The translations under genes and the position numbers were made by a program. DNA of 64,000 nucleotides from an uncultured Clostridia bacterium (lineage in GTDB: Bacteria > Bacillota > Clostridia > TANB77 > CAG-465): positions 42,136 through 106,135 of the forward strand of contig CALXES010000002.1 of the NCBI GenBank assembly GCA_944387385.1. Direction: 5' to 3'. Positions 1 through 64,000 of this stretch are shown piece by piece. The notes beneath the pieces are model-generated. The model saw nothing but the letters and a program-made list of their open reading frames with translations, was not told the origin of the DNA and searched no databases. How positions within the stretch are numbered: position 1 is the stretch's first letter; each line of letters starts with the position of its first letter.

Positions 1-60
1 TTTTTCATTCCTAAGACTAAACTCTTTAAGCCCATTTTTTAAAATAATACTTTTTTCCAT
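1..60 (-). CDS. 5' end (about 20 codons, MEKSIILKNGLKEFSLRNEK...) of an unidentified gene running off the window start
   Basis: ATG at 58-60 (minus) preceded by AAAGGAG 7 nt upstream; frame stays open to the window edge. Confidence 0.3.
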   Translation of the reverse strand, partial: MEKSIILKNGLKEFSLRNEK

Positions 61-77
61 ACATAAACTCCTTTTTA

Positions 78-839
78 TTATAATTCAATTTGTTCCCATT
101 TATCATTTAAATAAACTAAATTTTTATCAAGATTAACTTCACAAAAACTATATTTTGCTGAATTATCTACTATTAAATTTCCATTACTATCTTTATATAG
201 ACTAACTATATATGTCTTATTAATCTCTGGATATGATTTATTATTTAGATTATAATCATTTGTAACTATAATATAAGTATTTTCTTTTTTGCTATCGCTA
301 TAACTACTATATGTATCATAGTCTTCAGTTTCTTCTTCATATTTTAATATATTCACTTTAGCTTCATCTATAATAAAATTAATAGTATCTGTATATTCAC
401 CTTCAATCACATCAATAACAGATGCTTTTACATATACTTTAGCATGCAAACCATTTAATTCTTCTTTTTCTATTTCTTCTATTCTAACTACATATCTCCT
501 ATCATATTCTGGTCTATATGTTAAAGCAGTTCCAAAGCTATCAATATATTTTTTATCTACTATTTTAGAATTATTATTTATTTTATTAGAAACTATATTT
601 TTTACTACATTTCCATCTAGATTATAATTATTGATAAATGCAAAAAATATAGTTGTACAAGAAAGAGCAATAATAACAAACACACTAGCAAACTTAACAC
701 AATTTTTTATATAACGTCTCCTTTTACCTTTTCTCATAAGCATTCTAATATCATCTATTGTGTAATTTGTAGTTTTTATTTCTCTAACTTTATTTTTTAT
801 GATTTTATCTAACTCTTCATCTCTCATTATTTTCATCAC
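78..839 (-). CDS. membrane-anchored anti-sigma-factor-like protein (one TM helix, extracytoplasmic domain)
   Basis: Overlaps the 3' end of the upstream ECF sigma gene by 23 nt; N-terminal cytoplasmic segment, single hydrophobic helix, then a Y/N/K-rich ectodomain. Confidence 0.5.
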   Translation of the reverse strand: MMKIMRDEELDKIIKNKVREIKTTNYTIDDIRMLMRKGKRRRYIKNCVKFASVFVIIALSCTTIFFAFINNYNLDGNVVKNIVSNKINNNSKIVDKKYIDSFGTALTYRPEYDRRYVVRIEEIEKEELNGLHAKVYVKASVIDVIEGEYTDTINFIIDEAKVNILKYEEETEDYDTYSSYSDSKKENTYIIVTNDYNLNNKSYPEINKTYIVSLYKDSNGNLIVDNSAKYSFCEVNLDKNLVYLNDKWEQIEL

Positions 840-1371
840 CTATTTTTCTTTTTATTTCTTTTCTAATTCTACTAATCTTACTTCTAACCGTACCTTCATT
901 AATATTTAATATTCTAGATATTTCTTTTGTAGTCTGTTCACTACTATAATATAGAGTAATAATTAACTTGTCTTGTTCAGATAATCCATCAATAATTTGA
1001 AAAAAATTTACTTTATCTATTAACTGCTTGTATTCATCTTTTGAATATAAAAACTTGTCACACTCAATTTCATCATAAGAAATTTCTCTTATTTTATTTT
1101 GTCTTTTCATTCTTTTACATCTATTAATTAAGACAACAATACACCACTCCTTTATCTTATTTGAATTTCTAATTTTGTATATATTTTCATAAAGAGATAT
1201 TATTGTATCTTGAACAGCGTCTTCTGCTAAACTATCATCTAAAAGTCTTGATTTTGCAATAATATAAAGTTCTCGCTTAATACTATTAACCAGTTTTTCA
1301 AAGGCTTTTTCATCTCCTTCTCTTGCTTTTTCTAATAACTCTTCCATATTAAACCACCTTTTGCTATACAT
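817..1371 (-). CDS. RNA polymerase ECF-type sigma-70 factor
   Basis: 184 aa; region 2 (DAVQDTIISLYENIYK) and region 4 HTH (TTKEISRILNINEGTVRSKISR) signatures. Confidence 0.85.
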   Translation of the reverse strand: MYSKRWFNMEELLEKAREGDEKAFEKLVNSIKRELYIIAKSRLLDDSLAEDAVQDTIISLYENIYKIRNSNKIKEWCIVVLINRCKRMKRQNKIREISYDEIECDKFLYSKDEYKQLIDKVNFFQIIDGLSEQDKLIITLYYSSEQTTKEISRILNINEGTVRSKISRIRKEIKRKIGDENNER

Positions 1372-1468
1372 AAATTATACTTTATTAGTTAATAAATTAC
1401 AATCTAAATAAAAGGCTCTATATATATGAGTCATAATCTTAACCATTTTGTTGCAAAAAAAATTTCTC

Positions 1469-2695
1469 TTAAACTTTTAAGAGAAATTTTCCAAAAATAA
1501 ATTTTAAATAATCAAAGAGGTTTGATTTTTCAACTAAATTATTAGCAAGAATATTTGTCTGTCCAATTACCTCCTGATTATCTTTATTTATTATTTCTAT
1601 TTTTCCAACAACTTGATTTTGCTCAATTGGAGCAATCAAATCTTCATTATATGTTATTATTTGTTCTGTTTCAACTTTCTTTCCTTTTTCCATTAAACTA
1701 TAAATATCATCTTCAAGTCGCGTCTCAAGCTTTTGATTTATGTTTTTATTTACATTTAACTCCTCAAGTATTGTATTAGATGAACATATCTTTTTTGTTT
1801 CATATGTTGCAAATCCATAATCAAGTAATGTTTTAGTTTCAGCAAGTCTTATATCTGAACTTGGAGCTCTCATTATAACAGATATAAAAGTTGTATCACC
1901 TCTTGTTGCAGTTCCAACCAAATTATATAAAGCATTTGATGTATATCCTGTCTTAAGTCCAGTCGCTCCATCATAAAACCTTATTAATTTATTTGTACTT
2001 GTAAGCTCAGTTGTTCCGTCTCTTAAACTATCCATCCAAATAGATGTATAATTTAAAATATTAGGATGTTTTGTTATAAGCTCTCTTGCCATTATAGCAA
2101 TATCTTTAGCACAAGTATAATGCCCTTCCTCATCTATTCCATGTGAATTTACAAAATGTGTATTTTCCATTCCAAGCTCTTTTGCTTTAGCATTCATTGC
2201 CATAACAAAATTTTCTTCACTTCCACCAATAAGTTCTGCCATTGCAACAGTTACATCGTTTGCAGAAACAATACAAATGGCTTTTAAAGCCTCATCAATT
2301 GTTATTTGTTCTCCCTCTTCAAACCAAATTTGTGAACCACCCATCTCTGATGCATTCTTACTACAAGTTACAGTATCTGTATAGTCTAAAACTCCACCAT
2401 CAATTTGTTCCATAATCAAAAGCAAAGTCATAACTTTTGTAACAGAAGCTGGTAACATATGTTCTGTTTCATTATTTGCATATAATATTTCTCCTGTACT
2501 AGGTTCCATTAAAACTTGAGCCTCAGACTCAAATGTAAATGAAGGACTAGCTACTGTAGATATACTACTCTCTACACCACTTTCTTGATTTTTAACTTGA
2601 TATAAATACTGTGCACCAATAATATAATTTACATTTAATATATTTATTATAATCATAAACACGATTATTTTTGACAATTTATTCACATGTTCCAC
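1469..2695 (-). CDS. D-alanyl-D-alanine carboxypeptidase (PBP5/DacF-like serine peptidase)
   Basis: SVTKVMT (SxxK), SHG and KTG motifs in order; signal peptide; C-terminal PBP5 domain. Confidence 0.85.
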   Translation of the reverse strand: MEHVNKLSKIIVFMIIINILNVNYIIGAQYLYQVKNQESGVESSISTVASPSFTFESEAQVLMEPSTGEILYANNETEHMLPASVTKVMTLLLIMEQIDGGVLDYTDTVTCSKNASEMGGSQIWFEEGEQITIDEALKAICIVSANDVTVAMAELIGGSEENFVMAMNAKAKELGMENTHFVNSHGIDEEGHYTCAKDIAIMARELITKHPNILNYTSIWMDSLRDGTTELTSTNKLIRFYDGATGLKTGYTSNALYNLVGTATRGDTTFISVIMRAPSSDIRLAETKTLLDYGFATYETKKICSSNTILEELNVNKNINQKLETRLEDDIYSLMEKGKKVETEQIITYNEDLIAPIEQNQVVGKIEIINKDNQEVIGQTNILANNLVEKSNLFDYLKFIFGKFLLKV

Positions 2696-2806
2696 CTCAA
2701 TACATCTTATTATATTAAGGTGAAAAATATTATTAATTTTATATAATATGATTTAAAACTAACAATATTACACAAATATACTTTAACTATATTAATCCAC
2801 TATTTT

Positions 2807-3589
2807 TTATTTATATATTTCTATATTTTCTTGAATATATGTATCTAAGTCTTCCCACTCTTTTGTATCATTATTTTTAATTTTTAAGCTATTAATATCA
2901 TAATTCTGATATGTCACACTTGTTTTTTTCTCAATATTAATTTCTCTTAGACCATTTCCCAGTCCTATTATTTCGTATTTTTGAAACGTATCACTATAAT
3001 TTAAATATGCTAGATATGTCTTTCCTGCTTCAAGCTCAATATCATTACCTAAAACAATATTTAAATAAGTATTTTGTTTATCAATTTCAGATCCACTTTG
3101 TTGTCTTAAATATTCTCTTTTTTCATTAGCAGCTTGTGGTTGCGCTTTTTCCCAGTCTTCTAAAGATATTCTTCCTCCTGGTTTTATATATTCTACCACC
3201 TGCTCTTTTATATCGTTTCCAAATATAGTATTATTTATCATCATACTTCCATACGTCATGCCAAACATACTACTATATTCAGTACTTGCTCCATCTATTG
3301 TAATTATTGTAACTAATGCTATAACATCTGAATTTTCTATCATATATTCTGGTGTATATGAAGTCCTAAAAAGAGCTGTAGTTTCCGATTCTGATGAATT
3401 TTTTAAAACATCATCTGTTATATAGCTATAAACTTCATAAGAATCTACTTGATTGCTTGTTTTTTCTTCTTCTAATTTATCATTTAAATTATATTCTTCT
3501 CCTTTATTTATATATACTTTTGTTACAACAAATCCTATAACTAATAATATAATTATAGGGACAATAAATATTAACTTTTTCATAAGCAC
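2807..3589 (-). CDS. hypothetical membrane-anchored/secreted protein
   Basis: N-terminal TM/signal sequence; no recognizable motif. Confidence 0.45.
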   Translation of the reverse strand: MLMKKLIFIVPIIILLVIGFVVTKVYINKGEEYNLNDKLEEEKTSNQVDSYEVYSYITDDVLKNSSESETTALFRTSYTPEYMIENSDVIALVTIITIDGASTEYSSMFGMTYGSMMINNTIFGNDIKEQVVEYIKPGGRISLEDWEKAQPQAANEKREYLRQQSGSEIDKQNTYLNIVLGNDIELEAGKTYLAYLNYSDTFQKYEIIGLGNGLREINIEKKTSVTYQNYDINSLKIKNNDTKEWEDLDTYIQENIEIYK

Positions 3590-3671
3590 TCTCCTTTTTT
3601 CAGGTAAATTTATACCTTACACTTATTAAGAGTACTTTTTTTATAATAATGTTGCAAAAATTACAACAGTT

Positions 3672-4448
3672 CTATTGATTTTCTAAAATATAATTTGTTG
3701 CAATATCTATTACCTGCTTTAATTCTCCTTTATTTTTAAATCTGTGGTCTGCTCCTTTAATTTTATATAATACTACTCTATCATTAAATTTTTTTTGAAA
3801 TTTAATTGAATCTTTAATTGGAGCAATATCATCTTCTGTTCCATGAATAATACAGATTTTATTTTCTGTATCATATATTTTAAAAATATTATTTTTAATC
3901 AGTTCATTATAATATTCTTTTGTTATAACTATTTTTCTTTCAAATCCTAATTTACATTCTCCATTTTTCAAAAATTCCTTTAAACTAACTTTTAATAAAC
4001 TATTTTCAAACACACTCTTCATATCTAAAGCAGGACATCTTAATACTATAGAATTATATATTTTTTCACTGCTATTTAATTTTAATAATAAAGTATAAGC
4101 CCCAAAACTTGTAGCAAAGAAACCTATTTCTATATTATTAAATTCTTTTTCAATATAATATTCAATATCATTTATATCATTAACACAATTTTTAATAGTA
4201 AAATTATGTCCATCTGTATTACTAATTCCATGTGCAGGAAAATCAAAAGCAAGAACTGCTATTTTAAAATTAGTTAATGATTTAGCTAGTGAGAATATAG
4301 CAGAACTATTTTTATCTCCACCAAATCCATGACAAGCAATGATTATTTTTTCTACATTATCTTTTTCTGGCAAGTACAGATCACAAAAAATATTATAATT
4401 TTGATTTGAAGATTTAATTTCAAATTGTTTTTTTAGCATAATTAACAC
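3672..4448 (-). CDS. alpha/beta-fold hydrolase (esterase/lipase-like)
   Basis: HGFGGD oxyanion region, nucleophile elbow ATSFGAY (G-x-S-x-G), C-terminal GADH. Confidence 0.7.
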   Translation of the reverse strand: MLIMLKKQFEIKSSNQNYNIFCDLYLPEKDNVEKIIIACHGFGGDKNSSAIFSLAKSLTNFKIAVLAFDFPAHGISNTDGHNFTIKNCVNDINDIEYYIEKEFNNIEIGFFATSFGAYTLLLKLNSSEKIYNSIVLRCPALDMKSVFENSLLKVSLKEFLKNGECKLGFERKIVITKEYYNELIKNNIFKIYDTENKICIIHGTEDDIAPIKDSIKFQKKFNDRVVLYKIKGADHRFKNKGELKQVIDIATNYILENQ

Positions 4449-4672
4449 CTCTAAAAAAATTTTTTACTATGATTATATTATCATAAAAAATACTATTAGA
4501 AAATCACTACTAATTAAATATACTAACTTTTATAATAAAAAAATCCCTCATTTGAGAGATTTAAATAACATTATTCAATAATGCTTAACTTCAAACATTT
4601 TAATTAAATTTTTTAATGCTATATTTTTTACTTGATATATTCCGTTTAAATTCAGGAAAAATCAAATTAAGA

Positions 4673-5071
4673 CTAATGGCATATTTTGTTTATTTTATCA
4701 TTTAATTCTTTATAATTAATCAAGTTTAAAATATCATATTTGAACATGCTAATATTATTTAAAAATAGTTCGTCTATTTTATTTGAAACTATAAATAATG
4801 TATAATTAATACTATATTGTACCTTTTTATCAAACACTGATTTTATAATTTCTTCTTTTGCAAAGTCAAAAAATAAACATTGAATTAAACTTATATTATA
4901 TACATTCACAACTATATTATTTTTTATCAAAATCTCTTTACTTTTTTTTACAGAACATATTTTTATACTTTTTTTATATATCGAACTATAAAAATTATAA
5001 TTGTTTAATAATTTCTTAATTCTATAAAAATAAATATATCTTTTTAATCTTCTAATAAATTTTTCAACCAT
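4673..5071 (-). CDS. hypothetical protein (low-complexity N/K/I/Y-rich)
   Basis: Open frame only; weakly supported by an imperfect hairpin plus T-run about 100 nt downstream at 4545-4575. Confidence 0.3.
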   Translation of the reverse strand: MVEKFIRRLKRYIYFYRIKKLLNNYNFYSSIYKKSIKICSVKKSKEILIKNNIVVNVYNISLIQCLFFDFAKEEIIKSVFDKKVQYSINYTLFIVSNKIDELFLNNISMFKYDILNLINYKELNDKINKICH

Positions 5072-5424
5072 GTTTATTCATCCTTTCCATATTTATTTAA
5101 TTTTTATTTTTTAACTTTATTTTTAATATAACAATGACAAATAAATATTTTTTATAAGAAACAATACTAACTTATTAAAGCCTTTTATCTACTTTTTTGA
5201 AGTCAAAATTTTGAGATTTCAATAAAATCAAGTAAACTTTTGTTATATAAAGCTAATTGATTATACAATATGTCTAATTACAGTTAAAGTCTTTCTATAA
5301 AATAATATATAATTTGATTTTATTTTACCTTTTTCTACAATATGTTAATATAAATTTCTATACTTTTTATTTAAAACATATTAGCTATTGTATTATAAAC
5401 AATTTTGAAGTATTATATATTTAG

Positions 5425-5889
5425 GTGATAGATATGAAAAAACTTAAAATTTTAATACCAATTATTTTAGTTATATTTATTTTAATTATTGTACTTACAT
5501 ATATAGGACTAGATATAAACAAAAATAGAATAAACAACATAATTGCAAATGAAACAAATCAAGTACAAGCATTAAAAGTAATATATAAAGATTTCTTAAA
5601 AAATTGTGATGGTAACATCATACTAGATGATAGTACATTAAAAAATATTATTACAAATGAGAAATTTTCAGAAGAAAATCAAAACACGTTAAAACTATTA
5701 GAGATTAACTCTGGTAACACATTATTTACTTACACACTATATGCAGAATATAATCCTACAACAAGAGTACTAAAACTAACTCTTGAAGGAACTGACACAA
5801 GTCTTTACTCAAAATCATATAAATTAAATGTAAAGAACTCACATATTACTTATACTCCTTCTAAATTAAGTAATTACTCGATTACATAA
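5425..5889 (+). CDS. hypothetical membrane-anchored protein
   Basis: N-terminal TM helix; RBS-like GGTGATAGAT before ATG; followed by terminator. Confidence 0.45.
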   Translation: MIDMKKLKILIPIILVIFILIIVLTYIGLDINKNRINNIIANETNQVQALKVIYKDFLKNCDGNIILDDSTLKNIITNEKFSEENQNTLKLLEINSGNTLFTYTLYAEYNPTTRVLKLTLEGTDTSLYSKSYKLNVKNSHITYTPSKLSNYSIT

Positions 5890-5918
5890 AAAAAGATACT
5901 TATAAAAGTATCTTTTTT
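5888..5918. terminator. bidirectional rho-independent terminator between convergent genes
   Basis: AAAGATACT/AGTATCTTT 9-bp stem, 6-nt loop, A-run before and T-run after. Confidence 0.6.
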
Positions 5919-6288
5919 AGTCTAATTTATTAATATCTCCTTTTAAAGGAATAGCATTCCAGCCAATAAGCTCATCTTCATATGGCTTATATATATCATT
6001 CAATAAGTAAATTTTTTTTGAATAAAAAAAAGCAAAAGCAATCTCTGCAAATGAATTTGGTCCTATATAATTTTCAATACCATTTTTAGTTGAATTAACA
6101 ATTAAGATTATCTCATTTTTAGGATCTATTATTCTATTAAAATGAGCTTTTGAAGCAATAGCTTTAGGTTTTCCTTCTATACACTCTCTAGGTAAAAGTA
6201 CATTATATCCTTTATTTTCTAGTATTTTCCTAACTTCATAAATTTTATCTACTACTTTCATACTTCCACACAAAACAATATTTTTCAT
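5917..6288 (-). CDS. nucleoside 2-deoxyribosyltransferase-like protein (YtoQ/Rcl-type Rossmann-like fold)
   Basis: 123 aa; N-terminal ivLCGSmk and NSFAEIAFA segment resembling the [DN][ST]xxE[IL][GA] NDT nucleophile region; 14 nt downstream of xpt. Confidence 0.4.
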   Translation of the reverse strand: MKNIVLCGSMKVVDKIYEVRKILENKGYNVLLPRECIEGKPKAIASKAHFNRIIDPKNEIILIVNSTKNGIENYIGPNSFAEIAFAFFYSKKIYLLNDIYKPYEDELIGWNAIPLKGDINKLD

Positions 6289-6302
6289 AAGAACAGCCCT
6301 CT

Positions 6303-6872
6303 TTACTTAAACTCTATAACATTCTTATCTAATTTTGAAATTCTTGCAAGAGAATATATATCTATCCCCATTTTTTCTATTTTATCCCTTCCAGGTTGAA
6401 AAGATTTCTCTATTACTATCCCAACACCTGCTAAATTACAGTTAGCCTCTTTAAATATTCTACTTGCTCCTAAGACAGCCTCACCATTTGCTAAAAAATC
6501 ATCTATAAGTAAAATATTGTCTCCCTGATTTAAAAATTTTTTTGAAGCAGTTAACATATAATCTGAATTTTTAGTAAAAGAATGTACTTTTGTTTCATAC
6601 AACTCATCACTTAATATACTTGATTGTTGCTTTTTTAGTATTACTAGTGGTACATTAAATCTATAGGCTGTTGCAAAAGCTGGAGCAATACCAGATGACT
6701 CGATAGTAACTATTTTATTAATTTTTTTTAATTTAAAATAATTATAAAACTCAGTTGAAATATCCATCATTAAATTAACATCCACTTGATGATTTAAAAA
6801 ACTATCTACTTTTAAAATATTTTTATCTAGTGCTATTCCTTCATCTAAAATCTTTTTCTTTAATAATTCCAT
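6303..6872 (-). CDS. xpt: xanthine phosphoribosyltransferase
   Basis: [31 protein letters not shown], typical Gram-positive Xpt N-terminus; PRPP-binding loop [13 protein letters not shown]. Confidence 0.9.
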
Positions 6873-6900
6873 TTTTCCTTTCTCCTTTGTAAAATTATAT

Positions 6901-6940
6901 AATAAAAACTGCTATATTTCTATAGCAGTAATAGTTTTTT
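6901..6940. terminator. rho-independent terminator (bidirectional) downstream of the 6954-7442 gene
   Basis: ACTGCTATA-TTTC-TATAGCAGT perfect 9-bp hairpin flanked by A-run and T-run. Confidence 0.6.
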
Positions 6941-6953
6941 TATCAATTATTTT

Positions 6954-7442
6954 TTATTCTTGAGAATTTACTTGTTGTTCTTGCTCTGGTTGTTTATCTT
7001 CTTTTTTATCTGATACAATTTTACTAAGTTTGCTATTTATATCAGATGTATTTCTACATGTAATTATTGCAAGCAACATAAACTCATAGCATACTCTTAA
7101 CAATATATTTCCTACGATTAATAGTAATAAAGCTGATATAATATTTACAGCAATTAGTCCTAAAGAATATAAAGTAATAAATATAGCAATTACTAGATAT
7201 AAAATTTTTAAAATTGTTTCAACAATCATATTTTTAAATGTTAATGTATTGTATAACCATCCTAAAAATCCAGTCCATTTTCCATCGTTCTTTTTACTTA
7301 AAAATGTAAAGTATAAAGCTATTCCTCCAGCAACTGCAATTACTAAAGCAATAATTGACCAAATCCCTAAAGTCTCTAAAGAGCTTGAAGCTTTTGTAAG
7401 ACTACTTAAGCTGTTTGATGAATATAAACTTGATGTACCCAT
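6954..7442 (-). CDS. hypothetical integral membrane protein with Ser-rich N-terminus and acidic/Gln-rich C-tail
   Basis: Three or four hydrophobic helices; no family motif recognized. Confidence 0.45.
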   Translation of the reverse strand: MGTSSLYSSNSLSSLTKASSSLETLGIWSIIALVIAVAGGIALYFTFLSKKNDGKWTGFLGWLYNTLTFKNMIVETILKILYLVIAIFITLYSLGLIAVNIISALLLLIVGNILLRVCYEFMLLAIITCRNTSDINSKLSKIVSDKKEDKQPEQEQQVNSQE

Positions 7443-7482
7443 AAAATCCCCTCCTTATCTAACATTACCACATTTTTCTTAA

Positions 7483-8163
7483 TTATTCAAGACACAAGTT
7501 TAAATTGTCATATGGTATTTCAACTTGAATTATTCCTGCAGCATATGGTGCTACAGTACATGGATTAAAATATATAATCATATAATTATCAGTAATTATA
7601 TAATTAGAAAAGGTATTAATATCCTTTTTTAATCCTTCATCAATCCATTTATCATTAGAATATTCTATAATTTTTTCGTTTGATTTTAAACTTTCTTTAC
7701 ATTTTTCAAATAATATATCTACAATATTATCTTGTAAATCACTTAATAATATAATTTTATCTTCTCTATATACAATTGTAAATACCTCATCTAAATCATG
7801 AGTTATACCGACATTACTTTTAACATTAAACTTAAATGAAGTATAATTTTTATATTCAAAAGTATCAAAAGAAATTGTAAGCTCTTTTTTATCTGTTATA
7901 TAATTTGTACTTTCAAAGTTTTCTTTATATTCTTCAATTCTATTATATATTTGAGCATCAATACTTTCAAAACCTGTCACAGGATAAAATATATTAATAC
8001 TATGTTTATCATTATCTTCAACTATACTTTCAATAGTATATTTATCTACATTATTCACAACATCTTTTACTTGAATAACTTCATCTTTTTGACTTGATAC
8101 AATTTTAGAAGAAAAAATCATAACCAAACATAAAAATAGCGCTAGTAATTGTTTATGCTTCAT
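7483..8163 (-). CDS. hypothetical secreted protein (RsiV/PdaC-like DUF3298/DUF4163-type fold suspected)
   Basis: Signal peptide (LALFLCLVMIFSSKIVSS); C-terminal YFNPCTVAPYAAG segment. Confidence 0.45.
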   Translation of the reverse strand: MKHKQLLALFLCLVMIFSSKIVSSQKDEVIQVKDVVNNVDKYTIESIVEDNDKHSINIFYPVTGFESIDAQIYNRIEEYKENFESTNYITDKKELTISFDTFEYKNYTSFKFNVKSNVGITHDLDEVFTIVYREDKIILLSDLQDNIVDILFEKCKESLKSNEKIIEYSNDKWIDEGLKKDINTFSNYIITDNYMIIYFNPCTVAPYAAGIIQVEIPYDNLNLCLE

Positions 8164-8207
8164 ATAATCACCTAAGACAATTATATGCTATTTCAATTTT
8201 ATTATAT

Positions 8208-8615
8208 CTATTTTTCATCTAAATCAAAAGGAGTATTTAAAAAATATCCAACTTTTCTTGATACTTGTATACCATCTATATAACAAATTATTTCAATATC
8301 TTTACACATGTCAACAATATACTGTAAACAAATACCGCAAGGTGTTAATGTCTCATCAAAATTTTTTGATTCTTCTCTTTTTCCCACAATCGCAATAGCA
8401 AGGAATTCTCTATCTCCATGTGAAATTGCTGTTTGAATTACATTTCTTTCTGCGCATATAGACAAGTTTGGAATCTTTTTGTCTTCTACATTAGTTCCAA
8501 TATATACAGTGCCACTTTTTGCAAGTAAAGCAGCTCCAACCGTATAACCTGTTGCAGGCGCATATGCATTTTTACATGCATTTTTAGCTATATTGACTAA
8601 ATCATTTTGTGTCAT
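8208..8615 (-). CDS. cdd: cytidine deaminase
   Basis: CAERNVI (zinc-ligand H/C-A-E) and PCGICLQ motifs; 135 aa. Confidence 0.9.
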   Translation of the reverse strand: MTQNDLVNIAKNACKNAYAPATGYTVGAALLAKSGTVYIGTNVEDKKIPNLSICAERNVIQTAISHGDREFLAIAIVGKREESKNFDETLTPCGICLQYIVDMCKDIEIICYIDGIQVSRKVGYFLNTPFDLDEK

Positions 8616-8626
8616 ATTATCCTCCT

Positions 8627-9433
8627 TTAAAAATTTAATAATTTAAATATATCTGGTCCAATTAATACTAATTGATACACAAAAAGTACAATTATAATCC
8701 CTAGTAAAGCACTATAAAGCATATTTATTTTTCTTGCTTTAGTTCGAGTAACCTTCATACCAAATATCATTAAACTTAATATACCACATACAATACCAAC
8801 CAAAAAGCTTCTAGTAATTATACAAGCATAAGTTGTAAGTCCAAAAGCTAAAGCAATTCTTAAACTAGGTCCAGAATGTGCATACTCTTCTCCCTTACCA
8901 AATATCCCCTTTAAAATAATTATTAGTACAACTATCATAAAAATTATTGTAAATAGTATATTGGTATTTGAAGATATAATTGCATTTAATACACTTGTTG
9001 TTGCATTTTGTAACTTGTCCGCAAACAAAAAATAAGCAACAATTACAGAAATACTTGATGATATTAAAACACCGCCAGCCGCAATATCTTTTGCCGCCTT
9101 TGCCCTATCATCATACTTATCTGTAACTAAATCAACTATGTATTCTGCAACAGAATTCATCATCTCTGAAAATATAACAAAACCTACCGTTAAGCATAAG
9201 CAAACAAACTCAGTTTTATTTAACCCCAAAACTATACCAGCAAGTAATACACATACTGCACAAAAATAATCTATTCTTAAATTTCTTTCTGTTTTAAAAG
9301 CTCTTATTATTCCATCTATAGAATGATGTAATGCAGTAACAAAATTTTTATTTTTTACATTTTTTAGCTTTTTTAAATTTTCTTCTCTATTCTCATTTGT
9401 CTCTTGTTGTTGGTTTTCTTGATTATTATTCAT
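8627..9433 (-). CDS. dgkA: diacylglycerol/undecaprenol kinase family protein (DgkA) with extra C-terminal membrane domain
   Basis: AFKTERNLRIDYFCAVCVLLAG...SEMMNSVAEYIVDLV...AKDIAAGGVL matches the DgkA core; about 125 additional hydrophobic residues at the C-terminus; Asn/Gln/Glu-rich N-tail. Confidence 0.7.
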   Translation of the reverse strand: MNNNQENQQQETNENREENLKKLKNVKNKNFVTALHHSIDGIIRAFKTERNLRIDYFCAVCVLLAGIVLGLNKTEFVCLCLTVGFVIFSEMMNSVAEYIVDLVTDKYDDRAKAAKDIAAGGVLISSSISVIVAYFLFADKLQNATTSVLNAIISSNTNILFTIIFMIVVLIIILKGIFGKGEEYAHSGPSLRIALAFGLTTYACIITRSFLVGIVCGILSLMIFGMKVTRTKARKINMLYSALLGIIIVLFVYQLVLIGPDIFKLLNF

Positions 9434-9938
9434 TTATTTGTCCAACTCCTATTTTATCTAATATCTTTTCTTCAAGAATTCTCATTTCTTGCTTTTCTTT
9501 TTCTACTTCATGATCATATCCTAATAAATGACAAACTCCATGAGTAATCATATAAAGCATTTCTCTAAGAATTCCTGTACCATATTCTTTAGCATGTTCT
9601 TCAAGTATATCAATACAAATTATAATATCTCCAAGTTCTAGTTCTTTAACCTTCTTTTCCTCCTCAAGACTTGAAAATAGATTTATTTCTTCTCTTGAGA
9701 ATATAGGAAAAGAAAGAACATCAGTTGGTCTATCAACATTTCTATATTCTTTATTTATCTGATGTATTTTATCTTTATCTACCGCACTAATTGATATAGA
9801 CACATTTTGATTATCTATATTTTTTTCATCAAGCGCTGTTTGAAGTATTATATCTATATCTGATGTAATGTCCCTATCACATTTTTCTTTAATATATTTT
9901 ACAAGATCTTCATCTAAGTCTATATTTATTTTATTCAT
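9426..9938 (-). CDS. ybeY: rRNA maturation endoribonuclease YbeY (start placed at MNKINIDL, RBS AGAAAGGAA)
   Basis: HGVCHLLGYDH zinc-binding H-x-x-x-H...H motif; conserved position upstream of dgkA-cdd. Confidence 0.85.
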   Translation of the reverse strand: MNKINIDLDEDLVKYIKEKCDRDITSDIDIILQTALDEKNIDNQNVSISISAVDKDKIHQINKEYRNVDRPTDVLSFPIFSREEINLFSSLEEEKKVKELELGDIIICIDILEEHAKEYGTGILREMLYMITHGVCHLLGYDHEVEKEKQEMRILEEKILDKIGVGQINE

Positions 9939-9939
9939 T

Positions 9940-11124
9940 TTAATTCCTTTCTCTAAAATATCCCACTTCTTCTGTAAGGTCATACACAACTCTAACTGAT
10001 ATCTTTTCATTATCTTCATAATCTATTATTAAATTTGAATTAATAATCTGACCATTTCTTGTATTTGGTAATACTTCATTATTTATATAATCTTCTGAAT
10101 CTTTTTGTGCTATTTGAAGTATTTCTTCTTTACTACGTACTCTATCAACCAAATTATATATGTTAAATTTATATATATCAAAAGAGAGTGTATTACCAAA
10201 AAAATTAATACTACTACTGTCTTTAATTATATCATATTTTAAAGATTTATCCAAATAATTTATGTAATTTTCTTTATTATTTATGCTTATACCAATGCTA
10301 TATTTAGTCTTACCTGTATATTCCTTCTCTTGTACCGTATAATAGTAGTCTGATTTATACTCATATTCAGTTTTTAAAACTACAAGTCCCTTAGCACTAA
10401 CATCTTTTGTTTCTAATAAATCACTATAAATTTTTCCCTCAATTAATATTCTACCTTCTTCTACATATTCTCCAGTACTAAGAATCGGAGTTCCATTTTC
10501 TGCAATTATTTTTTCTATAACTCCACTTTTATCTGAAACTATATCCCCTATTGAATTATCATTAACAGCACTATCTGGTAATCTTGTTTTTTCTACAATG
10601 TTTATATATACATTTGTACCTTCAATATCTACCCCTATCCATGCAGCATCAGGTAATAATACTCTTAAATTCGTAACTATTTTTTTTGTTTGAAGTCCAA
10701 GTTTATTTTTTCCAATATACACACCAGAATCTTCCAAAGCTTTATATACTTCTTCTGTAGTAATATACGAATTACCTATAACTTCTATATTCCATATAAA
10801 TGACGTTGATAAAATACATAGTAATACAAAAATTCCAAGAAGAAAAATAACTACTCTTCTTTTTCTATACTTAAATACCTTAAAATATAGTCCTTTTTTA
10901 TTTAGTATTTTTACTTTACATTTTGTCTTTTTTGTTATTTTTCTTAATTTTTTAAAGTCCTTTATTGCAATACTAAATCTTACTATACCACTTCCAATTG
11001 TCTGTATATTCCAGATTTTTATATTATTAATTTTACATAGATTTATATATCTCTCTGTAAAAAAACCTTCAACTTCAACTTCTACAGTTCCATTAATTTT
11101 TTTTATTCCTTCCTCTAAATTCAT
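9940..11124 (-). CDS. yqfD: sporulation protein YqfD (stage IV sporulation-associated membrane protein)
   Basis: N-terminal GTVEVEVEGFFTERYINLCKINNIKIWNI pattern, single TM in the middle, about 394 aa; sits downstream of yqfC as in Bacilli/Clostridia. Confidence 0.7.
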   Translation of the reverse strand: MNLEEGIKKINGTVEVEVEGFFTERYINLCKINNIKIWNIQTIGSGIVRFSIAIKDFKKLRKITKKTKCKVKILNKKGLYFKVFKYRKRRVVIFLLGIFVLLCILSTSFIWNIEVIGNSYITTEEVYKALEDSGVYIGKNKLGLQTKKIVTNLRVLLPDAAWIGVDIEGTNVYINIVEKTRLPDSAVNDNSIGDIVSDKSGVIEKIIAENGTPILSTGEYVEEGRILIEGKIYSDLLETKDVSAKGLVVLKTEYEYKSDYYYTVQEKEYTGKTKYSIGISINNKENYINYLDKSLKYDIIKDSSSINFFGNTLSFDIYKFNIYNLVDRVRSKEEILQIAQKDSEDYINNEVLPNTRNGQIINSNLIIDYEDNEKISVRVVYDLTEEVGYFRERN

Positions 11125-11131
11125 ACTACTC

Positions 11132-11461
11132 CTATCTATTTAAAAATCCAACATTACTAATATCACCAGATACTAACACTTCTTCATCAGTAATCTCGTT
11201 AATTTTTAAATTTTTTCCATCCAAAATTATATATACATTTTGAGTCTGTATCTTTATATAATTATCATAGTAATCTACTATATTATTCTTTCCTTCTATT
11301 AAAATTTGTGAATTTTCAATCATAGTAATCCTAGCAAAATCACTTGATAGTTCTTTAGGAAGCTCTAATGTCTCAATAAAACGTTCTTTAACTTCTGAAA
11401 GTTTAGATTTAAAATTTATTTTTTTAAAAAGTTTTTTTCCCTCTTTTTTTAGACTCTTCAC
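11132..11461 (-). CDS. yqfC: sporulation protein YqfC
   Basis: 109-aa protein directly upstream of yqfD; conserved two-gene spore module. Confidence 0.55.
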   Translation of the reverse strand: MKSLKKEGKKLFKKINFKSKLSEVKERFIETLELPKELSSDFARITMIENSQILIEGKNNIVDYYDNYIKIQTQNVYIILDGKNLKINEITDEEVLVSGDISNVGFLNR

Positions 11462-11524
11462 TAAATATCACCTACATTAAGTATATTTTATATATTTTAT
11501 TTTTATTACAAGCTATAAAATATC

Positions 11525-11556
11525 AAAAAAGCAGAGAAAAATACTCTCTGCTTTTA
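11525..11556. terminator. rho-independent terminator downstream of 11557-12057 gene
   Basis: GCAGAGA-AAAATAC-TCTCTGC hairpin, A-run before and TTTTAC after. Confidence 0.55.
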
Positions 11557-12057
11557 CTAAAATACTAATAGTTCATCTCCAAGTCTTGTTGTTAAATAAC
11601 CTTTTATAACTCTCCCTTCATCTGATAGACTTTTGTATTCTTTTAGCTTATAATTTTTAATTATTGGTTTATTGTTCTTTATTACAATTTCCTTTAATTC
11701 CTCTTTAGGTTTAACATTATAAATTCTTTTATTTGTTAAAACAATTTTTACGTTACTAAAACTATTACTTTGTTTTGGTACAACATACTGATTATTATGT
11801 GTCATTATATAAATTGGCCCATCCTTTTCATACTGCTCTACTGATATAGCTTTTATTCTTCTTGGTATTCCAAGCCAAACTAAACTTCCTAAATGACATA
11901 TTCTTCTAATTATAATATATGAATTATCTTTTTTGTCGTTACTATTGTCATTTAAAGCTAACGTTGAATGTATAACACATAACCTAGTTGGAATATCTAA
12001 CAGTTCTTCTACTCCACCAACATAATAATCTGAAACATGTGGTATCTTCATACACAA
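11557..12057 (-). CDS. hypothetical protein
   Basis: 166-aa ORF with own terminator; no recognizable motif. Confidence 0.4.
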   Translation of the reverse strand: MCMKIPHVSDYYVGGVEELLDIPTRLCVIHSTLALNDNSNDKKDNSYIIIRRICHLGSLVWLGIPRRIKAISVEQYEKDGPIYIMTHNNQYVVPKQSNSFSNVKIVLTNKRIYNVKPKEELKEIVIKNNKPIIKNYKLKEYKSLSDEGRVIKGYLTTRLGDELLVF

Positions 12058-12189
12058 AACCTCCTTTTAAATTTAAAATTAGAATTAAAATTTTTTTACA
12101 ACAAGTATTATACCATTTTTTCATCATTAAGTCAAATTATGTAAACATACAAAAAAGGAGATAGTCTAACTACCTCCTCTAAATAGTTA

Positions 12190-13788
12190 CTATTTTTCTA
12201 AAATAGTATTTCCGCCAAATGTATAGTAACCTGTTGTAAGCTCTATAATATTAACAGTTTCATCTCTATTTAAATAATTAGTCATTGGATAACTAAATGT
12301 TTGATTTCCATTATTTACATCATAAATGTTTACTGTATCTCCAGATTGTATTCCTATGTAATCTTCTACATAGAATAATTTTGTTCCTGATGCTTTGTCT
12401 ATTTTTACATTTCCATCTCTATCTATTACTGATACTACTTCATCTTGAGAATTCTCAATTGTTAAATAATAATCGTTTGCTGCAACTTCATCATTTTCAT
12501 TTAAAGCTATTTTTACTCCATCGCCAAGTAGCATATATTTTTCTAATGATCCAGCATCATTATAGCTTTGAACAATAAGTCCCATTCCTTTTTGTGTATA
12601 TTCTACTATTCCAGTAAGTACCTGTTTTCCTTTAAAATTATATGCTTCATAAGTAGAAGTATCTCCTATAGGATTTAATACTAAAAATTGCAAATTATTT
12701 ATATTATTTCCATTAAATTCATAACCTTCAACTTTAACTTCTTTTTTGTTTTCATTTATAATTTTTACTCCATCGTCTTCATTGATTATGAAATAAACAT
12801 TGCCATCAATATCTTGAACTGGATAAATTTTGTTTTCTGACTCTAATATGTTTTTAAATTTATTATCATAAACAGTATATTTATATTCTCTATTTCCAGA
12901 TGCAACATTTCTTTGCTCTACTACTACATATTCTCTAAAATATACTCTTACATCAAAAGAATAATCTTCAGATGTATCAAGCTCAGATTTTAACTTAGAG
13001 TTTTCATCATAAAAGCTAATTTTACCGTTTGATTCTAATATATTATATGATATATTAACATCATCTATATCTTTAAATAACTCTTCACCAGTAACCAAAT
13101 CAAAATATCTTTTTTCATCATTTAAAGAAATATATACTATTGTATCATAGTCACTATTAAATTTATTTGCATATGAGATACTATGTAATGCTACATCTGT
13201 TTCTAATAATTTTATTCCTGTCTCATTTATAAAGCTATACATATTATCTTTTTGACATTCAAAAACAACTTCTGTTGCTTCTTGAACTGTAGTAACAGAA
13301 ATATAATCATATTCAGGTTCTATAATAGTTTTTCCATTATAATCTATTATTCCATATTTTCCTTCTTTTTCTACTTTATAGAATTCTCCACCAACAACTT
13401 GTGTAAAACTATCATACTCTCCATATTTAACTATTTCTTTATTATTTCTATTAATTAAAGCCATCTCAGACACGCCAGTATCATCTGATACTTTTGATAC
13501 ACATGTTACATCAAAGTAAAAATCATCCATTGAAGTATAACCTTCATATGTCTTAACTTTTCCCTCTAAATCAACAAATGTATATTTATCATCTGTAACA
13601 TTAACAAGTTTTTGATATCCCACTAATGTTGTATTTTCATCTTCTTTATTTGCAAGCACTCCTCTTATAATAAAGACTGCTGCAATAATAATTATTATTA
13701 ATAATACAAGTCTTACAAGTGGTCTTCTTAAAATTTTAGCTAAAGTAATACCTTCTTTTTTGGTATTTGAACTTGTTTTTTTATCCAT
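12190..13788 (-). CDS. membrane-anchored WG-repeat (KWG-like) beta-propeller protein
   Basis: N-terminal TM helix, then repeated units of the form YGIIDYNGKTIIEPEYDYI / YKYTVYDNKFKNILE. Confidence 0.55.
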   Translation of the reverse strand: MDKKTSSNTKKEGITLAKILRRPLVRLVLLIIIIIAAVFIIRGVLANKEDENTTLVGYQKLVNVTDDKYTFVDLEGKVKTYEGYTSMDDFYFDVTCVSKVSDDTGVSEMALINRNNKEIVKYGEYDSFTQVVGGEFYKVEKEGKYGIIDYNGKTIIEPEYDYISVTTVQEATEVVFECQKDNMYSFINETGIKLLETDVALHSISYANKFNSDYDTIVYISLNDEKRYFDLVTGEELFKDIDDVNISYNILESNGKISFYDENSKLKSELDTSEDYSFDVRVYFREYVVVEQRNVASGNREYKYTVYDNKFKNILESENKIYPVQDIDGNVYFIINEDDGVKIINENKKEVKVEGYEFNGNNINNLQFLVLNPIGDTSTYEAYNFKGKQVLTGIVEYTQKGMGLIVQSYNDAGSLEKYMLLGDGVKIALNENDEVAANDYYLTIENSQDEVVSVIDRDGNVKIDKASGTKLFYVEDYIGIQSGDTVNIYDVNNGNQTFSYPMTNYLNRDETVNIIELTTGYYTFGGNTILEK

Positions 13789-13877
13789 ATTCTACCTCTT
13801 TTCTTTATATTAATTTACAAATATATCGTACACTATTTTATATTTTTTGTCAATATTTTTACATATATACATTTTAG

Positions 13878-14531
13878 CTATAATGCAATTTTTACGCCAT
13901 TTTCATTATCTACGAAAACTAGATATATTTCATCATTTGAATCATTGTTTATATTATATTTTAATAAAATACTTTTCTCTTCTCCTTCATCTAAAAAACC
14001 TGATATAAAATTATTATCCTCAATTGATGAAGAAGAATAAACAAACTCATTTGTACTTAAATTAAATAGGCCAAAATTATATATACTAAAGTATGTATTA
14101 TTCTCAAGTGAACTTACATTTATTTTTACGCTATATTCATTACTATTATTTGTAAGTTCATCAATATTTAAAACTAAACTGTCTTTTATTACAATATTAT
14201 CTTCAGAAGAATATTCTTTATAATCTTTAAACTTTTCATCATAGTACTCATTATAGTTTATATCACTTGAACTTAATATATTATTAAAAATATTTGAAAT
14301 AAATTTTGCAGATAAAACATTTATTACTATACATATTATTATCGCTATTATTGATACAACTAATGCAATAATAGATGCATCTTTTTTTTCTTTTGTATCT
14401 TCTTTCTTAAAAATTATAATAGATAATATTATAGCTATAATTGATGCGATTAGTGAAAATGGAATTCCAAATAATGGAACAAATGAACAAACAAAAGCTA
14501 GAATACTACAAATTAATGATATTATATACAT
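13878..14531 (-). CDS. hypothetical membrane protein (two N-terminal TM helices plus extracellular domain)
   Basis: Hydrophobic N-terminus, Ser/Asn-rich ectodomain. Confidence 0.45.
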   Translation of the reverse strand: MYIISLICSILAFVCSFVPLFGIPFSLIASIIAIILSIIIFKKEDTKEKKDASIIALVVSIIAIIICIVINVLSAKFISNIFNNILSSSDINYNEYYDEKFKDYKEYSSEDNIVIKDSLVLNIDELTNNSNEYSVKINVSSLENNTYFSIYNFGLFNLSTNEFVYSSSSIEDNNFISGFLDEGEEKSILLKYNINNDSNDEIYLVFVDNENGVKIAL

Positions 14532-14543
14532 ACAAATTCCTCC

Positions 14544-14900
14544 TTATAGTTTGTAATCGTTAAAAATAGTAGCATTTTCAATAAGCCAGACTATTTGACT
14601 CTTTAAATCGTAACTATCGGAATACAAAACATCAAGCATCTCATCAATATCTCTTGAATAAAAATTTGAATATACCTCTTTTATTTTCATTAAATAATCA
14701 TACATATACCATTTATTATCTATTTTTATATTTTTATATCTTAACATTTTTTTAAAATGTTTAATATAACAATCTAATAAAATAAATTTTGACGTTTCGT
14801 AGTCTTTTTCTAAAGTGGATTTTCTAATTTTCTTTTCTAAGTTTTTTTCTTTCATAACTATCACTAATACAACTATAGCATAAAAGCAATTATTAAGCAA
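14544..14900 (-). CDS. hypothetical protein
   Basis: 118-aa ORF 12 nt downstream of the previous gene. Confidence 0.4.
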   Translation of the reverse strand: MLNNCFYAIVVLVIVMKEKNLEKKIRKSTLEKDYETSKFILLDCYIKHFKKMLRYKNIKIDNKWYMYDYLMKIKEVYSNFYSRDIDEMLDVLYSDSYDLKSQIVWLIENATIFNDYKL

Positions 14901-14901
14901 T

Positions 14902-14932
14902 AAAAAATCTCGTATTAAATACGAGACTTTTA
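14902..14932. terminator. rho-independent terminator after secF
   Basis: TCTCGTA-TTAAA-TACGAGA hairpin with flanking A/T runs. Confidence 0.55.
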
Positions 14933-14933
14933 A

Positions 14934-15836
14934 TTAAGCTTTTTTCTTTTTCTTCATAGCTTTGTCTATTGAATACCATAATGCTGTTGCAATAAATATA
15001 GAAGAAAAAGTTCCTTCTGCAATTCCTATAGATAGAGGAATTGAGAATTGTTTTAATGTTTCTTGATCATTTACAACAGAGAATATTAAAACAATACCTA
15101 TTGCAACTAATGTTGTAAATGATGTCATTATTGTTCTTCTTAATGTTTGCGATATACTTTGATTAATTACATCTTTTACATCGTTTGATTTTGTTACTAC
15201 TCTTTTATTTTCTCTAATTCTATCATATACAATTATTGTATCATTAATTGAGTATCCTATAATAGTTAGTATAACAGCGACAAATGTAGAATTTATAGGA
15301 AATTTAAATATACCATATATTGCAAATAAGAAACATACATCAAATACTAATCCTAACACAGCAGATAAAGCAGCTGTATAACCTAAAGTCTTAAATCTAA
15401 TTGCAATATATACAAGTAATAAGACAATTGATACAACAACTGAAACTATAGCTGTATTAATAAGTTCTTGTCCATATGAAGCTTGAACATTCTTTGTTGT
15501 AGCTTCTCCCATATTAGTATATCTTTGCTTCAACGCATCAATAATATTTGAAGATTCTTCCTCTGAAATAGTTTGTGTAGTAATTGTAACAGAATTGTTT
15601 CCAGAACTTGTAGACTGTACTTCTGGAGTTTGTCCACATACTTGCTCTACTATTTCAGCAATTTCTGAATTATTGTATTCCTCATTTAAATCTACTTGTA
15701 TTCTAGTACCACCTTTAAAGTCTATATCAAAAACATATCCAGTAGAAAAACCATATATTAATCCAGCTACTACAATTAATAATGATACAATTAATACTAT
15801 ATTTTTATGTTTTAAGAAATCATACTTTAGCGTCAT
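14934..15836 (-). CDS. secF: protein translocase subunit SecF
   Basis: 300 aa; six TM helices; overlaps secD stop by 17 nt. Confidence 0.9.
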   Translation of the reverse strand: MTLKYDFLKHKNIVLIVSLLIVVAGLIYGFSTGYVFDIDFKGGTRIQVDLNEEYNNSEIAEIVEQVCGQTPEVQSTSSGNNSVTITTQTISEEESSNIIDALKQRYTNMGEATTKNVQASYGQELINTAIVSVVVSIVLLLVYIAIRFKTLGYTAALSAVLGLVFDVCFLFAIYGIFKFPINSTFVAVILTIIGYSINDTIIVYDRIRENKRVVTKSNDVKDVINQSISQTLRRTIMTSFTTLVAIGIVLIFSVVNDQETLKQFSIPLSIGIAEGTFSSIFIATALWYSIDKAMKKKKKA

Positions 15837-17133
15837 TTTTTTCTACCTCCTTTTTTAATCCAAATAAGAAAGTAGTCTTATTTGCTAGTGGCATAAATTG
15901 TTTTAAGATAGCTTTAGATACAAATAATGCAGTAAACATACTTAATACAACACCAAGTCCTAAAACTAATCCAAATCCTTTAACCATACCTGAACCTAAT
16001 AGATACAATACAAATGCAACTATTAAAGTTGTGATATTACCATCAACTATTGTACTAGTTGAATTTTTAAAGCTTTTCTCAAATGCTTTTTTATATGAGA
16101 CTTTTTTATGCAACTCTTCTTTTAATCTTTCAAATATAATAACATTAGCATCTACTGCCATACCTACAGATAATATTAGACCTGCAATTCCAGAAAGAGT
16201 TAATGAAATACCTGTGTTTGAAATTATTAATAATAATACTGAAACGTACATTATTAAAGATATTGATGATACAACACCTGGTAATCTATATGCAATAATC
16301 ATTATTAAACAAACTACAATTAGAGCTACAATTCCAGCCTTAACGCTTATGTCTAACGCATATTGACCAACAAATGGTCCAATATACTCTTTATTTATAA
16401 CATTTAAATTAAATGGTAAACTTCCTGAATCAATTAACATAGCATATTCTTCTGCTATAGCTTTTCTTTCAGCATAAGTTCCATCACCTACTGTTATTAT
16501 TGCTGTTGATGAATCAATTTTACTATTTACGTATGGTGATGTAATACATTCTTCATCTAAATAAATAGGCATCTGTTGTCCTGCTAATTTTTCTGTAGCA
16601 TCTGCAAATTTTTGTGTCCCCTCATCACTAAATGTTAAAACAACATGAGGAGTATTTATTCCTGTACTATCTACAGGATCATCACTATATTCAGCAGATT
16701 TAATATCTTCTCCTTCTAGTAAAACATTTCCATCTGAATCTCTAAATTGAATTACTGCAGTTCTATCTAATCCTTCAACTGCTGAAAGGGGATCTACTGA
16801 TGTATCACTAGTATTTGTTGGGATTTCAACACTGATTTGATTAGTGCTGGAATCAACTCTAATAATATAATCATAGATGTTCTTAGCTTCCAACCTATTT
16901 TGTATAACTGTTTTTGACTTTTCTAAATCGCTTGGTGTAATTTCTTGGCCATCTTCTACTTCTGCCTGATAAACAATAGTAACACCGCCACTAATGTCTA
17001 GACCAGTATTTATATCTCTTGCACCTTTTATAATAGTTTTGTCTCCTATTTTTAAGCCAAAGATAGCAAGGTATCCAAGAAGAAGCATTATAACTATAGA
17101 AATTACTATTTTTATAATATTATTTTTCTTCAA
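15820..17133 (-). CDS. secD: protein translocase subunit SecD
   Basis: 437 aa; large periplasmic loop then a six-TM C-terminal domain (GIAGLILSVGMAVDANVIIFER). Confidence 0.9.
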   Translation of the reverse strand: MKKNNIIKIVISIVIMLLLGYLAIFGLKIGDKTIIKGARDINTGLDISGGVTIVYQAEVEDGQEITPSDLEKSKTVIQNRLEAKNIYDYIIRVDSSTNQISVEIPTNTSDTSVDPLSAVEGLDRTAVIQFRDSDGNVLLEGEDIKSAEYSDDPVDSTGINTPHVVLTFSDEGTQKFADATEKLAGQQMPIYLDEECITSPYVNSKIDSSTAIITVGDGTYAERKAIAEEYAMLIDSGSLPFNLNVINKEYIGPFVGQYALDISVKAGIVALIVVCLIMIIAYRLPGVVSSISLIMYVSVLLLIISNTGISLTLSGIAGLILSVGMAVDANVIIFERLKEELHKKVSYKKAFEKSFKNSTSTIVDGNITTLIVAFVLYLLGSGMVKGFGLVLGLGVVLSMFTALFVSKAILKQFMPLANKTTFLFGLKKEVEKNDAKV

Positions 17134-17224
17134 TTAAATCCCTCCTATAACAATTGTAATTATACTATTTTTAATTTTTATAGTCAATATTAATCTACAA
17201 GTTTTGACTTGTACAAAATATAAT

Positions 17225-17258
17225 AAATAAAAGAAACGTCCATAATTTGACGTTTCTT
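17225..17258. terminator. rho-independent terminator downstream of 17263-17952 gene
   Basis: AGAAACGTC-loop-GACGTTTCT 9-bp stem. Confidence 0.55.
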
Positions 17259-17262
17259 ACTA

Positions 17263-17952
17263 TTATTCTTTGTCTAAAGGATCATTATCACTTATTACAT
17301 TAGACTTTGTATAAGCCTCATTTTTATTCATTGTATTGTTTAAATCTATTTCATTTTTTAAATCAATTGCTGAATCACCTGTTTTTATTGGATTGGTAAT
17401 TACGTTACCATTATGTATCAAGTTTTCTATATTATTATAATGCTCTTCCGTATTTTTTATACCGTATAAAATTGTTGCACTTCCACGTGCTCTATCAGCA
17501 TTAGTGTAAATTATTATAACACCATAATTCATAACTCTATCAGTAACTGTACGTCTAATCTCTACTTCACGAATATTTGAATATTCAATTGTCTTTTTTG
17601 TTTGACTCAAAAAATCATTTTCATATACCATACAATTTTTATAAAACTTATACGATATTCCCTTATATTCTAATATTTGCATACTAATTCTTGAAATTAA
17701 CATTATTATAGTTAAAACTATCGCAATAATACATACAATATTTCCGACATTATATATACTATTTATTGTTTCATTTCCTATTTCAGTTACATACCCTTTA
17801 CATAGAAAAAGTATTACAAAAAGAACTAAACTAACTACTACAGCTGTAAGTGCAGATTTTAATTTTCTTCCTGTTGGCATTGTAAGCTCATAAAAGAAAT
17901 TAAACTTTGGTCCTAATTCATATAAAACTTCTCCTTTATCTTCCATATACAC
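17263..17952 (-). CDS. membrane protein with bacterial PH (YdbS/YdbT-like) domain
   Basis: Two TM helices followed by a PH-like region. Confidence 0.45.
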   Translation of the reverse strand: MYMEDKGEVLYELGPKFNFFYELTMPTGRKLKSALTAVVVSLVLFVILFLCKGYVTEIGNETINSIYNVGNIVCIIAIVLTIIMLISRISMQILEYKGISYKFYKNCMVYENDFLSQTKKTIEYSNIREVEIRRTVTDRVMNYGVIIIYTNADRARGSATILYGIKNTEEHYNNIENLIHNGNVITNPIKTGDSAIDLKNEIDLNNTMNKNEAYTKSNVISDNDPLDKE

Positions 17953-17967
17953 CCCTCCAAATAATAG

Positions 17968-18684
17968 TTACTCTTTAATAATTGTTCCTATTTTATCACC
18001 TTTTACTGCTCTTTTAATTGAATCTTTTTCATTTAATGCAAATACAAGAATTGGAATTTTATTCTCCATACATAAAGTTATTGCTGTTGTATCCATAACA
18101 CCTAATTTTTCATTTATTGATTGCATATATGAAACTTCATCATACTTAATTGCATCTTCAAATTTTTTAGGATCTTTATTATATACCCCGTCTACATTTT
18201 TAGCAAGCAATATAACATCTGAATCCATTTCTACTGCTCTAAGTGCAGCTGCTGAATCTGTTGTAAAATATGGACTACCTGTACCACAAGCAAATATAAC
18301 TATTCTTCCTTTTTCTAAATGTCTTACTGCTTTTCTTCTTATATATGGTTCTGCAACTTGTTTCATTTCAATTGCAGTTTGAACTCTTGTCTGTACTCCT
18401 TTAGACTCAAGCATTTCCTGTAAAGCTAAGGCATTTAATGTAGTAGCAAGCATTCCCATATAATCTGATGTTGTCCTTTTTATATATTCACCACCATATT
18501 TACCTCTCCAAAAATTTCCTGCTCCAATTACTACGGCAACCTCTACACCATCTTTATTTAAATCTACTAATTGATCTGCAACTCTTTCAAGCTTTGTACT
18601 ATCAAGCCCTCTTCCATCATCTTGACCAATTGCTTCTCCACTTAATTTTACTAAAATTCTCTTATACATAATAATTTCCTCCAA
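17968..18684 (-). CDS. pyrH: UMP kinase
   Basis: [13 protein letters not shown]-terminal glycine-rich motif, 238 aa. Confidence 0.95.
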
Positions 18685-18744
18685 ATCACAAAAATTATAT
18701 CATCAATTAAAATATGTGTCAATTTAATAATTACATTTAAGATC

Positions 18745-18776
18745 AAAAAAAGAACTCGATTAAAACGAGTTCTTTT
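18745..18776. terminator. rho-independent terminator after tsf
   Basis: AAGAACTCG-ATTAAAA-CGAGTTCTT 9-bp stem then T-run on minus strand. Confidence 0.6.
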
Positions 18777-18781
18777 ACTAA

Positions 18782-19429
18782 TTAACCATTAATTTGTTTC
18801 ATAACTTCTTCAGCAAAGTTTTCTTCTTTTTTCTCGATTCCTTCGCCTCTTTCAAATCTAACAAATCTTCTAATTACTATATTTTCACCAATCTTAGCAA
18901 TTAATTCTGTTAATAATTGTCCAACTGTTTTGTCTGGATCCTTAACAAATGGTTGATCTAATAGACAGATTTCTGAATAGAATTTATTCATTCTACCTTC
19001 AACTATTTTTTCTGCAATTGCTTCTGGCTTTCCTTCAGCTATTGCTTTTTCCATTTGTGCTTTTTTCTCTGCTTCAACAACTGAAGCTGGAACATCCTCA
19101 CGTTTTACATATTGAGGAGCTGCTGCTGCAACATGCATAGCTATGTCTTTAACAAAGCTTTTAAATTCATCATTTGTTGCAACAAAGTCTGTTTCAGAAT
19201 TTACTTCTACTAATGAACCATATTTTCCATTGTGAATATATGCTTCAACTAATCCTTCTGCTGCAATTCTTCCTGCTTTTTTAGCTGCTTTTGCCATACC
19301 TTTTTGTTTTAAAAGCTCTATAGCTTTATCCATATTTCCTTCTGCCTCAGTAAGGATTTTTTTGCAGTCCATTATTCCTGCACCTGTTCTATCTCTTAAT
19401 TCTTTAACTTGTTCGGCTGTTATTGCCAT
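18782..19429 (-). CDS. tsf: elongation factor Ts (short form)
   Basis: [29 protein letters not shown]-like N-terminus. Confidence 0.95.
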
Positions 19430-19457
19430 TTAAAGCACCCCCTATTATATATTAATA

Positions 19458-20330
19458 TTATTCTTGTTCTTCAGTTTTTTCTGCTGGTTGTTCTTCTTTA
19501 ACTTCAGCAACTTCTTCTTTTTTAGTTTCTTTCTTAACGTAGTTTCTTCTATTATTTTGTTTTGGTTTTCTCTCTATTTTATCAACGCCTTCTTTTTCAA
19601 CTAGCTCTTGCATTGTTTCAATATCTTCGTCGTCAATAGTTGTTAAGTTTCCTTCTTTAGCTTCAACTACAGCATCTGCTATTTTACCAGCAATTAAGCT
19701 TACTGATCTTACTGCATCATCATTACCAGGAATTACATAATCAACATCTTCTGGATTACAGTTAGAATCAATTAATCCTATTGTAGGAATGTTAAGTCTT
19801 CTAGCTTCTCTTGTACAAATGTATTCTTTTTTAGAGTCAGCTAAAAAGATTAATGATGGAAGTTTTTCCATATTTTTAATACCACCAAGGTTAGTATTTA
19901 AAATATCCATTTCTTTTCTTAGTTTAATAACTTCTTTTTTTGGTAAAACTTCAAATGTTCCGTCTGCTTCCATTTTTTCAAGTTCATTAAGTCTAGCTAT
20001 TCTCTTTTTAATAGTAGCAAAATTTGTTAAAGTTCCACCTAACCATCTACTGTTAATGTAATACATTCCACATCTTTCAGCTTCAGTTTTAATTGTTTCT
20101 TGGATTTGTTTTTTTGTTCCTACAAATAAAACTAATCCTCCTTCAGCTACAACTTTTTTAGTTTCGTTGTAAGCTTCTTGTAATTTTTTTAATGTTTTTT
20201 GTAAATCTAAGATATATATTCCATTTCTTGCTGTGAATATATATGGAGCCATTCTTGGATCCCATCTTTTAGTTTGGTGTCCAAAATGTACACCAGCTTC
20301 TAGTAATGATTTCATTGGTATAATTGCCAT
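19458..20330 (-). CDS. rpsB: 30S ribosomal protein S2 (start placed at [28 protein letters not shown])
   Basis: Canonical S2 N-terminus; Lys/Glu-rich C-terminal tail; the ORF-track N-extension lacks an RBS. Confidence 0.95.
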
Positions 20331-20516
20331 TTTAAAATTCCTCCTTCTTTCTATCCTCCACAATAATCATAATTTTATACGTCCATTTCTGGAAGAAGAA
20401 TAAAACTCCTATTGTGTGTGTATTTGTATGCATACTAGAATAAACATACAGCGCTATTATTATAACATAATATATTTATTTGTGCAATATTTTATGTAAA
20501 AAAATAGCAATAAAAA

Positions 20517-20545
20517 TATAAAAAAGAGCTGTAAAACAGCTCTAA
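20517..20545. terminator. rho-independent terminator after ftsH
   Basis: AGAGCTG-TAAAA-CAGCTCT hairpin, A-run/T-run. Confidence 0.5.
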
Positions 20546-20548
20546 ATT

Positions 20549-22363
20549 TTACTCTTTAAATATAGCTTCAAATTCCTCTCCAGATATTTTTTCATTCTCC
20601 ATTAATTTTTTAGCAACTTTATGAAGCTTTTCTATATTCTCTTTTAATATTCTTTCTGCACTAGTATATGCATTCATAACAATATCTTTTATTTCCAAAT
20701 CAATTTGAGCAGCTGTATTCTCACTGTAATCTCTACTATGAGTAGCCATATCTTTTCCTAAAAATACTTCTTCTTCTGATCCTCCAAAACATATTGGACC
20801 AAGTTTTTCACTCATACCATATTTAGTAACCATTTCTCTTGCTATCTTAGTTGCTCTTTCAATATCATTTGACGCACCAGTACTAATATCGTCAAGTACT
20901 AACTGTTCTGCAACTCTTCCTCCAAGGAGTGAAACAATATGCTCTTTCATTTCATTTTTTGAAGCATAGCTTTTATCTTCATTTGGTTTATACATTGTAT
21001 ATCCTCCAGCCATACCTCTAGGAATAATAGATATTTCATGTATATCATCATGATTTGGCAAACATCTTGCAACAACAGCATGACCAGCTTCATGGTAAGC
21101 AGTAAGTTTCTTTTCCTTTTCACTTATTACTTTACTTTTCTTTTCAGGTCCCATCATTACTTTTACCATTGCTTCTTCAACATCATTAATATCTATTGTC
21201 TTCTTATCTTTTCTTGCAGCAAGTAAAGCAGCTTCATTTACCATATTTTCAAGATCTGCACCACTAAATCCAGCTGTATTTTTAGCAATCACTTTAAAAT
21301 CTATACCTTGAACAAATGGTTTATTTTTGGCATGTAGCTTTAATATTTCCTCTCTTGCTCTAACATCTGGTTTTCCCACAACTATTTGTCTATCAAATCT
21401 TCCTGGTCTTAAAAGTGCAGGGTCAAGAATATCTGGTCTATTTGTTGCAGCCATAACTATAATACTCTCATGAGTTGCAAAACCGTCCATTTCAACAAGT
21501 AATTGGTTTAAAGTCTGTTCTCTTTCATCATGACCTCCACCTAAACCTGCTCCTCTATGACGACCAACTGCATCAATTTCATCTATAAATATAATACATG
21601 GTGAATTTGCCTTTGCTTCTTTAAACATATCTCTTACACGAGAAGCACCTACACCAACAAACATCTCAACAAAGTCTGAACCACTTATACTAAAAAATGG
21701 AACATTTGCCTCTCCTGCAACTGCTTTTGCAAGTAGAGTTTTACCAGTACCTGGTCCACCAACAAGCAAAATACCTTTAGGTATTCTTGCACCCATATCT
21801 ATATATTTTTTAGGATTTTTTAAAAATTCAACTTCCTCTTTTAGCTCTTCTTTTTCCTCTTCAAGACCAGCCACATCTGCAAAAGTAACTTTCTTAGGCG
21901 AATTCTTATCTATTTTTTGGGCTCTACTTCTTCCAAAGTCCATAGCTTTACTATTACTATCATTTGTTTTTCTAAGCACAAACATTAATATAAATAAAGT
22001 ACCAACAAGAAGTAAAATATTAGGAATATATGGCGCCATCGCCTCCATAAATGTTTGTTCTGCAACTGTTAATTCAAATTCTCCAGCAGATACTCTATCT
22101 TGAACTACCTCTAAAAACGTAGTAGAAGAAGGAATATCTACAACTCTAATAATATTTTCTTCATCTTTTAAAGTAACATTGGCTGTTAGTCTATCTGTGC
22201 TAAGCTCTATACTTTGAACAGCTTGCTCATCTATTTTTCCCATAAGTTCCGTATAAGACATCTCTTTTATTTGAGTAGAGTCTAACATTGTGATTGCATA
22301 AATTGCAATTGCAATCAAAACAGCATAAACTAATAACGTTCTAAACGCACTTTTTTTATTCAT
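20549..22363 (-). CDS. ftsH: ATP-dependent zinc metalloprotease FtsH
   Basis: Walker A GPPGTGKT, SRH region, HEAGHA zinc motif, two N-terminal TM helices. Confidence 0.97.
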
Positions 22364-22378
22364 TTTGTCTCCCTTCAG

Positions 22379-23362
22379 TTAATATATAATGGCAATATCT
22401 TTCTTTAATATTTCAATAGTAAACTTATTTCCAATTATATACTTTTTACCTTTTATATTATTATTTAGCAATTTTATTATATCTAATACATGAATATTCT
22501 CTATTCCATCTAAATTAGATATTTTCTTTTCAATTAATTTTCTAACAATTCTTTTTTGTATACTTTTATGTTCATTCATAAAATTAGAAAAATTAAAAAC
22601 AATCTTAGAGTTATCTTCTTTTATTATAACCTTTTCAAATATTTTATTAGTAAAGTCTTCTATAAATTCATTATCTTCTTTTAATATGTTCCTCATTCTA
22701 CTAATATTTGTAACTAAATTAGGATTCAATTCCTCTAAATATGGAATCAAATTAAGTCTAATTTTATTTCTAAGGTAAATATCCTCCTCATTTGTCTTAT
22801 CAAAACAAGGATGTAACTCTAGTTCATTATTATATAATAAAATATCCTTTTTTTCAATAGTAAGAAGTGGTCTAATTATCTTATTAAACTTAAAATCCAT
22901 TCCTATTAATCCTTTTAAACCACATCCTCTAATTTGATTTAATAAAATTGTTTCTATATTATCATTTAAGTTATGTGCAACAGCAATCACATCTGCATTA
23001 TTTTCTTGTCTTACCTTCTCAAAAAAATCATATCTAACAATTCTACCACAAGTCTCTTCAGATATTTTCTTTTCTTTAGAAAGTTTTGGTACATCCACTT
23101 TTAAATAACTAAATGGAATATTTCTCTTAGTGCAATATTTATTTACATATTCTTTTTCTTCTTCTGATTCTTTTCTTATACCATGATTTACATGTGCAAC
23201 TATTATATTAAAATTTAATTCATTTTTTAATCTATATAAAGAATCGAGTAAACACATAGAATCAGGTCCGCCAGATACTGCAACAACAACTTTATCATTA
23301 GCTTTAATAAGATTGTTTTCTACTATATTATTCTTTACAATATTTAAAATATTATTTACCAT
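22379..23362 (-). CDS. tilS: tRNA(Ile)-lysidine synthetase
   Basis: PP-loop SGGPDS motif near N-terminus, 327 aa. Confidence 0.85.
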   Translation of the reverse strand: MVNNILNIVKNNIVENNLIKANDKVVVAVSGGPDSMCLLDSLYRLKNELNFNIIVAHVNHGIRKESEEEKEYVNKYCTKRNIPFSYLKVDVPKLSKEKKISEETCGRIVRYDFFEKVRQENNADVIAVAHNLNDNIETILLNQIRGCGLKGLIGMDFKFNKIIRPLLTIEKKDILLYNNELELHPCFDKTNEEDIYLRNKIRLNLIPYLEELNPNLVTNISRMRNILKEDNEFIEDFTNKIFEKVIIKEDNSKIVFNFSNFMNEHKSIQKRIVRKLIEKKISNLDGIENIHVLDIIKLLNNNIKGKKYIIGNKFTIEILKKDIAIIY

Positions 23363-23364
23363 AC

Positions 23365-24702
23365 CTATTCATTTCCTTTATATAAATTAGCAAATTTTGT
23401 ATATTTTCCAAGCCAAGCAAGCTCTATAGTACCCGTTTCACCATGTCTATTTTTAGCAATTATAACTTCAGCAATATTTTTCTTTTCTGTATCTTTGTCA
23501 TAATAATCTTCTCTATGCAAAAACATAACTATATCTGCATCTTGTTCAATAGAACCAGACTCACGAAGATCACTAAGCATTGGTCTATGATCCGCCCTAG
23601 ATTCGGTCGCACGACTAAGCTGTGAAAGAGCAATAACCGGAACATCAAGTTCCTTAGCAAGAATTTTTAATCCTCTTGATATTTCTGATATTTCTTGTTG
23701 TCTAGAACCATTTGCTGTTTTTGATTCCATTAATTGTAAATAGTCAATGATAATAAGCCCAACATTTTTTTCCAACTTTGCCTTTCTACATTTTGCTCTA
23801 ATTTCTGATGGTGTAAGTATTGGAGTATCATCAATATATATTGGAACATCTGCAAGCCTATTACTAGCATCTGCCATTTTTATCCAATCCTCTTGTTCTA
23901 AATTAGCATTATTAAGTCTCATACTATCAATTTCACTCTCAGAACTAAGCATTCTTTTTACAAGTTGCTCTTTAGACATCTCCAAATTAAAAATCATAAC
24001 AGGTATCTTGTCATGCATAGCCACGTATGAAGCAATATTTAATACAAAAGCTGATTTTCCCATTGCAGGACGAGCTGCAACAATAATTAAATCCGAATTA
24101 TTAAGTCCAGATATTTTTTCATCTAAATCTATAAATCCAGATTCAATCCCCGAAAGCTTTTCTTTATTTTCATACATTTTTTCTATAGAATCAAGTGTAG
24201 TCACCAAAATCTCTTTCATTCCAGAATAAGACTTACTATTTCTATTTTGAGCAAGATCAAATATTCCCTTTTCAGCTTGCTCTATTATTGTATCAAGCTC
24301 TTCAGTTTGAGCATATGATACTTTCATAATATCGCTTGTAACTTTAATTAAATTTCTTGAAGTAGCTTTTTGTTCAACAATTTCAACATATCTTTCAATA
24401 TTAGATGTAGTAGGTACATTATCTATTAAAGTTGCTAAATTTTGAGTTCCACCAACTCTTTCTAAAGTTCCTCTTAACTTTAGTTGCTCTGTTACAGTTA
24501 TCATATCTATCTCTCTACCAACAGAGTAAATATCCATCATAGCTGCATAAATCTCTTTATTATCTTCTCTATAAAAATCATCTGGTTTTAAAACTTCTAC
24601 TGCTACTTGAACTGCGTCCTTTGATACCAACATTGAACCTAAAACGGCTTGTTCTGCTAAAGTATCATTGGGCTGTACTCTATTTACTACTTCATTTTCC
24701 AT
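23365..24702 (-). CDS. dnaB: replicative DNA helicase (DnaB family)
   Basis: Walker A ARPAMGKSAF, Walker B IIIDYLQL, RecA-like C-domain, 445 aa. Confidence 0.95.
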   Translation of the reverse strand: MENEVVNRVQPNDTLAEQAVLGSMLVSKDAVQVAVEVLKPDDFYREDNKEIYAAMMDIYSVGREIDMITVTEQLKLRGTLERVGGTQNLATLIDNVPTTSNIERYVEIVEQKATSRNLIKVTSDIMKVSYAQTEELDTIIEQAEKGIFDLAQNRNSKSYSGMKEILVTTLDSIEKMYENKEKLSGIESGFIDLDEKISGLNNSDLIIVAARPAMGKSAFVLNIASYVAMHDKIPVMIFNLEMSKEQLVKRMLSSESEIDSMRLNNANLEQEDWIKMADASNRLADVPIYIDDTPILTPSEIRAKCRKAKLEKNVGLIIIDYLQLMESKTANGSRQQEISEISRGLKILAKELDVPVIALSQLSRATESRADHRPMLSDLRESGSIEQDADIVMFLHREDYYDKDTEKKNIAEVIIAKNRHGETGTIELAWLGKYTKFANLYKGNE

Positions 24703-24711
24703 TTATTACAC

Positions 24712-25158
24712 CTACATTCCTATTACTGATATTTTTAGCTTTGCTACTACTCCTTCATATAATTTTACATTTACTGTAAATGTCCCTAAACTTTTAATTG
24801 GATCACTAATTACAATTTTCTTTTTATTTACTTCTATATTAAATTTTTCTTTTATTTTTTCTGCTATATCTTTTTCTGTCACGCTTCCATAAAGTTTACT
24901 TCCTTCTCCTACTTTATGTTTAAATTCTATAAATCCTGATTCAATAATCTTTTTATTTTCGTTTGCTGCTTCTAACTCAGTCTTTTTCTTATACTTTTGA
25001 GCATCAATCTTTCCTTGAGCCTCATTTAAGTTTTTATTATCTGCTATAACAGCCATTTTTTTAGGGAATAAAAAATTCCTAGCATATCCTTCACTTACTT
25101 CTATGATTTGGAATTTCTTTCCAAGTCCTTTTACATCTTGCTTTAATACTACCTTCAT
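24712..25158 (-). CDS. rplI: 50S ribosomal protein L9
   Basis: MKVVLKQDVKGLGKK N-terminus, 148 aa. Confidence 0.95.
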   Translation of the reverse strand: MKVVLKQDVKGLGKKFQIIEVSEGYARNFLFPKKMAVIADNKNLNEAQGKIDAQKYKKKTELEAANENKKIIESGFIEFKHKVGEGSKLYGSVTEKDIAEKIKEKFNIEVNKKKIVISDPIKSLGTFTVNVKLYEGVVAKLKISVIGM

Positions 25159-25178
25159 TTTTTCCCTCCTATTATTTT

Positions 25179-27176
25179 TTAATCTGATAAATATTCCTCT
25201 ATACTCTCTAACAATTTTTCTTTTGCTTTTTCAAGTGTAACACCTGCCATTTGTGCACCCGCAAATGTTAAGTGTCCACCTCCTCCCATTTTTTCAAGTA
25301 TAGTCTGAACATTTATATCTCCCATTGATCTACCTGATATCATTACTATACCATCAACCATACACAATACAAAAGATGCCTGAATACCAGAAATGGATAA
25401 AAGCTCATCTGCTGCTTGTGCTGCTATTATTGGCATATCTGGATGTTTTTCTTCAGATAATGAAATTGCAATTTTATTATGAATAAATTCTGCATTTTTA
25501 ACAATATTTACTTTTGCAACATAAGTTTCAAAATTATTTTGAAATAACAGTTTTATCTCTGCAACATCTATTCCAAATTTTTTAAGATATGCTGCAACTT
25601 CAAAAGTTCTTACTCCTGTTTTAAACATAAAGTTTTTTGTATCTACTACTAAACCAGCATACATGCATTCAGCTTCATTAGATGATATTTCGACACCATC
25701 CATATACATTAATAATTCTACAACAAGTTCAGTTGCAGAAGAAGCATATATTTCATGATATGTCAAAACAGCATTTTCTATAAACTCAGGTCCTCTTCTA
25801 TGATGATCAATAACTGCAACCTTTTCAAATTTATCTAATAAATCTGGTTCAACTAAATATGATTTTTTGTGTGTATCTACAACAACTAATAGACAATTAG
25901 TAAAATCGTCATTTTTTATATCTGGGTATGTCTTAAATACATCGTTATATTTTTCATCATATTTTATTTTTTCTAAAACACCTTCTGTACTTGCATTACA
26001 CTTAGCGTCTACAACTACAGTTACTGGCTTTCCTAGGTATTGAGCTATTTTTACAATACCAATAGACGCTCCTATGCAATCTAAATCTGAATTTCTATGA
26101 CCAACTACATACACTCTTTCAGATTTTTCAACAAGTTCTCTTATTGCTTGTGCCATTGTTCTAGCTTTTACTTTACTTGTCTTTTCTAATCCAATATTTG
26201 AACCACCGAAGAAATCATATTTCTTATCTTTTTTTACTACGGCTTGATCTCCTCCTCTGCCAAGTGCAATGTCTAAGGCAGATCTTCCTGCATTATATCT
26301 GTCTTCAAGTGTCTCTTCTGCATATGAAACACCAATTGATACTGTTATTGGAAGTTTAGTAAGCTTAGTTATATTTCTTACTCTTTCTAAGATATCAAAT
26401 GAGTTTTTCTCCATTTTATCTATATATTTCTTTTCCATAAAAATAGCATATTTATCTTTATCTAGTCTTGCAAGAACACCTTTATTCTCTCTTGCCCAAC
26501 TTCTAATTTCTTTTGTTAAAACAGAAGTTACTTCCGCTTTTTGCATCTCATCAAGACCTTGTAATGTTTCTTCATAGTTATCTATAAATAACATACCTAT
26601 AGCTACTCTTGTATCTTCTAAACTTTCTCTTAATGTACTCTCATAAGTTTTATCTACAAAAGATACCAACATACAATCAAAATTTTCAAATTTAATTTGA
26701 TTGCAAATAATATTGTATACATCACCATTTCCAAGTTCTTCAAGAAGACTTGAATTAGGATTTTTCTTTTTTAAAGATTCTAGTTTTAAAGCAGATTTTT
26801 CTATATATTCGTCTGGTAATAAATGTTCTGCTGAATTATTTTTCCAAATAATATTTCCCTGCATACCAACAATTGACATTGGAATATCAACAAGATCTAA
26901 AGAATCTTTAAATATAGAGTCAATATTTTTAGATAGCTCATGTAATCTATATTTTTTATTCTTTAATTCGTTAATACACATAATAATAGCAACAACACAA
27001 GTTACAAAAATAATAAAAATGTCTGCATATAATGTAAGTGGAAAAATAATTGACACAAAAGCAGCACAAATTATTAGTATTGATAAAAAAACTATTCTTG
27101 AAGAAAAAGACTTAAATATACCTGCCCTTTTTTCTTTATTTTTACCCATAAAACCGAACTTCCTCTTTTCTTGCAT
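25179..27176 (-). CDS. gdpP: cyclic-di-AMP phosphodiesterase GdpP (TM-PAS-degenerate GGDEF-DHH/DHHA1)
   Basis: Two N-terminal TM helices, DHH motif region (AVIDHHRRG), GGGH DHHA1 motif; conserved gdpP-rplI-dnaB order. Confidence 0.85.
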   Translation of the reverse strand: MQEKRKFGFMGKNKEKRAGIFKSFSSRIVFLSILIICAAFVSIIFPLTLYADIFIIFVTCVVAIIMCINELKNKKYRLHELSKNIDSIFKDSLDLVDIPMSIVGMQGNIIWKNNSAEHLLPDEYIEKSALKLESLKKKNPNSSLLEELGNGDVYNIICNQIKFENFDCMLVSFVDKTYESTLRESLEDTRVAIGMLFIDNYEETLQGLDEMQKAEVTSVLTKEIRSWARENKGVLARLDKDKYAIFMEKKYIDKMEKNSFDILERVRNITKLTKLPITVSIGVSYAEETLEDRYNAGRSALDIALGRGGDQAVVKKDKKYDFFGGSNIGLEKTSKVKARTMAQAIRELVEKSERVYVVGHRNSDLDCIGASIGIVKIAQYLGKPVTVVVDAKCNASTEGVLEKIKYDEKYNDVFKTYPDIKNDDFTNCLLVVVDTHKKSYLVEPDLLDKFEKVAVIDHHRRGPEFIENAVLTYHEIYASSATELVVELLMYMDGVEISSNEAECMYAGLVVDTKNFMFKTGVRTFEVAAYLKKFGIDVAEIKLLFQNNFETYVAKVNIVKNAEFIHNKIAISLSEEKHPDMPIIAAQAADELLSISGIQASFVLCMVDGIVMISGRSMGDINVQTILEKMGGGGHLTFAGAQMAGVTLEKAKEKLLESIEEYLSD

Positions 27177-27185
27177 TTTTCCTAT

Positions 27186-27214
27186 ATTTTACTATTTTTA
27201 GGTCAAAATGTCAA
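27186..27214 (-). promoter_or_regulatory. sigma-A-type promoter for gdpP operon (TTGACA-17-TAAAAT)
   Basis: On minus strand: TTGACA (27214-27209), 17-nt spacer, TAAAAT (27191-27186). Confidence 0.45.
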
Positions 27215-27257
27215 GTAAACATAATACTTTAAAATATGTATTATTATGTTTTTAACA

Positions 27258-27298
27258 AATAAAAAAGAAAATATAATTTTTACATTATATTTTCTTTT
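27258..27298. terminator. strong rho-independent terminator after spo0A
   Basis: AGAAAATATAAT-TTTTAC-ATTATATTTTCT perfect 12-bp stem, flanked by A-run and T-run. Confidence 0.7.
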
Positions 27299-27304
27299 CA
27301 AAAG

Positions 27305-28090
27305 TTATACTGCAACTTTCTCAGATAATCTTATTCTATCTGCAATCATTGCAATAAATTCAGAATTTGTTGGCTTTCCTTTATTTGAATTAACAGTATA
27401 ACCAAATATTTTTTCATGCATTTCAATTTGTCCTCTATTCCAAGCGACTTCTATTGCATGTCTAATAGCTCTTTCGACTCTAGAAGGAGTAGTTGAAAAC
27501 TTTTGTGATAATGTAGGATATAATTCTTTTGTTACAGAATTTAATATATCTTCGTTTTGTACAGCTAGAATAATAGCTTCTCTTATATATTGATATCCTT
27601 TTATATGTGCTGGAACTCCAACATCATGTATCATTTGAGTTACTCTTACTTCTAATGGTAAATTCTTATTTCCATAAGCTACCATATATTCAGTTTTAAT
27701 GTCTTCTTCCTCTTTAAGTAGATCTCTAATTCTATCTACAAGAGTTATCATATCAAAAGGTTTCACAACATAATAAGTTGCTCCTAATGATATTGCTTTT
27801 TGAGTAACTTTCTCCTGACCAATAGCAGACATCACTATTGTAATAGGTTTCTCTATTCCTACTTCGTCTTGTAAATCTTCAAGAACTGACAAACCATCTT
27901 TTTCTGGCATTACTACATCAAGCAGCATAACATCAGGTTTAGACTGTTTTATAGCATCTATAACATTAGTACCATCATATAAAGGATCTAATGCAATCAT
28001 ATCTTTTTGAGAGTTAATGTACATATTTAGTAATTTAACAAACTCTTTATTATCATCAACTATCATTATTTTTATTTTATTATTTTCCAT
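27305..28090 (-). CDS. spo0A: stage 0 sporulation protein A (master sporulation response regulator)
   Basis: REC domain (IMIVDDN...D...LDVVMP) plus C-terminal Spo0A DNA-binding domain with SRVERAIRHAIEVAWNRG signature. Confidence 0.95.
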   Translation of the reverse strand: MENNKIKIMIVDDNKEFVKLLNMYINSQKDMIALDPLYDGTNVIDAIKQSKPDVMLLDVVMPEKDGLSVLEDLQDEVGIEKPITIVMSAIGQEKVTQKAISLGATYYVVKPFDMITLVDRIRDLLKEEEDIKTEYMVAYGNKNLPLEVRVTQMIHDVGVPAHIKGYQYIREAIILAVQNEDILNSVTKELYPTLSQKFSTTPSRVERAIRHAIEVAWNRGQIEMHEKIFGYTVNSNKGKPTNSEFIAMIADRIRLSEKVAV

Positions 28091-28123
28091 TTTAATTGCT
28101 CCATTTCCAGTCTATCCTATAAA

Positions 28124-28152
28124 GCATCATTATTATACAATTGTTTTTAGCT
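28124..28152 (-). promoter_or_regulatory. sigma-A-type promoter upstream of spo0A (TTGATT-17-TATAAT)
   Basis: On minus strand: TTGATT (28152-28147), 17-nt spacer, TATAAT (28129-28124); 0A-box-like TTTGTCAAA at 28181-28189 just upstream. Confidence 0.5.
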
Positions 28153-28320
28153 AAAATCAAGATTTTTGACTGCTTTTCGCTATCAAATTTTGTCAAATTC
28201 AAAAATTTAATAATTTTCCAATAATTTCCTGTATTATTTTATTCAATTAACACAAATTATTAGTGTAAAGTGGAATTAAATATAAAACACTTTAATACCA
28301 AAAAATTGGAGGTGAATTAA

Positions 28321-28536
28321 ATGGCTTCTACAAATAGCAAAATGACAAACAAACAAGCTAAAGCTGCTCTAGACAAATTCAAATATGAAGTAGCTAATGA
28401 AATTGGAGTTAACCTAAAACAAGGTTATAATGGAGATTTAACTTCTAAACAAGCTGGTTCTGTAGGTGGTGAAATGGTTAAAAGATTAGTTGCTAATGCT
28501 GCTAACCAAATGCAATCTCAACAACCTAACCAATAA
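28321..28536 (+). CDS. small acid-soluble spore protein, alpha/beta type
   Basis: KFKYEVANEIGV and GGEMVKRLV signature segments; 71 aa; RBS GGAGGTG. Confidence 0.9.
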   Translation: MASTNSKMTNKQAKAALDKFKYEVANEIGVNLKQGYNGDLTSKQAGSVGGEMVKRLVANAANQMQSQQPNQ

Positions 28537-28565
28537 TTTAAAGTTAATTTAAGTTAGAAAGTTAA

Positions 28566-28606
28566 AAAGATAGTGAGTATTTTATCTCTCACTATCTTTT
28601 TTATTA
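28566..28606. terminator. rho-independent terminator after SASP gene (bidirectional)
   Basis: AGATAGTGAG-loop-CTCACTATCT stem followed by TTTTTTATT. Confidence 0.65.
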
Positions 28607-28616
28607 CTAGTTATAT

Positions 28617-28976
28617 TTACTTTAAGTTTAAATCCACCTTATTACCTTCTATATCAGTACCAATTCCTGTTTTATAGTCTAAATTATATCTTTCTATAAA
28701 ATTAGCATTTTCCTCTTCTGAGTCGTAAATTTCTATTATCATGACATCTGTCCCGTCTGTAAATAGTCTAATTCTTGCTGGAGCTGTCCCTGTTTGTTCC
28801 TGATAAAAAGCACTTGCATACTCTTTCCATTCATCATCTGTATATGTTTTTACGTTTTCTTGTGTTTGCACATTTTCATCATTAGTTTTTTTGTTTAAAT
28901 TAATTACTACTACTACAATAGCTACAATTATACATGCTACTATAGCAATAAATGCTATAAACCTTTTCTTGTTCAT
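28617..28976 (-). CDS. hypothetical membrane-anchored protein
   Basis: N-terminal TM helix (FIAFIAIVACIIVAIVVVVINL). Confidence 0.45.
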   Translation of the reverse strand: MNKKRFIAFIAIVACIIVAIVVVVINLNKKTNDENVQTQENVKTYTDDEWKEYASAFYQEQTGTAPARIRLFTDGTDVMIIEIYDSEEENANFIERYNLDYKTGIGTDIEGNKVDLNLK

Positions 28977-29035
28977 TTCTACCTCCTGTGCCCATCATTT
29001 TATATAATATCAAAAATAAGAAAATTTGTCTATTA

Positions 29036-31168
29036 TTATTGTAAATATTTACAAATATTGTTGTCATAAACTAGTTCTAATCTATGTAAAGCTCTTGTCA
29101 TTGCAACATATAAAAGCTTCATATCTAAAATATTATTATATTTATATACATTTTCATCCACATCTGCAATTATCACTACATCAAATTCAAGACCTTTGGA
29201 TAAATATGAGGTTAATATACAAACGCCACCATTGTATTTTTCCTGATCTTTATATATAATCTCTGATTCAATATTTAATGCTTTAAGTTTTTTATTTAAC
29301 TTTAACATATTATTTTGATCTTTGTATATTATTGCAATAGATTTAAACCCTTCTTTTAAGTAATGCTTTACTCTATTTGATATATACTCTATTTCTTCAT
29401 CTTTTCTTACTTTACTTTTTATAATAGGACCAGAACTTCTAATAACTGGATTTGCTCTTCCAAGTCCAATATTTTCTGATATTTTATTTGCCTCATCCAT
29501 TATTTCAATTGACGTTCTATACGATTTTTTTAAGGTCAAATACTCAGCACCTTGAATTACATTATCTATCACTTCATTCCAACCATCAATTGCTCTATAA
29601 GAATATATTCCTTGTGCCATGTCTCCAAAAATAGAAAATACTGCATTTGATAATATATTTTTTAATACATAATAACTAAATATTCCAAAGTCCTGTGCTT
29701 CATCTATTACCACACTCTTTATATTCTTATATTCATCATTTCCAAATAAATATAACTTAATATACATTAAAGCCGCAATGTCTTCATTTTCTATTATCTT
29801 ATTTTTTAAAGATTCTAATGTATTTTTCTTTAATAATTCTATATTTTTATCATGTCCTTGATAAAGTTTATCCACATTTTCCACAAATTCTTTATAGATA
29901 TTTATTGTTTTTAAATTAGCAATATTAAGATATTTTTTTATTTGTTTTTCAAAGCCGTTTTTTTCAAGCTCCTTTAACATATCTAATTCTTGCTTAACAA
30001 TTTTCCTCTTTTTATCTATATCAGGTTCTTCTTTTTCTAATTCTAACATTTTAGACTTTATCTTTTGATATATATTATCATCATTTTTAATTCTATTTGA
30101 AGTAACTTTAGCTGTCATATCTAATCTTTGTTTTACAGATTCACCAAGTACCTCACCATATATTTTCATTATTTCTTTCTTAGATAAAATCTGTATATTA
30201 TTTATAACTAATCCACTATCTGAAATAATGCCTTTTTCATAAGTATTTAGATATTTTTCTAATAATTCTTTATATTCAAGACTACTTTTAAATTTTAAAT
30301 AGTCTTCAGTTGCTTTTTTGTCTATAATATCTGCGAGTTTTTTAGTAGAATCTTCAAATATAATTTTCTCTCCAATAAAATTACTTGCAAGCTCTTCATA
30401 TGTAACTTGAACAGCATTACTTGCATCAAGATCTGGTAGTACATTTGATATATAGTTAATAAAAAACTTATTTGGTCCTATTACCATAAATTGATTTGCT
30501 TTATATTTATTCGAATTATTATACATCAAATATGCTATTCTATGTAATGCAACAGTCGTTTTACCAGAACCTGCTACACCTTGAACAATAAGATTTTTAT
30601 CTATACTTTTTCTGATAATATTATTTTGTTCAGATTGAATTGAAGCTACAATATTCTTTAGTCTATTGTCTGCATTTGCTCCTAAATATGGTTTTAACAA
30701 CTCATCATCAGATACAGAGTCAACATCAAATATATCTTCTATTTCTTTATTTTGTATAATTATCTGTCTCTTTAGCGACAATTCTCCTTTAACTTTTCCT
30801 TTTGGGGCATTATACTCTACTTTTCCTAGATTAGCATCATAATATAATGTTGAAACAGGAGCTCTCCAATCAGTAATAACAACATTTCCATCTAAATCTG
30901 TTACCCCAACTTTACCAATATATAGTTTTTCTTTTTTATTTTTTTTATCTTCTTTAAAGTCAATTCTTGCAAAGTATGGTTTCTCTTTCATTCTTACTAT
31001 ATTAGTTATCTTTGTCGCCGTAGCTGACATTAAATTAGATAATAAAACTGGATTATTACTATACTTTTTGGGCAAAGTTCTAAGTATTTGCTCCTCTCCT
31101 TCTTGAATTGTTTCAAGTTCTTCTTCTACATTTTTTAATTTCTGCTTTTCATATTCTAAATCGTTCAT
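29036..31168 (-). CDS. helD: UvrD-family helicase, HelD-like (start placed at MNDLEYEK with RBS AAGGAGGG)
   Basis: N-terminal coiled-coil plus ITDWRAPVSTLYY segment, Walker A GVAGSGKTTVALHR, UvrD-like C-domain; about 710 aa. Confidence 0.7.
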   Translation of the reverse strand: MNDLEYEKQKLKNVEEELETIQEGEEQILRTLPKKYSNNPVLLSNLMSATATKITNIVRMKEKPYFARIDFKEDKKNKKEKLYIGKVGVTDLDGNVVITDWRAPVSTLYYDANLGKVEYNAPKGKVKGELSLKRQIIIQNKEIEDIFDVDSVSDDELLKPYLGANADNRLKNIVASIQSEQNNIIRKSIDKNLIVQGVAGSGKTTVALHRIAYLMYNNSNKYKANQFMVIGPNKFFINYISNVLPDLDASNAVQVTYEELASNFIGEKIIFEDSTKKLADIIDKKATEDYLKFKSSLEYKELLEKYLNTYEKGIISDSGLVINNIQILSKKEIMKIYGEVLGESVKQRLDMTAKVTSNRIKNDDNIYQKIKSKMLELEKEEPDIDKKRKIVKQELDMLKELEKNGFEKQIKKYLNIANLKTINIYKEFVENVDKLYQGHDKNIELLKKNTLESLKNKIIENEDIAALMYIKLYLFGNDEYKNIKSVVIDEAQDFGIFSYYVLKNILSNAVFSIFGDMAQGIYSYRAIDGWNEVIDNVIQGAEYLTLKKSYRTSIEIMDEANKISENIGLGRANPVIRSSGPIIKSKVRKDEEIEYISNRVKHYLKEGFKSIAIIYKDQNNMLKLNKKLKALNIESEIIYKDQEKYNGGVCILTSYLSKGLEFDVVIIADVDENVYKYNNILDMKLLYVAMTRALHRLELVYDNNICKYLQ

Positions 31169-31230
31169 AACACCCTCCTTTTTCAAACGCTTTTTTATTA
31201 TAACTTATATTTATGTAAATTTCAACAAAA

Positions 31231-31262
31231 AATAAAAAAGATGATACTTATGTATCACCCTT
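31231..31262. terminator. rho-independent terminator immediately after secY
   Basis: GATGATAC-TTAT-GTATCACC hairpin (7/8 bp), T-run on minus strand. Confidence 0.45.
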
Positions 31263-31273
31263 TTAAAGAACAA

Positions 31274-32587
31274 TTATCCTAAAAATCCAGAATAATTTCT
31301 ACTTGCCATTTGTGTTTCAATTGTATTTAATACTTCTAGACCAACACTTACTAAGATAAGTATTGAGTTACCACTAAATGATATATTTTGACTTGTAAAT
31401 GCCTGTAATATAATAGGTAAAATTGCAATTGCTGATAAGAATAGAGCACCAACAGCTGTAATATGTTTTAAAACACTGTTTATATACTCTGATGTGTTTT
31501 TACCAGCTCTTATACCTGGTATAAATCCACCATTTTTCTTTAAGTTGTTTGCAATTTCTACTGGATTAACAATAAACATTGTATAAATGAATGTAAATCC
31601 TATAATTAAAATCATATAAATTACAGCATATCCTATTAAATATCCTATACCACTTGTTGATGAAGCAGTAAATAATGTATACACACCTTTCCAAAATCCT
31701 GTCAAGCTATTTACATCTGTAACCAAACTTATTATTATACCTGGAAAAGACATAAATGACATTGCAAAAATAAGTGGCATAACACCAGCCATTGCAAGCT
31801 TAATTGGAATATGTGTACTTTGTCCTCCATACATTTTTCTTCCTACAACTCTTTTTGCATAGTTAACAGGAATTCTACGTTCAGCTTTTTGAACAAATAC
31901 AACTCCAGCTATTACTGCAATTAATCCGATCATTAATGCTATAAATATTAAAACACCAGTAAATCCACTACCAGCTATATTAGCAAAAGAATTAATTGTA
32001 GTTGGAAGTCCAGCAACTATACCGAAGAAAACAATCATAGAAATACCATTACCAATTCCATTTTCTGTTATTTTATCTCCAAGCCAAGTTAAAAGTGAAG
32101 TACCAGCCATAAGAGAAACTATAAATAAAATTATTCCTAAATATTTTCCTGCTCCATAAGTAAGTGGAGTTAATAGATAAGCATCATATGTAAAATATAA
32201 TCCTAATCCTTCAATTATTGCAAAAGCAATAGTTAAATATTTAGTATATTTATTTAATTTCTTTCTACCAGTTTCACCTTCTTTTGCTAATCTTTCTAAA
32301 CTTGGAATTACAAATTGTAATAGGTTTAATACGATAGAAGCAGTAATGTATGGTCCTATTGTCATTGAGAATATAGATAATCTACTAAAAGCTCCACCAG
32401 ATAATAAGTTAATCATAGTAGTCAAACCATTTGTAGATGCACCTAGTTGCTCATTAATTGTTATTTTATCTAGACCAGGTATTGTAATAAAAGTACCTAT
32501 TCTAAATATTAATAATATTAAAATTGTAAATAATAATTTTTTTCTAATATCTTTAACTGAGAATATATTTTTTATGCTTTCAAACAT
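31274..32587 (-). CDS. secY: preprotein translocase subunit SecY
   Basis: 437 aa, 10 TM helices, conserved position after rplO. Confidence 0.97.
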   Translation of the reverse strand: MFESIKNIFSVKDIRKKLLFTILILLIFRIGTFITIPGLDKITINEQLGASTNGLTTMINLLSGGAFSRLSIFSMTIGPYITASIVLNLLQFVIPSLERLAKEGETGRKKLNKYTKYLTIAFAIIEGLGLYFTYDAYLLTPLTYGAGKYLGIILFIVSLMAGTSLLTWLGDKITENGIGNGISMIVFFGIVAGLPTTINSFANIAGSGFTGVLIFIALMIGLIAVIAGVVFVQKAERRIPVNYAKRVVGRKMYGGQSTHIPIKLAMAGVMPLIFAMSFMSFPGIIISLVTDVNSLTGFWKGVYTLFTASSTSGIGYLIGYAVIYMILIIGFTFIYTMFIVNPVEIANNLKKNGGFIPGIRAGKNTSEYINSVLKHITAVGALFLSAIAILPIILQAFTSQNISFSGNSILILVSVGLEVLNTIETQMASRNYSGFLG

Positions 32588-32588
32588 A

Positions 32589-33029
32589 CTACATCACCTC
32601 AGTCTTTCCACCTACAGCTTGTATTTTTTCTTCAGCAGTTTTTGAGAATTTACTTGCTACAACAGTAAGTTTCTTTGTAAGTGTTCCGTTTCCTAAAACT
32701 TTAACACCGTCTAATTCTTTCTTTATAATACCCTTAGCCATTAATGCTTCTGCATTAACAACTGAACCGTCTTCGAATTGTTCTAAATCACTTAGGTTAA
32801 CTATAGCATATTCTACAGCAAAATGATTTTTAAATCCTCTTTTTGGTATTCTTCTGTATAAAGGTGTTTGTCCACCTTCAAATCCTCTTCTAATGCTACC
32901 ACCTGTTCTAGCTTTTTGACCTTTATGTCCTTTTCCAGCTGTTTTTCCAAGACCACTTCCAATACCTCTTCCTACTCTTTTAGAGGTAGTTGTAGCACCG
33001 TATGCTGGAGCTAATTCGTGTATCTTCAT
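32589..33029 (-). CDS. rplO: 50S ribosomal protein L15
   Basis: 146 aa, Gly/Arg/Lys-rich N-terminal region, operon position. Confidence 0.95.
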
Positions 33030-33074
33030 TCAAGCTTCCTCCTCTCTTATAAATTACTAGTAATCATTATATCA

Positions 33075-33584
33075 TTATTTTAGTATTTCTTCTACTGTTT
33101 TTCCTCTAAGTTTAGCAACTTCTTCTGGTGTTCTCATAGCCTTTAATGCTTTTAAAGTTGCATATACTACATTTATGCTGTTACGAGAACCAAGAGTTTT
33201 AGCTGTTACGTTCTTAACACCTGCTAGTTCTAGAACTGGTCTAACTGCTCCACCGGCAATAATACCTGTACCTTCAACTGCTGGTTTTAAAATTACTTTA
33301 GATGAACCAAAGTTTGTTGTAAATTCATGAGGTAAAGTACCATTTACTAAAGATACTTCTACTAAGTTTTTCTTTGCATCATCAGTTGCTTTTTTAATTG
33401 CTTCTGGAACTTCTGCAGATTTACCTGTACCAACACCAACGTGACCATTTTCATCACCAACAACTACTAGTACACTAAATCTAAAAGTTCTACCACCTTT
33501 AACAACTTTAGCAACTCTGCTCACATTAACAACTTTTTCTTTTAATTCAGTTTTAGTTTCTGCCATTTTAGTTTCTCCTTTCAT
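33075..33584 (-). CDS. rpsE: 30S ribosomal protein S5
   Basis: [10 protein letters not shown] motif; operon position. Confidence 0.95.
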
Positions 33585-33943
33585 TAGAATTCTAATCCAG
33601 CTTCTCTAGCTGCATCTGCTAATGCTTTAACTTTTCCATGGTATAAGTAACCATTTCTATCAAAGACAACAGTGTTAATTTTTGCTTTTTTAGCACGCTC
33701 AGCGATTAATTTACCAACTTCTGTTGCAGCTTCAACATTTGATGCTTTAGTTTTTACTTCTTTATCTAATGTTGATGCAGAACAAATAGTTGTTTGTTTT
33801 TCGTCATCAATAAGCTGTGCATATATATTATTTAGACTTTTGAAAACACAAAGTCTTGGTCTCATAGAAGTACCTTGAACTTTAGTTCTAACTCTTTTTT
33901 GTCTAATAGTTCTTGTAACGTTTCTATCTGTCTTATTAATCAT
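33584..33943 (-). CDS. rplR: 50S ribosomal protein L18
   Basis: 119 aa; operon position; [26 protein letters not shown]-terminus. Confidence 0.95.
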
Positions 33944-33971
33944 CTTAAGACTCCCTCCTTAACTTCTAAGA

Positions 33972-34508
33972 TTATTTCTTACCGCCAGCTTTTCCTTCTT
34001 TTCTTATAATTCTTTCGCTAGCATATTTAATTCCTTTACCTTTATATGGTTCAGGCTCTCTCTTTTCTCTAATGTTAGCAGCTACTTGACCAACAACTTG
34101 CTTGTCGATTCCTTTTACTACTATTGTATTAGGATTTGGTACATCTATAGTTATTCCTTCTATTTCCTCTACTTCTACAGGATGAGAATAACCTAAAGTA
34201 AGTACTAATTTTTTACCTTGTTTTTGTGCTCTGTATCCTATACCATTTACTTCTAGTGTTTTTTCAAAACCTTTAGTTACACCTATTACCATATTGTTAA
34301 TTAAAGTTCTTGTTAATCCATGTATATTTCCGTTATTCTCGTTATCAACACTTACTTTAATCTCATTATTTTCTTGAGCTATAGTAACACATGGTAAAAA
34401 TTCTTGTGTTAAAGTTCCTTTAGGTCCTTTTACAGTAACTACATTTCCTTCAATTTTTACTTCAACACCATCTGGTATTGTGATAGGACTTTTACCTATT
34501 CTTGACAT
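33972..34508 (-). CDS. rplF: 50S ribosomal protein L6
   Basis: [18 protein letters not shown]-terminus. Confidence 0.95.
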
Positions 34509-34541
34509 TTTGGTATACCCTCCTTTATATTAAACTTTTTA

Positions 34542-34934
34542 TTACCAAATATATGCTAAAACTTCGCCACCAACATTTTCTTTTCTAGCAGCTTTGTCTG
34601 TCATTATTCCTTTAGATGTAGAAATAATTGCTATACCTAATCCGTTTAAAACTCTTGGTAAGTCTTCTACACTTGCATATATTCTTAGACCTGGTTTACT
34701 AATTCTTTTTAAACCTTGTAAAACTTTTACATTGTTTTGATATTTTAAAGTAATTCTTATAGTTTTGTGTGCATCTTCTATTATATCTACAGCTTCAACA
34801 AAACCTTCAGATACTAAAATATTTGCTATTGCTTCCTTTTCTTTAGAATAAGGAACGTCAACTGTTGCATGTCTTTGCGCGTTAGCATTTCTTATTCTAG
34901 TTAACATGTCTGCAATTGGATCTGTTGTATTCAT
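34542..34934 (-). CDS. rpsH: 30S ribosomal protein S8
   Basis: [15 protein letters not shown]-terminus. Confidence 0.95.
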
Positions 34935-34954
34935 TGCCTTTATTCCTCCTTTTT

Positions 34955-35140
34955 TTACCAGCTTGCTTTTTTTACACCTGGTATATCTCCTTGATATGCT
35001 AATTTTCTAAAGCATAAACGGCATATTCCATATTTTCTCATGTAAGAATGTGGTCTTCCACATATTTTACATCTATTATAATATCTTGTGCTAAACTTTG
35101 GTTCTCTTTTTTGTTTAGCTATCATAGATTTCTTTGCCAT
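34955..35140 (-). CDS. rpsN: 30S ribosomal protein S14, zinc-binding Z type
   Basis: 61 aa with C-x-x-C...C-x-x-C ([20 protein letters not shown]). Confidence 0.95.
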
Positions 35141-35152
35141 CTCAAGTCCTCC

Positions 35153-35692
35153 CTACTTTTCAGCGAATGGTAAGCCTAATAATTTTAATAATTCATAAGC
35201 TTCTTCATCTGTTTTTGCAGTTGTAACAAAAACAATGTCCATTCCTCTTACTTTATCAATTTTATCATATTCTATTTCAGGGAAAATAATTTGTTCTTTT
35301 ACTCCCATATTATAGTTTCCTCTTCCGTCAAAAGAATTAGGGTTAACACCTCTAAAATCTCTTACACGAGGAAGTGCTACATTAAAGAATTTAGTAGCGA
35401 AATCATACATTTTTGTACTTCTTAAAGTTACTTTACAACCAATATTCATACCTTCTCTTAATTTGAAAGCAGCAATTGATTTTTTAGCCTTAGTAACAAT
35501 TGGTTTTTGTCCAGCAATTTGTTCAAGTTCACCCATAGCTACGTCTAAAGCTTTTGAGTTATCTTTAACTTCTGAAACACCCATATTAATAACTATTTTT
35601 TCTAGCTTTGGCACTTGCATTATTGATTTATATCCGAATTTCTTCATTAATGCAGGTACTACTTCAGCATTATATTTTTCTTTAAGGTTCAT
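35153..35692 (-). CDS. rplE: 50S ribosomal protein L5
   Basis: 179 aa, operon position. Confidence 0.95.
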
Positions 35693-35711
35693 TTAACTTT
35701 TTCCCTCCTTA

Positions 35712-36032
35712 TTACTTCATTTCGTTACAGCTTTTGCAATATCTTGATTTAGTTCCATCTTCGTTTACTTTAACACCAAGTCTTACACCTTTGTCGCATT
35801 TATCGCAATAAAAGCTTACTTTAGATGCATAAATTGGAGCTTCAACTTTAATGATTCCTGATTCTTGACCTTGCTTTCTTGCTTTAACATGTTTTGTTCT
35901 AACATTTATATCTTTAACAGTAACTTTACCAGTTTTTTTATCTATATCTAGTATTGTACCTTTTTTTCCTTTTTCTGATCCTGTATTTACAATTACAGTA
36001 TCACCTTTTTTTAATTTCATTTTTGTTAACAC
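35712..36032 (-). CDS. rplX: 50S ribosomal protein L24 (KOW) with C-terminal Cys4 motif
   Basis: KKGDTVIVNTGSEKGKKG KOW N-terminus; C-terminus YCDKCDKGVRLGVKVNEDGTKSRYCKSC. Confidence 0.9.
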   Translation of the reverse strand: MLTKMKLKKGDTVIVNTGSEKGKKGTILDIDKKTGKVTVKDINVRTKHVKARKQGQESGIIKVEAPIYASKVSFYCDKCDKGVRLGVKVNEDGTKSRYCKSCNEMK

Positions 36033-36051
36033 TTCATTTCACCTCCGTATA

Positions 36052-36420
36052 TTAAAGAACTTCTGGTGCTAGAGATAATATCTTCATGTATTCGTTATCT
36101 CTTAGTTCTCTTGCTACTGGTCCAAAAATACGTGTTCCTCTAGGTGTTTTATCATCTTTGATTAAAACAGCTGCATTCTCATCAAATCTAATATATGAAC
36201 CATCTTCACGTCTAAGACCTCTTTTACTTCTAACAATTACAGCTTTAACAACATCGCCTTTTTTTACTGCTGAGTTAGGTGCAGCTTTCTTTACAGAAGC
36301 TACTATAACATCTCCTATGTTACCCCACTTTCTGTAAGAACCACCAAGAACTCTTATACACATTAATTCTTTTGCTCCAGTGTTATCTGCAACTTTTAAT
36401 AATGTTTGTTGTTGTATCAT
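36052..36420 (-). CDS. rplN: 50S ribosomal protein L14
   Basis: [19 protein letters not shown]-terminus. Confidence 0.95.
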
Positions 36421-36448
36421 GGATTAGTCCTCCCTTCAAATATAATTA

Positions 36449-36703
36449 CTATTTAACTTTTTCCACAATTCTTACAAGTCTATATCTCTTATCTTTACTT
36501 AGTGGTCTAGTTTCCATTACTTCTACGATATCTCCGATATCACATTCGTTGTTTTCATCATGAACTTTTATTCTTAAAGTATCATTTTTAATTTTGTTAT
36601 AAAGTGGATCTTTTACTTTATTGTCAATCGCAACAACAATAGTTTTATCCATTTTATTACTTACAACTTTTCCTTGTTTAGTTTTTCTTAAATTTCTTTC
36701 CAC
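36449..36703 (-). CDS. rpsQ: 30S ribosomal protein S17
   Basis: 84 aa, operon position. Confidence 0.95.
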
Positions 36704-36723
36704 GTTCTATTCCTCCTTTACCA

Positions 36724-36924
36724 CTAATTATTTTCCTTTTCTGTTATTAAAGTATTTACTCTAGCTATTTCTTTTTTAACTAAAGTTATTTTCTTAGGGT
36801 TATCAAGGCCGTTAAGAGAGTTTTGAAATCTTAATTTAAAAAGTTCATTTTTAAGTTCTTTTAACTCTTTTTGTAGTTCTTCAACTGACATATTTTTATA
36901 TTCATTGATTTTACTAGATTTCAT
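36724..36924 (-). CDS. rpmC: 50S ribosomal protein L29
   Basis: 66 aa coiled-coil, operon position. Confidence 0.95.
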   Translation of the reverse strand: MKSSKINEYKNMSVEELQKELKELKNELFKLRFQNSLNGLDNPKKITLVKKEIARVNTLITEKENN

Positions 36925-37352
36925 TATTTTTCTCCTCCTTCTTGATCTTCTCTTTTTACAATTTTACATTTTATTGGAAGTTTATGAATAGCTTTAGCTA
37001 AAACTTCTTTTGATGTAGCTTCATCTAGTCCTGAAATTTCAAACATTATTCTTCCTGGTCTAACTGCTGCTACGAAATATTCTGGATTTCCTTTACCTGA
37101 ACCCATACGAGATTCTGCTGGGTGTTTAGTAATAGGTTTATCTGGGAATATTTTTATCCAAGATTTACCAATTTTTTTAGTATATCTTGAAATAGTAACT
37201 CTGACTGCTTCAATTTGGTTTGCTGTAATCCAAGCTGGCTCTAGCGCTTGTATTCCGTATTCACCGTCAGTTACTTGAGTTCCTCTTTGTGCTTTTCCCT
37301 TTAAAATACCTTTTTGTACTTTTCTATATTTTGTTCTTTTTGGTGACAACAT
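36924..37352 (-). CDS. rplP: 50S ribosomal protein L16
   Basis: [12 protein letters not shown]-terminus. Confidence 0.95.
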
Positions 37353-37354
37353 CT

Positions 37355-38011
37355 TTAGTTACCTCCTTTTTCTTCGTTTTTTGTAGGAAGTACTTCTCCT
37401 TTATATATCCAAACTTTAACACCGATAATTCCATATGTTGTTTTTGCTTCTGCAAATCCATAATCAATATCTGCTCTTAAAGTTTGAAGAGGAATTGTAC
37501 CTTCATGATAAGTTTCAGTTCTAGCAATTTCAGCTCCACCTAAACGTCCAGATACAGCAGTCTTAATTCCTAGAGCTCCTGCTTTCATAGTTTTTTGCAT
37601 AGCTTGTTTCATAGCTTTTCTAAAAGATATTCTCTTTTCTAGTTGTAATGCAATGTTCTCTGCAACTAATTGTGCAGCCATATCTACATCTTTAACTTCA
37701 ACAATATTTAAAGATACATCTTTACCAATTTTTTTATTTAATTTATTTTTTATTTCTTCAATTGCTGCTCCACCTTTACCAATTATCATACCAGGTTTTG
37801 CTGCATATATATCTACCAAGACTTTATTACCTTTTCTAGCAATTTCTATTTTATAAATACCAGCTGGTTTTAATAAGTCTTTAAGGTATGTACGAATATT
37901 ATAATCTTCTACAAGGTTATTTGAATAATCTTGTTTGTTAGCATACCATGTTGAAGACCAGTTTTTTATAATTCCAACTCTAAGTCCGTGTGGACTAACT
38001 TTTTGTCCCAT
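37355..38011 (-). CDS. rpsC: 30S ribosomal protein S3
   Basis: [14 protein letters not shown]-terminus, KH domain. Confidence 0.95.
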
Positions 38012-38026
38012 TTAAAGTTACCTCCT

Positions 38027-38368
38027 TTATGCTTCTTTTAACACAACTGTAATGTGACTAGTTCTTTTTCTTATTCTATTTGCTCTACCATGATCTCTTG
38101 GCATAATTCTTTTCATTGTAGTTCCTTGGTTAGCATATATTTCAGAAATGTATAATTTACTTTCATCCATATTATGATTATTAACTGCATTTGCCATTGC
38201 TGATTTAACTAATTTTTCAACTACTGGTGCAGCTGCTTTATTAGTATATTTTAATATTGCTACTGCCTCTTTAGCATTTTTTCCTCTAATAGTGTCTATA
38301 ACTATCTTTACTTTTCTTGCACTAATTCTAGCATGGCGTAACTCAGCTCTTGCTTGTTTTTCTTCCAT
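38027..38368 (-). CDS. rplV: 50S ribosomal protein L22
   Basis: 113 aa, operon position. Confidence 0.95.
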   Translation of the reverse strand: MEEKQARAELRHARISARKVKIVIDTIRGKNAKEAVAILKYTNKAAAPVVEKLVKSAMANAVNNHNMDESKLYISEIYANQGTTMKRIMPRDHGRANRIRKRTSHITVVLKEA

Positions 38369-38397
38369 TTTTAGGCTCCTCCTTCATTAAAGTTTTA

Positions 38398-38676
38398 TTA
38401 TTTTACTTTAGTCTTTTTATCTCCTGAATGTCCTCTGAATAATCTTGTAGGAGCAAATTCTCCTAACTTGTGTCCAACCATTTCTTCAGTTACATATACT
38501 GGAACATGTTTTCTTCCATCATGAACTGCAATAGTATGACCAATCATTTGAGGATATATAGTAGAGGATCTTGACCAAGTTTTTATAGCTTCTTTTCTAT
38601 CTTCTTCATTTAATTTTTCAACCTTTGCAAGTAATCTTTCATCTACATAAGGTCCTTTTTTAAGTGATCTTGACAT
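38398..38676 (-). CDS. rpsS: 30S ribosomal protein S19
   Basis: [13 protein letters not shown]-terminus. Confidence 0.95.
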
Positions 38677-38694
38677 CTTCTATACCTCCAAATA

Positions 38695-39528
38695 CTATTT
38701 TTTATTTCTTCTCTTAACAATATACTTATCTGTTCTATTGTTAGTTTTTCTTGTTTTATATCCATGAGCAGGTTTACCCCAAGGAGTTCTTGGTCCAGTG
38801 TGTCCAACTGGTGCTCTACCTTCACCACCACCATGTGGGTGATCAACTGGGTTCATAACAGATCCTCTAACTGTAGGTCTTATTCCCATATGTCTTTTTC
38901 TACCAGCTTTACCTAATTTTACGTTTTCAGCTTCAAGATTTCCAACTTGACCAATACATGCTTTACATTCAACATTTATAAGTCTCATTTCTCCTGAAGG
39001 CATTCTAACATGTGCATATTTTCCTTCTTTTGCCATAAGTTGCGCTGACATACCAGCACTTCTTACAAGTTGTGCACCTTTACCTTTATTTAGTTCTATG
39101 TTATAAATCATAGTACCAACTGGTATAGCGTCAATTGGCATACAGTTACCTGGTTTAATATCAGCTTTTGCAGCAGATATAACTTTATCTCCATCTGTAA
39201 GTCCAACTGGAGCAATAATATATGCTCTTTCACCATCTTCGTATTCAATTAAAGCGATATTAGCAGTTCTATTTGGATCATATTCGATACCTATTACTGT
39301 TGCTTCCATATCAACTTTATTTCTTTTAAAATCAATTACTCTATATTTTCTTCTGTTTCCGCCACCATGATGTCTTACAGTAATTTTACCAGTATTATTT
39401 CTTCCTGCATTTTTCTTTAATACAGTAAGTAAACTTTTCTCTGGTGAACTTTTTGTAAGTTCATCGTTTGTTAATGTTGTTGTATTTCTTAATGATGGAG
39501 TAACAGGTTTAAATGATTTTATTCCCAT
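38695..39528 (-). CDS. rplB: 50S ribosomal protein L2
   Basis: 277 aa; [16 protein letters not shown] segment. Confidence 0.95.
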
Positions 39529-39541
39529 TTTTTATTCCCTC

Positions 39542-39904
39542 CTAGTTATTTCCAAATGCTGAACTAATTTCTTCTATTTCAGTTTTATATTTCTTGTTAA
39601 CTTTTGTTTCTTTTCCACCTTTTGCAAGATATTTAACATCTGCTGGGTTAGTATCAATACTTACTATAGCTTTTTTCCAAGCTTTAGTTACCCCTTGGTG
39701 TACTCCAACTCTTTTTGCTTTTCCATCATATCTTAAAGTATTAACTTTTAATACTTTAACTCCAAAAAGCTCTTCAACTGCATTTTTTATTTCAACTTTT
39801 GAAGAATTTAAAGCAACCTCAAAAGTATATTTTCCATTTGCAATTTCGCTATAACTTTTTTCAGTCATTATAGGCTTAATTATAACGTCTTCTGCGTGTC
39901 TCAT
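39542..39904 (-). CDS. rplW: 50S ribosomal protein L23 (with about 25-aa C-terminal extension)
   Basis: Operon position between rplD and rplB; 120 aa versus about 95 typical. Confidence 0.9.
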   Translation of the reverse strand: MRHAEDVIIKPIMTEKSYSEIANGKYTFEVALNSSKVEIKNAVEELFGVKVLKVNTLRYDGKAKRVGVHQGVTKAWKKAIVSIDTNPADVKYLAKGGKETKVNKKYKTEIEEISSAFGNN

Positions 39905-40524
39905 TATGCGTACACCTCCTCTAATTTCTTAACTGCATCTTTTGTTAATACTAGAGAATCATATTTTAATAAATCAAATATATTCATTGTATTTACTAAA
40001 GTAGTTTTTACTCCTTCAATATTTCTTGCAGAAGCTTGAACATTTAAGTTTTTCTCATCTAGCATTACTAAAGCATTATTAACTTTTAAGTTTGTTAAAA
40101 CATTAACCATATTCTTAGTTTTAATTTCATTAAGTTCTAATTTATCAACTACAACTAATTTTCCTTCTTGTACTTTTGAAGTTAGTACAGATTTGAATGC
40201 AAGTTGTTTTACTTTCTTAGGAATTGAATATCTGTATGATCTAGGTTTTGGTCCTAAAGCAATACCACCTTTAATCCATTGTGGTGCTCTTATAGATCCT
40301 TGTCTAGCTCTACCTGTTCCTTTTTGTTTCCATGGCTTTCTTCCGCCACCACTTACTTCAGATCTTGTTTTAGTAGATTGAGTACCTTGTCTTTGATTTG
40401 CTTGATAGTTTACAAGTGCAGTGTGAACAGCAACTTCGTTAACTTCAACACCAAATACATTTTCATTTAACTCAATGTCTTCTACCTTTTTACCATCCAT
40501 ATTTAAAACGTCAACTTTAAGCAT
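39904..40524 (-). CDS. rplD: 50S ribosomal protein L4
   Basis: 206 aa, operon position. Confidence 0.95.
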   Translation of the reverse strand: MLKVDVLNMDGKKVEDIELNENVFGVEVNEVAVHTALVNYQANQRQGTQSTKTRSEVSGGGRKPWKQKGTGRARQGSIRAPQWIKGGIALGPKPRSYRYSIPKKVKQLAFKSVLTSKVQEGKLVVVDKLELNEIKTKNMVNVLTNLKVNNALVMLDEKNLNVQASARNIEGVKTTLVNTMNIFDLLKYDSLVLTKDAVKKLEEVYA

Positions 40525-40543
40525 TTTTTCTCCTCCTTCCTAC

Positions 40544-41170
40544 TTACTTTACACTTTTTCTAACTCTAACAATTGATTTTTTAGCTCCTGGAATTGAACC
40601 TTTTACTAAAATAACGTTTTTGTCAGCATCAACTTTAACAACATTTAAATTTAAAATTGTAGATGTTTTACTTCCCATGTGTCCTGGTAATTTTTTACCT
40701 TTAAAAACTCTACCTGGTGTTGTTGTAGATCCCATTGAACCTGGTCTTCTATGATACATAGAACCATGTCCCATAGGTCCTCTGTGTTGTCCATGTCTTT
40801 TAATAACACCTTGGAAACCTTTACCTTTAGATGTTCCTTGAACATCAACACTGTCTTCTGTTGTAAATGTGTCAACAGTGATTTTACTTCCGATTTCATA
40901 ATCATCCACATTTTCAACTTTTATTTCTCTTAGGTATTTTTGAACATCAACACCTGCTTTTGCAAATACTCCCTTGTGAGGTTTGTTTGCATTTTTTTCT
41001 TTAATTTCTCCGAAGCTTACTACAATTGCGTTATATCCATCTTTGTCAGCAGTTTTTTTACCAACTACTGTTAATGGTTTAACTTCGATTGCTGTTACTG
41101 GTATTGCAACTCCTTTTTCATCGAAAATTTGAGTCATACCAACTTTTGTTCCGTAAATTTCTTTTACCAT
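40544..41170 (-). CDS. rplC: 50S ribosomal protein L3
   Basis: 208 aa, operon position. Confidence 0.95.
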
Positions 41171-41278
41171 TTTGTTTTTCCTCCCTTAAAATAAACTTTA
41201 ACTTCAACCAAATTTTAATATCAGGGTTTGTCATTGCCTAATTGTTTTAGGATGACCTATTAAAATTTTAAGAAGCTA

Positions 41279-41596
41279 TTATAATTTAACTTCGATGTCT
41301 ACACCAGCTGGCATATCAATTGACATTAATGCATCAACTGTAGCTTGATTTGGTGATAATACATCAATTACTCTTTTGTGAGTTCTCATTTCAAATTGTT
41401 CTCTAGAATCTTTATGTTTGTGTGGAGAACGTAAAATTGTAATGATTTCTTTTTCAGTAGGTAGTGGAATTGGTCCTGATACTTCAGATCCAGTCTTTCT
41501 AGCTACTTCAACAATTTTTGCTGCAGCTTGTTCAAGTACAACATGATCATAAGCTTTAAGTCTTATTCTCATTTTTTTGCTTTGTTCTTTTGACAT
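41279..41596 (-). CDS. rpsJ: 30S ribosomal protein S10
   Basis: [10 protein letters not shown]...; RBS AAAGGAGTG. Confidence 0.95.
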
Positions 41597-41812
41597 ATGT
41601 AAAACACTCCTTTTCTATAGTTTGCCGGTTTGACAAGTTTTACACCACCCCGTGTGTTTCATATTTTACATATATTAAAACCAAATTCTACTAATGTAGC
41701 AATTTGGCAAATACACGTTAATCTATACTTGCCGCCCGATTTAAAATCAGACATGCTCCATAGAAGTTCCCTACCTCGCTGGGTAGCCACATTCTACTTC
41801 AACGCAAATCAA
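41597..41812 (-). promoter_or_regulatory. about 215-nt structured 5' leader of the S10 operon (candidate autoregulatory r-protein leader)
   Basis: Between mapped promoter and rpsJ RBS; locally GC-enriched; nested hairpins in transcript sense (CUACC-CAGCGA-GGUAG; GCCAAAUUGCUAC-AUUA-GUAGAAUUUGGU; ACAC-ACGGGGUG-GUGU). Confidence 0.4.
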
Positions 41813-41819
41813 CATCAAT

Positions 41820-41848
41820 ATTATACACGAGTGTTTTAAAAAAAGCAA
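41820..41848 (-). promoter_or_regulatory. sigma-A-type promoter of the S10 operon (TTGCTT-17-TATAAT)
   Basis: On minus strand: TTGCTT (41848-41843), exact 17-nt spacer, TATAAT (41825-41820) preceded by GTG. Confidence 0.55.
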
Positions 41849-41920
41849 GTATTTTTAGTAAAATTATGTAAAAAGATTAAAAGTAAACTTTATTTTAATT
41901 ATTTACTACAATTTAAATAA

Positions 41921-41975
41921 AAAAGAACAAAAAAATACTCCTCAAATTTTCAACACTTGGGGAGTATTTTTATTT
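41921..41975. terminator. bidirectional rho-independent terminator closing the accessory operon
   Basis: ATACTCC(TC)-loop-(GG)GGAGTAT hairpin flanked by AAAAAGAACAAAAAAA and TTTTTATTTT. Confidence 0.55.
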
Positions 41976-41977
41976 TA

Positions 41978-42949
41978 CTATCTAGTTTTGCTTAAAGACA
42001 ATTCTCTATCAATTTCTGATTGTAGCTCATTAAGCTGTGAATTATATTCCTCTTTAAGTCCTTCATCCAATACAAGTTCATCAATATTTCTTCTTGCGGC
42101 TCTAATTCTATTAAAATATGCATATGGATTTGATAGTATTTCTTCATGTGTTCTACTTCTTTCTCTTTCAAGAGCTTCTATACTTCCTTCTACATCTAAA
42201 CCTTGTTCAGATTTTATACTAGTTGAAAATAGTAGTTCAGGCTCTCCAATCTTTTTGCCTCTACCATATATGTTTATACTATCACAAATTCCTCTTTGAG
42301 CAAATTCTCTTAATTCTCCAATAAATGGAGTATACATTCTATCATGGTCTGCTTTAGTTACCCTTCTTGGATCAAAACCATTTCTTATCAAATCAATGTC
42401 TCTTTCTATACAACACAAAAAACTCTCACTTCCATCAATTGCAATAATATTTATATCTATGTCATAACCGCCATCTTTAAATTGAGACAATTCTTTATAA
42501 TCTGCTTCTCCTCTGTGCATAACCTTTTCTTTTACAACATTTAATTTATTATCTATTACTGTTTTATGTACAATCTCATTACCAGGCTTAACAAATTTTC
42601 TTGTTGCTTTATAAAAATCATCAGGAGAAAGTTTTAATAAATCTTCATAGTGTCTATGAAAAGTAGCCAACTTATCTGCATCTAACTCTACGACACATTC
42701 ACCATTTTTACCATATTTTTCATCTCTAATATATTTTCTTAATGTTGTTTTTCCAGATCCAGCTTGTCCTACTAAATACGAAATTGTAGGATGTTGAGAA
42801 GAAAAATCCTTCATACACTTAGCATCCGGTTTTTGCTCTTTTGCCTCTATTAATAATTGAGTAAAGAAATTACTTATACCTTGTTTAAATTCTTCATCTG
42901 TTAAATCATATTTATCATAATTCATTTTTTCTACCATCCTTTTAATCAT
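41978..42949 (-). CDS. zeta-toxin-family P-loop kinase-like protein with C-terminal coiled-coil extension
   Basis: Walker A GQAGSGKTT about 60 aa from N-terminus as in zeta/PezT; 323 aa; start overlaps upstream 56-aa ORF (ATGATTAA). Confidence 0.55.
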   Translation of the reverse strand: MIKRMVEKMNYDKYDLTDEEFKQGISNFFTQLLIEAKEQKPDAKCMKDFSSQHPTISYLVGQAGSGKTTLRKYIRDEKYGKNGECVVELDADKLATFHRHYEDLLKLSPDDFYKATRKFVKPGNEIVHKTVIDNKLNVVKEKVMHRGEADYKELSQFKDGGYDIDINIIAIDGSESFLCCIERDIDLIRNGFDPRRVTKADHDRMYTPFIGELREFAQRGICDSINIYGRGKKIGEPELLFSTSIKSEQGLDVEGSIEALERERSRTHEEILSNPYAYFNRIRAARRNIDELVLDEGLKEEYNSQLNELQSEIDRELSLSKTR

Positions 42950-43112
42950 ATATTTCTTTTATCATTTTTTCTTTAGTATTCATAAAATCTTTAACTTTTT
43001 CTTTAAGTTCTTCATCATTTAATTTTCCACTTTTAATACACTTAGCAACATTAAATTGATACATATATTCTATAATTGCTATCTCATTTATCTTATTACT
43101 AAATTCATTCAT
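42950..43112 (-). CDS. small ORF (56 aa, MNEFSNKINEIAIIEYMYQFNVAKCIKSGKLNDEELKEKVKDFMNTKEKMIKEIYD) translationally coupled to the zeta-like kinase; antitoxin-like position
   Basis: ATG at 43112-43110 with RBS AGGAGAAAC; stop overlaps the kinase start codon; missing from the ORF track, whose shortest listed ORF is 60 aa. Confidence 0.35.
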
Positions 43113-43122
43113 ATTGTTTCTC

Positions 43123-43659
43123 CTATTTTATTATATACTCCCACCCAGGTTGCCACGCTTTAGTTTTTCTCCAATCATTTTTATTTGCATCTTCCCAAGA
43201 GATATTTTTAGTTAATACTTCAAAAGCAAGCTGTGGCGCTCTGTGTGCAACAATTCCAATTGTTTTACCTTCATAATTATTTTTTAAAAAAGTTATAAAA
43301 TCCTTTATTCTATTTTCAACATCTTTTAATGATTCACCATTTGGAAATGGATTATCAACATGTTCTTCGTATACAACTAAAGACTTATCTTCTCCATCCA
43401 AATCCCCGTAATTACATTCTCTTAGTCTTTTATCCTGTATATGTTCAACATTAGGAAAAGCTAAGTTTGCAGAATCAATAGCTCTTACCAAATCTGATGT
43501 GAATATAACGTCAAAATGAGTATCTTTTCTTAATCTTCCCAAATTAATAGCTCTTTCTCTTCCCAAATCTGTTAACTCAGCTTGCTTCCAACCACTACAT
43601 TTTCCAGAAGCATTATCAGTTGTTGTTCCATGAACAAAATAAATAACTTTTGTCTCCAT
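43123..43659 (-). CDS. histidine phosphatase family protein (phosphoglycerate-mutase-like), noncanonical VHG in place of RHG (start placed at METKVIYF)
   Basis: VIYFVHGTTTDN...GWKQAELTDLGRERA...DVIFTSDLVRAIDSA pattern of His_Phos_1; ORF-track N-extension overlaps the upstream gene. Confidence 0.6.
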   Translation of the reverse strand: METKVIYFVHGTTTDNASGKCSGWKQAELTDLGRERAINLGRLRKDTHFDVIFTSDLVRAIDSANLAFPNVEHIQDKRLRECNYGDLDGEDKSLVVYEEHVDNPFPNGESLKDVENRIKDFITFLKNNYEGKTIGIVAHRAPQLAFEVLTKNISWEDANKNDWRKTKAWQPGWEYIIK

Positions 43660-43678
43660 ACCTACATCATCCCTTCCT

Positions 43679-44890
43679 TTATATTTCTTTTTCATACGTT
43701 TTCTTAAATTTACGTTGAAATTCCATTCTCTTATCAAACTCTTCTTGCGAAATCTCCCCTTCTCCTCTATCAATTTTTACTAAAGGATAATCTGGAAAAT
43801 TCATTATACTTGCTCCTCCAATCTTTGTAAAAAGTCTAGGAGTAACATTTAAAAACACATCATTCTGTTTGTAATCTGCATTCGGATCAATATACTTATT
43901 TGAAAAAATTCCAACAGAATATGCAAGCCATCTTAGAGTAATAAATGTATCCCTTAGCTCAGGATTTTTACTAAGTTCTTGAAATCTCTCTGGTGTTATA
44001 GAATCAAGCCTTTTAGATAGAGAAATTAATGAAGCTTTTACATCATCCTTCATCTTAGACTTGTCTATATTTTGAGCTATAACGTCTTGTGGTAACAATA
44101 TATGTCTTGTTCCTTCAGGTGGCACAGTATTTTTCCCTGTAAAAGCCATTAATATTTCTGCATATTTTTGCTCTAACCTTAAATGCATAGTTTTTAAAAC
44201 TTTTGTAAAGTTTGGATCTTGTAAAAATTGCCATCCTTTTTTGATTCTATATATAGATGAATATTCAATGTCTTGATCTCCACAAGTTAAATTTACTGGT
44301 TCTAAGTATTCTCTTAATTCATCAGTATCTAACGTCTCTCTAATTAGCGCTTGATTATATTCAAACATAGGATCAACAACTGATCGATAATAATATGGAG
44401 ATACTTTATCTTTATCAATTTCAGTTATTTTATCCATTGTTTCTTCTTTCCATGAATTAAGATGCAAATGAAATGGTTTTTTAGACATTCCACTAGTTCT
44501 ATCAGTTGTAAATTCATCATAATTAAATACTAAATATGGATAAGCATTACTTAAACCAAATTGATCAATTGTATCTTGACTTGTTAAAAAATCAATATAA
44601 TTATAGCCCATTTGAAAAACATATCTTGCTGCGTCATCAGACAAAGATGTAATTGAGCTCTTACATACAGAATCTGTTGATTGTAACATCATTTCATAAT
44701 CTGAATGTGGCTTAAATTTAGGTGCAAGAGTTATATAATCTGTTGCATCTGCACTCTTTATCTTATGTTCGCTGATTATTCCATTAAAAGGGATTTTTTC
44801 ACATTTGTTTTTTAAGTAAAAAGGTGTTTTAAACATCTCTTTATCAATTCCTGGAATTTTTAAGTGATATACTTTATAATTTTTGTCCAT
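43679..44890 (-). CDS. hypothetical 403-aa protein, no recognizable family
   Basis: Open frame in operon; contains KPFHLHLNSW (H-phi-H-phi-N, HIT-like) but otherwise unassignable. Confidence 0.5.
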   Translation of the reverse strand: MDKNYKVYHLKIPGIDKEMFKTPFYLKNKCEKIPFNGIISEHKIKSADATDYITLAPKFKPHSDYEMMLQSTDSVCKSSITSLSDDAARYVFQMGYNYIDFLTSQDTIDQFGLSNAYPYLVFNYDEFTTDRTSGMSKKPFHLHLNSWKEETMDKITEIDKDKVSPYYYRSVVDPMFEYNQALIRETLDTDELREYLEPVNLTCGDQDIEYSSIYRIKKGWQFLQDPNFTKVLKTMHLRLEQKYAEILMAFTGKNTVPPEGTRHILLPQDVIAQNIDKSKMKDDVKASLISLSKRLDSITPERFQELSKNPELRDTFITLRWLAYSVGIFSNKYIDPNADYKQNDVFLNVTPRLFTKIGGASIMNFPDYPLVKIDRGEGEISQEEFDKRMEFQRKFKKTYEKEI

Positions 44891-44928
44891 ATTATTCTAC
44901 CATTCCTTTCTACATTTATTACTATATT

Positions 44929-47229
44929 TTAAGTTGTAATTGGTCTACATTGTATTAGATATAAAGTATCATTTTCACATGCCCACTCGACATCAACATC
45001 GCAATTATAATAGTCTTCTAATTTCTTTCCGATTTCACCTATTTTAGTTATATTATCTATTGGTATACCATCCTGATTTATTTGATCTGTTATCTCAAGT
45101 GTTTCCTGATCAACAAAAAATCTATCAGGTATTACTCTATTGTCTACAAGCTTTGATGCCACGCCCTTGCAACACTCTATTATTATACTATCTCTATTAT
45201 TAGTTACAGGATCTTTGGTAAACATTACACCAGCATAATCTGCATTAATCATTCTTTGTATTACTATTCCACCAAATAGATTATCTGAATCTTCATCCTG
45301 ATATTTTTCAAGCCCAAATCCTAATAAAGATTTCCAGCACTTCCTTATGCTTTTTATTAAAAAATCTGATGTAGAGCAAAATAGCTCTGTAACATATTGT
45401 CCTGCAAAAGATTTGTTTTCCTTGTCTTCATTAGATGAACTACTTCTTACAGCATATGTATTATTAGAAAAATCTAGTATGTCTTCAAATATAGATGACG
45501 GTATCTCAACTTTATCTATTATATCTAAAATTTCATCTTTATACTTATTTAAGTCAGTACCACATTTCATATATTCATCTAATTGATTTGATTCTTTTAA
45601 AATAGCTTTAAAGAACTTCTTACCTAAAAAGTATGCTTCTGGAATATTTAAGCCTTGTCTTTTCATTAAAGATAAATTATAAGCCTTGTTACCTACTTCG
45701 TTCATGTCTACATCCTCATCAAATAGGTAAATTCCTTCATATAATTTATTATTGATTTTTTGACTTTCCTTTTCTTCTAACAATCTAATCGTTCCATTAG
45801 TCGCATCCACTTCAATTAAATCACCATTTTTTAATATATTTGTTATTCCTTTAAAAGCAATTATACATGGTTTCTTTAGTTCTCTACTTATAACTGAAGC
45901 ATGACTTAATATTCCTCCCTCTTCTGTTACTATAGCTTTTGATTTTACAATTGCATTCATAAAATCAAAATCTGTTCCATAAGTTACTAGAATTTCTCCT
46001 TCTTTTAATTTATTGCTTTCTTCAAAAGTCAAACAAATTCTAGCTTTTCCTGTAACCTTACCAGAAGATGCACACACACCCTTTTTATTTTTAAGTACAC
46101 TTACATCATCTTCATTTATTTTTAAATTATTATAGTATTCTTCTCTTGACTCCATTCCACTATAAATTAGTGATACATTTGATATATATACTCCTTCTTT
46201 TCTTTTTTCCACTTCTTCCTTATCTAACTTCTCATTTAATACCAACAAATTATAAAAATCGTCCATTATATAAAATTTAAAGTCTTGATTTAATTCTGGA
46301 AATCTATTTTTTATTTCATCAAGTATTGTATTTCTATACCTAACGCTTTTTCCTAATAGTGCTTTTTTTCTATCTCTCATAATTCCAAGTTTTGCTGCAA
46401 GATCAAATAACTCAGATAATTGAGAATTATTTAATTTTTTATAAACAGATTGTTTTTGAGTAACTATTCTATTAGGATAAGTTTCTATTTCGTCTATTTT
46501 ACTTTTTATTTCATCCTTACTTAAGTTTTTAAGCTTATTATAACGCTCAACAACTACACTCCTTGAAAGTGGTTTACTTCCGTAACCAATAGTTATATAA
46601 TCATATTCTTTTAAGTGATCATCAATTAACTTATCTATATCAAGAGATTCTGCATTATATAAGGCTTTAAGAAAAGCTAATTCTTCTTTTATAACTGCTG
46701 TATTATCTTCTAAAGAATATAATGTAGTTACCTCATCAGCATTAATATATTGTAAAGGATTTAAATCATTTATTGCCTTTTGTAATCCCAGTTCAACTGG
46801 AGCTAGATTTATATAGTATATTTGATTTAAAGTTATTTGATACCAATTAAATAATATTTCATATAACTCAGCATTACTTAATTTATTTAAGTCGTTTTTT
46901 TGAAGTTTTTCTAAAAAATCATCTAATAGTGTTTCTCTTCTGTTATAATACCAATAACACTTTTCTATAATATTGGGATTGCTATACTTTTGTGGATTTT
47001 TAAATTGATTAGATATATTAAATAATGCGTTTTCCCAGTCTTTTTGTGGAGTATATGACCACAATTTATTATCTTGATAATAAAGACACACATTTTTAAA
47101 CCTAAACCAGTTTATATCAGAACTATACTGATCATATAAGTCATAAATAAATTGCACCGATAACATGGTATCGACATTTCTGTAGTTAATTTGTTTCCAA
47201 TTTTTAATTTTATTTGTACATAAATACAT
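44929..47229 (-). CDS. PEP-utilizing-enzyme-family phosphotransferase with reversed domain order (unknown N-domain, phosphohistidine swivel domain, C-terminal PPDK_N-like nucleotide-binding domain)
   Basis: Swivel-domain motif GGILSHASVISRELKKPCI (res about 420-440); C-terminal third resembles the PEP synthase N-terminal ATP-binding domain; RBS AGGAGG. Confidence 0.65.
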   Translation of the reverse strand: MYLCTNKIKNWKQINYRNVDTMLSVQFIYDLYDQYSSDINWFRFKNVCLYYQDNKLWSYTPQKDWENALFNISNQFKNPQKYSNPNIIEKCYWYYNRRETLLDDFLEKLQKNDLNKLSNAELYEILFNWYQITLNQIYYINLAPVELGLQKAINDLNPLQYINADEVTTLYSLEDNTAVIKEELAFLKALYNAESLDIDKLIDDHLKEYDYITIGYGSKPLSRSVVVERYNKLKNLSKDEIKSKIDEIETYPNRIVTQKQSVYKKLNNSQLSELFDLAAKLGIMRDRKKALLGKSVRYRNTILDEIKNRFPELNQDFKFYIMDDFYNLLVLNEKLDKEEVEKRKEGVYISNVSLIYSGMESREEYYNNLKINEDDVSVLKNKKGVCASSGKVTGKARICLTFEESNKLKEGEILVTYGTDFDFMNAIVKSKAIVTEEGGILSHASVISRELKKPCIIAFKGITNILKNGDLIEVDATNGTIRLLEEKESQKINNKLYEGIYLFDEDVDMNEVGNKAYNLSLMKRQGLNIPEAYFLGKKFFKAILKESNQLDEYMKCGTDLNKYKDEILDIIDKVEIPSSIFEDILDFSNNTYAVRSSSSNEDKENKSFAGQYVTELFCSTSDFLIKSIRKCWKSLLGFGLEKYQDEDSDNLFGGIVIQRMINADYAGVMFTKDPVTNNRDSIIIECCKGVASKLVDNRVIPDRFFVDQETLEITDQINQDGIPIDNITKIGEIGKKLEDYYNCDVDVEWACENDTLYLIQCRPITT

Positions 47230-47245
47230 TAATATTTCCTCCTCT

Positions 47246-47986
47246 CTAATTAATATATACTTGCTTTATGTATTCAATAAACTTATTATAGTTTTCATCT
47301 TTATCCCTTGGATGTTTTAGGGGATTTTTTACCTTTTTATATAAGTTATTTTTACCCATCAAATGAATATAATCTCCTAATTTAGCAGCCTCTTCTATAT
47401 AATGTGTAGATAATATAGAAGTAAATTTTTCTGTTGCAAATTCATCTAGAAAAATTTTATGGATGTTTTCTTTTGAAATAAAATCCAAAGCACAAAAAGG
47501 CTCATCAAGTAATATTATTTTAGGATTAATTACTATACTTTTAGCCAAGGCAACCTTTTGCTTTAAACCAACAGACAATTCATGAGGATAAAAATTTCTA
47601 ATATCATATAAATCATATCTTATTAAAATTTCTTTTAATTCCTTATCATTAATATCTTTTTTAATACTATCAAGAGCAAATTTAATGTTTTGTTTTACAC
47701 TTAGCCATGGTAATAAATTATTTTCCTGTAATACCATTGTAAGTGGTATATTACTACTTTTAATGTATGTGTCATCAAAAACTATATTACCGCTATCATA
47801 TTCTTCTATTCCCGCTATCACTTTTAAAAGAGAACTCTTTCCACATCCGGACACACCTAATAAACAATGAACTTTTCCTCTTTCAAATTTTATATCAAAA
47901 TCATTAAATACTTTCTTATAATTTTTATTACCAATTTTATAATTTTTTACTAGATTTTCTACTTTTATTGCATATTCTTCTTTCAT
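47246..47986 (-). CDS. ABC transporter ATP-binding protein (NitT/TauT family)
   Basis: Walker A GVSGCGKSS, signature LSVGLKQK, Walker B ILLDEP. Confidence 0.85.
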   Translation of the reverse strand: MKEEYAIKVENLVKNYKIGNKNYKKVFNDFDIKFERGKVHCLLGVSGCGKSSLLKVIAGIEEYDSGNIVFDDTYIKSSNIPLTMVLQENNLLPWLSVKQNIKFALDSIKKDINDKELKEILIRYDLYDIRNFYPHELSVGLKQKVALAKSIVINPKIILLDEPFCALDFISKENIHKIFLDEFATEKFTSILSTHYIEEAAKLGDYIHLMGKNNLYKKVKNPLKHPRDKDENYNKFIEYIKQVYIN

Positions 47987-47992
47987 ATAGAT

Positions 47993-48634
47993 TTAAGCTC
48001 TCCTTACCCAAAACAGAACTTTTTTAGATATTTTCTCTATTATAAATGAAATTAAAGCTCCTAGTAATCCCATAAATAATATTCCTATAAAAACCTCTTC
48101 ATAATTTAATAAAGTATAAGCTTTCCATGTATAGTATCCTAATCCTTCTTTTCCACTGATCATTTCTGCCATAATTACACTTGCCCAAGAACCACTTATT
48201 CCAAGCATTAATGATGTAAATATACCTGGCATTATTGCTGGAAGTAATATTTTAAAAAATCTATCTTTAAAATTTAACTTATATAACCTAGAAATTATCA
48301 AATAATCTTGTGGAATACTTAAAAACGATCTATATATATTTAAAAACATTGGAAAAAAAGCACCAATAAAAGTTATACACAAAATGCTTGTATCTATCGT
48401 ATTGCACAGTATAATTGTAATTGGCACCCATCCTGCATTTGGGATAGGTCGTAGTAACTCTAAAATTGGATATAATATCTTTCTTAAAGGCTTAAATTCA
48501 TAAATAATTAAAGCTAGTACTAAAGATGAAAAAAATGCTAAACTAAAACCAATTAAAACATTCTTTAGAGATATTAAAATATTAATATATAAATCGTAAC
48601 TTGTTATTTCATTTATAAACACTCTCAAATCCAT
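47993..48634 (-). CDS. ABC transporter permease (NitT/TauT family)
   Basis: 213 aa, five or six TM helices, 6 nt from ATPase gene. Confidence 0.75.
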   Translation of the reverse strand: MDLRVFINEITSYDLYINILISLKNVLIGFSLAFFSSLVLALIIYEFKPLRKILYPILELLRPIPNAGWVPITIILCNTIDTSILCITFIGAFFPMFLNIYRSFLSIPQDYLIISRLYKLNFKDRFFKILLPAIMPGIFTSLMLGISGSWASVIMAEMISGKEGLGYYTWKAYTLLNYEEVFIGILFMGLLGALISFIIEKISKKVLFWVRRA

Positions 48635-48656
48635 TTTGTTACCTTCTTTTTATTAA

Positions 48657-49649
48657 CTAATTATATATATACTTTTCAATATCAAACTCTTTAATTTGCT
48701 CTAAAGATACTAAAAAATTCAACTTATCATTTAAGGCTTCAATATCTTCTTCATTTATATTTGAATTCCATTCAATAGCATTAATTTCGTCAAATACTAC
48801 ATCATATGAGAATCCACTTTCTTTTTCCATGATTTTTGCTGCTTCTTCTTTATTATTAATAATAAAATCATGAGCTTCTTTTAATGACTCAATAAAAGCT
48901 TGTACTAACTTTTCATCTTTTTCTTTTAAATTATTATTTATAATAACACCTGCCAAATAATCTACTTGTGATTCTTCTCCATCTACAATAACTCTTGTAT
49001 CTATCTCTTTTTGCAAATATTTAGGATATGGCTCCCATATTGCAAAAGCATCTGTTTTATTAGTACTTAATAATTGTATTGCCATTGAAACATCTTGATG
49101 TACAATTTCAACATCATTTAATAGATTATATTTTTCAAGTATTTTCATTAGCATATAATGAGCACTTGAGCCTATAGGTACTGAGACTGTTTTCCCTTTT
49201 AAATCATAAACACTATTTATATTACTATCTTTTGATGCTATAATACTTTGATTTTTTCCATTTTTTCCCGTTCCATCTAAAGCAATCAAGCTAGCATCAT
49301 ATTCACTTAGACTATCCGCTTTATACATATTCAATAACAAAGGCATATCTCCCATAAAACCAATATCTATTTTATTAGAAATCATACTAGTATTAATAAT
49401 AGACCCAGAAATTTCGTCATGCCAAACTATCCTAACTTTCTTATCTGGATATAGTTCTTGCACTTTTTTCTCATAAATTTCTAGGTCTTTTATTATTAGT
49501 GCTCCCCAAGTCTGGGATGTCACACTTTGATATCCTATATTAATTTCAAGCGTATTTTTCCTATTAACTGCAATAACCGCAATAAGGGCTATAAATAAAA
49601 TAGCTGTTAATATAAATATACCTTTTTTACTAAATATCATTTTATTCAT
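48657..49649 (-). CDS. ABC transporter substrate-binding protein, NMT1/THI5-SsuA/TauA family
   Basis: N-terminal anchor helix, then periplasmic-binding fold typical of sulfonate/nitrate/pyrimidine-precursor binders. Confidence 0.75.
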   Translation of the reverse strand: MNKMIFSKKGIFILTAILFIALIAVIAVNRKNTLEINIGYQSVTSQTWGALIIKDLEIYEKKVQELYPDKKVRIVWHDEISGSIINTSMISNKIDIGFMGDMPLLLNMYKADSLSEYDASLIALDGTGKNGKNQSIIASKDSNINSVYDLKGKTVSVPIGSSAHYMLMKILEKYNLLNDVEIVHQDVSMAIQLLSTNKTDAFAIWEPYPKYLQKEIDTRVIVDGEESQVDYLAGVIINNNLKEKDEKLVQAFIESLKEAHDFIINNKEEAAKIMEKESGFSYDVVFDEINAIEWNSNINEEDIEALNDKLNFLVSLEQIKEFDIEKYIYN

Positions 49650-49849
49650 TTTCGTCCATCCTTAATTTTAAAATTCATTAATTCTAAAATATTATTATGG
49701 TGCAAATTATAACATCTTTATATGAGTTTTTCAATATAAATTTTAATTTTTTACGCAAATTGTTTGCAAAATTTGTCTTAATAGTTTTTTATGGATAAAA
49801 TTCAATATAAAAATTTCTTTATTATTATTTTTTAACTTCGTATTTTTAA

Positions 49850-49878
49850 TTGAAACTTTTTTTAGTTTGTAGTATCAT
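49850..49878 (+). promoter_or_regulatory. candidate sigma-A promoter for the thyX-like operon (TTGAAA-17-TATCAT)
   Basis: TTGAAA 49850-49855, 17-nt spacer, TATCAT 49873-49878; about 30 nt upstream of RBS GGAGG. Confidence 0.4.
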
Positions 49879-49909
49879 ATTAATAGAGTTTTTTTGGAGG
49901 TATGATAAT

Positions 49910-50566
49910 ATGATTAAGGTAGAAAATTTAGAAGTTCTAAATTTTGAAGGTGCATTAAGAGGTATGCGAAATCCTTTAGAATCATGGGACAAAAGTGATA
50001 GTTATTATGATAAAGACACAGGAAAATATATAATAGGACCAAAAGATTTAGCACTTGCTTTAAAATTAACAAAAGCAGGTTCTGATCATTCTAAATTTTT
50101 AAGGCAAATATTCGTATCAATGGATATTACAGCTCCAATGTCATGGTGGTGGGATTTTGATACATATAAAGTTGCTACAGTAAGAAATAGTACAAGTAGG
50201 ATGCACAAGCTTGGAAGTAGAATATTAACATTTGATGATTTTAGTGTTGATGACGAAAAAGGAAATACAAATATAACACCATTTAGAAAATACGTTTTAG
50301 AAGATTTAAACAGAAGAATCAAAGAATATCAGCAATTAAAAAATGATGGCAAAATGGAAGAAGCAATGGCGCTATGGAGAGAAATTGTTTTTGATTCTCC
50401 TCAAAGTTATAATTTTAAATCAACATGGACTGGTAATTATGAAATAATGAGAAATGTTTATAGAGCAAGAAGAAATCATAAACAAAGAGAATTTAGAGAT
50501 TTCTGTAAAATTATAGAAAATGAATTTCCATATAGCGAATTAATAACAACCCCAAGAGAAGGATAG
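49910..50566 (+). CDS. ThyX-fold (flavin-dependent thymidylate synthase-like) protein lacking the RHR/dUMP-binding arginines (start placed at ATG 49910; ORF-track start is an upstream TTG)
   Basis: Aligns with Thermotoga ThyX in core segments (HSKFLRQIFVSMDITAPMSWWW; WTGNYEIMRNVYRAR) from memory, but RHR is replaced by TYK and the NAR arginine by NYE. Confidence 0.5.
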   Translation: MIKVENLEVLNFEGALRGMRNPLESWDKSDSYYDKDTGKYIIGPKDLALALKLTKAGSDHSKFLRQIFVSMDITAPMSWWWDFDTYKVATVRNSTSRMHKLGSRILTFDDFSVDDEKGNTNITPFRKYVLEDLNRRIKEYQQLKNDGKMEEAMALWREIVFDSPQSYNFKSTWTGNYEIMRNVYRARRNHKQREFRDFCKIIENEFPYSELITTPREG

Positions 50567-50576
50567 GTGAGAAAAT

Positions 50577-51152
50577 ATGGCAAATTCAAAACTAATAGTT
50601 GTTGAGGGGCCACAAGGAGTCGGAAAAACAACTGTAACTGATTATATTAGACATGGTCTAAAATATACTAATTTATATAGATTATGTGGTACATCTGATA
50701 GTACACCAACGGGAAAAAAGAAAGCAACTGATATGTACTGGGACTTAATTGAATATATAAAAAAAATGGAAAACAAAAGTATAAACTTGGTTTTTGATAG
50801 AACATTTTTTACTGAAGAAATATATAGTAGACTAAAATTTAAAGAATATGATTTTTCTGATGAATATGAAAAGCTACTTGATAACTTTAGCAAATTAGAT
50901 TTTGATATATACTATATAACACTTTTTTTAGAGAATACAGAGCTATTTAAAAAAAGATTAGTAAGAGATGATAAAGCTATTACTGAATATGCTAAATTTA
51001 ATATAGAAAGTAGTAAAAAACAACAAAAAGAATATTTAAAGATGGCAGATGAAATTTCATCAAAATATCCAAATATAAAAGTATTCAAAGTGTCTAATGA
51101 TACCGATGAACAAGAGTTAAAATTAAAAATAAAAAACATACTTAACTTTTAA
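50577..51152 (+). CDS. P-loop (d)NMP/deoxynucleoside kinase-like protein (thymidylate-kinase fold)
   Basis: IVVEGPQGVGKTT P-loop at N-terminus, FDRTFF (DRY-like) motif, LVRDDK lid-like segment; 191 aa. Confidence 0.55.
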   Translation: MANSKLIVVEGPQGVGKTTVTDYIRHGLKYTNLYRLCGTSDSTPTGKKKATDMYWDLIEYIKKMENKSINLVFDRTFFTEEIYSRLKFKEYDFSDEYEKLLDNFSKLDFDIYYITLFLENTELFKKRLVRDDKAITEYAKFNIESSKKQQKEYLKMADEISSKYPNIKVFKVSNDTDEQELKLKIKNILNF

Positions 51153-51187
51153 TATCATACCATCTTAGTATTACATGGAGGTTAAAT

Positions 51188-52468
51188 ATGACAAACGAAG
51201 AAATAATATCATATATTTATAAAGAAAGAAAAAGTAATAAAGAAAAAAAAGATAATAGCAGAATGTTAAGTTTTATGAACGAACTTAATAATCCACAAAA
51301 CAATTTAAAATTTATACATATAGCTGGTACAAATGGCAAAGGTTCAACTACTACAATGCTTGCAAATGTATTAAAAAACAGTGGTTATAAAGTTGGAAAG
51401 TTTATTTCTCCGTACGTAATTTCTTTTAACGAAAGAATACAAATAAACAATGAATTTATATCAGATGATGAATTATCAAAATATATTAAACAAATAGACC
51501 CTATTATTTTAAAAATGGAGCAAAATGGAGATGCACCAAACGGTTTTGAAATAATAACTGCAATTGCTTTTATGTACTTTAATGATAAAAAATGTGACTT
51601 TGTATGTTTAGAAACTGGTTTAGGAGGAAGATTAGACCCAACTAACGTAATAACTACAACAATAATGTCTATAATAACACTTATAGATTATGATCACACA
51701 AAATTTTTAGGAAATACTTTAGAGGAAATAGCTTCTGAAAAATGTGGAATTATAAAAAAAGGAAAGGTAACTGTTACTTATCCTAAACAAAAGAAAAATG
51801 TTTTAGATACAATTAGAAGCTTTTGCTTAAAAGAAAATAATAAACTATATATTCCAAGTTTAAAACTATTAGATATTATAAAATGTAATCATAACATTAA
51901 CTATTTTAGTTATAAAGGAACATATTACAAACTTAACCTTATAGGAAAACATCAAATATATAATGCTTTAATGGTAATTTTAGCATCTAATATTATGATT
52001 AATCTTGGGTATAAAATATCCTTTTCCGCAATAAACAGTGGAATATCAGATACAAGTTTTCCAGCAAGATTAGAAAAATTTGATAATAATCCTACTATCT
52101 ATATAGATGGCTCTCATAATGTTGCTGGAGCTGAAGCACTTAAAGATTTTTTATACGAATACAAAGGAAAGAAAAACTATGCTATAATGTCTTTTACAGA
52201 AGGAAAAGATTATTCAAAATTTATTGAAGAAATAGGTTCATATTTTCAAGAACTAATATTTGTTGAATACAAAAATAAATATAAAAAAGCGGAAAATATA
52301 AAAAATCTAGAGAAAGTAGCATCAAAATTAGGTATAAAATCTAAATCATTTGATTCAATTACCAAAGCATATGAATATGTGAAAAGTCAAGAAAATTCTG
52401 ATTTATTGTTGGTCACAGGTTCATTATATCTTGCATCTGATTTTAGAAATATGTTAACAGAAGAATAG
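51188..52468 (+). CDS. folC: folylpolyglutamate synthase/dihydrofolate synthase (Mur ligase family)
   Basis: HIAGTNGKGST P-loop, 426 aa. Confidence 0.9.
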   Translation: MTNEEIISYIYKERKSNKEKKDNSRMLSFMNELNNPQNNLKFIHIAGTNGKGSTTTMLANVLKNSGYKVGKFISPYVISFNERIQINNEFISDDELSKYIKQIDPIILKMEQNGDAPNGFEIITAIAFMYFNDKKCDFVCLETGLGGRLDPTNVITTTIMSIITLIDYDHTKFLGNTLEEIASEKCGIIKKGKVTVTYPKQKKNVLDTIRSFCLKENNKLYIPSLKLLDIIKCNHNINYFSYKGTYYKLNLIGKHQIYNALMVILASNIMINLGYKISFSAINSGISDTSFPARLEKFDNNPTIYIDGSHNVAGAEALKDFLYEYKGKKNYAIMSFTEGKDYSKFIEEIGSYFQELIFVEYKNKYKKAENIKNLEKVASKLGIKSKSFDSITKAYEYVKSQENSDLLLVTGSLYLASDFRNMLTEE

Positions 52469-52566
52469 TTTTTTATTATTTTTAAACAAATAACTTGATT
52501 TTTATTTTCTTTTATGCTAAAATGTTTAAGTAAATTGTTAACGTATACATAAGGAGGTGCAAGTTA

Positions 52567-52821
52567 ATGCCAAATATAAAATCTGCTAAAAAAAGAGTTA
52601 AAATTATTGAAACTAAAACTCTACAAAACAAAGCTACAAAAAAAGCATATAAAGAAGCAATAAAAGCTTTTGAAGCTGCTGTTAAAGAAAATGCAAAAAA
52701 TAAAGAAGAATTATATAATGAAGCTATTAGTAAAATAGATAAAGCTTGGTCTAAAGGTGTATTAGCAAAAAATACTGCATCTAGAAAAAAATCAAGTTTA
52801 GCTAAAATGCTTAATAAATAG
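52567..52821 (+). CDS. rpsT: 30S ribosomal protein S20
   Basis: [18 protein letters not shown]-terminus; RBS AAGGAGGTG. Confidence 0.95.
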
Positions 52822-52835
52822 TTTATAAATAAATT

Positions 52836-52862
52836 TCACCAGCATAGCTGGTGTTTTTTTGT
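52836..52862 (+). terminator. rho-independent terminator after rpsT
   Basis: CACCAGC-ATA-GCTGGTG hairpin followed by TTTTTTT. Confidence 0.7.
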
Positions 52863-52948
52863 CATTTTTTTAGTTAACATTTAATTTCTCATAAGTTGTA
52901 TTTTTTATATTACTATGATAAAATTTAAAGTATTATAAAGGAGTGTAT

Positions 52949-53584
52949 ATGGAATATTTATTTACGTTTTTAGAGGGAATAGCAAGCTTTATTTCGCCTT
53001 GTCTTCTTCCGATGATACCAATATATATATCATATTTTATTGGAGAAGAAGAAAAAAACAGCACCAAAAAAATAATTAATGCTTTAGGATTTGTAATAGG
53101 GTTTACATTAGTATTTTTAATCCTTTCCATATTTGCAAGTAGTCTAGGAATACTAATTAGTAATAATATAAAATATATAAAAATAGCTTTTGGAATAATA
53201 ATTATATTTTTAGGTTTAAATTATATGGAAATCATAAAGTTAAAGTTTCTTAATAAATATAAAGTATTTAATGCAGACAAAAAAAACTTGAATTTTTTTA
53301 AAGCTTTAATTTTTGGAGTTGTATTCTCAGTTAGTTGGACTCCATGCATCGGAACATTTTTAAGTTCAGCTTTACTTCTTGTAGCTAAACATCAAGATAT
53401 GTTAAAGGGTATTTTACTTATGCTTATCTATTCTATAGGACTTGGAATACCTTTTATTATTTCAGTTGTTTTAATAGAAAAGTTAAAACAGGCTTTTGAT
53501 ATAATAAAGAAAAATTATAATATTATAAAAAAAGTATCAGGAGCTATTTTAATTATTATAGGAATTTACACTATATTTTTTTAA
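52949..53584 (+). CDS. ccdA: cytochrome c-type biogenesis / thiol-disulfide transporter CcdA (DsbD beta domain)
   Basis: Cys in TM1 (SPCLLPMIPIY) and TM4 (TPCIGTFL); six TM helices. Confidence 0.8.
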   Translation: MEYLFTFLEGIASFISPCLLPMIPIYISYFIGEEEKNSTKKIINALGFVIGFTLVFLILSIFASSLGILISNNIKYIKIAFGIIIIFLGLNYMEIIKLKFLNKYKVFNADKKNLNFFKALIFGVVFSVSWTPCIGTFLSSALLLVAKHQDMLKGILLMLIYSIGLGIPFIISVVLIEKLKQAFDIIKKNYNIIKKVSGAILIIIGIYTIFF

Positions 53585-53595
53585 AGGAGATTTAA

Positions 53596-54015
53596 ATGAA
53601 GACTAAAATAAGTATTATTATTATTGTAATTATATTTATAGCCGGATTAATTTTTTTAAACATGTATATGAATAAATCTAAAAACGATACCTCTAGCAGC
53701 AATATTTCTGATGTTACTAGTCAAAATTTTGAAACAGAAGTATTAGAAAGTGATAAAGTTGTACTTGTCGATTTTTATGCTGATTGGTGCGAACCATGTA
53801 AAATATTTTCACCAATTCTTGAGGATATATCAAAAGAGTATGATTTTATAAAAGTTGTAAAAGTAAATATAGATAATGAAACTGATTTAGCCGAGCATTA
53901 TGGTGTTGCTTCGGTTCCAACACTAATTATACTAAAAAATGGTAAGGTTGTTGATAGAAGTGTAGGTGCAATAAGCAAACTGGCATTAAAAAACATGATA
54001 AAACAATTAAATTAA
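53596..54015 (+). CDS. membrane-anchored thioredoxin-family thiol-disulfide oxidoreductase
   Basis: WCEPCK active-site CxxC; N-terminal TM anchor. Confidence 0.85.
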   Translation: MKTKISIIIIVIIFIAGLIFLNMYMNKSKNDTSSSNISDVTSQNFETEVLESDKVVLVDFYADWCEPCKIFSPILEDISKEYDFIKVVKVNIDNETDLAEHYGVASVPTLIILKNGKVVDRSVGAISKLALKNMIKQLN

Positions 54016-54020
54016 ATAAA

Positions 54021-54076
54021 AAGTACACCCACAAATGTTAGAAAAACTAACATTTGGAGGTGTATTTTTATACATG
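54021..54076 (+). mobile_element. solo remnant of an IS150-group (IS3 family) left end (IRL plus orfA RBS/ATG), about 55 bp
   Basis: AAGTACACCCACAAATGTTAGAAAAACTAACATTTGGAGGTGTATTTTTATACATG aligns with the left end of the IS fragment at 58708-58763 (minus strand) with a few mismatches; internal 10-bp hairpin CAAATGTTAG/CTAACATTTG doubles as a terminator between convergent genes. Confidence 0.45.
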
Positions 54077-54081
54077 ATTTT

Positions 54082-55791
54082 TTAGTATCCTAATAATTTT
54101 AAAATAGCTAGTCCTACCTTTTCACCTTTTCCTTCATATGGCCACTCATTTATTGAATATCCCGGATCATCATTTATCTCTATGATTGAATAATCATTTT
54201 TATTTAAATCGTCTATTATTAAGTCAACACCACATACTTTTGCATTAAATGCATTAGCTGCCTTTTCAGACATCTCTTTAAAATATTGTGGTATATCATT
54301 TGTAACATCAAGGCTTTCTCCTCCTGTAGAACAATTTGAGTTTGTTCTCAAAAATACTCTTTCATCTTTTTGTGGTATAGTATCATATGTATAATTAGAT
54401 TTTTTTAAAAATTCTTCAACTGGTTTTTCAATTTTTACAGGAGTTCCAGTAAGAGCATGCCAAGGCTCTTTATTTTTTATATCTATAAGTTCTTTTATTG
54501 TAGATTTTCCATCACCTACAACACTTGCAACTCTTCTATGAGCAACGCTTATACATTTTCCATCTACAACTAAAAATCTATACTCTTTACCTTTTATATA
54601 CTGTTCAACCAACACATCCGAATCAAATTCAAAAGCATATTTTATTGCATTATTTATTTGATCTTTAGTTCCAGGTTTACTAAACACTGTTATACCAGTT
54701 CCCATGTTTGTGTTTCTTGGTTTAATTACTAGCGGCATACTATATAGATCTTTTATTAAATCTTCTATTTCTTCTTGTTCCATATCTTTAGTAAGTAAAA
54801 TAGCATCTGGAACACTTAGCCCCTTTTCTTTCATTATATTTTTTGATACTAATTTATCATCTGTCACTATTGGAAATATATATGAGTCTCTATCTGTTCT
54901 ATTTCCTTCAATTATATATTCTTTATGTCCTTCGTAATCCAACAAAGCAAAACTTGTTGTCTCATTTAGAATTTTATAGTCGATACCTTGTGATAAAGCA
55001 TCTTTAATCAATATAGCTGCTTCTGCTAATAACTTAGGATGATATTTTAATCTATATCTCTCATTATATCCTTCTAACATGTTATTTTTTAAAATGTCTA
55101 ATAGTTCTTTTTTAGTTAACCCTTTTAATTTATTTTCATTTCTATTTAATTGAGTGTTTTCTATAAAATCTTTACATCTTAAAGAGAATATCCTATTTAA
55201 ATCTCTTAAATCTACTTTATTACTCAAGCATGAGAATATTTCCAATATAATATACATTATTTCTTTTAGTTCTATCCCAACTCTATCCATTGGATTTAAT
55301 GTAATATTATTTATTGTTATATTATTATTATATTCAATTTTTATATCACCAAAAATCTCTTTAAAGTGACTAATTCTTTTATTAAGTTTATTAACTATGT
55401 TTTTATACATGTCCTCAATATTATCAGGTAAGATTATATTATTTTTTTCAGCTATTTCATATATCTTAGAATTTAGTGAAAATTCAATTGTTAAAAAACA
55501 TTTTTCTTCATTATCAAAACAAGGACTACTTGAATTCCACAACAGTTCATTTCTTTCAAATAATTCTAAAATAACAATATCTGTAATTTCTTGTAACTTT
55601 ATATAACATTCATGTAAATCTTCACAAATTGGTGTATTTATTAATAATTTCTTATCATTATCTGAAAATGTTATTAATTTATTTTTTAATCTATCACCAA
55701 AAGCTACTGGATGCTCTAGCCTAGATAAATTTCCATTACTATCACACCTTAAACTTTCTTTTTTTATTTTAATATTATAAATATTATTCAT
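54082..55791 (-). CDS. ATP-grasp ligase with uncharacterized 300-aa N-terminal domain (glutathione-synthetase/cyanophycin-synthetase-like C-terminal half)
   Basis: C-terminal half has ATP-grasp hallmarks: PLVIKP, EQYIKGKEYRFLVVDGK, NCSTGGESLDVT, IEINDDPG. Confidence 0.65.
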   Translation of the reverse strand: MNNIYNIKIKKESLRCDSNGNLSRLEHPVAFGDRLKNKLITFSDNDKKLLINTPICEDLHECYIKLQEITDIVILELFERNELLWNSSSPCFDNEEKCFLTIEFSLNSKIYEIAEKNNIILPDNIEDMYKNIVNKLNKRISHFKEIFGDIKIEYNNNITINNITLNPMDRVGIELKEIMYIILEIFSCLSNKVDLRDLNRIFSLRCKDFIENTQLNRNENKLKGLTKKELLDILKNNMLEGYNERYRLKYHPKLLAEAAILIKDALSQGIDYKILNETTSFALLDYEGHKEYIIEGNRTDRDSYIFPIVTDDKLVSKNIMKEKGLSVPDAILLTKDMEQEEIEDLIKDLYSMPLVIKPRNTNMGTGITVFSKPGTKDQINNAIKYAFEFDSDVLVEQYIKGKEYRFLVVDGKCISVAHRRVASVVGDGKSTIKELIDIKNKEPWHALTGTPVKIEKPVEEFLKKSNYTYDTIPQKDERVFLRTNSNCSTGGESLDVTNDIPQYFKEMSEKAANAFNAKVCGVDLIIDDLNKNDYSIIEINDDPGYSINEWPYEGKGEKVGLAILKLLGY

Positions 55792-55810
55792 ATTGATTCT
55801 CTCTCTTTCT

Positions 55811-56800
55811 TTAAACTATAACTAACTCTTCTTCTAAAGATGTTAATACTGGTTCTCTATTATTACCATCAGCCACATTTCCAACAATCAACTCAACATT
55901 TAGTGCATTTATTGGCTTTATTTTATGATATATTATTTTCTCATTTTTTTTATAAGTTATATACTCTCTCTTTTGATGTGTATTATTAATAATTACATTT
56001 TTTAAGTCAAAAAAAAGAGCCTTACTATTACAATTGATATATGAAAATTGAGTTTTAGAATTATTAATTTTCTTATTACCATTCAAGTCAACTTCTACTA
56101 CAAAAGTTGGCGCTTCTGTCATTTCATTTGATCTATTAAGTATCTCATAATATCCATCAATATAAAGTTGAATATTTAATCCTTCACTTTGTAAATCTTT
56201 AACAGCTTTTGATATTGCAATAAGGCTATTTTTGTTTCTACAATCAATCTTACAAATCAACCTTACCTTTTCATGTAAATTAATATCATACGCACCTTTA
56301 ATACTTGACTTGAACAAAATCTTTCCTATATTAGGAATTCTTTTTTCATAATCATTGTTTAATTTAGTTAAGATCCCAGTTATTGTTAAAATATTTTCTT
56401 TTTTTGTAGGAAAATATGGATTTTGTAAAAGTGTATTGTTTTTTTCATACTTTATGGTTGTTACTCCAATAATTTCGTTAATACCATTATGATTTCTAGA
56501 AGCTAATATTACAGGATAATTTGCAATATTATAAATCATTTCATTTAAATTTGGTATTTGTATAAAATCCCTATTTCCAATAAAATTTTTATCATAAAAA
56601 TATATCACTTTAAAAAGCATATCATTTAATGCTTGTTTACCAGTTATAGTCTGAAAAAGATAAAATCTAATATCTGATTCATCTGGATTCTTTTTAATAA
56701 ATTCTTTAGTTTGCACCTCCATTTCCTTATTAAAACAATTAAATATAGTTTGTTTAAAAATTTCGTTGCGCCTTCGCGGCTTTTCTTTTTCCTTTTCCAT
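55811..56800 (-). CDS. hypothetical protein co-transcribed upstream of the ATP-grasp ligase (start placed at MEKEKEKPRRR, RBS GGAGAC)
   Basis: Open frame 19 nt upstream of ligase gene; no family recognized. Confidence 0.45.
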   Translation of the reverse strand: MEKEKEKPRRRNEIFKQTIFNCFNKEMEVQTKEFIKKNPDESDIRFYLFQTITGKQALNDMLFKVIYFYDKNFIGNRDFIQIPNLNEMIYNIANYPVILASRNHNGINEIIGVTTIKYEKNNTLLQNPYFPTKKENILTITGILTKLNNDYEKRIPNIGKILFKSSIKGAYDINLHEKVRLICKIDCRNKNSLIAISKAVKDLQSEGLNIQLYIDGYYEILNRSNEMTEAPTFVVEVDLNGNKKINNSKTQFSYINCNSKALFFDLKNVIINNTHQKREYITYKKNEKIIYHKIKPINALNVELIVGNVADGNNREPVLTSLEEELVIV

Positions 56801-56833
56801 AAAAAGTCTCCATTTCTGTCGCACTGCGACTAA

Positions 56834-56857
56834 CATAATATACTACAGTATATTATG
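56834..56857. promoter_or_regulatory. candidate operator: inverted repeat CATAATATACT-AC-AGTATATTATG at the 5' end of the ATP-grasp operon
   Basis: 11-bp perfect arms, 2-nt spacer; lies 34 nt upstream of the preferred start and next to a GTCGCACTGCGAC 5'-UTR hairpin (56818-56830). Confidence 0.35.
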
Positions 56858-57017
56858 AGAATATTTTAGTGCTTTTTTATTAATATGTCAATAGATTTTT
56901 TAAATATTTTTTAACTTTTAAATTACCTTGATTTTAGTATTTACATCAAATCTTAATTACATAAATATTCGAATATATTTATACTACATAATTTTATATT
57001 ATTCATTAAATTTTGAC

Positions 57018-57449
57018 TTAATTTGAAACAAATGTCTCAACAAAATTTCCATATTTTTCATATTTAAGTCTATTAATTCCTATATCTACTTTATACATTT
57101 GTATGTAAGAATATGTATTATCTTGATTTTCTTTAGTAACAGTCAATATTTTTTCCTTTTTATTATATTTTATAGATAAAAACATTTTTTCTTGATCCGC
57201 TTTATTATTATCAAATCTAACTAATAACGAATCATCTTTAAAATCTTCTCCTGTAACAAAATTTTTTTGTGCACTATTTTTTAAATTTATATTTTCATCT
57301 TCATCACAAACCTCATTAAATATTTGTGTTAAAATTTCAATTTGATTATTTTCACTACGCAAAACTAAATATCTATATAAAAAAATCGCTCCAACCATAA
57401 TAGATATTATAACTATAAAACTTATAAAAAAATATTTCTTTTTAAACAT
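57018..57449 (-). CDS. hypothetical membrane-anchored protein
   Basis: N-terminal TM helix (FFISFIVIISIMVGAIFLY). Confidence 0.45.
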   Translation of the reverse strand: MFKKKYFFISFIVIISIMVGAIFLYRYLVLRSENNQIEILTQIFNEVCDEDENINLKNSAQKNFVTGEDFKDDSLLVRFDNNKADQEKMFLSIKYNKKEKILTVTKENQDNTYSYIQMYKVDIGINRLKYEKYGNFVETFVSN

Positions 57450-57514
57450 ATTATATTACCTCCCAAGCTCTTTCACTTAATAAGAGTATTTGTATTAACA
57501 AAAAAGTTGCATTA

Positions 57515-57556
57515 ATACAAAATTTTGTATTAATTTAAAAATACCAGAATTATTTT
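57515..57556. terminator. candidate terminator after yabG
   Basis: CCAGAATTAT-TTTTT-ATAATCCTGG hairpin (one mismatch) immediately after the stop. Confidence 0.4.
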
Positions 57557-58435
57557 TTATAATCCTGGCATTCCCATTCTATATTGACCTCTTGTTTGTA
57601 GTCCACCAATACCGCTTATCCCTTCTCTAGTATTAGAAATTATATTTTCCAATGAAACAAATTCATTTACTGAGGTATAAGCTACATTTTCTGCAACAAT
57701 TATTGGATCCATCATATCAATTAATACTCTTTTAGGAGCACTAGCAAAGTTAGCTCCAGCAGATATTATTGCTTCATAATAACTTTGACAAGCTCCTGCA
57801 AATATAACTAAGTTATCTAAATTATGTTCATATCGTCTAGCTTCTAAAACTGATTGAACAAAGTATTTAGAATTTTTATAATTATCTATATTATATATAT
57901 CATTTCTTCTTTTTATAAACGCATCATGTCCAGTTAAAACCAAAATTTCAGGTTTATATTTTTGAAGTAAATTATACACTTGTTTATACTGCTCGTTTTC
58001 TTCTATATTAAAAACATATGCAGTAATCCCCATTTTTTTATAGATATCTCTACATTGCCTACAATACTCCTCATCTCCATCAAGATGTAAAGTTCTTCCT
58101 GGTCTTTTATATGTTTTTTCTTTTTGATACATGTTATAATTTATATTTTCTCTATAAAAGTTATTGTTATTATACTTTTTATTCTTTATATTATTATATG
58201 ATCTATCTAACCTAACTCTTCTAGATTTTTCAATATTTTTCAGTCTTGCTTCTAGCTCTTGCTTTGAGACTAACTTCAAATCATATTCATATGCATCAGC
58301 TAAAATCCTAACATTAATACCTATTAAATCAACTATTCCATTAGGATGTATTGCAGTAATCTTAAATAAAACATCATAGTTATATGACTTTCTTGCAACG
58401 ATATCTCCAACCTTAAAATTTGACAAGTTCATCAC
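57557..58435 (-). CDS. yabG: sporulation-specific protease YabG
   Basis: N-terminus FKVGDIVARKSYNYDVLFKITAI matches B. subtilis YabG (FKIGDIVARKSYGxDVLFKI); 292 aa. Confidence 0.85.
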   Translation of the reverse strand: MMNLSNFKVGDIVARKSYNYDVLFKITAIHPNGIVDLIGINVRILADAYEYDLKLVSKQELEARLKNIEKSRRVRLDRSYNNIKNKKYNNNNFYRENINYNMYQKEKTYKRPGRTLHLDGDEEYCRQCRDIYKKMGITAYVFNIEENEQYKQVYNLLQKYKPEILVLTGHDAFIKRRNDIYNIDNYKNSKYFVQSVLEARRYEHNLDNLVIFAGACQSYYEAIISAGANFASAPKRVLIDMMDPIIVAENVAYTSVNEFVSLENIISNTREGISGIGGLQTRGQYRMGMPGL

Positions 58436-58510
58436 CTCATAATATTATATGATTTTTTATCTTTAAAGTGATTTATATATCTATTAATTATTGTTTACTC
58501 TTCTTTTTGT

Positions 58511-58763
58511 TTATGCTACACTAATATTAGGAGGTAAAATATTTCTAATTAAACCTTTAGCACCATGTTCTTTATATTTTCTTACCCATTTTAATACAGT
58601 ATATTCACTTTTAATGTTAAAGTGTTTAGCTGTATCTAAATATCCATAATGTTCATTTATACAATATTCAACTACTTTGAGTTTAAATTCATATGAATAT
58701 TTACTCATAAAAAATACACCTCCAAACATTAGATTTTTTGTCTAACATTTGGGGTGCACTTCA
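58511..58763 (-). mobile_element. truncated IS150-group (IS3 family) element: left inverted repeat plus 5' fragment of orfA (HTH transposase N-terminus, about 65 codons)
   Basis: IRL begins TGAAGTGCACCCCAAATG (IS150-like TG...TGCACCC) at 58763; RBS GGAGGTG then MSKYSYEFKLKVVEYCINEHYGYLDTAKHFNI...LKWVRKYKEHGAKGL; frame ends after 72 aa with no orfB; inserted 27 bp downstream of the rpsR stop. Confidence 0.6.
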
Positions 58764-58789
58764 AAACCTTGGTTGTTTTTTATTATTTA

Positions 58790-59047
58790 TTATTTTACTG
58801 TATATGGTAATAAAGCAATTGTTCTTGCTCTTTTAACAGCTACAGTTACTTTTCTTTGATGTTTTGCACAACATCCAGTTACTCTTCTTGGTAGAATTTT
58901 ACCTTTGTCGCTAACAAATTTTCTTAATTTATCTACATCTTTATAATCAATATCATCTACTTTATCAGCACAGAAAACACAAACTTTTTTTCTAGGTCTT
59001 CTATATGGTTTGTCATTTTTAGCGCCTCTTTTTCTGTTATCAGCCAT
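58790..59047 (-). CDS. rpsR: 30S ribosomal protein S18
   Basis: [11 protein letters not shown]...[16 protein letters not shown] signature. Confidence 0.95.
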
Positions 59048-59080
59048 TTTAACTATCCTCCTATCAACTAATTTTTTTAA

Positions 59081-59488
59081 TTAAAATGGTAAATCATCAG
59101 TATCATCAACTGTTATAAATTCACCATCCATACTAGATGAAGGTACTCCATCACTTGTATCTTGATCTCTTCTAGAGTCTGCAAAGTATGCGTTTTCAAT
59201 AATAAAATCTGTTGCATATCTTTTTTGACCATTTTGATCATCCCATGATCTGTTTTGGATTCTTCCTTCGACTAATACTTGTTGTCCTTTTCTATAGTAT
59301 TTTGCACAAAAATCTGCAAGTTTTCCAAAAGCAGTTAGATTAAAGAAATCTGTTTTTCTTTCACCATTAGCATCAGCAAATCTTCTATTTACTGCAAGAG
59401 CAAATGTAGTTACTGGTGTATTACTATTTGGTAAAACTCTTGATTCAGGATCTCTTGTTAATCTACCTAAAAATTGAAACTTATTCAT
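59081..59488 (-). CDS. ssb: single-stranded DNA-binding protein
   Basis: OB-fold N-domain, acidic C-terminal tail DDTDDLPF. Confidence 0.95.
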   Translation of the reverse strand: MNKFQFLGRLTRDPESRVLPNSNTPVTTFALAVNRRFADANGERKTDFFNLTAFGKLADFCAKYYRKGQQVLVEGRIQNRSWDDQNGQKRYATDFIIENAYFADSRRDQDTSDGVPSSSMDGEFITVDDTDDLPF

Positions 59489-59504
59489 TTAACTACCTCC
59501 TATA

Positions 59505-59789
59505 TTAGTCTTCTAATTTAACTATCATGTGTTTTAGAACTATTTCATCTAGTCTTAGAACTCTATCAAGTTCAGCAATAAATTCTGGTTTAGCAGAAAA
59601 TGTGAATAATGTATAGAAACCTTCTTTTTGCTTTTTAATTTCGTAAGCAAATGTTTTCTTACCCCATTCCTCAACATTTGTAAGCTCGCCATTAGCTGAA
59701 ATTAATTCTTTCATTTTTTCACCAAAAGCAGCCATAGCTTCCTCTGATGCATTAGCTGAAAGTATTATAACTGATTCATATCTATTCAT
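59505..59789 (-). CDS. rpsF: 30S ribosomal protein S6
   Basis: MNRYESVIILSAN N-terminus; rpsF-ssb-rpsR order. Confidence 0.95.
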   Translation of the reverse strand: MNRYESVIILSANASEEAMAAFGEKMKELISANGELTNVEEWGKKTFAYEIKKQKEGFYTLFTFSAKPEFIAELDRVLRLDEIVLKHMIVKLED

Positions 59790-60005
59790 GACTCTTACTC
59801 ACCTCCTCGTGGACTTCTGACTATACAATTTGTATAGTAAGGAATTTTACTTGAAACATTATACCACATTATTATGTAATTTGCAACAATTATTTTTTAT
59901 TTATGTATATCTCAAGTCATTAATAAGTATATTGACATTGTAACTCATTAATTATATAATACATATTATTAAATATAACCATTTCTCCAAAGGAGGACTG
60001 ATAAC

Positions 60006-60596
60006 ATGAAAATTGAAAAGATTGACGATAACAAAGTTAAAATAATCTTATCTTTTGAAGAACTCGAGATGAGAAACATAACATTAAGTGATATAGAAAA
60101 AAACAATGTTGCAGCAAGAAAATTATTTACAAGCTTAATAGAGGAAAGTAATCTAGATGAGCTTTTTAGTTGTGATGATTCACAGCTTTTCATTGAAGCA
60201 AGTTCTGATAATACTAATACTTTTATATTGACTATAACTAAAACAGATGACTTACCAGATATAAATAGCTATCCAAAAAATGAAAATAAAACGCTTTATA
60301 GAATAGACTCACGACTTTATGAATTTAATTCATTAGATGTGATTTTAGATTTTTGCAAAATTGCAAAAGAAGAAAATCTCTTTTTTGGAAAAAACACTCT
60401 ATATAAATATGAAGATAAATATTACTTACTTTTTAGTGATAGTGCAATTAAAAATAAAAGATTTATCAAAACATATATTATGCTAAGTGAATATTGCTCA
60501 AGATACTTTTCATATGACATGTTTTATACAACTATCATAGAAAAATCAAAAGTTATTGTTGCAAATAGAGCTTTACAAAAGCTCATAAATATTTAG
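60006..60596 (+). CDS. mecA: adaptor protein MecA (ClpC adaptor / competence negative regulator)
   Basis: MKIEKIDDNKVKIILSFEELEMRNITLSDIEKN N-domain and C-terminal YKYEDKYYLLF resemble B. subtilis MecA. Confidence 0.7.
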   Translation: MKIEKIDDNKVKIILSFEELEMRNITLSDIEKNNVAARKLFTSLIEESNLDELFSCDDSQLFIEASSDNTNTFILTITKTDDLPDINSYPKNENKTLYRIDSRLYEFNSLDVILDFCKIAKEENLFFGKNTLYKYEDKYYLLFSDSAIKNKRFIKTYIMLSEYCSRYFSYDMFYTTIIEKSKVIVANRALQKLINI

Positions 60597-60597
60597 T

Positions 60598-60622
60598 TCA
60601 GGCTTCGGCCTGATATTTTTTT
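60598..60622 (+). terminator. rho-independent terminator after mecA
   Basis: TCAGGC-TTCG-GCCTGA hairpin followed by TTTTTTT. Confidence 0.65.
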
Positions 60623-60963
60623 GGAAAATCATTAATACGATTAATAATAGCAAAATATTTATATTTGGTTAGATACCCTCAGATTATATAGACTAAAAAA
60701 TGAAATTTGGTTTAAAAAATTACTAGATACCTAACAGAATAAATACCTTGTTAGAACAAAAAAATAAAAATTTATGAATTTATAATAAAAATCCGATTAG
60801 AAAAAAAATATATAAATATATTTTAGAATAAGTTATAGCATATTCACTTAACATAAGCTTATCTAAAAGCATATTTAGTATAATGTTATTTTTCTAGTTT
60901 GTCAATACATTTTGAAAAAATTATGTAAAAAAGACATTATATTCCTCGAAAATACCGTTTCTC

Positions 60964-60992
60964 TTGATTATTTTATCAAATTTTGGTATACT
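60964..60992 (+). promoter_or_regulatory. sigma-A promoter with extended -10 for the HD-GYP regulator (TTGATT-17-TGgTATACT)
   Basis: TTGATT 60964-60969, 17-nt spacer, TATACT 60987-60992 preceded by TGG. Confidence 0.45.
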
Positions 60993-61012
60993 ATACGAAA
61001 AGGTGAAATTGT

Positions 61013-62029
61013 ATGAATAACGATAAATTAGTTAGCGCCAAAATACTAGTTATCGACGACGATGTAAATATGATGGATGTTCTTTCTGTCGTATTAAGAA
61101 GATACGGTCACTACGTTAAAACATTCACTGAACCTCTATCTGCTATAGAGGAACTAAAAAAAAATAAATATGATATTTTACTAGTCAATTATTTGATGAC
61201 TTCAGTAAAAGGCGATAAAATTGTAGAAACAGTCAGAGAATTTAATAAAGAAATATATATAATTCTAATGTCGATTCATAAAGATCTTGCACCTTCCATT
61301 GAAGTTATGCAACAATTAGATATTCAAGCATATTATGAAAAAAGTAATAGATTTGATAATTTAATAATGCTAATTCAAGGTGGAATAAAATATATAGAGC
61401 AAATAAATAAAATAAAAAGTATGAACTCACAACTTGAACATTATTTAGTAGATTTTGCTAAAATTCTACTACAAACTGTTGGTGCTAAAGATCATTATAC
61501 TGAAGAGCATTCACGAAGAGTAACACTTCTTGCAGATGCCTTTTCTAAATATTTAAAGTTAGATAAAAAACAAATATCAGACTTACAAATTGCAGCAGCT
61601 TTCCATGACATTGGAAAAATAGGTATTCCAGATAATATATTACTAAAAACTACTCGTCTTACTGACGATGAATATCAAATAATAAAAACACATCCCGTTA
61701 TTGCTGCTAATATCTTTTCGGTATCTGATATATATAAAGATATATATCCAATTATGTACTATCATCATGAAAGATACGACGGAAATGGATATCCAACTGG
61801 AATAAAAGGAAAACAAATCCCGCTTCTTGCAAGAATATTATCTATTTGTGATTCATTCGATGCAATAGTATCTAAAAGAACATATAAAGAAGGGTCTACA
61901 ATTGAATTTGCTTTATCCGAAATAGAAAAAGGATCAGGTACACAGTTTGATCCTGAACTTGCACCAAAATTTATTTCAATGGTACAGAATAATTTAGAAT
62001 ATATAGAAAAAATATTTAATAGCTATTAG
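61013..62029 (+). CDS. response regulator with REC domain fused to HD-GYP c-di-GMP phosphodiesterase domain
   Basis: REC (ILVIDDD...D...LLVNYLMT), HD motif HDIGKIGIP and YHHERYDGNGYP GYP motif. Confidence 0.85.
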   Translation: MNNDKLVSAKILVIDDDVNMMDVLSVVLRRYGHYVKTFTEPLSAIEELKKNKYDILLVNYLMTSVKGDKIVETVREFNKEIYIILMSIHKDLAPSIEVMQQLDIQAYYEKSNRFDNLIMLIQGGIKYIEQINKIKSMNSQLEHYLVDFAKILLQTVGAKDHYTEEHSRRVTLLADAFSKYLKLDKKQISDLQIAAAFHDIGKIGIPDNILLKTTRLTDDEYQIIKTHPVIAANIFSVSDIYKDIYPIMYYHHERYDGNGYPTGIKGKQIPLLARILSICDSFDAIVSKRTYKEGSTIEFALSEIEKGSGTQFDPELAPKFISMVQNNLEYIEKIFNSY

Positions 62030-62064
62030 TCTTAAGTAGTATAAAAATACTATTTAAGACTTTT

Positions 62065-62610
62065 TTAATCAATATATACGGCAATTGTTTTAAATACATC
62101 ATATTCTGAATTTAAACAATTAATTTTATATGCAAGACATGATATCTCACATGAATTTTCGAACAATTCTACAAGTCTAATTTTACATTCTTCATTAATA
62201 ATAAATTTACTATTTTCAATAAAAAAACTTGTACTATCCAATTTGCTAATTTTACCTGAAATAATTTTTATTCTATTATCTTCTGGTATTTTTTCAACAA
62301 TATTATAATAAAAATTATTATTTTTTATACTAGATACATCTTCAATATTAATATACCTTTTTATAACTTCAACATTGCACAGAACACCCATATCTTCAGA
62401 AAAGCCAACTCTTTTTCTCTTTGATTCTCTTTTATCCTTTAAGTCATCAGAACAATTTTTTTCAAATTCTGGTCTAATCGATGTATTGTTATTTGTAGTA
62501 TATCCTCTCTTTTCTGAATATTCAAAAAAATCTATATCAAAAGAAATATCTTGCAATTTAGCTGCAATACATTTTATAATTTCTTTATCTAAATATACGT
62601 ACATTCTCAT
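62065..62610 (-). CDS. hypothetical protein
   Basis: 181-aa ORF between convergent neighbours; no motif. Confidence 0.35.
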   Translation of the reverse strand: MRMYVYLDKEIIKCIAAKLQDISFDIDFFEYSEKRGYTTNNNTSIRPEFEKNCSDDLKDKRESKRKRVGFSEDMGVLCNVEVIKRYINIEDVSSIKNNNFYYNIVEKIPEDNRIKIISGKISKLDSTSFFIENSKFIINEECKIRLVELFENSCEISCLAYKINCLNSEYDVFKTIAVYID

Positions 62611-62624
62611 ATTTATATATTATT

Positions 62625-63212
62625 TTAATCTACACAAATATATTCTTTTATATTTTCAAATTTAGACTCTCCAATACCATTAACTTCAAGAATATCATCT
62701 ATTGTATTAAATTTATTATTTTTTCTATATTCTATTATATTATCTGCAAGCGTATCACCAATTCCATTTAGCGTTTTTAATTCCTCTTTACTAGCTTTAT
62801 TTATATTAATTAATCCATCATTTTCATTAGTTTCTATAATTTCATCTTCTTCCTGCTCCACTATAATTTTTGGTATTTCTATCTTATCTGAATCATTTAA
62901 TTTTTCAGCAAGATTTATTTCTGATAGATCCGCTTGAGAAGTTAGTCCTCCACATTCTTTTATAAGATCGTCTAATCTAAGATTTTCGTCTATATAATAC
63001 ACTCCTGGATTTACAACTTCACCAGTAATATATACTGCAATTTTATTTTCTCTACTATTTAATTCTAACTCATTATCATTTATACTAATTTTAGATTTTT
63101 CATCTATATTTGAAAATACAATTGATATAATAGATGCAATTAATATCATTATCATTAATATATATGTTTTATAATTACTAATTAGTTTTTTTACTACATT
63201 AAATATCTTCAT
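62625..63212 (-). CDS. comEA: competence protein ComEA (helix-hairpin-helix DNA-binding)
   Basis: N-terminal TM anchor, C-terminal tandem HhH (ININKASKEELKTLNGIGDTLADNIIEYR...VNGIGESKFENIK). Confidence 0.8.
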   Translation of the reverse strand: MKIFNVVKKLISNYKTYILMIMILIASIISIVFSNIDEKSKISINDNELELNSRENKIAVYITGEVVNPGVYYIDENLRLDDLIKECGGLTSQADLSEINLAEKLNDSDKIEIPKIIVEQEEDEIIETNENDGLININKASKEELKTLNGIGDTLADNIIEYRKNNKFNTIDDILEVNGIGESKFENIKEYICVD

Positions 63213-63304
63213 TTTTACTCCTTACTTATGTTATATTTTGTAAATATCCCCTAAAAGCAAATTAGAAGTTATGTAAAAACATAACTCCTAATTTTAATAT
63301 AAAT

Positions 63305-63934
63305 CTAAATTTTTAATCCCGCTCTAATAATAGATACCAATAAATTATTATTATACAATAATTTTATTAATAATGTATTGTCTATATATTCTACAATTCC
63401 ATTAAACATTGGTAATGGTGTAATAAATGATAGTATTGCAAGTAATATCCAAACTTTAATCAGAGTAGATAATACACCAACAGCAATTCCGCCTATCTGA
63501 TTTATAGAGCTTAAAATTGGTAAATTGAATACTATATTTAGTATCATTTGTAAAATATAACAAATTAGTCTTACTGCAAAGAAAATTAATATAAAACTAA
63601 CTCCTTTCATAACAAACATAGTCACTATTTCTCCTGCTTGTTCTACTTTATCTTCAGTTATAGTGCTATTTATTATATTACCATAAAACGAATCCTCTAC
63701 ATTTTCTCCATTATCTATCATTGTTTGTATATTATCTTGCACAACTTCTTTTAATGAGTCCCCTATTCCAGAATTATATAAAGCATCTGCAACTACTGAT
63801 TGAAAAGCAAAAGCTAAAATAATTGACAATATCAAAGAAACAAATCCTACAACTACACCCACAAGACCTTTTTTATATCCTCTAAATGCACCAAAAGCAA
63901 TTAGAGCTATTAAAATAATATCTAATACTAACAA
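63305..63934 (-). CDS. cvpA: CvpA-family membrane protein
   Basis: Four TM helices, N-terminus MLVLDIILIALIAFGAFRGYKKGL typical of CvpA. Confidence 0.75.
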   Translation of the reverse strand: MLVLDIILIALIAFGAFRGYKKGLVGVVVGFVSLILSIILAFAFQSVVADALYNSGIGDSLKEVVQDNIQTMIDNGENVEDSFYGNIINSTITEDKVEQAGEIVTMFVMKGVSFILIFFAVRLICYILQMILNIVFNLPILSSINQIGGIAVGVLSTLIKVWILLAILSFITPLPMFNGIVEYIDNTLLIKLLYNNNLLVSIIRAGLKI

Positions 63935-64000
63935 GTAAATCCCCCCTTATAAATTTAAAATATATATTTTATTAGTATAAATTAAAGCTAAACTTTTGTT

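Follow-up and report, generated by a model that had tools for sequence, protein, structure and literature searches.

The eight genes at positions 41978-49649 of the window, by which we mean the whole 64,000-nucleotide stretch analysed here, fall into two units on the same strand and do not make up one eight-gene pathway. The first unit consists of an ABC importer, a 766-aa dikinase, a 403-aa enzyme and a variant histidine phosphatase, which we interpret as a module for phosphoryl processing of a small molecule. The second, a 56-aa ORF together with a zeta-like kinase, is probably an independent toxin-antitoxin-like pair. The first-pass annotation had listed the eight genes as one tightly packed operon, and ORF calling bears out both the list and the spacing: all eight ORFs lie on the minus strand, with intergenic gaps of 22, 6, 16, 38 and 10 nt along the set and an 8-nt overlap where the 56-aa ORF runs into the zeta gene. 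The junction of the 403-aa and phosphatase genes is set by the phosphatase start, where ATG 43695 gives a 17-nt overlap and ATG 43659 a 19-nt gap; orthologues share the start at ATG 43659 (METKV...). The closing terminator was recovered by folding against shuffled sequences. It spans 41922-41971 on the minus strand, with a U-run behind a hairpin (41931-41971) that reaches -16.4 kcal/mol (z = -3.7; 0/200 shuffles fold equally well); a generic terminator scanner did not pick it up. A candidate sigma-70-like promoter (TTGAAA-17-TATAAT with TG, 49706-49734, minus strand, score 11/12) lies upstream of the substrate-binding protein gene and is the best minus-strand match; it is a candidate only, because promoter-like matches in the region occur at chance frequency (63 found, 63.5 expected). 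Within the set, the scan listed no minus-strand site resembling a terminator. The identical gene set is found on contigs of several independent metagenome samples, and an assembly artefact is therefore ruled out.

The 766-aa protein (44929-47229, minus strand) is, as judged from its sequence, a single-chain small-molecule dikinase of the Rph/HpeHI type. It comprises a helical substrate domain (aa 1-350, nt 46180-47229), a swivel domain (aa 376-485, nt 45775-46104) with the catalytic His443 at 45901-45903, and an ATP-grasp domain (aa 500-766, nt 44929-45732), all read from the minus strand. The Pfam scan places the PEP-utilizers domain at residues 409-479 ahead of PPDK_N at 510-716, so that the reversed domain order noticed earlier holds and a colinear canonical PpsA is ruled out. 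The motif GGILSHASVISRELKKPCI is present, with H443 as the phospho-histidine; the swivel sequence TEEGGILSH matches T/SxxGGxxxH (PMC12167813), and every domain and catalytic residue is intact. The reversed order is that of a fused two-component dikinase (HpeHI/CreHI/PpsAB, PMC12167813) in the same gene order and is not a new mechanism. Among the best 120 homologues, 77 have the fused Ndom-swivel-grasp arrangement, 22 Ndom-swivel only and 18 the canonical order, and at locus L015 the ATP-grasp is a separate downstream gene.

The 403-aa protein (43679-44890, minus strand) had been described as belonging to no recognizable family. For its sequence this stands: a Pfam-type profile scan gave no family match, and neither a profile comparison against a canonical HIT protein nor a PDB sequence search returned one. 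The predicted fold, however, is recognisable as HIT/GalT-like, and the HxH of its HxHxN motif (H141-L-H143-L-N145, nt 44456-44470) is kept across 60 diverse members of this unannotated family. The adjacent histidine-phosphatase superfamily protein (43123-43659, minus strand; ORF 43123-43773, alternative start 43695; His_Phos_1 E 5e-27) has PhoE 1EBB as its top solved match. Here VHG replaces RHG at nt 43627-43635, the valine aligning to the arginine of PhoE 'TRHGET'. This substitution, flagged before in the single sequence, proved common to 8/8 examined cluster-linked orthologues, in which the remaining catalytic residues are kept; without the arginine, the reaction catalysed may be a different one. 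The importer genes, likewise on the minus strand, encode a 330-aa SsuA/TauA/NMT1-like substrate-binding protein with an N-terminal membrane anchor (48657-49649; Pfam NMT1, OpuAC and Phosphonate-bd; TIGR01728 SsuA_fam E 2e-37; top solved matches SsuA 2X26 and TauA), a 213-aa NitT/TauT family permease (47993-48634; BPD_transp_1; TIGR01183 ntrB E 4e-38; SsuC, TauC) and a 246-aa ATPase (47246-47986; ABC_tran; top matches NitT/TauT-type). The Pfam and TIGR profile matches support the earlier assignment of a NitT/TauT-type importer.

Genes for the dikinase and the 403-aa homologue adjoin in all related loci whose flanking sequence is long enough (for example L007/L021, L009, L010/L013 from Anaerocolumna aminovalerica, L011, L014 and L017-L023), and they do so too in L034, which is a high-GC relative with about 25% identity. 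The two predicted enzymes are a widely conserved, uncharacterised pair. A NitT/TauT ABC system accompanies them in distant lineages (L007, L013, L014, L019-L023, L033, L037). In the closest relative, L017, all three ABC genes are missing at the same chromosomal site, and import is therefore not obligatory. The phosphatase recurs with the core pair, but is missing from many clusters (L007, L013, L014). Many relatives have a further gene that the window itself could not reveal, a full-length member of the EF-G-binding FusB/Far1 family flanked by the 403-aa gene and by the phosphatase or HIT gene (L007/L021, L011, L019-L024; E 1.2e-11 to FusB 4ADN, with the zinc-finger cysteines conserved). In L037 a weaker FusB-like ORF directly precedes the split dikinase, and a search of the window for such a gene found none. 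L007/L021 additionally carry a canonical HIT protein. Distant clusters contain glycosyltransferases, NRPS condensation domains, amino-acid ligases and exporters, and look biosynthetic.

Our best reading, held tentatively and at somewhat less than even probability, is that phosphorylation of an imported compound is followed by nucleotidylation, or some other processing, at the new phosphate, with the zeta pair as a separate unit. A small polar compound X would enter through the SsuA/TauA-like importer. Homology and the conservation of catalytic residues indicate that the dikinase moves the beta-phosphate of ATP to His443 of the swivel domain (ATP -> AMP + Pi) and passes it to X in the N-terminal helical domain, as in Rph and HpeHI. 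The fold and motif of the 403-aa enzyme suggest that His143 of HxHxN may form a nucleotidyl-histidine intermediate, and the enzyme might then make or exchange a nucleotidyl link (X-P -> NMP-P-X) by analogy with GalT and Ap4A-phosphorylase-type enzymes. The VHG phosphatase may strip phosphate from the product, a by-product or unused X-P, which is a guess. The route might serve to activate the compound for transfer, to make a bioactive nucleotide-like compound or to attach phosphate as a transient handle. Kinase-then-nucleotidyltransferase logic has precedents in Cj1418/Cj1416 and TalE (PMC6482885). It is supported by P0171, a homologous permuted dikinase fused to an NTP_transferase domain; its locus encodes a HAD phosphatase downstream but lacks a 403-like gene. 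In the split version of the dikinase at L015 an NTP_transferase gene lies immediately upstream and a His_Phos domain is fused to the swivel protein. Against this reading, importers that depend on a substrate-binding protein are unusual in biosynthetic clusters and the closest relative does without one, HxHxN varies from HxHxH/Q, and so generic a model leaves the FusB-like gene of relatives unaccounted for.

An alternative reading is an operon for antibiotic resistance or immunity. The dikinase would then inactivate a drug in the manner of rifampin phosphotransferase, the HIT-like enzyme and phosphatase would process the drug or a nucleotide-type toxin, and in relatives the FusB-type protein would additionally protect EF-G. 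A target-protection gene paired with a phosphotransferase gene is familiar from the msr-mph macrolide operons. Rph is the best solved homologue of the dikinase, the FusB/Far1-family gene sits within the clusters of relatives, and the canonical HIT protein of L007/L021 belongs to a group of hydrolases with known immunity enzymes, which act against peptide-nucleotide antibiotics (bioRxiv 10.1101/2020.03.04.977132). We nevertheless consider this unlikely. The window has no FusB-like gene, resistance would not be expected to involve an importer, Rph works without a partner enzyme while the 403-aa partner is invariably present, and the distant clusters have their biosynthetic appearance; PADLOC gave no match, and no NCBIfam match reached its curated cutoff.

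A further alternative is a scavenging or catabolic route for an imported sulfonate-like or phenolic compound. In analogy to the Hpe, Cre and phenylphosphate pathways, the dikinase would add a transient phosphate, the 403-aa enzyme would transform the compound and the VHG phosphatase would remove the phosphate; in the Hpe pathway, carboxylation and dephosphorylation come after the phosphorylation step (PMC12167813). Importer, kinase and phosphatase in one operon fit this scheme, and the binding protein resembles sulfonate and taurine binders. HIT/GalT-fold enzymes, however, act on nucleotide-phosphate bonds and not on carbon skeletons, the enzymes of related clusters are glycosyltransferases, NRPS parts, ligases and exporters with no catabolic enzymes among them, the phosphatase is frequently missing and the FusB-like neighbour is again left unaccounted for, which makes such a route rather improbable.

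The zeta-like kinase (323 aa, 41978-42949, minus strand; Zeta_toxin E 1e-25) is a putative toxin of the Zeta/PezT type, matching zeta 1GVN and PezT 2P5T at E about 2e-10. Its Walker A GQAGSGKTT aligns with the zeta toxin P-loop GQPGSGKTS, in agreement with the original call of a zeta-family P-loop kinase. The 56-aa partner ORF upstream (42942-43112, minus strand), a putative antitoxin, gave no family match in profile scans. Elsewhere, zeta homologues at 40-48% identity follow an ORF of 65-68 aa with the same 8-nt overlap, and their neighbourhoods are unrelated and lack the other genes. A single pathway of all eight genes, with the kinase phosphorylating an intermediate further as Cj1415 does after Cj1418/Cj1416 in Campylobacter phosphoramidate synthesis, is highly unlikely: the 10-nt gap between phosphatase gene and 56-aa ORF, the single terminator downstream of the zeta gene, the same five-gene end in the sister species L017 and a weak adenylyl-sulfate-kinase-like match of the kinase speak for it, but L017 lacks the three ABC genes, the zeta pair is restricted to the genus of the window among all clusters and stands isolated elsewhere beside integrase, Fic and RhuM genes, and its nearest solved relatives are toxins. 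Co-transcription with the first unit is likely, given the short gap and the lack of a terminator, so that the two may be functionally linked. Insertion of the cluster at this site, suggested before, is plausible; other lineages carry it in different gene contexts, and a flanking-repeat search and composition profile revealed nothing indicating a mobile element.

Compared with known systems, the 766-aa protein has its top sequence and structure match in Rph (Listeria 5HV1/5FBS), with which it shares the ATP-grasp, helical substrate and swivel phospho-histidine domains and presumably the chemistry ATP + X -> AMP + Pi + X-P. Rph, however, has the order grasp-substrate-swivel instead of substrate-swivel-grasp, and the score obtained is far below the Rph equivalog cutoff (181 vs 999 bits). 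The 766-aa protein is also always paired with the 403-aa enzyme, and nothing indicates that it acts on rifamycins. In HpeHI, CreHI and phenylphosphate synthase PpsAB, one component holds substrate and swivel domains, with the T/SxxGGxxxH motif also seen here, and the other the ATP-grasp (PMC12167813). The single chain fuses these in unchanged order, with split relatives in L015 and L037, but its N-terminal domain has no detectable sequence similarity to characterised phenol-binding components and its gene context has no carboxylase or P450. The modelled 403-aa fold compares with the GalT branch of the HIT superfamily (GalT, ADP-glucose phosphorylase 1Z84, Apa2, DUF4931, Cdh, CWF19L), yet the protein lies outside the sequence profiles of that branch, has HxHxN in place of HxHxQ/H and is larger, with extra helical parts. 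Cj1418 (with cytidylyltransferase Cj1416 and kinase Cj1415) and TalE (PMC6482885) likewise combine a dikinase with nucleotidyl or glycosyl transfer onto the phosphate, a logic echoed by the relatives fused or adjacent to NTP_transferase; they are not orthologous to the 766-aa protein, the candidate here has a HIT/GalT instead of an NTP_transferase fold, and the glutamine amidotransferase-like hydrolase and methyltransferase of phosphoramidate pathways are absent. FusB/FusC (Far1) are fusidic-acid resistance proteins that bind EF-G, and the homologue of relatives, absent from the window, is full-length and keeps the treble-clef zinc finger as well as both Pfam domains; its identity to FusB is low, and EF-G binding is putative. 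The zeta-like kinase extends about 70 aa beyond the C-terminus of zeta/PezT, its toxin role is putative, and the 56-aa protein has no detectable similarity to epsilon or PezA. With epsilon/zeta and PezAT it nevertheless shares the Zeta_toxin domain, the Walker A motif and aligned residues, and like them it forms a portable pair with a small, translationally coupled upstream ORF.

The cluster is formed by eight open reading frames on the minus strand (41978-49649), whose sizes and coordinates proved to be those of the first-pass annotation. The genes are separated by gaps of 22, 6, 16, 38 and 10 nt, and the 56-aa ORF overlaps the zeta-like kinase gene by 8 nt. For the phosphatase gene two starts come into question, 43695, which gives a 17-nt overlap with the gene of the 403-aa protein, and 43659. 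The latter is favoured because all orthologues share the N-terminus M-x-x-K-(I/L)-(I/M)-Y-(F/Y)-V-H-G. The closing terminator described earlier is also present, as a hairpin (41931-41971) with a U-run 3' of the zeta stop codon (-16.4 kcal/mol, z = -3.7); 200 shuffled sequences produced no equally good fold. A scan of the gene set listed no internal minus-strand terminator-like sites. Promoter-like matches are no more frequent than expected by chance, the top minus-strand match lying directly upstream of the SBP gene. The same gene set is found on contigs of several independent metagenome samples and is therefore no assembly artefact. In all likelihood the locus is a composite of two units, one containing the importer, a dikinase, the 403-aa protein and the phosphatase, the other the 56-aa ORF and the zeta-like kinase, and not one eight-gene pathway.

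The 766-aa protein carries the ATP-grasp (PPDK_N) nucleotide-binding domain of Rph/HpeHI-type dikinases at residues 510-716 and the PEP-utilizers swivel domain (PF00391) at residues 409-479. The reversed domain order that had been noticed from the sequence, with the swivel preceding the ATP-grasp, is borne out by Pfam and by the AlphaFold model (pLDDT 82), in which a helical N-domain (1-350), the swivel (376-485) and the ATP-grasp (500-766) are joined by low-confidence linkers. In the stretch T435-E-E-G-G-I-L-S-H443, residues E436, E437, G438, G439, L441, S442 and H443 are invariant among the aligned homologues, and T435 and I440 are conserved in at least 90%. The stretch around H443 fits T/SxxGGxxxH, the swivel motif that HpeH, Rph and PEP synthase have in common (PMC12167813). 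The ATP-grasp residues are invariant in 23 homologues, the C-terminal part (507-765) aligns with Rph residues 27-327, and the family profile matches the Listeria rifampin phosphotransferase structures with an E-value of 1e-68. A canonical PpsA or PPDK identity was rejected on the grounds of domain order and the apparent absence of a PEP/pyruvate domain. The best 120 homologues include 77 fused proteins of the order N-domain, swivel, ATP-grasp, 22 with N-domain and swivel only, and 18 with the canonical order of ATP-grasp before swivel. Split dikinases with the ATP-grasp gene directly downstream occur in two related loci, L015 and L037. In one further homologue (P0144) an ABC ATPase domain replaces the ATP-grasp behind N-domain and swivel; it stems from one contig that is possibly chimeric.

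The 403-aa protein has no match in Pfam, NCBIfam, PADLOC or PHROGs, and ten distant members of its family have no Pfam match either. A word-indexed search returned 73 relatives, all metagenome- or MAG-derived, and an exhaustive profile search returned 164 representative clusters (134 below 1e-10), most of which have about 400-460 aa; we count the family as about 160 clusters at 50% identity. In a Foldseek search of the PDB with the AlphaFold model (pLDDT 90, pTM 0.91), galactose-1-phosphate uridylyltransferases rank first. Fold comparison gave scores of 10.5 for CWF19L, 9.3 for ADP-glucose phosphorylase (1Z84), 9.1 for GalT, 8.6 for DUF4931, 8.2 for Apa2 and 7.8 for Cdh, and lower ones (4.6-7.0) for classical HIT proteins. 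By its model, the protein is predicted to have the HIT alpha+beta fold and to belong to the GalT branch. This predicted link of the family to HIT is one at the level of the fold only: HIT profiles (Pfam HIT, GalP_UDP_transf, DUF4931 and similar) do not match the window protein, and sequence-level ties were rejected both to a canonical HIT protein (hhalign probability 0.5%) and to solved structures (empty PDB profile search). Residues kept in the family are K58, H62, D130-R131, D173, R262 and G358, together with the stretch KxFH141-L-H143-L-N145-x-W, which includes strand 141-147 and in which H141 and H143 are conserved in at least 90% of 60 diverse members. This stretch resembles H-x-H-x-Q-x-W of GalT, which we take as a lead only. 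In contrast to the nucleotide-binding motif HxHxH/HxHxQ of the superfamily, whose second His is the nucleophile, the third position is N and not H or Q. Three 277-aa proteins (P0071-P0073) join residues 252-342 of the 403-aa protein to a VHG phosphatase and might be deletion variants.

Wherever a related locus has sufficient flanking sequence, the genes of dikinase and 403-aa homologue adjoin. The sources are uncultured gut MAGs, variously classed as Bacilli, Mollicutes, Clostridia or Firmicutes, and the cultured Anaerocolumna aminovalerica. The core pair also occurs in high-GC metagenome contigs of unknown taxon, a subset that in our context survey comprises only 7 short loci, and its adjacency is seen at about 25% identity in one of them (L034). 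The phosphatase is a branch-1 histidine phosphatase nearest to PhoE (PF00300, E 5e-27; PhoE 1EBB, E 1e-11) and lies alongside the core pair in the window and in seven related loci (L011, L017, L019, L020, L022-L024). It lacks the Arg of the RHG motif of this branch. The VHG reported at this site holds in all eight cluster-linked orthologues, with the His retained and the Arg replaced by Val, and GpmA-type paralogues adjoining the cluster in L019 and L023 retain RHG. The second His, the second Arg and the Glu of the phosphate pocket are kept, as RLRE and AHR align with RLRE and THG of PhoE.

As had been proposed, the importer is of NitT/TauT type, with SBP, permease and ATPase of this family together in one operon. 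The SBP is nearest to SsuA and TauA, which bind sulfonates and taurine, and transporters of the family recur with the core pair in many lineages, including high-GC L033 and low-GC L037. The sister species L017 (92% identity) lacks all three ABC genes. Its genes from dikinase to zeta are flanked by the thyX-like gene and rpsJ as in the window, with only about 340 nt (L017 7305-7647) between the thyX-like gene and the dikinase gene at this same chromosomal position. From the importer one would expect an exogenous precursor, and from the type of its SBP a small polar compound, possibly bearing a sulfonate or amine.

Several relatives have an additional gene, for a protein of about 230 aa, between those of the 403-aa protein and the phosphatase (L011, 11193-11867; L019, 11202-11903; L020, 11181-11873; L022, 8299-9006; L023, 11203-11907; L024, 814-1605), or between the 403-aa gene and a canonical HIT gene (L007/L021, 11204-11914). 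The profile of this protein matches FusB/Far1 over the full length (E 1.2e-11), the zinc-finger cysteines are kept and both FusB Pfam domains are matched. Within the window, tblastn of six FusB-like neighbours gave nothing below E 0.1. An alternative genetic code in L007 was rejected, the apparent stops in a neighbouring gene being only a coordinate discrepancy in the gene call. Other contexts include glycosyltransferases, ABC-2 or MFS exporters, radical-SAM enzymes, a carrier protein, a carbamoyltransferase, NRPS condensation domains and L-amino-acid-ligase-type ATP-grasp enzymes, and such neighbours give clusters of this class a biosynthetic flavour. The low-GC locus L037 (44-11575) looks like a small natural-product cluster: it contains a FusB-like ORF (44-637) directly upstream of the split dikinase, a NitT/TauT transporter, an MFS exporter, an L-amino-acid-ligase-type and a second ATP-grasp enzyme, and a weakly AlaRS-core-like 403-aa protein, and its member of the HIT-like family is short (304 aa). 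In L015 (6949-10743), an NTP_transferase gene is followed by genes for a 671-aa protein, composed of N-domain, swivel and His_Phos, and a 247-aa PPDK_N protein; the upstream flank has a B12-binding radical-SAM gene and lipid genes of CDP-alcohol/CarS type.

For unit 1 we consider a phosphorylation followed by nucleotidyl transfer to be possible, with somewhat less than an even chance. That the ATP-dependent dikinase passes phosphate via His443 to a second substrate in its N-terminal domain is supported by homology, and the modelled HIT/GalT-fold enzyme might then act on that phosphate by nucleotidyl transfer via His143. A permuted dikinase is fused to NTP_transferase in another homologue (P0171), in a locus with a HAD phosphatase and without a 403-like gene. 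This fusion, the upstream NTP_transferase gene of L015 and the His_Phos fusion of the same locus together argue for a logic of kinase, then nucleotidyltransferase, and in some cases then phosphatase. PPDK-like kinases that feed nucleotidyl or glycosyl transfer have been described in the pairs Cj1418/Cj1416 and TalE/TalC (PMC6482885).

A resistance operon of Rph type, with FusB-like target protection in the relatives, would account for the FusB link. It leaves the obligatory HIT-like partner, the importer and the biosynthetic contexts unaccounted for. A scavenging route with a transient phosphate, similar to Hpe or Cre, agrees with the set of importer, kinase and phosphatase, but the HIT fold does not fit. 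A more far-reaching and, in our view, improbable extension of phosphorylation and nucleotidyl transfer is that dikinase, HIT-like enzyme and NitT/TauT transporter form the core of a class of clusters whose product is a nucleotide-linked antimetabolite against EF-G or translation elongation, with FusB-type immunity. The product would be phosphorylated and nucleotide-linked, possibly a phosphoramidate; the FusB-type protein or the HIT hydrolase of the relatives would confer self-immunity, the VHG phosphatase might act as a pro-drug or detoxifying phosphatase, and the window, from an uncultured Firmicute of the gut, would hold a reduced form of the cluster.

The operon of eight genes seen at first pass is real in its genes and tight spacing, but its reading as a single pathway is weakened since the zeta pair is distributed independently. 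The last gene does encode a zeta/PezT-type kinase (PF06414, E 1e-25). When it is aligned with zeta (1GVN), its Walker A motif GQAGSGKTT falls on the P-loop GQPGSGKTS and its LDAD on IDND, which we take to be the region of zeta's catalytic Asp and substrate arginines. Homologues with 40-48% identity stand behind a homologous ORF of 65-68 aa with the same 8-nt overlap, in neighbourhoods unrelated to the cluster where integrase, Fic and RhuM genes adjoin; their small upstream proteins are alignable at 32% identity. Among the cluster loci, the pair is limited to the genus of the window. Because it recurs in unrelated contexts, the 56-aa ORF and the zeta-like kinase form a portable module, most simply a putative toxin-antitoxin pair resembling epsilon/zeta. 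It differs from epsilon/zeta (PezAT) in that the 56-aa protein has no family match, PHROGs included, and no antitoxin homologous to epsilon or PezA is present. Thus, a tight gene row on a single strand is not necessarily one pathway. For the core, a phage origin was rejected as the 403-aa protein has no PHROGs match, and a defence system as the core proteins have no meaningful PADLOC match.

The first reading had placed the cluster where str/tuf genes normally lie. The G1 motif of EF-Tu/EF-G is absent from the whole window, so that S10 has no neighbouring str operon here and fusA or tuf adjoining the cluster was rejected. The cluster site is the same in L017 and lies elsewhere in other lineages. 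A search for flanking direct or inverted repeats gave nothing convincing, and the GC content of the cluster resembles that of its neighbours, with no pointer to a mobile element; insertion at the S10 site is plausible but unproven. Rfam at gathering threshold was empty for riboswitches and leader RNAs across 41000-53000, and any r-protein leader at S10 is therefore not a curated one. The S10 operon has a long leader (41597-41850, minus strand), where a promoter-like TTGCTT-17-TATAAT is visible by eye at about 41818-41846. Divergent from the cluster, on the plus strand, lie genes for a 238-aa (probably 218-aa) protein (49850-50566), a thymidylate-kinase-like P-loop protein (50577-51152; phrog_761, E 4e-12) and folC (51188-52468). 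The 238-aa protein has no Pfam match and only a weak thyX match (E 0.005), and its full length is covered by the match to the phage family phrog_6721 ('unknown function'; E 2e-63). This trio, which may be a phage-type thymidylate/folate unit, is kept in L001-L006 and L017.

Every protein of the cluster is assignable to a known superfamily, and we found no direct precedent in the searched literature for a cluster of dikinase with HIT or FusB. Three things appear to be undescribed there: the HIT-like family of the 403-aa protein; the constant association of this family with the dikinase and its frequent one with a NitT/TauT importer; and the conserved VHG phosphatase and FusB-like neighbours. 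Unannotated in the four HMM libraries searched, the family would extend the HIT/GalT superfamily by a new branch. As its defined partner this branch would have a dikinase that unites in one chain what the recently recognised small-molecule dikinases divide between two components. Core pair and SBP-dependent importer, as spread, point to unrecognised phosphate-activation chemistry. The FusB-type genes of the relatives raise the question, which can be tested, of a link to EF-G-directed antibiotics or immunity; such a link would bear on gut resistance reservoirs.

There are distinct differences between the locus and the systems that it calls to mind. The Campylobacter MeOPN pathway (Cj1415-Cj1418) is analogous in logic only, as the window has no NTP_transferase or amidotransferase-like gene. 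Rifampin phosphotransferase proper has the order ATP-grasp, RIF-binding domain, swivel, whereas that of the 766-aa protein is reversed, and against the Rph equivalog NF041857 it scores 181 bits, the cutoff being 999. In HpeHI, CreHI and PpsAB, the component with substrate domain and swivel is separate from the ATP-grasp component (PMC12167813). The order in the 766-aa protein is exactly that of these two-component dikinases, and a fusion of this known type accounts for the permutation.

Follow-up and report, generated by a model that had tools for sequence, protein, structure and literature searches.

The window (the whole 64,000-nucleotide stretch of DNA that was analysed) encodes on its minus strand a 766-residue protein that belongs to the PEP-utilizing superfamily by its PPDK_N-type ATP-grasp and its swivel phosphohistidine domain, from which catalysis is predicted. 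By homology, it is probably an ATP-dependent small-molecule dikinase in a single chain, from the branch that holds rifampin phosphotransferase (RPH) and HpeHI; the pathway in which it may act is graded separately below. A well-populated, unstudied prokaryotic branch uses the same three modules (substrate domain, swivel, ATP-grasp) in an order like that of glucan, water dikinase (GWD). The new element is the recurrent context of importer, dikinase, and a 403-residue orphan partner (unk403), and not the domain order.

Swivelling-histidine dikinases, a textbook case of large-scale domain movement, are known chiefly from central metabolism (PPDK and PEP synthase, PEPS), from the phosphorylation of starch (GWD), from resistance to antibiotics (RPH), and from the breakdown of aromatics (HpeHI and PpsAB). 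A wider "small-molecule dikinase" family that includes RPH was reportedly described by Stogios et al. in 2016.

Domain organization of the dikinase

The open reading frame (ORF) and its parts were mapped as follows.

44929..47229 (-), dikinase ORF, 766 aa plus stop with ATG start; substrate domain, then swivel His domain, then ATP-grasp
46090..47229 (-), N-terminal acceptor-substrate domain, mostly helical (aa 1-380), without a Pfam model; putative divergent RPH/HpeH-type homolog
46363..46377 (-), codons of R285-D286-R-K-K289, an R-[D/E]-x-x-K motif; counterpart of RPH-Lm Arg666-Glu667-x-x-Lys670 and predicted second phosphotransfer site
45760..46089 (-), swivel phosphohistidine domain (aa 381-490) with T435-E-E-G-G-I-L-S-H443; Pfam PF00391 (PEP-utilizers) at residues 409-479, E 2.5e-19
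45901..45903 (-), codon of His443, predicted catalytic phosphocarrier, aligned with the RPH catalytic His in GGxxxH
45733..45759 (-), flexible linker between swivel and ATP-grasp (aa 491-499); AF2 pLDDT <50 at 489-493
44932..45732 (-), C-terminal ATP-grasp nucleotide-binding domain (aa 500-766); Pfam PF01326 (PPDK_N) at residues 510-766, E 3e-45

The first-pass annotation had placed this ORF at the same position, and the stretches that it quoted (GGILSHASVISRELKK, GNKAYNL, VRSSSSNEDKENKSFAGQY, and DVEWA) are all present in the translation. Its central claim, a His domain ahead of PPDK_N, was borne out. In a PDB sequence search, residues 506-766 aligned with RPH-Lm 15-315, which is the whole RPH ATP-grasp, and both stop at RPITT, the ATP-grasp motif that forms the dikinase C-terminus; by Pfam and by this alignment the ATP-grasp is genuine and complete. 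The possibility raised beforehand, that the C-terminal third is PEP_utilizers_C, does not apply, as no match to this TIM barrel (PF02896) was found in the dikinase with Pfam at E ≤ 0.1. The ATP-grasp, a shortened form of ~262 aa, carries GNK, VRSSS..ED, SFAGQ, DVEW, and QCRPIT motifs. The ATP-grasp motifs are invariant, and the domain was also aligned to both I subunits and grasps of conventional order.

Residues 384-484 were aligned with the RPH swivel (767-866) in the same search, and the PEPS central domain was aligned as well. The catalytic motif of the swivel phosphohistidine domain is defined as T/S-x-x-G-G-x-x-x-H (PMC12167813). In alignment A1, E436-A444 is invariant except for the nearly invariant I440, T435 is nearly invariant, and His443 is invariant across 30 sequences.

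The AF2 model of the dikinase has a mean pLDDT of 87.5, and a second soft linker at ~351-380 (pLDDT 68-70) means that the swivel is flanked by two. Its best structural matches by Foldseek were RPH (5hv1, 5fbs, 5fbt, 5fbu) and HpeI (9goj), with the ATP-grasp matching 5hv1 and 5hv6 at E 1e-16 to 1e-15.

A conventional PEP synthase or PPDK, or a chimeric ORF produced by misassembly or frameshift, was given a nearly negligible probability. NCBIfam PEP synthase models do match at E 1e-57 to 1e-61, but the matches are confined to grasp and swivel and fall far below the cutoffs (PEP_synth 194 vs 739.75; pyru_phos_dikin 52 vs 843), and the PEP_utilizers_C barrel is missing. A chimera is further opposed by the full-length architecture, which recurs across independent assemblies in ~70 close homologs and in dozens of more distant ones. 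PEPS and PPDK have a homologous ATP-grasp and a homologous swivel that likewise lies centrally between substrate domains; however, their flanking domains are opposite in order, and their acceptor domain is the TIM barrel whereas that of the dikinase is helical and, by prediction, of RPH type.

The N-terminal substrate domain and its phosphotransfer motif

The N-terminal region of ~390 aa had been left unassigned and proposed as a novel substrate domain. It does form a domain of its own (residues 1-380), but novelty was not upheld, since it appears to be a divergent homolog of the RPH-type central substrate domain. An N-domain HMM matched the central domain of two RPH-like proteins of conventional order (P0112 and P0113) at E 6e-7 to 8e-9. 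With Foldseek, N-domain plus swivel aligned with the RIF-binding domain plus swivel of RPH (5fbt, 5fbu) over 573-579 columns, with a poor global TM of 0.28-0.31 for the N-domain fold alignment to RPH. The N-domain-only profile had no significant sequence match among PDB chains, RPH included, so the case for a RIF-binding-domain homolog is built from the intermediates, the fold alignment, and one motif.

That motif, R285-D286-x-x-K289, is invariant in alignments A1 and A3 and lies 158 residues ahead of the catalytic His (R285 to H443), compared with 159 in RPH (R666 to H825). The query region 285-484 aligned to positions 665-864 of the NCBIfam Rph profile. Asp286 stands where RPH has Glu667, and the two conventional-order intermediates carry Q instead of R at the first position of the motif. 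In RPH, Arg666Ala and Glu667Ala substitutions abolish transfer (PMC4844700). The N-domain family comprises 1566 clusters at E ≤ 1e-3, and its invariant residues are N15, R17, Y32, N40, R43, N141, E146, Y216, G217, R285, D286, K289, A290, and R343. Because profile, Foldseek, and the R-E/D-x-x-K spacing all point to RPH, the N-domain is taken as no novel kind of substrate domain.

The dikinase shares with RPH-Lm (5FBS/5FBT/5FBU, 5HV1) the ATP-grasp (26% identity, Foldseek E 1e-16), a helical substrate domain with R-E/D-x-x-K, a GGxxxH swivel, and, by analogy, the predicted reaction ATP + X-OH -> AMP + Pi + X-P via phospho-His. The two differ in order (grasp, substrate, and C-terminal swivel in RPH; substrate, swivel, and grasp here), so that the dikinase swivel is tethered on both sides. 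The dikinase ATP-grasp is also ~50 aa shorter, sequence similarity of the substrate domains is detectable only over the last ~100 residues, and the gene context is different.

RPH being the closest solved structure, and the NCBIfam models RIF_Ptrans_rph and Rph being partially matched, the gene could be thought to encode an antibiotic-inactivating phosphotransferase, that is, resistance to rifamycin or another drug. This is very improbable. Both scores are far under their equivalog cutoffs (181.5 vs 999 and 125.9 vs 1700, respectively), the matches take in ~100 aa of the substrate domain but otherwise nothing beyond grasp and swivel, and the operon, in which a dedicated importer and partners of biosynthetic type accompany the gene, is conserved in bacteria and archaea. 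The RPH authors saw no RIF resistance from distant clades (PMC4844700).

Domain order in known dikinases

As the first-pass annotation had it, the order is rotated relative to PEPS, PPDK, and RPH. Its description as a new architecture has to be withdrawn, since GWD has the same order, two-component H/I dikinases have been characterised (PMC12167813), and the fused order is abundant in public data. In potato glucan, water dikinase (StGWD1), a central helical domain (483-926) is followed by the His domain (931-1050) and a C-terminal ATP-binding domain (1069-1387) (PMC13553574). The same sequence of helical acceptor-side, His, and ATP-binding domains occurs in GWD1 and phosphoglucan, water dikinase (PWD) of plants and algae, and an order with His before PPDK_N is functional because GWD has it.

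The shared order of helical central, His, and C-terminal ATP-binding domains (PMC13553574) would suit a polymer or glycan dikinase like GWD or PWD that acts on a cell-surface or storage polysaccharide instead of an imported small molecule. The GWD ATP domain has also been reported as RPH-like, and GT2 or GT4 glycosyltransferase genes adjoin the dikinase at loci L013 and L014. This reading was nevertheless judged improbable. GWD, a starch-acting enzyme of ~1400 aa, carries a pair of CBM45 modules, whereas the prokaryotic dikinase, with its 766 aa, is linked to the import of small molecules and has no CBM45, CBM20, or other carbohydrate-binding module by Pfam. Homology between the GWD central domain (9HA9/9QVI) and the N-domain was not detected when the N-domain profile was searched against PDB chains, among which GWD entries are possibly absent. 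The RPH-type R-D-x-x-K is conserved, and tight linkage to an ABC importer together with sugar-1-phosphate nucleotidylyltransferase-like partners points to a soluble small substrate.

The two-component family offers a further parallel. An H-type substrate domain is a homolog of the RPH RIF-binding domain placed directly before the swivel (PMC12167813), and the N-domain plus swivel of the dikinase fits this description. In HpeHI, CreHI, and PpsAB (phenylphosphate synthase), H (substrate domain and swivel) is followed by I (ATP-grasp), which is the order of the dikinase, but H and I are separate polypeptides there and one polypeptide in the window. With H and I modules in the same order, HpeI (9goj) among the structural matches, and the two-component family characterised (PMC12167813), the dikinase might be a catabolic phenol or aromatic kinase of this type that is merely fused. 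Little probability was assigned to this. The N-domain falls in an unnamed clade distinct from these enzymes, and NCBIfam PRK08296 models (~600 aa, C-terminal swivel) match the swivel only and not the N-domain. No carboxylase or aromatic-catabolism genes are present in the operon; the partners are an importer, a HIT-like orphan, a phosphatase, nucleotidylyltransferases, and glycosyltransferases, and the hosts of the dikinase loci are low-GC uncultured Bacilli/Mollicutes-type MAGs.

MarK was considered as a single-chain precedent and ruled out, its fold being unrelated.

Distribution of fused and split forms

The survey of homologs for domain order that had been proposed gave the same layout in ~70 full-length homologs (763-769 aa, 51-84% identical). 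An identical protein with this layout was also found, relatives at 28-42% identity keep the rotated layout, and six MAG loci carry the dikinase in conserved synteny; because these all agree, the domain order is no artefact of assembly or gene calling. The fused rotated order was found in 36 of the 150 best N-domain clusters, among them a protein that NCBI has annotated in the cultured Anaerocolumna aminovalerica. No characterised protein with this fused order was found in public data, and the literature searched describes neither the gene cluster nor any prokaryotic dikinase arranged in this way.

Split forms occur among close relatives, archaea included, with H of ~485 aa and I of 247-263 aa (loci L008 and L010-L012). 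In Halocatena, the genes are split into H (487 aa), HisPhos (182 aa), and I (263 aa), while L010-L012 hold a set of NTP_transferase, an H::HisPhos fusion, and I (247 aa). In P0085, His_Phos_1 is fused to the H subunit. In a neighbor-joining tree of N-domain plus swivel, the fused forms make up no fewer than 3-4 deep clades and are paraphyletic with respect to a single split clade, a topology that fits fusion as well as fission. The rotated fused order could be ancestral in the clade with split H/I derived. A specific relationship of the C-terminal ATP-grasp to standalone I subunits would speak for a fusion; in HMM comparisons, I subunits scored 126-153 bits and N-terminal grasps of conventional order 145-190, and neither these scores nor indel patterns discriminate. 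Fused and split forms among close relatives are a natural test set for the effect of linker topology on the swivel mechanism.

Gene neighbourhood

The genes adjoining the dikinase in the window are listed below.

47246..49649 (-), whole ABC importer directly upstream of the dikinase (Pfam)
48657-49649 (-), SsuA/NMT1-type substrate-binding protein (SBP) by Pfam; SsuA_fam 129 bits, below the 163.5 cutoff
47993-48634 (-), ABC permease (Pfam)
47246-47986 (-), ABC ATPase (Pfam)
43679..44890 (-), unk403, 403 aa orphan partner; possible HIT/GalT-like fold, conserved F-H141-x-H143-L
43123..43659 (-), phosphatase or mutase of the His_Phos_1 type, 178 aa with METKVIY taken as the start; PF00300 E 4.8e-27

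An unk403-family gene adjoins the dikinase in L001-L006 and L013-L015, and an ABC importer is co-located with it in L002-L004, L006, L009, and L013-L015; in L001 and L005, unk403 adjoins the dikinase with no ABC match. The SBP of the window is 45% identical to that of L009. L009, L010, and P0098 have an NTP_transferase as either a neighbour or a fusion partner, and the place of unk403 is filled, in split systems, by a gene like those for sugar-1-phosphate nucleotidylyltransferases. An amino-acid-ligase-like gene is present in L015, and carrier-protein and carbamoyltransferase genes in L014. As accessory genes differ between loci such as these, the dikinase loci may serve more than one pathway. 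NCBIfam names for the SBP, the phosphatase, a Zeta-like kinase, and the NTP_transferases were all below cutoffs, and none points to a substrate. No RNA element or riboswitch naming the pathway was found in the window with Rfam at the gathering threshold, and PADLOC models gave no match to the dikinase, unk403, or the phosphatase that would indicate a defence-system role.

No unk403 family was found in Pfam (21 aligned members scanned), NCBIfam, or a PDB sequence search. The AF2 model of unk403 (pLDDT 88, pTM 0.89) had GalT-like and HIT proteins as its best Foldseek matches (1z84, 6k5z, 1hxq; E 1.5e-3 to 4e-3, probability 0.92-0.96, TM ~0.3), which weakly suggests a HIT/GalT-like fold. The GalT branch of the HIT superfamily is marked by a tandem HIT fold with an H-x-H-x-Q/N nucleotidyl-His motif; in unk403, F-H141-x-H143-L is kept across distant members, and N145 is not invariant.

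Most of the systems include a His_Phos_1 phosphatase, and the gene downstream of the dikinase is conserved in L001-L004 and L006. In the window protein, VHG replaces the canonical RHG (the Arg is absent), and the split systems have another His_Phos_1 subfamily, linked or fused, to which the window phosphatase is not orthologous. His_Phos_1 is the most persistent partner of the split systems and is joined to H in P0085, and the swivel is homologous to that of PTS Enzyme I; one could therefore imagine a phosphorelay or regulatory enzyme that passes phospho-His to a protein partner as Enzyme I does, with His_Phos_1 as a SixA-like reset phosphatase. Against such a role, to which an exceedingly low probability was attached, stand the invariance of R-D-x-x-K and of many polar N-domain residues, the lack of an HPr-like partner, and an importer and nucleotidylyltransferase context that suits metabolite processing.

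Proposed mechanism and pathway

For a small-molecule dikinase, the mechanism expected by homology would begin with ATP bound by the C-terminal ATP-grasp. The central swivel is tethered on both sides, and its His443 would attack the beta-phosphate, releasing AMP and forming a pyrophosphoryl-His whose gamma-phosphate would be lost to water. The swivel would then swing over to the N-terminal domain, where R285, D286, and K289 may position the phospho-His for transfer of phosphate to the hydroxyl of a bound small molecule.

From the conserved gene context, the acceptor would be supplied by the adjacent SsuA/NMT1-type ABC importer, and the phosphorylated product would be nucleotidylylated by unk403 here and by the sugar-1-phosphate nucleotidylyltransferase-like enzyme in split systems. 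His_Phos_1 would be an accessory phosphatase or mutase, and the NDP-activated compound would then be used by neighbouring glycosyltransferases. We give this pathway slightly less than an even chance; binding proteins of the SsuA type do not typically bind sugars, which counts against it.

More doubtful, and offered only tentatively, is the broader proposal that dikinase, unk403, and the SsuA/NMT1-type importer constitute an unrecognised salvage or activation pathway, with NTP_transferase and His_Phos_1 as interchangeable partners, in low-GC Bacillota/Mollicutes-like gut lineages, Patescibacteria, and archaea. If this is true, an imported metabolite would be phosphorylated by a swivelling-His dikinase and not by a conventional kinase, and then NDP-activated by a new HIT-like nucleotidyltransferase, and unk403 would count as a new family of enzymes. 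Tight linkage to an importer, to unk403, and to genes for nucleotidylyltransferases and glycosyltransferases suggests a route of metabolite activation yet to be discovered, in hosts (uncultured gut Bacilli/Mollicutes-type MAGs, Patescibacteria, archaea) whose metabolism is poorly understood. For such genes, the automatic labels "phosphoenolpyruvate synthase" and "PEP/pyruvate-binding" are misleading.

Domain order of the dikinase

The window is low in G+C (about 25-30%) and carries most of its genes on the minus strand, including an ATG-initiated ORF of 766 aa (44929..47229, -) for which the coordinates and all motifs quoted in the first-pass annotation were found to be exact. A Pfam scan placed a PEP-utilizers mobile domain at residues 409-479 (E 2.5e-19) and a PPDK_N AMP/ATP-binding domain at residues 510-766 (E 3e-45). 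When searched against PDB sequences, residues 384-484 aligned to the C-terminal swivel domain of rifampin phosphotransferase (RPH; 767-866) and residues 506-766 to the entire RPH ATP-grasp (15-315), with the RPITT motif as the common end of the latter alignment. The phosphohistidine domain therefore precedes a complete ATP-grasp, as first proposed. A TIM barrel at the C-terminus would have made the order conventional; no PEP_utilizers_C domain was found in the Pfam scan, and the C-terminal third is ATP-grasp. The same two Pfam domains were present in an identical protein and in about 70 homologs (763-769 aa, 51-84% identical), and the best genome matches, all MAGs of uncultured Clostridia, Bacilli and Mollicutes, conserved the synteny; an artefactual ORF was ruled out on these grounds.

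All three modules, the N-terminal domain (N-domain), swivel and ATP-grasp, are present with intact motifs: R285/D286/K289 at the acceptor site, TEEGGILSH443 in the swivel, and GNK, VRSS..ED, SFAGQ, DVEW and QCRPIT in the ATP-grasp. Across 30 aligned sequences, E436-A444 (including H443) was invariant except for I440, which like T435 was nearly invariant.

Fold and homology of the N-domain

The N-domain has no Pfam model, and its profile alone gave no significant sequence match in the PDB. An AlphaFold2 model of the whole protein, built from an alignment of 30 sequences, was confident (mean pLDDT 87.5, with softer segments at about 351-380 and 489-493) and comprised a largely helical domain (residues 1-350), a small alpha/beta swivel flanked on both sides by flexible linkers, and a two-lobed alpha/beta C-terminal domain. 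Using Foldseek, which aligns in sequence order, the ATP-grasp matched RPH 5hv1 (E 1.6e-16, 320 columns), and the N-domain plus swivel matched the RIF-binding domain plus swivel of RPH 5fbu and 5fbt (573-579 columns); HpeI (9goj) was also among the matches. Two separate RPH alignments of the model are the pattern that a permutation should produce.

Sequence comparison extended the similarity upstream of the swivel. A family profile aligned dikinase residues 315-487 to RPH, reaching about 100 residues ahead of the swivel, and positions 665-864 of the NCBIfam Rph model aligned to residues 285-484. In RPH of Listeria (RPH-Lm), Arg666 and Glu667 are needed for the second phosphotransfer, which Ala substitutions abolish; with Lys670, they surround the phosphate in a network of hydrogen bonds, and even the RPH clades that are most distant keep the motif (PMC4844700). 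The dikinase and its fused bacterial and split archaeal relatives share an invariant R285-D286-x-x-K289, which sits 158 residues ahead of H443; the RPH-Lm motif lies 159 residues ahead of the catalytic His825. This putative catalytic motif is the strongest single point for an RPH-type N-domain.

An HMM of residues 1-380 also matched the central domain of two homologs of conventional order, P0112 and P0113 (i-E 6e-7 and 8e-9), in which an ATP-grasp (5-314) comes first and the swivel lies at the extreme C-terminus; in both, Q replaces the first Arg of the R-D-x-x-K motif. We conclude that the N-domain is a predicted, divergent RPH/HpeH-type acceptor-substrate domain. These central-domain matches, the Foldseek alignments and the R-D-x-x-K motif thus argue against the novel substrate domain of the first-pass annotation.

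Distribution of the domain order

The proposal of a new architecture did not hold. A characterised precedent, potato glucan, water dikinase (GWD), consists of two CBM45 modules, a helical central domain (483-926), a His domain (931-1050) and a C-terminal ATP-binding domain (1069-1387), an arrangement that its authors distinguish from those of PPDK and RPH (PMC13553574) and that has the same linear order as the dikinase. In the characterised two-component systems HpeHI, CreHI and PpsAB, H carries the substrate domain and swivel and I the ATP-grasp, with RPH as the fused equivalent (PMC12167813); the dikinase is H then I on one chain, whereas theirs are separate. Literature searches returned no description of a prokaryotic enzyme with the substrate-swivel-grasp order.

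Nor is the order rare. The N-domain profile was searched against 1.84 billion representative proteins and matched 1566 clusters at E<=1e-3 (85 at E<=1e-30).

Architectures among the top 150 of the 1566 N-domain clusters
N-domain + swivel (split form): 64
N-domain + swivel + grasp (dikinase order): 36
Fragments, N-domain only: 35
Tandem (N-domain + swivel) arrays, x2 or x3: 10
Other arrangements, one each: 5

The dikinase order was still present in homologs at 28-42% identity, and an Anaerocolumna aminovalerica protein that carries it is labelled "PEP/pyruvate-binding domain-containing protein" by NCBI. Among split forms, Halocatena salina has consecutive genes for H (487 aa), His_Phos_1 (182 aa) and PPDK_N (263 aa); another lineage combines an NTP_transferase gene with one for an H::His_Phos_1 fusion (671 aa) and one for PPDK_N (247 aa). 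A crude NJ tree placed fused forms in several deep clades, paraphyletic to one split clade. Comparison of the C-terminal grasp with I subunits versus conventional grasps showed no demonstrably closer kinship to I subunits.

Tandem (N-domain + swivel) repeats (x2 or x3) occurred among P0094, P0267, P0271, P0265, P0296 and P0283 of the representative library, and in one 2309-aa protein three such units precede an ATP-grasp and a fourth follows it. Such multi-swivel dikinases appear to be undescribed. In five proteins of 1000-1165 aa from Patescibacteria and metagenomes (P0080, P0083, P0086, P0089, P0105), two separate swivels come after a conventional PPDK_N at the N-terminus, and some of the five also contain a UDP-GlcNAc 2-epimerase-like segment. 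In P0071 (693 aa), an N-domain and swivel 61% identical to those of the dikinase are joined directly to an ABC_tran ATPase instead of an ATP-grasp. The rearrangement may be real, or it may stem from a frameshift or a chimeric gene call.

Predicted mechanism and classification

By homology, the dikinase is predicted to work like RPH and HpeHI. As in RPH, PPDK and GWD, the C-terminal grasp would bind ATP, His443 would attack the beta-phosphate with release of AMP, and the gamma-phosphate would be hydrolysed; the swivel would then relocate to the N-domain and pass its phosphate to a hydroxyl group on the acceptor bound there. Because it is placed between two substrate domains, the swivel is doubly tethered, as in PPDK, PEP synthase (PEPS) and GWD and unlike in RPH.

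Since it lacks the TIM barrel of PEP synthase and PPDK, the dikinase is neither of these, and it failed the curated cutoffs of all named NCBIfam equivalogs. It is best filed with the small-molecule dikinases, in a widespread, uncharacterised clade whose domain order is rotated, and its architectural novelty is modest. The conserved module of importer, dikinase and orphan enzyme is the more interesting lead.

Gene cluster and likely role

The dikinase is the fourth gene of a co-directional cluster:
48657-49649, minus: SsuA/NMT1-type binding protein (SBP) with N-terminal membrane anchor
47993-48634, minus: permease
47246-47986, minus: ABC ATPase
44929-47229, minus: dikinase
43679-44890, minus: orphan protein of 403 aa (unk403)
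43123-43659, minus: His_Phos_1 protein, likely start METKVIY (43659)
41978-42949, minus: Zeta-toxin-like P-loop kinase
then the S10 ribosomal operon

No riboswitch was found in the window, and the dikinase, unk403 and the phosphatase gave no defence-system signature. Four MAG loci share the set of importer, dikinase, unk403 and phosphatase. An NMT1-type ABC importer also adjoins divergent fused dikinases (30-42% identical; loci L013-L015), and the ~400-aa genes beside them are unk403 homologs (E 1e-172, 7e-80 and 1.5e-58) in which a DR-SGMS-K-FH-x-H-L core is conserved; two of these loci also have neighbouring GT2 or GT4 glycosyltransferases. The SBP of an archaeal-looking locus (L009) and the window SBP share 45% identity.

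No match to unk403 was found in Pfam, NCBIfam or PDB sequences. Its structural model was confident (pLDDT 88, pTM 0.89), and the best matches, although weak (E 1.5e-3, probability 0.92-0.96, TM about 0.3), were HIT proteins, among them GalT-like nucleotidyltransferases. Both H141 and H143 are invariant. In split systems an NTP_transferase + LbH protein, most like sugar-1-phosphate nucleotidylyltransferases with scores below cutoffs, takes the place of unk403, and P0098 is a dikinase of substrate-swivel-grasp order that carries a C-terminally fused NTP_transferase domain. From these neighbour patterns we propose, at slightly less than even odds, that nucleotidylylation of the dikinase product yields an NDP-activated compound.

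The window His_Phos_1 protein has VHG in place of the canonical RHG and is about 20% identical to the split-system phosphatases, which read RHF at the catalytic motif; recruitment of His_Phos_1 proteins has thus occurred repeatedly, from different subfamilies. The protein may serve as a mutase, remove a second phosphate or reset the phospho-enzyme. The mechanical ORF (43123-43773, -) has a TTG start that overlaps the end of unk403.

In the closest relative, locus L001, the importer is missing at the dikinase site, which is directly adjoined by a trio of genes that in the window is divergently transcribed (49850-52468, +): a 238-aa ORF without Pfam match, a 191-aa P-loop protein that weakly matches thymidylate kinase and a 426-aa FolC/Mur-ligase-like protein. 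The window and L001 therefore differ by an insertion or deletion of the importer block. The Zeta_toxin/PezT-like kinase between the phosphatase and the S10 operon (323 aa; Pfam E 1.3e-25; NCBIfam PezT 48 bits versus a cutoff of 470) is conserved in L001 only and may be either a member of the dikinase pathway or a toxin.

Elsewhere in the window, a 569-aa protein (54082-55791, -) combining an N-terminal Glu_cys_ligase piece with RimK/D-Ala-D-Ala-ligase-type ATP-grasp domains resembles the bifunctional glutathione synthetase GshF/GshAB, which is longer. The neighbouring 341-aa ORF (55811-56836) has no Pfam match.

Accessory genes beside the dikinase/unk403 pair vary by lineage. Between unk403 and the phosphatase, the more distant MAG loci (L002, 13527-14219; also L003, L004 and L006) carry an extra 230-aa gene with a CHFC...C cysteine motif; this gene is absent from the window and L001. 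L015 (9172-12968) encodes a tRNA-synt_2c-like protein, an L-amino-acid-ligase-like ATP-grasp and an MFS transporter; L014 (11896-16301) encodes GT2, a PP-binding carrier protein, a hydrolase and a carbamoyltransferase, and a gene for an AMP-binding enzyme lies farther upstream (1-932). This variation in L014 and L015 suggests secondary-metabolite-like elaborations of the core module.

Follow-up and report, generated by a model that had tools for sequence, protein, structure and literature searches.

A divergent ThyX-fold protein of gut Clostridia as probable phage-derived thymidylate synthase with a rewired active site

Introduction

Thymidylate synthesis is essential, and to our knowledge ThyA and ThyX are the only enzyme families recognised for it. 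For ThyX, a target in the search for antibacterials, the RHR(X)7S motif is the usual means of identification. The enzyme is a homotetramer that carries FAD at the interfaces between subunits, and it forms dTMP with CH2-H4folate and NAD(P)H. The RHR residues bind the phosphates and the ribityl part of FAD, with the first arginine also touching the flavin and dUMP, and Arg165 of the WTVNAR motif (T. maritima, H. pylori) is a ligand of the FAD phosphate and not of dUMP (PMC6514825). Besides, the fold has been put to another use: as summarised in PMC5954106, which cites Chen et al. 2016, PolB from polyoxin biosynthesis in Streptomyces is a ThyX paralog acting as a UMP/dUMP C5-methylase. By that summary, the ThyX fold gained a new substrate specificity with folate- and flavin-dependent C5 methylation kept.

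In a 64-kb window of clostridial DNA (the whole stretch analysed, with positions numbered from its first letter), we studied a ThyX-like protein, termed ThyXL, whose family has kept the ThyX fold and discarded most of the RHR(X)7S motif. We consider it rather probable that ThyXL is a thymidylate synthase that stems from phages and whose flavin and dUMP site is rewired. PolB, as far as it is described in the summary mentioned above, sits beside a second thyX and is antibiotic-linked, whereas ThyXL is found in DNA-precursor and replication modules and in housekeeping operons.

Results and Discussion

Organisation of the ThyXL operon

The features of the locus are compiled in Table 1. The open reading frames and the 260-bp gap to the divergent ABC gene agree with those of an earlier, sequence-only reading of this DNA, and the ThyXL start codon (ATG at 49910) is backed by a GGAGG ribosome-binding site 8 nt upstream (49897-49901) and by homologs of equal length with the same MIK start. 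The operon that had likewise been proposed, in which a Tmk/dNK-like kinase and folC follow ThyXL, is supported; the gaps measure 10 bp between the ThyXL and kinase genes and 35 bp between the kinase gene and folC. FolC itself lies far above the TIGR01499 cut-off (354.3 bits against 162.65, E=1e-105) and contains both the middle and the C-terminal Mur-ligase domain (PF08245, PF02875). The product of the gene that follows is, judged by eye from its translation, presumably ribosomal protein S20, and the hairpin downstream of it is the sole terminator-like site on the + strand within 49910-53000. Promoter-like sites are present in the intergenic region (TTGAAA-17-TATCAT at 49850-49878) and between folC and rpsT (52495-52523), and their number is not above that in shuffled sequence. 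In an Rfam scan, the 260-bp leader gave no riboswitch match at E<=1, and in the whole window nothing exceeded the gathering scores.

Table 1. Positions of the features at the ThyXL locus within the window
Feature	Position	Strand	Remarks
Intergenic region, 260 bp	49650..49909	+	5' of the ThyXL operon, toward the divergent ABC gene
ThyX-like protein (ThyXL), 218 aa	49910..50566	+	ThyX fold, TYK replacing RHR
P-loop nucleotide kinase with thymidylate-kinase fold, 191 aa	50577..51152	+	Putative dTMP kinase
FolC (folylpolyglutamate synthase / dihydrofolate synthase family), 426 aa	51188..52468	+	TIGR01499
rpsT, 84 aa	52567..52821	+	Conserved downstream neighbour, possibly co-transcribed
First terminator-like hairpin 3' of the operon	52837..52853	+	CACCAGCATAGCTGGTG followed by a T-run

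Across 17 species-level MAGs of a gut Clostridia clade, the order ThyXL - kinase - (FolC) - rpsT has been maintained, with folC at this position in 14 of the 17 loci and rpsT following the kinase or FolC gene in 16. The upstream transport operon, on the other hand, adjoins ThyXL in one of these 17 genomes and is partial there. Since synteny is missing in the relatives, we dismissed a functional connection with the divergent ABC/PPDK-like operon; nor is a control region shared with this import/phosphotransfer operon supported.

ThyXL is a very divergent relative of ThyX

ThyXL scores below the thresholds of both ThyX models, with 16.4 bits (E=0.008) for Pfam Thy1 (PF02511, gathering score 24.8) and 16.7 bits for TIGR02170 (cut-off 87.9), and neither phmmer with ThyXL nor hmmsearch with the family profile matched a ThyX among the PDB sequences. 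As sequence alone was too weak, a comparison at the level of the fold was needed. The AlphaFold2 model of the monomer, calculated without ligands, has a pLDDT of 95.4, and a Foldseek search of the PDB with this model placed ThyX structures in each of the first 50 ranks (E=6.5e-8, probability 1.00), with TM scores of 0.57-0.70 and an identity of 16-18%. At the profile level, the ThyXL family was aligned by hhalign to a profile of 27 ThyX sequences taken from viral loci, and the match was significant over 150 columns (E=7.5e-5, probability 62%), in contrast to the alignment with one ThyX sequence (E=0.096). In addition, the family HMM matches two canonical viral ThyX proteins (E=2e-7 and 4e-6), and P0238, a distant family member, passes PF02511 with 29.3 bits against the required 24.8. 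ThyXL is a genuine but very divergent relative within the ThyX (Thy1) superfamily, sharing the fold and a length of about 220 aa with enzymes such as T. maritima TM0449 and H. pylori ThyX at a sequence identity to ThyX of 16-19%. The ThyX fold postulated by the sequence-only reading was upheld in this way by the PDB matches and the profile-profile alignment, in spite of the sub-threshold PF02511 score.

The active site appears rewired

MAFFT and two hhalign runs agree on a register in which T85-Y86-K87 of ThyXL aligns to R78-H79-R80 of ThyX (RHR) and N176-Y177-E178 to N163-A164-R165 (WTVNAR). The exchange of RHR for TYK and of the WTVNAR arginine for glutamate, both recognised before, hold in this register; the motif spacing quoted with them was off by one residue in both cases. 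Both exchanges prove to be fixed throughout the family, as counted over 56 sequences with 41-55% identity to the window protein: T85 is found in 53, Y86 in 56 and K87 in 50 sequences, and position 178 carries Glu in 40, Gln in 8 and Ala in 8. Altogether, 10 residues do not vary at all among these 56 sequences, and some 19 others are present in at least 90% of them. In the remote homologs of phiCD211 and Fnu1, the RHR site reads R-Y-H, an intermediate state.

Conserved equivalents in ThyXL exist for R25, S30, H53, S88, N163, R174, H178 and E182 of ThyX. Among them, S96 (S88 in T. maritima, the serine of RHR(X)7S) is kept in 55/56 sequences, R187 (R174 in T. maritima) in all 56 and N176 (N163) in 42; H190 is present in 56/56 and E194 in 54/56. 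Besides the two motifs, R90 is changed to Met (M98, 52/56), the lid residue Tyr91 to His (H99), E58 and H59 to Arg and Gln, and the serine binding the FAD phosphate to Lys (K62). The R74 position is Trp in the window protein (W81) and Lys in 37/56 sequences, and R147 has no counterpart. Basic residues found family-wide are R20, K62 and R65 (all invariant), K87 and K191 (49/56).

Since most ThyX ligands of the dUMP phosphate and the FAD phosphates are gone, ThyXL could differ from ThyX in its cofactor, its substrate or its product. The sequence-only reading had taken the lost arginines as binders of the dUMP phosphate; however, RHR and R165 mainly serve FAD, and among the dUMP contacts R74, S88, R90 and R174, those to uracil, S88 and R174, have nearly or fully invariant equivalents. 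In our proposal, the site would be rewired rather than destroyed: on the uracil side S96 and R187 are retained, together with H190, E194, N176 and the N-terminal residues R20 and S25, and the arginines by which ThyX grips the phosphates of FAD and of dUMP (R78, R80, R165, R90, R147) are lost, with the newly gained, conserved basic or polar residues K62, R65, K87, Y86 and H99 possibly compensating for them.

The absence of the dUMP-phosphate binders R74, R78 and R147 also fits the idea, put forward in the earlier reading, of an unphosphorylated substrate, in which ThyXL would convert deoxyuridine to thymidine, or act on a free base, and the kinase would follow as a deoxynucleoside kinase. We regard this as quite improbable: the new basic residues R20, K62, R65, K87 and K191 could bind a phosphate, the frequent lysine at the R74 position points in the same direction, and further arguments come from the kinase and the phage neighbourhoods considered below.

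The downstream kinase resembles thymidylate kinases

The kinase has the P-loop GPQGVGKT and an FDRTF motif, whose D74 is invariant, as are R127 and R130 further on, while R75 of the motif is conserved in at least 90% of sequences. It does not reach the thresholds of Pfam Thymidylate_kin (PF02223, 19.7 bits, gathering score 27) or TIGR00041 (23.2 bits, cut-off 83.25), and these alignments extend over no more than residues 1-34 with the P-loop. The phrog_761 family, annotated as 'thymidylate kinase', is matched at E=4e-12, and the closest relatives outside the clade are found in large Bacillus phages. The structural model (pLDDT 88.5) has its best Foldseek matches in the thymidylate kinases of yeast, vaccinia and V. 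cholerae (E=1.5e-8 to 2.6e-6), and according to this model the predicted Tmk fold is combined with the P-loop and a putative catalytic Asp-Arg after strand 3. The window kinase thus shares P-loop, Asp-Arg and fold with the proteins of PF02223 and TIGR00041 at a sub-threshold score, and the description as Tmk/dNK-like given from sequence is confirmed.

The fold is nearly as close to deoxyadenosine and deoxynucleoside kinases, as a deoxynucleoside substrate of ThyXL would predict. In a sister genome (L019), however, the kinase slot after ThyXL is occupied by a Tmk that passes PF02223 with 47.1 bits against 27, which argues against such an unphosphorylated substrate. We rejected orthology of this Tmk and the window kinase, as no similarity is detectable past the P-loop.

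A large, phage-borne family under purifying selection

Clustered at 50% identity, the ThyXL family falls into 3,216 clusters, and it is present on at least 598 viral contigs. It matches PHROG 6721 ("unknown function") at E=8e-63, none of the 120 close homologs listed carries a precomputed Pfam annotation, and our literature search found no description of the family. The closest relatives outside the Clostridia clade are from phages. Within the ThyX superfamily, it forms a large and strongly diverged branch that carries no name and occurs mainly in phages of anaerobic Firmicutes from the gut. A wide bacterial distribution, suggested by a "Desulfosporosinus" homolog, was dropped because the locus is a phage region. 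With regard to the bacterial copy, a group of gut Clostridia that are low in GC and form spores has taken the phage-type ThyXL into its chromosome, so that a gene of phage nucleotide metabolism has here clearly become fixed among the housekeeping genes of a bacterial operon.

For the 17 orthologs, dN/dS of ThyXL is 0.04-0.15 at near-saturated dS. Higher values were obtained for the kinase (0.06-0.18) and for FolC (0.11-0.22), whereas rpsT resembles ThyXL in this respect. In at least six cluster representatives, the ThyXL gene is interrupted by HNH/NUMOD4 homing-endonuclease insertions, which are typical of essential phage nucleotide-metabolism genes. Given these data, an inactive ThyX relic, or a non-enzymatic regulator binding nucleotides or folate, is highly improbable. 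The vanished signature motif and the scores below the Pfam and TIGRFAM thresholds would suit a relic, but the low dN/dS, the many invariant or nearly invariant residues, the size of the family, the homing endonucleases and the constant place in nucleotide-metabolism modules do not. For the first three of these reasons, we also abandoned the catalytically dead paralog that had been offered as an alternative from sequence.

Phage neighbourhoods point to dUMP

In the phage locus L024, the gene order is NrdD - NrdG - dCMP deaminase - ThyXL - dUTPase. Both dCMP deaminase and dUTPase yield dUMP. Phage PMBT24 encodes dUTPase, NrdD/NrdG and a dNMP kinase with no annotated thymidylate synthase, and the context in phages ProddE and phiCTP1 is similar. 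Moreover, a dNMP-kinase gene is located directly 3' of ThyXL in 4 viral loci, and in P0238 DUF3310 is fused to ThyXL. Canonical ThyX and ThyXL occupy a common phage niche, with neighbour counts per 80 loci of 23 (ThyXL) and 42 (ThyX) for DUF3310, 17 and 40 for NrdD, 10 and 29 for NrdG, and 12 and 37 for dUTPase, which are to be read qualitatively since the viral contig sets are redundant. The position between two dUMP-producing enzymes, the ThyX-like neighbours and the Pfam-valid Tmk of the sister genome all speak against the non-dUMP substrate suggested by the sequence-only reading, and a supply of dUMP instead of deoxyuridine argues once more against an unphosphorylated substrate.

At tblastn E<=1, neither ThyA nor ThyX was found in the 1.93 Mb around ThyXL genes, consisting of the 64-kb window, 17 MAG loci (about 20 kb each), 80 viral loci and three phages with virtually complete genomes (phiCTP1, PMBT24 and ProddE). 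Unlike PolB, ThyXL thus has no second ThyX nearby in this set, and the evidence leans towards ThyXL as the sole thymidylate synthase candidate of the genome.

The product might instead be another C5-modified pyrimidine nucleotide destined for phage DNA modification. ThyXL would then, for instance, form 5-hydroxymethyl-dUMP or methylate UMP or dCMP, and the bacterial copy would be a domesticated phage gene without a housekeeping role. dCMP deaminase, dUTPase and dNMP kinase are likewise typical neighbours in hydroxymethyluracil phages, and those of ThyXL match them. As thymine-replacing phages share the neighbouring genes, methylation and hydroxymethylation of dUMP are inseparable by context. 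The overwhelmingly phage-borne distribution of the family and its phage relatives are compatible with such a product, as is the replacement of the flavin-binding RHR, R165 and the lid tyrosine, by which the reduction step could be altered; PolB, as summarised in the source cited above, is a precedent for a neofunctionalised ThyX paralog. However, bacterial ThyXL is fixed beside rpsT and folC with dN/dS near 0.06, in the sister genome a Pfam-valid Tmk comes next, and the annotated ones among the frequent neighbour clusters (many are without annotation) include no glycosyltransferase, DNA kinase or other hypermodification gene. The invariant equivalent of R174, which binds uracil O4, speaks against cytosine, though not against hydroxymethylation. 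Taken together, we consider a product other than dTMP unlikely.

Proposed function and its significance

The data establish the fold of ThyXL, its homology to ThyX, its conservation under purifying selection and its genomic context. For a thymidylate synthase, we infer substrate, product and cofactor, and likewise the compensating role of the new residues, as follows. ThyXL would move the methylene group of 5,10-CH2-H4folate to C5 of dUMP to form dTMP, with the transfer probably running via a reduced flavin as in ThyX. The adjacent kinase with the thymidylate-kinase fold would then convert dTMP to dTDP, and FolC would provide the polyglutamylated folate cosubstrate; the folate dependence assumed from sequence is plausible.

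If ThyXL is a working synthase, surveys which score genomes or phages as lacking a synthase miss a widespread solution, and ThyX inhibitors directed at the RHR motif and the FAD pocket may fail against it. Besides, the family would then represent a natural experiment on which ThyX residues are truly needed for the chemistry.

More tentatively, and with considerable doubt, ThyXL might represent a third, hitherto unrecognised class of thymidylate-forming enzymes that combines the ThyX fold with a different solution for cofactor binding and acts as the sole synthase in a gut Clostridia lineage and in hundreds of gut phages. As such, it would be invisible to motif- and Pfam-based surveys. Conceivable variants of a third class are FAD bound in a different manner, FMN, another reductant, or a product such as 5-hydroxymethyl-dUMP.

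Homology to ThyX

ThyXL, the 218-aa ThyX-like protein, and its neighbouring genes lie in a chromosome of ~25% GC from a spore-forming member of the Clostridia; a gene for the YabG peptidase is also present in the window and, judged by ORF order, there appears to be a ribosomal-protein operon. The coordinates and gene calls of the sequence-only reading were correct, with FolC confirmed by TIGR01499, which it matches at 354 bits (cut-off 162.65). ThyXL, a kinase, FolC and rpsT are separated by gaps of 10, 35 and 98 bp, in this order, and a GGAGG ribosome-binding site lies 8 nt upstream of the ThyXL start codon (ATG). The last of these genes we take to encode ribosomal protein S20, going by its translated sequence.

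Features of the locus, with dN/dS between the window gene and each of 17 orthologs found in its clade (species-level MAGs; dS 0.26-1.16)
Feature	Position	Strand	Remark	dN/dS
Divergent cluster	41978-49649	-	transporter and PEP-utilising enzyme genes	
ThyXL	49910-50566	+	218 aa	0.04-0.15
Kinase	50577-51152	+	191 aa	0.06-0.18
FolC	51188-52468	+	426 aa	0.11-0.22
rpsT	52567-52821	+	84 aa; identity read off translation	0.04-0.20
Terminator-like hairpin	52837-52853	+	after rpsT; the only one on this strand between 49910 and 53000	
CcdA/DsbD-like protein and thioredoxin	52943-54015	+	directly after rpsT	
GshAB-like protein	54082-55791	-	569 aa	

At the sequence level, the kinship of ThyXL with ThyX is barely detectable. 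Pfam Thy1 (E=0.008, 16.4 bits, gathering score 24.8) and TIGR02170 (16.7 bits, cut-off 87.9) both stay below threshold, and no ThyX was found among PDB sequences with the protein or the family profile as query. The ThyX fold proposed from sequence was borne out by structure: with 56 diverse homologs as input, AlphaFold2 gave a model of mean pLDDT 95.4, and every one of its best 50 Foldseek matches in the PDB is a ThyX of H. pylori or T. maritima (TM 0.57-0.70, identity 16-18%, E=6.5e-8, probability 1.00). In a viral structure library, uncharacterised phage proteins ranked first and annotated ThyX proteins next. Besides, hhalign against a 27-sequence profile made from canonical phage ThyX loci gave E=7.5e-5 (probability 62%, 150 columns), the family HMM matched two canonical viral ThyX that still carry RHR (E=2e-7 and 4e-6), the family member P0238 exceeds the Pfam Thy1 threshold, and the remote homologs in phiCD211 and Fnu1 have R-Y-H at the R-H-R site. 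Taken together, these findings establish that ThyXL is homologous to ThyX.

A probably rewired active site

MAFFT and two hhalign runs gave a single motif register, with numbering fixed to a T. maritima sequence verified against PDB 1kq4 (100% identity).

Active-site residues of T. maritima ThyX and their counterparts in ThyXL, with residue counts among 56 family sequences
T. maritima ThyX	ThyXL	Count
R25, S30	R20, S25	56/56, 56/56
H53	H60	48/56
position of M. tuberculosis Ser71	K62	56/56
E58	R65	56/56
R74	W81	K in 37/56
R78-H79-R80	T85-Y86-K87	53/56, 56/56, 50/56
S88	S96	55/56
R90	M98	52/56
Y91	H99	55/56
R147	absent	
N163	N176	42/56
R165	E178	40/56
R174	R187	56/56
H178	H190	56/56
E182	E194	54/56

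The loss of RHR and of the arginine of WTVNAR, already recognised in the sequence-only reading, is fixed across the family. In canonical ThyX, the residues that bind the FAD phosphates and ribityl are RHR and, in M. tuberculosis numbering, Ser71 and Arg190 (the counterpart of R165); a tyrosine lid covers dUMP, which is held by S88, R90, R174, the equivalent of R74 and the first arginine of RHR (PMC6514825). The WTVNAR arginine, which had been regarded as dUMP-binding, is a FAD ligand instead (PMC6514825). S88 and R174, the most uracil-proximal pair, survive in ThyXL, and new charged residues (K62, R65 and K87) stand at or beside former cofactor-binding positions, where they may compensate for the lost arginines. 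From this pattern of kept uracil-side and new charged residues, the site looks rewired rather than decayed.

The earlier suggestion of a catalytically dead paralog is opposed by the low dN/dS, by ten residues that are invariant in 56 sequences of 41-55% identity to ThyXL, and by HNH/NUMOD4 homing endonucleases that split several family members (mid-gene in P0137, P0146, P0180, P0258, P0269 and P0197). Such elements typically hit essential phage nucleotide-metabolism genes. In view of this selection and conservation, an inactive or regulatory protein is very improbable.

Phage context and proposed function

An exhaustive search over 1.84 billion cluster representatives retrieved 3,216 clusters at E<=0.001, of which 468 also pass E<=1e-30, and at least 598 viral contigs in IMG/VR carry ThyXL. 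Cultured phages carrying a homolog include those of Clostridium, Enterocloster, C. difficile, Fusobacterium and Desulfovibrio. The window's ThyXL matches PHROG 6721 ("unknown function", E=8e-63), and a full-text literature search returned no description of the family. The 120 closest homologs among the matches listed all lacked a precomputed Pfam domain. Just three of them had names: two were called hypothetical protein, and the third, from an NCBI MAG, "FAD-dependent thymidylate synthase".

Outside the bacterial clade, the nearest relatives are phage genes; those of loci L029 and L020 share 72% identity with the window's ThyXL. The L020 copy (positions 10001-10648 of that locus; contig JARLHU010000184.1, labelled as a Desulfosporosinus sp. 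MAG) lies in clear phage surroundings, among genes for MazG, terminase, DNA polymerase, primase and an SNF2 helicase; this points to a recent exchange between phages and the clade of Clostridia, or else to mis-binning of a phage contig. The next nearest relatives (~55% identity) look like prophage.

The phage neighbours are informative about the substrate. Locus L024 has the order NrdD, NrdG, dCMP deaminase, ThyXL, dUTPase; since the deaminase and dUTPase make dUMP, a thymidylate synthase between them would use it. The 100-kb phage PMBT24 lacks an annotated thymidylate synthase; it encodes dUTPase, a class III ribonucleotide reductase and, two genes upstream of ThyXL, a dNMP kinase. In four viral loci, a kinase of this type directly follows ThyXL. 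phiCTP1, also without a thymidylate synthase, encodes NrdD and glutaredoxin, and in ProddE, ThyXL lies between DNA polymerase and exonuclease, followed by MazG, a kinase and NrdD/NrdG. The same neighbour families surround ThyXL and canonical ThyX in 80 viral loci each, a qualitative comparison of redundant sets (NrdD 17 vs 40, NrdG 10 vs 29, dUTPase 12 vs 37). DUF3310 (PF11753), a small domain of unknown function, flanks both more often than any other neighbour (23 vs 42; loci L029-L108 and L114-L193) and is fused to the ThyXL C-terminus in P0238, which suggests that it works with thymidylate synthases.

On balance, we favour a thymidylate synthase of ThyX fold, derived from phage and with its flavin and nucleotide site remodelled, which would convert dUMP and CH2-H4folate to dTMP; the adjacent Tmk-fold kinase would phosphorylate this product and FolC would supply polyglutamylated folate. 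Using E. coli ThyA and the T. maritima and M. tuberculosis ThyX as queries, tblastn detected no ThyA or ThyX at E<=1 in 1.93 Mb around ThyXL genes. A different modification at C5 of a pyrimidine nucleotide, e.g. to 5-hydroxymethyl-dUMP, is compatible with the context of the phage copies, and we regard it as unlikely. ThyXL thus represents a large branch of ThyX, unannotated and without the motif, whose members probably still act in thymidylate synthesis.

The bacterial operon

Within the clade of gut Clostridia, the order ThyXL, kinase, FolC, rpsT is kept, with FolC gone from 3 of the 17 loci; the proposed operon with a kinase and folC is supported. The window kinase has the fold of thymidylate kinase, matching yeast, vaccinia and bacterial Tmk best and deoxynucleoside kinases almost as well. 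It contains a P-loop, invariant D74, R127 and R130, and R75 in at least 90% of sequences; it matches a PHROG named thymidylate kinase and has relatives in large Bacillus phages. In L019, a locus of one sister genome where folC is absent, a different 231-aa protein (10664-11359) lies between ThyXL and rpsT and matches Pfam Thymidylate_kin (47.1 bits vs 27) and NCBIfam dTMP kinase (E=3e-24). Its similarity to the window kinase is limited to the P-loop, and we rejected it as a counterpart by descent; this is a non-orthologous replacement, with two unrelated kinases in one slot of a conserved operon. A nucleoside or base as substrate, followed by a dNK-type kinase as first envisaged, is opposed both by this Tmk and by the dUMP-producing phage neighbours, and we consider it quite improbable.

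A functional link through the 260-bp control region, noted earlier as common to ThyXL and the divergent ABC-transporter and PPDK-like operon, did not hold: the latter operon is not syntenic with ThyXL in related loci, of which L003 alone keeps the PPDK-like gene, within a cluster missing the transporter. The shared region thus has no functional implication, and no known riboswitch was found in it. The divergent cluster itself comprises an SsuA/NMT1-type binding protein, permease, ATPase, a 403-aa protein without family match, a histidine phosphatase, a zeta-toxin-like kinase and a 766-aa PEP-utilising enzyme of unusual domain order (unassigned N-terminal region of ~380 aa, swivel His domain 409-479, PPDK_N ATP-grasp 510-716). 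On the other side of the operon, the CcdA/DsbD-like membrane protein and the membrane-anchored thioredoxin recur among related loci only in L003 and L006. The GshAB-like protein, adjoined by a 341-aa protein without family match, matches one half of bifunctional GshAB, namely the ATP-grasp part, which resembles GshB or cyanophycin synthetase; of the glutamate-cysteine ligase domain it has no more than an 89-aa fragment.

Follow-up and report, generated by a model that had tools for sequence, protein, structure and literature searches.

Two adjacent genes in the 64,000-nucleotide stretch of DNA that we analysed (the window) are predicted to form a bicistron that would use ATP and acyl-CoA to make a small N-acylated peptide, with a GNAT acting before a ligase derived from GshF; we regard this reading as an even call. 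The product would most likely be an N-acyl dipeptide, most probably an N-acetylated one, analogous to that of Ngg. According to the proposed mechanism, the GNAT would transfer an acyl group from acyl-CoA onto the α-amine of an amino acid, and the ligase would phosphorylate the free α-carboxylate of the N-blocked amino acid and join it to the amino group of another amino acid. The N-blocking, which is the job of γ-glutamylation in GshF, would be taken over by a separately encoded GNAT, and the γ-glutamylcysteine ligase (GCL) domain of GshF would have been cut to a scaffold of ~245 residues with loss of catalysis. We infer the common metabolite of the two enzymes, the order of the steps, the acyl donor, both amino acids and the identity of the product.

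If this is true, GshF was dismantled in evolution: one of its catalytic domains decayed to a scaffold, the N-blocking role was handed to an unrelated enzyme with a gene of its own, and a new small peptide would come from abundant but uncultured gut Clostridia. Newly defined and unannotated are a GNAT family that is invisible to Pfam and NCBIfam, and a ligase family with at least 469 members in the databases, which could easily be mislabelled by automated annotation as glutathione or cyanophycin synthetases. The practical consequences are modest until the product is known.

The partner gene (55811–56800, minus strand; GNAT-fold protein of 329 aa) is followed, after a spacer of 19 nt, by the ligase gene (54082–55791, minus strand; 569 aa). 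Both reading frames are real, and the two-gene operon of the original prediction stands. The longest partner reading frame in the list of open reading frames extends over 55811–56836 (minus strand), but translation almost certainly begins with the ATG of 56800 and not at 56836, because a Shine-Dalgarno GGAG, read from the sequence, lies 7 nt before it (56808–56811, minus strand) and because the homologs open at the equivalent MKKKxKPR. Within the intergenic gap, at a distance of 92 nt on the 5' side of this ATG, we found TTGACA-17 nt-TAAAAT of the σA/σ70 type (56863–56891, minus strand), which agrees with 11 of the 12 consensus positions and is the best match of the region; as the call is a consensus match only, we speak of a promoter-like site. 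Of 39 loci, 7 have such a σA-like site with at least 11 of 12 positions in front of the partner gene, compared with 2% of shuffles. Directly 3' of the ligase stop, RNA folding gave an intrinsic-terminator-like hairpin with a U-run (54016–54071, minus strand; −26.3 kcal/mol, z = −5.84), as stable as none of 200 shuffles. It is probably bidirectional, since the gap is convergent and common to the trx gene. The partner and the ligase thus appear to form a bicistron, bounded by the promoter-like site and the terminator hairpin. No riboswitch or T-box leader was detected with Rfam at the gathering threshold in the window and in 8 related loci.

A ligase with an intact ATP-grasp half and a shrunken GCL domain

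The C-terminal domain of the ligase (approximately residues 246–569; 54082–55056 with the stop codon, minus strand) is an ATP-grasp module of the GshF/CphA type, as shown by NF002688 and the structure 3ln6. The GshAB model NF002688 matches residues 233–567 with 354.1 bits, under its cut-off of 425, and the second GshAB model, TIGR01435, gives 218.5 bits, under its cut-off of 656. Searching the PDB by sequence returned 3ln6 with E = 4e-63. The C-terminal ATP-grasp ligase that had been predicted is hence upheld by Pfam, NCBIfam and PDB matches. The module has the arrangement found in GshF together with its catalytic residues: K357, E396, R405, D523, E538 and N540 are present in 59 of the 59 ligase-family sequences over which we counted residues. 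With this set complete, the ATP-grasp half is predicted to be catalytically intact.

The N-terminal domain (approximately residues 1–245; 55057–55791, minus strand) was assigned by a Pfam match, hhalign and a structure model. PF04262 (Glu_cys_ligase) matches residues 9–97 with 53 bits against a cut-off of 27, covering only profile positions 20–106 of 372, and hhalign with E. coli GshA aligned residues 25–108 with 94% probability and nothing past 108. The domain is modelled with a pLDDT of ~90, and the whole ligase model superposes on GshF 3ln6 and 3ln7 with TMq values of 0.74 and 0.72, respectively, the former over 737 columns. This domain had been described as novel over about 300 residues, which can no longer be maintained: the Pfam match places its beginning in a known family, and the structure model proposed at that time as a check gives a known fold. 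Its catalytic core is gone. The glutamates E27, E29 and E67 of GshA, which together with residues further downstream are reported to be the Mg2+ ligands (Hibi et al. 2004), correspond to K10, E12 and L50 in the window, and Glu is found at these positions in 39, 41 and 7 of the 59 family members. A complete GCL domain with the Mg2+-ligand glutamates is therefore not what the window ligase possesses. Selection on the domain is relaxed, with a dN/dS of 0.29 compared to 0.07 for the ATP-grasp half. Sequence and structure model together indicate that the N-terminal half is a shrunken GCL domain, a putative non-catalytic remnant or scaffold, and that the ligase is descended from GshF (GshAB). An assignment to GshAB, which would have spoken against a new module, consequently holds for the descent, but the scores lie under the cut-offs and the GCL catalytic core is lost.

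An orphan GNAT linked to the ligase

The partner had been called unassignable. Regarding sequence families this is correct, since it has no Pfam or NCBIfam match at E ≤ 0.1, including curated GNAT models such as PF00583 and PF13508, and no PDB sequence match. A profile of the partner family run against 1.84 billion proteins returned 95 matches, all from its own family, and no fusion, including one to the ligase, was found among these 95 representatives. Structure prediction, in contrast, gave a clear GNAT fold. The AlphaFold model (pLDDT 90.8, pTM 0.90) yielded 47 Foldseek matches in the PDB at E ≤ 1e-3, with a probability of 1.0 to many N-acetyltransferases and a TM on the target of 0.55–0.62 for these. 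Those listed belong to the GNAT-fold acyltransferases or to close variants of them (Mom, LasI, CBP). The best among them are the amino-acid N-α-acetyltransferases PAT (5dwn/9igl), ArsN (5jtf) and PA4866 (2j8m) and the RimI-type 4j3g, the last being the top single match. The E-values are flat (1e-5 to 1e-3), so the ranking does not discriminate between GNAT subtypes.

A long extra N-terminal helix precedes the GNAT core (approximately residues 44–238), which is followed by a C-terminal α/β extension, a subdomain of ~70 aa, and by a conserved GNxRxP tail. Motif A, [R/K]154-I-x-G157-I-G159, lies at the β4→α3 junction directly before helix 158–176; [R/K]154 is found in 88, G157 in 83 and G159 in all of 91 sequences. 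The window GNAT carries Asn for the first Gly (157), as in 7 of the 91. Additionally, D186-C-R-N189-x-x-S192 at β5→α4 is invariant or nearly so in the 91 sequences. Both the GNAT fold and motif A are present, and we assign the partner as an orphan GNAT-fold acyltransferase with CoA-type motifs that is predicted to bind acyl-CoA and to transfer the acyl group. It shares the fold and motifs A and B with the GNAT amino-acid N-acetyltransferases (phosphinothricin/ArsN/MddA-PA4866, RimI), but it has no detectable sequence relationship to them and differs by its extra helix, subdomain, GNxRxP tail and D-C-R-N motif. Three matches of odd length (P0271, P0231, P0233) are singletons from ~1-kb contigs and give no information on function.

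The ligase follows the partner in 33 of 38 partner-anchored loci, and in all three ligase-anchored look-ups the partner lies upstream. The two proteins have diverged in a correlated manner (r = 0.86), and purifying selection acts on all three modules, with a dN/dS of 0.18 for the partner in addition to the values given above. All homologs of the pair are of metagenome or MAG origin. A third conserved gene was not found in the 38 loci compared, where other families are common to at most 12: an ABC-2 transporter with its auxiliary protein, VanW, a TrmB-like methyltransferase, a flavoprotein and purA/purB were considered and rejected, as they look like clade synteny. Neither an asnO-like nor an export gene is conserved beside the pair in these loci. 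The small-peptide synthetase module suggested earlier gains support from this linkage (33 of 38 and 3 of 3) and from the intact ATP-grasp half of the GshF/cyanophycin-synthetase type.

Distant partner homologs are followed by a PepD-type dipeptidase in place of the ligase in 5 of 5 loci, and one lineage shows the order ligase-GNAT-ligase; both arrangements connect the GNAT family with the chemistry of amino acids and dipeptides. The GNAT-dipeptidase pairing would be just as well explained if the GNAT used dipeptides as substrates or detoxified an amino acid that is set free. In sister lineages (L001, L002, L048–50) the GNAT adjoins yabG and the ligase is absent from the site, which suggests that the GNAT needs no ligase beside it to be functional, or at any rate to be retained; this is the main objection to the proposed joint synthesis.

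Comparison with GshF, cyanophycin synthetases and Ngg

GshF (3LN6, 3LN7; NF002688, TIGR01435) has the two-domain layout and relative domain arrangement of our ligase. The ATP-grasp halves are ~39% identical with all catalytic residues kept, and the first ~100 GCL residues are recognisable. Both also have a P-loop Tyr (in most ligase members) and a hydrophobic residue at the position of E215 in CphA1 (PMC9427784). GshF, however, is ~190 residues longer and contains a full GCL domain, and the ligase stays under the NF002688 and TIGR01435 cut-offs. GshF reads the nucleophile with a Tyr/Met, where the ligase has an invariant Ser in a new invariant loop. Finally, only the ligase is near-obligately linked to a preceding GNAT gene. 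We know of no requirement of GshF for such a gene, and in the literature that we searched neither a truncated GshF nor a GshF plus GNAT system is described.

More detailed expectations about the substrate come from CphA1, whose G-domain specificity residues are His267, Glu215 and Arg458; in GshF the Arg458 equivalent is the Tyr/Met that forms the pocket for the incoming glycine (PMC9427784). In the ligase family these three positions are occupied by Tyr/Met, Ile and Ser. The P-loop residue equivalent to H267 is M363 in the window and Tyr, Lys, Met and Gln in 49, 4, 3 and 3 of the 59 sequences, while the E215 equivalent is I308 in all 59 and Leu in GshF. At the R458 equivalent we found S546, again in 59 of 59, and not the Tyr/Met of GshF. 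This serine is part of a family-specific substrate loop, PGYSINEWPYEG (P543-GYSINEWPYEG-554), which is invariant in the ligase family. Because this loop differs from those of both enzymes, the product is probably neither glutathione nor cyanophycin.

The cyanophycin synthetases CphA1/CphA2 (7WAC, 7LG5, 7TA5, 8FXH) possess a homologous G domain (E = 1e-36, TMq 0.44–0.50), with R309 of CphA1, which stabilises the acyl phosphate, corresponding to R405 and G456 to G544. Their N domain and Mur-ligase-like M domain are absent from the ligase, which has no Mur_ligase Pfam match. The CphA models reach ~220 bits against cut-offs of 850–877, over residues 258–567 (the G-domain region) only. Neither by domains and score nor by its specificity residues does the ligase belong to the cyanophycin synthetases.

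A documented precedent is Ngg (TIGR03103), known from the asnO-ngg osmoprotectant pathway, which likewise combines a GNAT activity with an ATP-grasp ligase and makes an N-acetyl dipeptide. In PMC8070244 (citing Sagot 2010), it is described as a GNAT plus ATP-grasp enzyme by which Gln is acetylated and then ligated to a second Gln. GshF, cyanophycin synthetase and Ngg alike activate an N-blocked amino acid or peptide at its α-carboxylate (PMC9427784, PMC8070244). The ATP-grasp part of Ngg is homologous to residues 253–546 of the ligase (156 bits, under the cut-off of 569). Both activities are fused in Ngg, whereas two separate genes are found here, and the partner has no detectable sequence similarity to TIGR03103 or to other NCBIfam and Pfam models. 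Ngg lacks the GCL remnant of the ligase. An asnO-type amidotransferase is linked to Ngg, but none is among the conserved neighbours of the pair in 38 loci. Neither a GNAT-ATP-grasp fusion above the cut-off nor a linked asnO was thus found, and the pair does not belong to the Ngg family.

Alternative explanations

Several other readings of the pair have to be weighed. That the ligase is a monofunctional glutathione synthetase, a GshF without its GCL half, which couples γ-Glu-Cys from another source with Gly next to a GNAT that is unrelated or a later thiol modifier, would agree with GshF as best match in sequence and structure (NF002688, 354 bits; 3ln6, TMq 0.74), with the GshF-like P-loop Tyr in 49 of 59 sequences (PMC9427784), with I308, which resembles the Leu of GshF and not the Glu of CphA1, and with ccdA-trx beside the pair and the desulfoferrodoxin/SufD redox neighbourhood of locus L003. 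Yet we consider it unlikely: where the Tyr/Met of GshF reads the incoming amino acid, an invariant Ser and a different invariant loop are found, both GshAB cut-offs are missed (354 < 425; 218 < 656), the redox neighbours occur in only 2 of ~35 loci, and the near-obligate GNAT linkage is left unexplained. No more probable is an antimetabolite system, in which the GNAT, as an acetyltransferase of the phosphinothricin/tabtoxin/arsinothricin type, would serve in detoxification or self-resistance, and the ligase would build a Trojan-horse dipeptide with a toxic amino acid that PepD opens in other lineages. Resistance acetyltransferases (PAT, ArsN, PA4866) are top fold matches, the GNAT is kept alone in some lineages, and the GNAT plus dipeptidase of the distant branch fits cleavage followed by acetylation of the warhead. 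Against this, the flat Foldseek ranking does not single out this GNAT subtype, and warhead-biosynthesis, export or immunity genes are not conserved beside the pair. Antibiotic clusters are usually patchy in distribution, whereas the pair has housekeeping neighbours in many species and an inheritance that looks vertical (r = 0.86).

Modification of proteins, including those of the spore coat, is improbable to a further degree. A RimK-like ATP-grasp enzyme would add residues at the C-terminus and a RimI-like GNAT would acetylate the N-terminus of, for example, spore-coat or ribosomal proteins, as might be read from the RimI-type 4j3g, from a Pfam RimK match of 51 bits and from the neighbourhood. 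Indeed, the sporulation gene yabG noted earlier is nearby (57557–58435, with an unrelated ORF of 143 aa between it and the pair), as is rpsF-ssb-rpsR, and the sister lineage L048 shows the order CotH-VTC-DUF4956-YabG-GNAT. But the RimK model TIGR00768 gives 55.3 bits where its cut-off is 143.4, far under the GshAB, CphA and Ngg scores. PF14398 has no match at E ≤ 0.1, although PF14397 and other ATP-grasp Pfam models do match, and a YheC/YheD spore-coat ligase was rejected for this reason. The neighbourhood with yabG and the rps genes is limited to the closest relatives, yabG adjoining only in the window and in L001, L002 and L048–50, while the remaining ones of more than 30 loci have unrelated housekeeping neighbours. 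The promoter-like site is of the σA type, and a crude regex test found 3 σE/K/G/F consensus sequences upstream of the partner in 39 loci versus ~2 expected, so that sporulation-σ patterns are not enriched. A conserved sporulation context was rejected on these grounds, and the sporulation or spore-coat role of the original prediction lacks support. Least probable of all, in our view, is that the GNAT-fold protein is a peptide ligase that uses aminoacyl-tRNA (Fem/Leu-Phe-transferase/MprF type), so that two ligases would build a tripeptide. GNAT-fold ligases of this kind are firmly established and are found together with other ligases (PMC2922099), the partner is FemX-like in its length of ~330 aa, and in L042/L043 a gene for a class-II aminoacyl-tRNA synthetase is located upstream of a distant partner homolog in divergent orientation. 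Nevertheless, the motif A that binds the pyrophosphate of CoA is kept at its canonical position, all 50 fold matches listed are acyl-CoA-type GNATs or close variants with no Fem or L/F transferase among them, and the C-terminal extension is too small for a second GNAT domain.

A further, more specific reading is in our view a long shot. In strictly anaerobic gut Clostridia, the pair may make a new low-molecular-weight thiol or related protective peptide, a glutathione surrogate with acetyl in place of γ-glutamyl. A GshF ancestor would have lost γ-glutamylation, the GNAT would supply the N-blocked amino acid, for example N-acetyl-cysteine, and the ATP-grasp enzyme would add a second residue chosen by the PGYSINEWPYEG loop. 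The only hints in this direction are the adjoining ccdA-trx genes of the window and the redox island of L003, where Crp/Fnr-CcdA-Trx-desulfoferrodoxin-...-SufD surround the pair.

The ligase and its substrate pocket

The 569-aa ligase (54082..55791, - strand) carries several Pfam ATP-grasp matches at residues 260-546, as the original prediction had assumed. The novel N-terminal domain claimed there does not hold up, because Pfam Glu_cys_ligase matches residues 9-97 (53 bits, cut-off 27) and the superposition on bifunctional glutathione synthetase (GshF, GshAB) reveals a cut-down GshF. The top NCBIfam model is bifunctional GshAB (354 bits, under its cut-off of 425), followed by cyanophycin synthetase (~220 bits) and N-acetylglutaminylglutamine synthetase (Ngg, 156 bits), and the closest solved structures are GshF 3LN6 (E = 4e-63) and 3LN7 (E = 3e-60). 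The AlphaFold model (pLDDT 85.5 overall, ~90 in the N-domain) superimposes on GshF with TMq 0.72-0.74 over ~735 columns. Since the ATP-grasp half alone could give at most ~0.58, the N-domain also fits GshF, and in the GshF arrangement.

Profile-profile alignment placed family residues 8-93 on E. coli GshA residues 25-108 with 94% probability and gave no further match past GshA residue 108. Hibi et al. 2004 are said to have described GshA E27, E29 and E67 as Mg2+-ligand glutamates. In the window ligase the equivalents are K10, E12 and L50, and only 39, 41 and 7 of the 59 family members have Glu at these positions. In the ATP-grasp half, K357, E396, R405, D523, E538 and N540 are invariant. Mean identity to the window ligase is 32% for the N-half versus 67% for the C-half, and the median dN/dS is 0.29 versus 0.07 (18 close locus pairs). 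By the loss of the Mg2+ ligands, the lower identity and the higher dN/dS, the gamma-glutamylcysteine ligase (GCL) remnant is maintained yet free of catalytic constraint, the simplest reading being that it serves as a scaffold.

Residues that distinguish the G domain of cyanophycin synthetase (CphA1) from the GshF ATP-grasp have been catalogued in a structural study (PMC9427784), and our ligase-CphA1 alignment reproduces the published numbering. Glu215 of CphA1, which recognises the cyanophycin primer (Leu in GshF), is I308 throughout the family (59/59), and Arg458, which binds the incoming Asp (Met/Tyr in GshF), is S546 (59/59). Arg309, stabilising the acyl-phosphate, corresponds to R405 (59/59), and Gly456, stabilising the tetrahedral intermediate (Leu/Met in GshF, from alignments), to G544 (59/59). 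Ser546 lies within a fully invariant loop, P-G-Y-S-I-N-E-W-P-Y-E-G, which is unlike both the GshF loop P-[LM]-M-[YM]-M-H and the CphA1 loop P-G-F-R-M-H. As far as the sequences tell, the chemistry is conserved, the nucleophile pocket is new, and glutathione or cyanophycin is an unlikely product. At the P-loop position of CphA1 His267 (Tyr/Phe in GshF; PMC9427784), the family has Tyr in 49 members, Lys in 4, Met in 3 and Gln in 3 (n = 59). The window ligase has Met there (M363) and its closest relatives have Lys or Gln, so this subclade may differ in catalysis or substrate.

The partner gene and the operon

The frame called for the partner is 55811..56836 (-). Its homologs start at the point matching ATG 56800 and a GGAG stands 7 nt 5' of this codon, so the partner has 329 aa, the length that had been assumed. 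It had been called unassignable, which is true for its sequence (no match in Pfam, NCBIfam or PDB) but not for its predicted structure, a GNAT fold. A word-index search returned 115 homologs, all ~335 aa and unnamed or "hypothetical". The partner profile gave only 95 matches among 1.84 billion representatives, all of the same family and none fused to a ligase. With the AlphaFold model (pLDDT 90.8, pTM 0.90, 91-sequence alignment), Foldseek retrieved dozens of N-acetyltransferases at probability 1.0, the top ranks being amino-acid N-alpha-acetyltransferases (phosphinothricin, ArsN and PA4866 types) and RimI.

The model comprises a long helix, the GNAT core (~residues 44-238) and an alpha/beta extension of ~70 residues, whose last part is the conserved tail G-N-x-R-x-P. 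Motif A, [R/K]154-I-x-G157-I-G159, sits exactly at the beta4-alpha3 junction, and D186-C-R-N189-x-x-S192 at beta5-alpha4; both are invariant or nearly so. With fold and motifs in place, the model supports an acyl-CoA-dependent transferase. A near-invariant Cys (89/91) in D-C-R-N, residues 186-189, lies at the end of beta5 beside the GNAT acyl-group site, and an invariant Arg is found in the otherwise unstructured tail (residues 312-317); either could be catalytic or contact the ligase.

Partner and ligase genes are separated by a 19-nt spacer. The intergenic region upstream holds a promoter-like site, TTGACA-17-TAAAAT (56891..56863, -; 11/12 consensus match), and a hairpin followed by a U-run lies directly 3' of the ligase stop codon (54071..54016, -; -26.3 kcal/mol, z-score -5.8, equally stable folds in 0/200 shuffles). 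Spacer, promoter-like site and hairpin mark the pair out as a compact bicistronic unit. Ahead of the partner gene, 7/39 loci have a sigma-A-like site of at least 11/12, versus 2% of shuffles. Rfam found no leader or riboswitch for the operon and, at gathering threshold, zero RNA families in the whole 64-kb window (G+C ~25%), hence no tRNA, ribosomal-protein leader or riboswitch, although the ribosomal-protein genes rpsT, rpsF and rpsR are present.

Linkage and a proposed two-step pathway

A scan with one genome per species gave 38 loci; apart from one Bacilli MAG, the sources are uncultured Clostridia, with many labelled Candidatus Scatovivens. The ligase directly follows the partner on the same strand in 33 of the 38 loci, and in 3/3 look-ups anchored on ligases of different subclades, the gene directly 5' of the ligase encodes 333-339 aa and has no Pfam match. 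Across pairs of loci, partner divergence correlates with ligase divergence (r = 0.86). Clustering of all flanking ORFs gave no additional family in more than 12 loci, and the recurring neighbours (ABC-2 transporter, VanW, methyltransferase, flavoprotein, purA/purB) look like clade synteny.

In a distant partner branch, a PepD-type M20 dipeptidase takes the place of the ligase in 5/5 independent loci (L042 6001-8621; L036 466-2857; L037 165-2649; L051 496-3281; L053 1156-3616). In the three of these that were run against NCBIfam, the dipeptidase scores 334-354 bits with TIGR01893 (cut-off 344). One lineage (L054 2206-7041) has the order ligase (600 aa)-GNAT (368 aa)-ligase (618 aa), both ligases being of the reduced-GshF family with GCL remnant and the loop PGYS[IL]NEWPYEG. 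From the ligase linkage and these two variants, we conclude that the GNAT family is repeatedly paired with enzymes forming or cleaving dipeptide bonds. The distant-branch GNAT is ~26-31% identical, and its frame often overlaps or abuts that of PepD; in L051 and L052 an additional 94-aa ORF separates the two. The three L054 genes are followed by one for a radical-SAM protein and one for StiP/PELOTA_1.

The three nearest families of the ligase all activate the alpha-carboxylate of an N-blocked residue. GshF phosphorylates that of N-blocked gamma-Glu-Cys and CphA1 the backbone carboxylate at the C-terminus of the cyanophycin chain being extended, each then adding an amino acid (PMC9427784, PMC8070244). 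Ngg does the same with N-acetyl-Gln (PMC9427784, PMC8070244) and is a precedent for an N-acetyl dipeptide from a GNAT plus an ATP-grasp enzyme (PMC8070244). The simplest fit to all observations, which we hold with moderate confidence, is a two-step route to an N-acyl dipeptide: the GNAT would N-acylate an amino acid, and the ligase would join it to a second one. The GNAT would functionally replace the lost gamma-glutamylation step, with the vestigial GCL domain as scaffold. This model builds on the observed folds, motifs, linkage, GCL ligand loss and new loop; that both enzymes handle one metabolite, in which order they act, and with which acyl donor and substrates, is inferred. The pair is then a variant of known GNAT plus ATP-grasp peptide synthesis, unusual in its evolutionary route, a gutted GshF, and in its orphan GNAT. 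Neither family is covered by curated models, and our literature search found no paper describing either.

A plain glutathione synthetase would agree with the best NCBIfam and structural matches of the ligase; set beside the new loop, the sub-threshold GshAB scores and the tight linkage to a GNAT, it is unlikely. An antimetabolite or resistance system, which would agree with the phosphinothricin- and ArsN-type matches of the partner, is similarly unlikely. GNAT-fold proteins can work as aminoacyl-tRNA-dependent ligases (PMC2922099), but for the partner such a Fem-type role is countered by the fold and motif evidence for an acyl-CoA transferase and is highly improbable.

Sporulation and nearby genes

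That the pair modifies proteins, the spore-coat idea included, we consider very unlikely. A YheC/YheD-type spore-coat ligase had been suggested; the PF14398 (YheC/D) profile has no match in the ligase. A sporulation role is unsupported: yabG proximity is confined to the window and its closest relatives, a sigma-A-like promoter serves the operon itself, and a search with simple sigma-E/K/G/F consensus patterns showed no enrichment upstream of the partner (3 found versus ~2 expected). These regulatory tests are crude, so the role counts as unsupported, not as refuted.

In the nearest relatives (L001, L002, L048-50) the order is yabG-partner-rpsT, and the site lacks the ligase, the 143-aa ORF and ccdA-trx. 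The partner is intact right after yabG (L001 9032-11316; L002; L048-L050) and only ~57% identical to that of the window, while the flanking genes are 78-96% identical at the protein level (MAGs labelled "uncultured Clostridia"). Upstream of the partner, L048-50 carry CotH-VTC-DUF4956-YabG. The 143-aa ORF between yabG and the partner (57018-57449, -) has an N-terminal hydrophobic segment and no family match, its sole NCBIfam match (E = 0.07) being meaningless.

Convergent to the ligase lie genes for a CcdA-like thiol-disulfide transporter and a membrane-anchored thioredoxin (52943-54015, +). At L003 (6560-13693), ccdA-trx, a Crp/Fnr regulator, desulfoferrodoxin and an MnmL/YtqA radical-SAM gene closely precede the partner and ligase genes, and SufD comes after them. 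The pair may have a redox association, seen in only 2 of ~35 loci. These two loci are the only hints of a new glutathione-like thiol as product, which is very improbable. Between yabG and rpsR, a 72-aa ORF (MSKYSYEFKLKVVEYC...HGAKGL; 58511-58729, -) may resemble the N-terminal helix-turn-helix of IS3-family transposase OrfA and would then probably be an IS remnant.
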